From: Raphidiopsis brookii D9
Lineage (GTDB): Bacteria > Cyanobacteriota > Cyanobacteriia > Cyanobacteriales > Nostocaceae
Assembly: GCA_000175855.1 (NCBI GenBank)
Contig: ACYB01000018.1
Coordinates: 1 to 5,227 of the forward strand
DNA: 5,227 bases
Direction: 5' to 3'
Both the position numbers and the translations under genes were made by a program. Each line of letters opens with the position of its first letter. Position 1 is the stretch's first letter. The notes below the pieces were generated by a model, which saw nothing but the letters and a program-made list of their open reading frames with translations, did no database searches and was not told where the DNA came from. This document shows, one piece after another, positions 1 through 5,227 of the stretch.

Positions 1-119
1 ATGGGGTGAGTGCTGGGGAATTTATGAAGGGGGTAAAGGGCGATCGCGCAAGTGCGAGTGCTTTGCAAACGCGCTGGGAGTGCTTGGCAAATGCACTGGG
101 GTAACTGCCATGCGATCGC
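1..119 (+). repeat. Array of degenerate copies of a short HIP1-terminated dispersed repeat (cyanobacterial SDR/MITE-like)
   Basis: Units at 56-77 (gagtgctttgcaaacgcgctgg) and 78-99 (gagtgcttggcaaatgcactgg) form a tandem 22-bp duplication, 19/22 identical. They are followed by ggtaactgccatgcgatcgc at 100-119. A more degenerate copy at 1-47 (atggggtgagtgctgggg ... ggtaaagggcgatcgc) also ends in HIP1. HIP1 octamers GCGATCGC lie at 40-47 and 112-119. A near-identical copy occurs at 5097-5143. Confidence 0.6.
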
Positions 120-188
120 GTGGAGGTCGTTTCATACCATTAATTGGTCTAAGGTATGATAGTTAGAGGTTAACAGGGTCAGTTCTTT

Positions 189-647
189 TTAATCCCCTAA
201 CAAAACTCTAATGGCTTTTAAAGCTTGGCTACGTTTCCCGTTGCTAATCTTGGCAAACCAGTAATGTGATTCTTCATAACTCATCGCTTGTATCCCTTCG
301 GCAATATTATTTATCTTTTCTATTTTTGAAAGCGGTTGTATGGTCTGAAATAATAAGGCTAGGTTTACTCCTGTTTCTTCATTTAATATGTAATGAGCTT
401 GTCTATTATAATTCAAGGTCTTTGGATCATATTTATTCGCTTTTAAACAATTATAAACCATCTCCCGAACTTGTATTAGTGTACTACTTTTTAATCTGCC
501 AATTCTTTTGGCAGCAGGACGTTTCTTTTCTCCTGCTTTTTTATAGGCACATTGATATAATTCAATGGCAAAGTTATTATTATCTGTGGGGACTACTCGC
601 AATTGAAATTCCTGCATGTTAAAACTTTTAATAGCTAAATTTGGCAA
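189..647 (-). CDS. Hypothetical small basic protein, operonic with and overlapping the DUF499 ATPase gene (family not recognised)
   Basis: The frame is open on the minus strand directly downstream of the ATPase gene. The track start at 647-645 is a TTG and overlaps the ATPase stop (630-628) by 20 nt. The first ATG is at 617-615 (MQEFQL..., 142 aa), 10 nt after that stop. The protein has a Lys/Arg patch YKKAGEKKRPAAKRIGRLK and a C-terminal SYEESHYWFAKISNGKRSQALKAIRVLLGD. The antisense ORF 266-622 is low complexity, which favours the minus frame. No motif I can assign to a named family. Confidence 0.6.
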   Translation of the reverse strand: MPNLAIKSFNMQEFQLRVVPTDNNNFAIELYQCAYKKAGEKKRPAAKRIGRLKSSTLIQVREMVYNCLKANKYDPKTLNYNRQAHYILNEETGVNLALLFQTIQPLSKIEKINNIAEGIQAMSYEESHYWFAKISNGKRSQALKAIRVLLGD

Positions 648-3600
648 CTAAGTTCAAATTGTCTACTGGATTCCTCTCCAGTGCTTTTTTAATATCTCCT
701 ATTTCTACTCCTTCTACTATAATTGGTGACGAAAATTTAAATTCTAATTTCAATAGTAGATCGGCTTTTACTTGCGGGTTATGCAAAAGATTATTCAGCG
801 CTCCCTGAAAGGCTTTAAATCCTTTCTCTGGTCCTTGATACTCTAATCTCACAAACTGCTCTTGTAAGCTAATTGTGGCTATATGGTTGATATATAGAGG
901 GAATTTGGATACTAGGGGAATAACAGTAAATAACTTTCTATAGTCTATGGGTTCTGTGACGGAAATTTCTATTTCGTTTATTCCTGATGGTTTATGGTCT
1001 TTGATGAAATCACTCAGTTTTACAAAACTGCTATTTACGGTTCCTGCACATTCAAATGTTGGTGGTTTGACTGCAAAAATAGGTGCTGATTCTTCTCTAC
1101 TAAATCCCCTTTTTGTGTTTTTTACGATGTCATAATTCACACTTTGATTATCACTAGCTCCTAGGAAAGCTGTGGTTTCTTTCTCTAGAATTTCTCCATC
1201 CCCATAGTCTACAACTATTTTAAAAGTTGTGGTTTCACTAATTTCAGTGGTATATTCATCCCGGGGTCGAAAGTCCCTGGGTATAATTTCTCCTTTTTCG
1301 TAAATTTTTATGTTTAACGCTCCTGTTGCTTTCCACCCTAGTCGAACTGGTTTTTTCATATCTTTACTAGACATGACCTGTGCATCTATTTCAATGTCTC
1401 TTGGTTTTGGTGGTTGTAAAATCCCCGGTCGATACAACTCTACTCTGTCTGAAAACTCTATGGAATCAGGAATTTTTAGGTTTTCACTTTTGATAAATAC
1501 TTTGTCTCCAATTTTCATATCCCATAAACCATCCAAAATCCCTTTGCGAATGGTGTCTCTTAGGCTAATTATTTCTCCGTCTAAAAACATTTTTAACCTT
1601 ATATCTTTGAAAAAGGCTTCTTTCATGTCTTTTGTTGTCCAGTGATCAATGCCTGCTGGCCAAACTTTTTGTATTATGTAACCGGGTGCATAAGGTTCTG
1701 AATTCTCTTTTCTAATCTTGCCACAGTCTCTTAATTTGTTTAGTAACATTTCTTGTTGTTTCTTTTTTTGGTCACTAGCATCGTTCGCTGGCAAAGGATA
1801 GTGCATTAATCCTTTTGGTGCTTTGATCTGATCGCGCTCAGGGTAAAACAGGTGACGGTAGGTGTTGGTGATCGATACTCTTACATTTAACTTATATTTA
1901 CCTTCTCTTTCTTTGAGCTTTTTTTGTTGACTCTCGGATAAATCCTGTATTTTATCGGGGGATTTGATTATATTTTCTATGGCAATATATTCCCTCATGT
2001 TATCCAAACTACGTTCTAATTCTTGTTTGTTGGCTACTAGGAATAATAATCGGTTTTTATAAATGCGGAATTTTCCTGATTCTCCTGTGTTTTCAAAAAT
2101 TCTTTCTACTATTGTGGGTACACTATGGGTGGTGTCTGAAATGGTTTGTTCATCAAAGTCTATTACACATAAGGCTATACTATCTGCTACGTCATGTACA
2201 TCACTGGGATTCACTGGTGCGGAAATTAGTGTAAAACTATGATCGGCAAAAATTGTATCCCGTTCTTTTCTTAAACGTTCCTTGGTTTCTATGTTGGTTA
2301 TTTGCTCTTTTTCTTGGGCAATCACTTTGTTGAGTGATGGCTCTTCTTTAAATTTGGCAGTAGATGTAATTTGGTCATAATCTAAATACCAAGCTACTGC
2401 TGTTAATCTTTCTAAGACTGTTTCTACAAAACTAATATCCATTCCTGGTGTGAGCAAAGATAAATTCAGCTCTGGAACGCGAATACCTGATGCGGTTCCC
2501 TGGTTGAGGGAATTGAGAAAGATGGTTCTAGCTACCCAAGTGGTGAAGGGTGGTTTATCCGCTGCTTTCCATTCCCTATCCTGTATTTGACTATGTGCTT
2601 CCCGACCATCGGAATTATAAATGTCTGCTTGGATGGGTATTCGCATTAGTTGTCTATCTAAACGAGAAGTTAAATCTCCGGTAATTTCTTCTTCTAGACC
2701 CAGGGGGATATGATGGGGATGAATCATGGGGATCCAAAAGGATGCGTTTTCACTGGTTGTAGATGTATTCTGAGCTAAGTCTTCTAATTTTTGCCAAAGA
2801 TAACGAATTACTATGGCTAATAAGCGCAATGCTCCCCTGGTCCGTTGGAAATTAGGAATGGATGCTATTTTCTTAGTGAGTAGATTAAATAGTTCTGGGT
2901 GAAATGGATAGCTCTGTTCAATGCTCTTAGCATAACTAGTATCTTTACATCCACTGGGTAGATCTAAACGACTATTTCTATAAACTTGCATATATTCCTC
3001 TGCTGCATCCCGTGCTGCACTGGAATATATATTACTAAACATTCTCTGCTTGACTATATTGTATATCTCTACATCTGAACTGGGTTTGATGATTATTTCC
3101 TGTCTTGCGGAAATAGAAAGAGCTTCGCTTATTTCTCTGGTCTCCTCTCCAAAACTGTCACTAGCGGAGGCTAGGGTATATACTAAGACGATATTATTAG
3201 TGGAGGCGGCTAAGTCCATGAGCGCAAATAAAAAGGCTACAACTTGTTCGGCTAAGTTACTATCATTTACGGTTATTGCTTTTGCCCTCCTCAAGTACAT
3301 TGCTATTTCATCCAGAATAATCACTGTGGGAGCATCTTGAATAATTCTTCTCAACACGTCCGTTCCAGGACTAACTTTTTGTTGATCTGAACCTTTGAGT
3401 AAGCTATAAGCTTCTACCTTCCCTAATTGGTAAGCAATTTCCCCCCACAGGGTATAGGTTGTAATTCCGGTGTCGGGATGAAATATACCATCTATGGGTT
3501 CTAAGTCTTGACAGGCAATGGCTGCAGCTTGAACTGCACAACTTGGTATAATTTCGATGTTATGAGTAAATCTTTCTATCCCTGGAATTTTTCTACCATT

Positions 3601-3855
3601 TTTTGCGATGTGCCATAAGGCTATTTCATCATGGGTTTTACCACCCCCAAAGCTGGTCTCTAATCTAATTACGGGTGAACCTACTGTAGTTCCACTGAGT
3701 CTACCAAAACCTTGAGTGATTAAATTTTTTAATCCATCCGTGGCAAAGGTATTTTCAAAGAAGGTTTTCGGGTCGTTATATACTTGGGGTGCAGTACCTT
3801 TTACTACTGATTCTAATTTGGCAGCAAACAGATCTAATGACAGTTCTCCTGCCAA
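628..3855 (-). CDS. DUF499 / COG1483-family P-loop ATPase (BrxC/PglY-related), 1075 aa
   Basis: An uninterrupted 3.2-kb frame. Walker A SFGGGKTH is at aa 68-75 (nt 3654-3631) and Walker B VIILDE at aa 178-183 (nt 3324-3307). The N-terminal segment LFAAKLESVVKGTAPQVYNDPKTFFENTF, plus YPFHPELF...FQRTRGALRLLA (aa 316-347; FQRTRGALRLLA at nt 2850-2815), YKNRLLFLVA (aa 599-608) and TYRHLFYP (aa 665-672), all match my recollection of DUF499 family conservation. The start codon is TTG (3855-3853), and the first in-frame ATG is codon 186, after both Walker motifs. Confidence 0.85.
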   Translation of the reverse strand: MAGELSLDLFAAKLESVVKGTAPQVYNDPKTFFENTFATDGLKNLITQGFGRLSGTTVGSPVIRLETSFGGGKTHDEIALWHIAKNGRKIPGIERFTHNIEIIPSCAVQAAAIACQDLEPIDGIFHPDTGITTYTLWGEIAYQLGKVEAYSLLKGSDQQKVSPGTDVLRRIIQDAPTVIILDEIAMYLRRAKAITVNDSNLAEQVVAFLFALMDLAASTNNIVLVYTLASASDSFGEETREISEALSISARQEIIIKPSSDVEIYNIVKQRMFSNIYSSAARDAAEEYMQVYRNSRLDLPSGCKDTSYAKSIEQSYPFHPELFNLLTKKIASIPNFQRTRGALRLLAIVIRYLWQKLEDLAQNTSTTSENASFWIPMIHPHHIPLGLEEEITGDLTSRLDRQLMRIPIQADIYNSDGREAHSQIQDREWKAADKPPFTTWVARTIFLNSLNQGTASGIRVPELNLSLLTPGMDISFVETVLERLTAVAWYLDYDQITSTAKFKEEPSLNKVIAQEKEQITNIETKERLRKERDTIFADHSFTLISAPVNPSDVHDVADSIALCVIDFDEQTISDTTHSVPTIVERIFENTGESGKFRIYKNRLLFLVANKQELERSLDNMREYIAIENIIKSPDKIQDLSESQQKKLKEREGKYKLNVRVSITNTYRHLFYPERDQIKAPKGLMHYPLPANDASDQKKKQQEMLLNKLRDCGKIRKENSEPYAPGYIIQKVWPAGIDHWTTKDMKEAFFKDIRLKMFLDGEIISLRDTIRKGILDGLWDMKIGDKVFIKSENLKIPDSIEFSDRVELYRPGILQPPKPRDIEIDAQVMSSKDMKKPVRLGWKATGALNIKIYEKGEIIPRDFRPRDEYTTEISETTTFKIVVDYGDGEILEKETTAFLGASDNQSVNYDIVKNTKRGFSREESAPIFAVKPPTFECAGTVNSSFVKLSDFIKDHKPSGINEIEISVTEPIDYRKLFTVIPLVSKFPLYINHIATISLQEQFVRLEYQGPEKGFKAFQGALNNLLHNPQVKADLLLKLEFKFSSPIIVEGVEIGDIKKALERNPVDNLNLVAKFSY

Positions 3856-3868
3856 AATTTCTGGGCAT

Positions 3869-4141
3869 GGTGCTAGTTATGAGGCTTTTGAGTCCAACAG
3901 AGAGAAAACTTTGGCGGTGGTGAAGTTATTAGAAGTTATTGGGGAAGCTGTTAAAAAAATTCCTAATGAACGCCGTGAACTGTATCCAGATATACCTTGG
4001 AAATCTATAGCAGGTATGAAGGATATGCTTGTACATGAATATTGGCAGGTTGATGTAGCAGTTGTTTGGGCTACGGTTCAGCATTCTTTACCATCATTAA
4101 AAGCAATTGTAGTGATGGAATTGGAGAAGATGCAGGGATGA
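3869..4141 (+). pseudogene. hepT: 5'-truncated HepT / DUF86 (HEPN-domain toxin of MntA-HepT type) remnant
   Basis: GASYEAFESNREKTLAVVKLLEVIGEAVKKIPNERRELYPDIPWKSIAGMKDMLVHEYWQVDVAVVWATVQHSLPSLK matches the DUF86 pattern (..F..d....dAv...leiIGEA...lp.e.....p.ipW..i.gmRN.l.HeY..vd...vw.tv...lp.L). The first helix (about 30-45 aa) is missing. The frame has no ATG: the track start at 3716 is GTG, and the first ~50 codons are merely antisense to the ATPase N-terminus. No mntA-like gene lies upstream. The Rx4HxY motif reads KDMLVHEY (nt 4019-4042). Confidence 0.65.
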
Positions 4142-4356
4142 GTAATTTGCCTATGAGAAGATTAGGGACAAATTCCCCACACGCAAGATAACGATATGTT
4201 ACGTACTAGTTAATTAAAAAGTTACTAATTTAATTGTATATCAATCAGTAAATATTACGGAATAATAAGATAATTTTACAACACCTCCATGTAAAGAGTT
4301 AAATATCACTTGATCAGCAATGATGATGTATGAATCAACGATCAAAAGGCGGAAAA

Positions 4357-4440
4357 ATGAAGAGATTTATTAAATCTTTAATCACTACTTGTTTGGTTGC
4401 TTTACTAGCTTTAACTATCTTTTCTAGTAATGCTTGGGCC
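4357..4440 (+). other. Sec-type signal peptide with AWA cleavage motif
   Basis: MKRFIKSLITTCLVALLALTIFSSNAWA/YNQ has a basic n-region, a hydrophobic core and an Ala-x-Ala signal peptidase I site. Confidence 0.65.
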
Positions 4441-5025
4441 TATAATCAAACTCAACTTGACCTTCTCAAAAGTGGAGTTGAACAATGGAATAATTGGAGT
4501 TTACACGGTGGAAGAGGAGGCGAAAATATTGACCTAACAGGAGCGGACTTAAGTGGTTTAGACTTAACGGATGCTTTTTTGCGCTTCTCAGACTTGAGTG
4601 GAGCAAATTTATCTGGTACTAACCTACATGATGCTGATCTGATTCGTGTTAATTTAAATAATGCTAATTTAGCTGGAGCAAATTTGACTGAAGCATCCTT
4701 TTCTGATACTGATTTTAGTGGAGCAAACCTAACTGGGGCAAATCTGAGTGGATACCACTATGTAAGTGATTTTGTCAATTTTCAAGGAGCTAACTTGACT
4801 GATGCTAACTTGAATAGTGAAGATCTCAAGGGATGTGATTCGAGTATATATTCTGGGTATAACAGATATAACAGATATAACAGATATAACAGCTTCGACG
4901 AATACAGATGCGAAAGCCATTTCGGTGAGAAAATAGGAGTTAGTTTCTATGGAGCAATTTACAATGAAAATACTCAATTTCCCCCTCAAGTAGATCCAGA
5001 ACTTGCTGTTGCCAAAAATTTTTAA
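4357..5025 (+). CDS. Secreted (periplasmic or thylakoid-lumen) pentapeptide-repeat protein
   Basis: Consecutive A(D/N)LxX pentapeptides span aa 67-162 of the track ORF (nt 4528-4815): IDLTGADLSGLDLTDAFLRFSDLSGANLSGTNLHDADLIRVNLNNANLAGANLTEASFSDTDFSGANLTGANLSG. An upstream LLKSGVEQWNNW motif and a C-terminal AIYNENTQFPPQVDPE are typical of cyanobacterial pentapeptide proteins. I prefer the ATG at 4357 (MKRFIKS..., preceded by aaggcggaaaa) over the ATG at 4330, which would add 9 residues. Confidence 0.85.
   Translation: MKRFIKSLITTCLVALLALTIFSSNAWAYNQTQLDLLKSGVEQWNNWSLHGGRGGENIDLTGADLSGLDLTDAFLRFSDLSGANLSGTNLHDADLIRVNLNNANLAGANLTEASFSDTDFSGANLTGANLSGYHYVSDFVNFQGANLTDANLNSEDLKGCDSSIYSGYNRYNRYNRYNSFDEYRCESHFGEKIGVSFYGAIYNENTQFPPQVDPELAVAKNF
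4858..4892 (+). repeat. Perfect 9-bp tandem repeat (tataacaga x3.9), in frame, encoding (Tyr-Asn-Arg)n
   Basis: The unit tataacaga occurs at 4858-4866, 4867-4875 and 4876-4884, with a partial tataacag at 4885-4892. 4858 is codon position 1 of Y177, giving YNRYNRYNRYN. Confidence 0.95.
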
Positions 5026-5096
5026 AATCCAAACTGTGATTATTACAACCACTATGATCCAGAATTCTATCCTAAGTGGTAAATGAGCGATCTCAC

Positions 5097-5143
5097 ATGG
5101 TGAGTGCTTCGCAAACGCGCTGGGGTAACTGCCATGCGATCGC
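5097..5143 (+). repeat. Single copy of the same HIP1-terminated short dispersed repeat seen at 1-119
   Basis: 5102-5123 (gagtgcttcgcaaacgcgctgg) is 21/22 identical to 56-77. 5124-5143 (ggtaactgccatgcgatcgc) is 20/20 identical to 100-119. Both copies are in the same orientation. HIP1 lies at 5136-5143. The leading atggtgag resembles 1-10. Confidence 0.65.
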
Positions 5144-5227
5144 AACCGATGTTCCAAAACCACAAGTACAAAACTGACTTTTGTTCTGGAGATCTTAAGT
5201 AAATACCCCCCTAAGAAGGTTTAAATT

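Follow-up and report, generated by a model that had tools for sequence, protein, structure and literature searches.

A DUF499 ATPase accompanied only by a small basic protein raises the question of whether such a pair can constitute a defence system of its own, or whether it is what remains of a larger one. The locus was found in what we refer to as the window, a stretch of 5,227 bp that is one whole contig of the draft genome of Raphidiopsis brookii D9, and which encodes the R. brookii D9 proteins EFA73813.1, EFA73814.1 and EFA73816.1. This genome was drafted in the 454 era and comprises 157 contigs, with an estimated 100-150 kb in gaps; its assembly breaks and gaps have been ascribed to repeats (PMC2821919). 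The original prediction on this DNA favoured a minimal two-gene module in which the small protein would act as partner or effector, and offered, as an alternative, a fragment of the classical operon that had been orphaned recently. In this work, we followed up both readings by profile searches, comparison with a close relative, and a survey of gene linkage among cyanobacteria.

Gene content of the window and truncation of the ATPase

The features of the window are collected in Table 1. The protein encoded by the large gene was matched by Pfam DUF499 (PF04465; E 2e-39, 135.6 bits with the cut-off at 23) and by the PADLOC profile HmaC (E 1.7e-98, residues 9-680). Its score against NCBIfam NF042962 ('anti-phage-associated DUF499'), the equivalog of the DUF3780-linked DUF499 clade, was 206.3 bits, under the 1200-bit equivalog cut-off; judged from these profiles, the D9 ATPase belongs to a clade related to that one, yet distinct from it. 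The Walker A motif GGGKT occupies residues 70-74 and the Walker B motif VIILDE residues 178-183. The small gene was assigned to DUF7680 (PF24728) along the entire profile (positions 1-141 of 141; E 1.1e-44, 152.4 bits with the cut-off at 24), a family for which 283 representatives at 50% identity were recovered at E<=0.001. Its reading frame comprises 152 codons from a TTG (189..647), overlapping the ATPase gene by 20 nt, or 142 codons from an ATG located 10 nt past the ATPase stop codon; since the homologues are 142-143 aa in length and start with MQEFQL, the ATG form is taken as the real one. Lysine and arginine account for 14 and 8 of its 142 residues, respectively.

Table 1. Features of the 5,227-bp window of R. 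brookii D9
Feature	Position	Strand	Basis
Short dispersed repeat: 22-23-nt unit, 2 tandem copies (56-100) ending in a HIP1 site (GCGATCGC)	56..119	n/a	
DUF7680 gene, 142 aa, pI 9.6, small fourth operon component	189..617	-	Pfam PF24728, linkage, CENA303 identity
5'-truncated DUF499/HmaC-type AAA+/STAND ATPase gene (EFA73814.1, CRD_00574)	628..3855	-	ORF and Pfam/PADLOC/NCBIfam profiles, CENA303 alignment
Deletion junction (8,094 bp absent)	3866..3867	n/a	Alignment to CENA303 contig L104
HepT toxin gene 3' fragment, residues 25-114 of the 114-aa CENA303 protein	3867..4141	+	Pfam HepT-like match and CENA303 comparison

Much of what had been read from the letters of the window is borne out by these results: the uninterrupted frame of 1075 codons, the DUF499 identity of its product, the Walker motifs with the lysine numbered K73, the Lys/Arg-rich frame of 142-152 residues that follows, with overlapping or nearly abutting stop and start, the lack of any other gene co-oriented with the pair, with which our survey of open reading frames agrees, and a broken hepT on the opposite strand. 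For the latter, the Pfam HepT-like match (4e-24) covers profile positions 14-117 only.

Two elements of that description did not hold. The ATPase had been called intact. Its 1075 codons are counted from a TTG at 3855, the sole possible start, with an in-frame TAA 22 nt upstream (3877-3879), and this TTG corresponds to Leu16 of the 1090-aa full-length ATPase. Residues 1-15 of the full-length protein (MLTTVFKTCTPRPEI) are thereby missing, codons 1-11 being deleted and the other four lying upstream of the TTG. The missing N-terminus bears a motif, 'ML..vF.TC.PR.EI', conserved across 63 cyanobacterial loci; the D9 gene is consequently left without its native start codon, its native upstream region and this motif. 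The pair had also been described as bordered downstream by a repeat array. Apart from the two tandem units listed in Table 1, a third copy of the 22-23-nt repeat was located at 5102-5143, at the opposite end of the window, and related copies are scattered along the contig of the relative described below. The element is thus a dispersed short repeat marking both ends of a draft contig, and we reject a functional array.

The possibility that the small protein is a BrxA was also considered, given a weak PADLOC match (E 0.0026 over 59 residues). BrxA has a helical two-HTH fold, whereas the AF2 model of DUF7680 (pLDDT 79; element order b-b-b-a-b-a-a-a-a) displays an N-terminal four-stranded beta-sheet, and a Foldseek search of the model against the PDB returned nothing at E<=0.001, with no BrxA among the 50 matches listed. 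This candidate was rejected.

A single deletion relative to Cylindrospermopsis raciborskii CENA303

Positions 1-3866 of the window are 99.5% identical to Cylindrospermopsis raciborskii CENA303. On the CENA303 contig that carries the locus (L104), positions 2414-3866 of the window correspond to 1-1453 (99.7% identity) and 3867-5227 to 9548-10904 (98.7%); D9 is missing exactly 8,094 bp of CENA303 sequence, in one clean gap. The absent segment contains the 5' end of the ATPase gene and its upstream region, two small ORFs, a PLD-SNF2 helicase gene, a DUF1156 methylase gene, MntA, and the 5' end of HepT. Read along the plus strand of the window, CENA303 has the minus-strand genes for DUF7680, DUF499, the PLD-SNF2 helicase and the DUF1156 methylase, in this order, and then the plus-strand genes for MntA, HepT and a pentapeptide-repeat protein. 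The methylase (986 aa) matched the PADLOC profiles HmaB (9.7e-76) and PglXI (1.5e-14). The helicase (1062 aa) displays SNF2-rel_dom and Helicase_C domains and a PLD-like N-terminal part with a weak Pfam PLDc_2 match, and was recognized by PLD_Helicase (2.2e-75), PbeA (1.6e-75), HmaA (2.5e-56) and BrxHI/BrxHII (1.2e-69). Neither a DUF1156 methylase nor an SNF2 helicase with a nuclease domain was found in the window, by open reading frames or by profile search.

Both genes flanking the junction are truncated, the ATPase by 11 codons and HepT by 24, and the sequence on either side is unique, with no repeat and no microhomology. In CENA303, a gene for the MntA nucleotidyltransferase precedes HepT and overlaps it. 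The D9 fragment belongs to the same HepT family as the MntA-HepT type VII toxin-antitoxin system, from which it differs in having lost residues 1-24 and MntA; the broken HepT is a by-product of the same deletion and lies outside the DUF499 system.

The direction of the change was assessed by considering the reverse event, an insertion in CENA303 with the two-gene arrangement of D9 ancestral in the lineage. The CENA303 order (methylase-helicase-ATPase-DUF7680) is a circular permutation of that of other cyanobacteria (ATPase-DUF7680-...-methylase-helicase), which means that the locus was rearranged at some point and speaks for such an event. Nonetheless, an insertion cannot create at its ends the 11 conserved codons that open the ATPase gene, the first 24 of HepT, and MntA, and the helicase-ATPase adjacency recurs in a second clade of this species complex (L109), at a dS of about 0.1 from CENA303. 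We regard this reading as exceedingly improbable. Because the lost N-terminus is conserved in 63 loci, and the helicase-ATPase adjacency is found in the second clade, the deletion is placed in D9 and the CENA303 state is the older one.

A second reading concerns the assembly: the junction could be a 454 chimera, an inversion or a translocation, with the methylase and helicase elsewhere in D9 and the system functionally complete. The fragmented state of the D9 draft, whose gaps are ascribed to repeats (PMC2821919), is consistent with it, as is the window being a small contig bounded by repeats; a search of JGI metagenome contigs with an exact 33-mer spanning the junction gave no match, and a methylase or a helicase may lie in a D9 gap or unannotated stretch. 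Conversely, the junction lies in unique sequence without microhomology, whereas the assembly breaks of D9 fall at repeats. D9 is not among the four members, all listed, of the cluster to which the CENA303 methylase belongs at 90% identity, nor among the listed members of the helicase and MntA clusters, and even an inversion would leave the ATPase without its first 11 codons and its promoter. This reading appears quite improbable to us.

With high confidence, we thus interpret the D9 pair as the remnant of a four-gene methylase/helicase/ATPase/DUF7680 operon, left by one deletion of 8,094 bp. In this reading CENA303 still has the ancestral arrangement, and in D9 the deletion joined the 5'-truncated ATPase gene head-to-head with the 5'-truncated HepT gene. 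The two readings of the original prediction part here: its headline of a two-gene module gives way, as CENA303 has the full operon one deletion apart, while the recently orphaned piece proves correct, the locus being complete in a relative 99.5-99.7% identical. A full operon at the syntenic locus of a close relative had been named beforehand as evidence against a distinct system, and it is exactly what CENA303 holds.

Regarding selection, the D9 and CENA303 ATPase genes differ by 14 substitutions in 3,228 nt (5 synonymous and 9 non-synonymous), and the DUF7680 proteins are 100% identical. With a divergence of just 0.4%, the open ATPase frame is uninformative on selection; the omega between both genes is 0.49, a value resting on 14 substitutions that fits relaxed selection or continued constraint, versus 0.23-0.31 between clades.

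Linkage of DUF7680 among cyanobacteria and its likeness to DUF3780

Gene linkage was surveyed in 80 cyanobacterial loci, and the 50 of them whose downstream flank reaches 9 kb or more supplied the methylase and helicase counts. In 75 of 77 loci, the gene immediately preceding DUF7680 is DUF499. The original prediction was right in tying DUF499 to a methylase and helicase system. A methylase is found downstream of DUF7680 in 47/50 loci and a helicase in 40/50; the three loci without methylase correspond to an orphan DUF7680 (L029) and to partial DUF499 matches only (L027 and L071). In cyanobacteria, variable genes spanning 0.17-8.2 kb are located between DUF7680 and the methylase, and a 39%-identical non-cyanobacterial homologue resides in a tight DUF499-DUF7680-DUF1156-PLD/SNF2 operon within a defence island. 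Given the linkage to DUF499 and to the methylase, DUF7680 constitutes the fourth component of the full system, rather than the partner in a two-gene one.

These counts also bear on an autonomous minimal defence or sensor module with DUF7680 as partner or effector. In its favour are an ATPase frame that runs uninterrupted for 3.2 kb and retains its Walker motifs, the tightness of the DUF7680-DUF499 linkage itself, and a second C. raciborskii assembly (L107), in which a full-length DUF499-DUF7680 pair has HetZ upstream in place of the helicase. Against it, the D9 ATPase is 5'-truncated and one deletion away from a complete operon at 0.4% divergence, the loci that depart from methylase linkage are the orphan and partial ones listed above, and Pfam, PADLOC and NCBIfam profile searches revealed no nuclease or other effector domain in either protein. 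Such a module is, in our judgement, highly improbable.

DUF7680 was further compared with DUF3780 (PF12635), the small component of the classical operon. By HMMER, DUF3780 matched neither the window protein at E<=0.1 nor 44 diverse DUF7680 members at E<=10. Profile-profile alignment with hhalign gave a marginal similarity (E 0.009-0.044, probability 1-5%), in which the motifs 'MS.EEayYWfsK' and 'LRPEERWWLYsk' are aligned; its score of 21.0 compares with 13.3 +/- 2.8 for column shuffles (3/100 reach 21.0) and 13.9 +/- 2.2 for block shuffles (1/100). The AF2 model of DUF3780 (pLDDT 66) displays the same order of secondary-structure elements as that of DUF7680. The DUF3780 fold is described as alpha+beta, with a four-stranded sheet plus five helices (PMC12839542), and by the element order of the predicted models DUF7680 has this type of fold. 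Additional common traits are the position between the DUF499 ATPase and the DUF1156 methylase, and the presence of an ASCH domain on 12 of 65 distant DUF7680 proteins, DUF3780 being occasionally fused to ASCH/PUA reader domains (PMC12839542).

Relation to known systems and fate of the D9 pair

The Type-2 'DUF499-centred BREX-related' (BR) system consists of a DUF499 ATPase, DUF3780, a DUF1156 N6-methylase and an HKD(PLD)-SNF2 helicase (Rakesh & Krishnan, NAR 2026, PMC12839542), for which NCBI uses the labels 'anti-phage-associated DUF499/DUF3780/DUF1156' and 'phospholipase D-like domain-containing anti-phage protein'. These four roles recur in the complete cyanobacterial operon, ordered as in the Acinetobacter, Sinorhizobium and Stutzerimonas plasmid examples, and the PLD-like part of the CENA303 helicase is shared as well. 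The cyanobacterial operon differs in that the small protein is DUF7680, not DUF3780, notwithstanding the element order of the predicted models and the ASCH fusions in common, in that the D9 ATPase falls far under the equivalog cut-off (206 vs 1200 bits), and in the variable genes that set DUF7680 and methylase apart in cyanobacteria; the D9 window lacks the methylase and helicase altogether.

Hma (Type-1 BR) comprises three genes, encoding the HmaA helicase with a C-terminal PD-(D/E)XK nuclease, the HmaB methylase and the HmaC ATPase (PMC12839542); where that article cites PMC11232893, anti-phage activity is reported only for the Halomonas meridiana HmaA helicase. HmaC and HmaB are the best PADLOC matches of our ATPase and of the CENA303 methylase, and HmaA also matches the CENA303 helicase; however, the cyanobacterial helicase is of the PLD type, a fourth small gene is conserved, and of the Hma genes the D9 window retains the HmaC-like one alone. 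Type-3 BREX (BrxC, PglXI, BrxHII, BrxA) has kindred ATPase, methylase and helicase cores, in line with the BREX kinship argued for DUF499-centred systems (PMC12839542), whereas PglZ, BrxB and BrxL have no counterpart in the operon, and the BrxA match is weak and finds no support in the fold. On sequence grounds, the complete CENA303-type operon falls within the Hma / DUF499-centred BREX-related family, a known group of defence systems that resemble restriction-modification. From the literature, in such a complete system the methylase would mark self DNA, the DUF499 STAND-type ATPase would assemble or scan as a sensor, the PLD(HKD)-SNF2 helicase would be the effector, and the small alpha+beta protein (DUF7680 here, DUF3780 classically) would serve as an accessory reader or adaptor.

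The D9 remnant is most likely an inert and very young pseudogene, its ATPase frame being still open because too little time has elapsed for breakage. Residual expression from the TTG by read-through transcription is possible, given the open frame and the unchanged DUF7680 protein. There is also a small chance that, once methylase and helicase are lost, DUF499 and DUF7680 still serve some function by themselves, for instance in nucleic-acid sensing or as an effector docking platform.

As a separate observation, the D9 deletion and the HetZ-bordered locus of L107 are two separate events, compatible with such a function, in which the pair was kept and the modification/restriction half removed; judging by the latter locus, the pair may outlast such a separation more frequently than expected by chance alone.

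In summary, the D9 ATPase/DUF7680 locus reflects the ordinary decay of genes rather than a novel minimal defence system. As a weaker point, the DUF7680 operons may represent an undescribed, mainly cyanobacterial BREX-related subtype, with a divergent DUF3780-like reader and a hot-spot for cargo insertion between the small gene and the methylase.

Gene content of the D9 window

The window is one complete contig of the D9 draft genome, an assembly of 3.20 Mb for a genome known as small, whose leftover gaps were ascribed to repeats by its authors (PMC2821919), which accounts for the repeats found at both window ends. The downstream repeat array that had been described from this sequence comprises the two tandem copies and the single opposite-end copy listed below, and an Rfam search of the window returned no RNA family.

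Features of the R. brookii D9 window
Feature	Position	Strand	Remarks
DUF499 ATPase ORF	628..3855	(-)	1075 codons, TTG start
Small ORF (DUF7680)	from TTG 647 or ATG 617	(-)	152 codons (TTG) or 142 codons (ATG); 3' of ATPase ORF
HepT fragment		plus	Pfam profile matched only from position 14
Pentapeptide-repeat gene		plus	
Repeat beyond small gene			22-23-nt unit, two tandem copies, ends in HIP1 site; another copy at the opposite end of the window

As originally predicted, the large ORF encodes a DUF499 ATPase: it matches Pfam DUF499 (E 2e-39, 135.6 bits, cut-off 23) and PADLOC HmaC (E 1.7e-98), with a Walker A motif, GGGKT, at residues 70-74, in which K73, equivalent to K88 of the CENA303 protein, had been correctly placed, and a Walker B motif, VIILDE, at residues 178-183. 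Its score against the NCBIfam model 'anti-phage-associated DUF499' is 206 bits, far under the 1200-bit equivalog cut-off. The small ORF after it is indeed basic (pI 9.6; K+R = 22 in 142 residues), and its product is a full-length member of Pfam family DUF7680 (E 1.1e-44). Since its homologues are 142-143 aa long and begin with MQEFQL, the form starting at the ATG, 10 nt past the ATPase stop, is the real DUF7680 gene. By cluster membership, the GenBank records are EFA73813.1 (CRD_00573) for the DUF7680 protein, EFA73814.1 (CRD_00574) for the ATPase and EFA73816.1 for the pentapeptide protein, all three encoded on one contig of 5227 bp.

Two further features were observed in these genes. The C-terminal part of the ATPase shows a weak NCBIfam RnfH match (window 1330-1450, residues 783-817, E 0.0024), and several of its homologues carry the JGI annotation 'ubiquitin-RnfH superfamily antitoxin RatB'; these matches suggest that the variable C-terminal region may contain a small beta-grasp-like domain. 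The pentapeptide-repeat gene includes a perfect 9-nt tandem repeat at 4858-4892 (TATAACAGA, 3.9 copies) encoding YNR repeats, and the full-length forms in its protein cluster range from 222 to 233 aa, consistent with copy-number variation among strains.

An 8,094-bp difference from strain CENA303

The DUF7680 protein is identical in Cylindrospermopsis raciborskii CENA303, where its gene comes last in an operon of four genes, in the order DUF1156 methylase (986 aa; L104 5305-8265), SNF2 helicase (1062 aa; L104 2015-5203), DUF499 (1090 aa) and DUF7680, L104 being a segment of the CENA303 contig. Window positions 1-3866 align to the CENA303 contig with 99.5% identity, the alignment ending there, and positions 3867-5227 align with 98.7% identity at a point 8,094 bp farther along that contig, this far side of the locus being reached via the CENA303 pentapeptide gene. 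Along the window plus strand, CENA303 carries DUF499 (-), two small ORFs, the helicase (-), the methylase (-), MntA (+), HepT (+, 114 aa) and the pentapeptide gene (+). The segment missing from D9 extends from ATPase codon 11 to HepT codon 24, and no microhomology was found at the junction when its sequences were compared with CENA303.

The ATPase had been described as intact, which proved incorrect, as its start codon and a conserved N-terminal motif are gone. The remaining TTG corresponds to Leu16 of the full-length protein and is the sole possible ATPase start in the window, since the frame upstream of it meets a TAA after seven codons. The lost residues include the motif ML..vF.TC.PR.EI, conserved in 63 cyanobacterial loci, and align to HmaC profile positions 10-24, the CENA303 protein matching from position 10 and the window protein only from 25.

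D9 has truncated ATPase and HepT genes where CENA303 has complete ones, and a second clade of the species complex (L109, dS about 0.1) shares the helicase-ATPase adjacency; therefore, D9 represents the derived state. An insertion in CENA303, with the D9 arrangement being ancestral, is excluded by the truncation of both flanking genes. The CENA303 methylase belongs to a 90%-identity cluster whose complete list of four members includes none from D9, which argues against a relocated copy. An assembly chimera or inversion is considered very improbable, given that the junction lies in unique sequence and that no record of a D9 methylase exists. A 33-mer spanning the junction had no match in JGI metagenome contigs, and a 26-mer of the pentapeptide gene matched two of them, each of 1 kb and ending short of the junction.

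These results refute the headline of the original prediction, in which the DUF499-DUF7680 pair was a possible minimal and autonomous two-gene defence module: the full methylase-helicase-ATPase-DUF7680 operon stands at the CENA303 locus, D9 differs from it by a single event, the D9 ATPase is truncated, and the methylase is present family-wide. The alternative offered with it, a recently orphaned operon piece, is the correct one.

Related sequences show additional rearrangements. In another C. raciborskii assembly (L107, GCA_049958775.1, JBMNDW010000032.1, 4328-10429), a full-length 1090-aa DUF499 gene and DUF7680 are preceded by HetZ and carboxysome-shell (BMC) genes, with no helicase there, and homology to CENA303 does not start until 126 bp before the ATG. 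The L107 ATPase is at dS 0.012 from that of L109, which has the helicase upstream; thus, at least two events with different breakpoints appear to have parted the methylase-helicase half from the pair, the alternative for L107 being a misassembly. A near-identical ATPase copy (98.9%) in Logan ERR2868525 (L002 961-1140, corresponding to window 1640-1817) has two +1 insertions in A-runs (A8 vs A7, A6 vs A5) and is split into 354-aa and 332-aa ORFs, reflecting either real decay of the gene in a different strain or sequencing error at homopolymers. On the HepT side, the JGI metagenome contig Ga0208089_1018704 (98% identical) matches the window only from 4154, just past the HepT stop, and the other 64 nt of the contig show no match to HepT; in that organism, this site apparently lacks the MntA-HepT pair.

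Linkage of DUF7680 to DUF499 and DUF1156 genes

No literature on DUF7680 was found. Scanning one genome per species yielded 180 relatives, from which 80 were kept, all cyanobacterial. Among these, DUF499 lies directly upstream on the same strand in 75 of the 77 loci where the upstream sequence was long enough, with a median gap of 23 nt, and, where the flank was at least 9 kb, a DUF1156 methylase was found downstream in 47 of 50 loci and a helicase in 40. Of the three loci devoid of methylase, L029 has an orphan DUF7680, and L027 and L071 match DUF499 only in part. DUF7680 and the methylase are 0.17-8.2 kb apart (median 2.3 kb, cyanobacterial loci L008-L087), hence variable genes are often inserted between them, such as MerR, S8 peptidase and ATPase genes in Leptolyngbya boryana pLBX (e.g., L089 15663-20676 and 23826-24505), and the interval looks like a hot-spot for cargo insertion in cyanobacteria. 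In pLBX, a VapC toxin pair was also observed between methylase and helicase. In Cylindrospermopsis the genes are ordered methylase, helicase, ATPase, DUF7680, which is the order of other cyanobacteria (ATPase, DUF7680, ..., methylase, helicase) circularly permuted.

Other arrangements of DUF7680 were observed. Several assemblies of Umezakia ovalisporum (L005-L007, L029) carry an intact orphan gene, 79% identical (L005 10001-10429), with no DUF499, methylase or helicase within 10 kb, adjoining a divergent three-gene block encoding proteins of 222 aa, 647 aa (faint AAA_16 match) and 499 aa (DUF1802). In three loci (L105 6065-6205, L106 5944-6087, L108 5797-5937), a second, 3'-terminal DUF7680 fragment follows the complete gene at a distance of about 2 kb, past an opposite-strand 315-336-aa gene; it matches residues 108-142 of the CENA303 protein at 100% and its DNA at about 88% over 182 bp, suggesting that the locus underwent duplication long ago or acquired an insertion accompanied by duplication. 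A 39%-identical homologue (P0128; L098, GCA_036681025.1, 579-1040 of a 4-kb contig) lies amid small unannotated ORFs and adjoins a 517-aa DUF4055 protein (2218-3771), a member of a phage-portal-like family, so some DUF7680 genes may be phage-borne.

An exhaustive HMMER search gave 283 family representatives at 50% identity, one of which, 39% identical, belongs to a tight DUF499-DUF7680-DUF1156-PLD/SNF2 operon adjoining GmrSD, NERD, HNH and type I restriction genes. The classical proteobacterial order is DUF499, DUF3780, DUF1156, PLD-helicase; as both share the arrangement DUF499-small gene-DUF1156-PLD-helicase, DUF7680 occupies the DUF3780 slot. AlphaFold models of the two families display an identical element order, b-b-b-a-b-a-a-a-a, which fits the four-stranded sheet and five helices described for DUF3780 (PMC12839542). 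Fusions to ASCH have been reported for DUF3780, and 12 of 65 distant DUF7680 proteins, about 300 aa long, likewise carry an N-terminal ASCH domain. One such fusion gene (L100 825-1715) is directly followed by a GmrSD-type restriction gene (1751-3163), with no DUF1156 methylase there. HMMER matched DUF3780 neither to the window protein at E<=0.1 nor to 44 DUF7680 family members at E<=10, and the hhalign alignment is marginal (E 0.009-0.044) although collinear, placing 'MS.EEayYWfsK' on 'LRPEERWWLYsk'; in 100 shuffles by column and 100 by block, its score of 21.0 was attained 3 times and once, respectively. By position and predicted fold, DUF7680 is a probable divergent counterpart of DUF3780, the sequence evidence for homology being weak. 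A PADLOC match to BrxA (E 0.0026) was rejected, as the predicted fold differs and a PDB search lent no support.

State of the D9 remnant and significance

Following the published model of Hma or Type-2 'BREX-related' systems (PMC12839542), and by analogy with it, in the complete operon the DUF1156 methylase would mark self DNA, the STAND-type DUF499 ATPase would scan or sense, the PLD-SNF2 helicase would restrict, and the small alpha+beta protein might act as a reader or adaptor; activity of the Hma helicase is reported in PMC11232893. The D9 fragment is devoid of methylase, effector, native start codon and native upstream region. A promoter scan revealed no minus-strand sigma-70-like site in the roughly 400 nt preceding the TTG, and sites in the window were no more numerous than in shuffled sequence. 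The D9 and CENA303 ATPase genes show 14 differences in 3,228 nt (5 synonymous and 9 non-synonymous), with an omega of 0.49, compared with 0.23-0.31 between clades; derived from 14 substitutions, the former value does not discriminate constraint from neutrality. When changes are this few, chance alone would be expected to leave the frame unbroken, and the open frame is no sign of selection. Most likely, the D9 fragment consists of a young, inert pseudogene and, behind it, a DUF7680 gene left stranded; the window is a fresh deletion scar, fittingly annotated as a truncated gene and not as a new defence system, and for the window itself the finding is of little importance.

For the family, our results assign DUF7680 to DUF499/DUF1156/PLD-helicase operons, within cyanobacteria and outside them, as their small fourth component. 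The Type-2 'BREX-related' class, as published, is thereby extended to include a clade missed by the DUF3780 model; the new point is a modest one, namely that within a known defence family DUF7680 takes the position of DUF3780 in a branch that is mainly cyanobacterial. Furthermore, D9 and CENA303 constitute a natural pair, near-isogenic at the locus, in which the system is absent and present, respectively, and comparison of their methylomes could show the recognition motif of the DUF1156 methylase.
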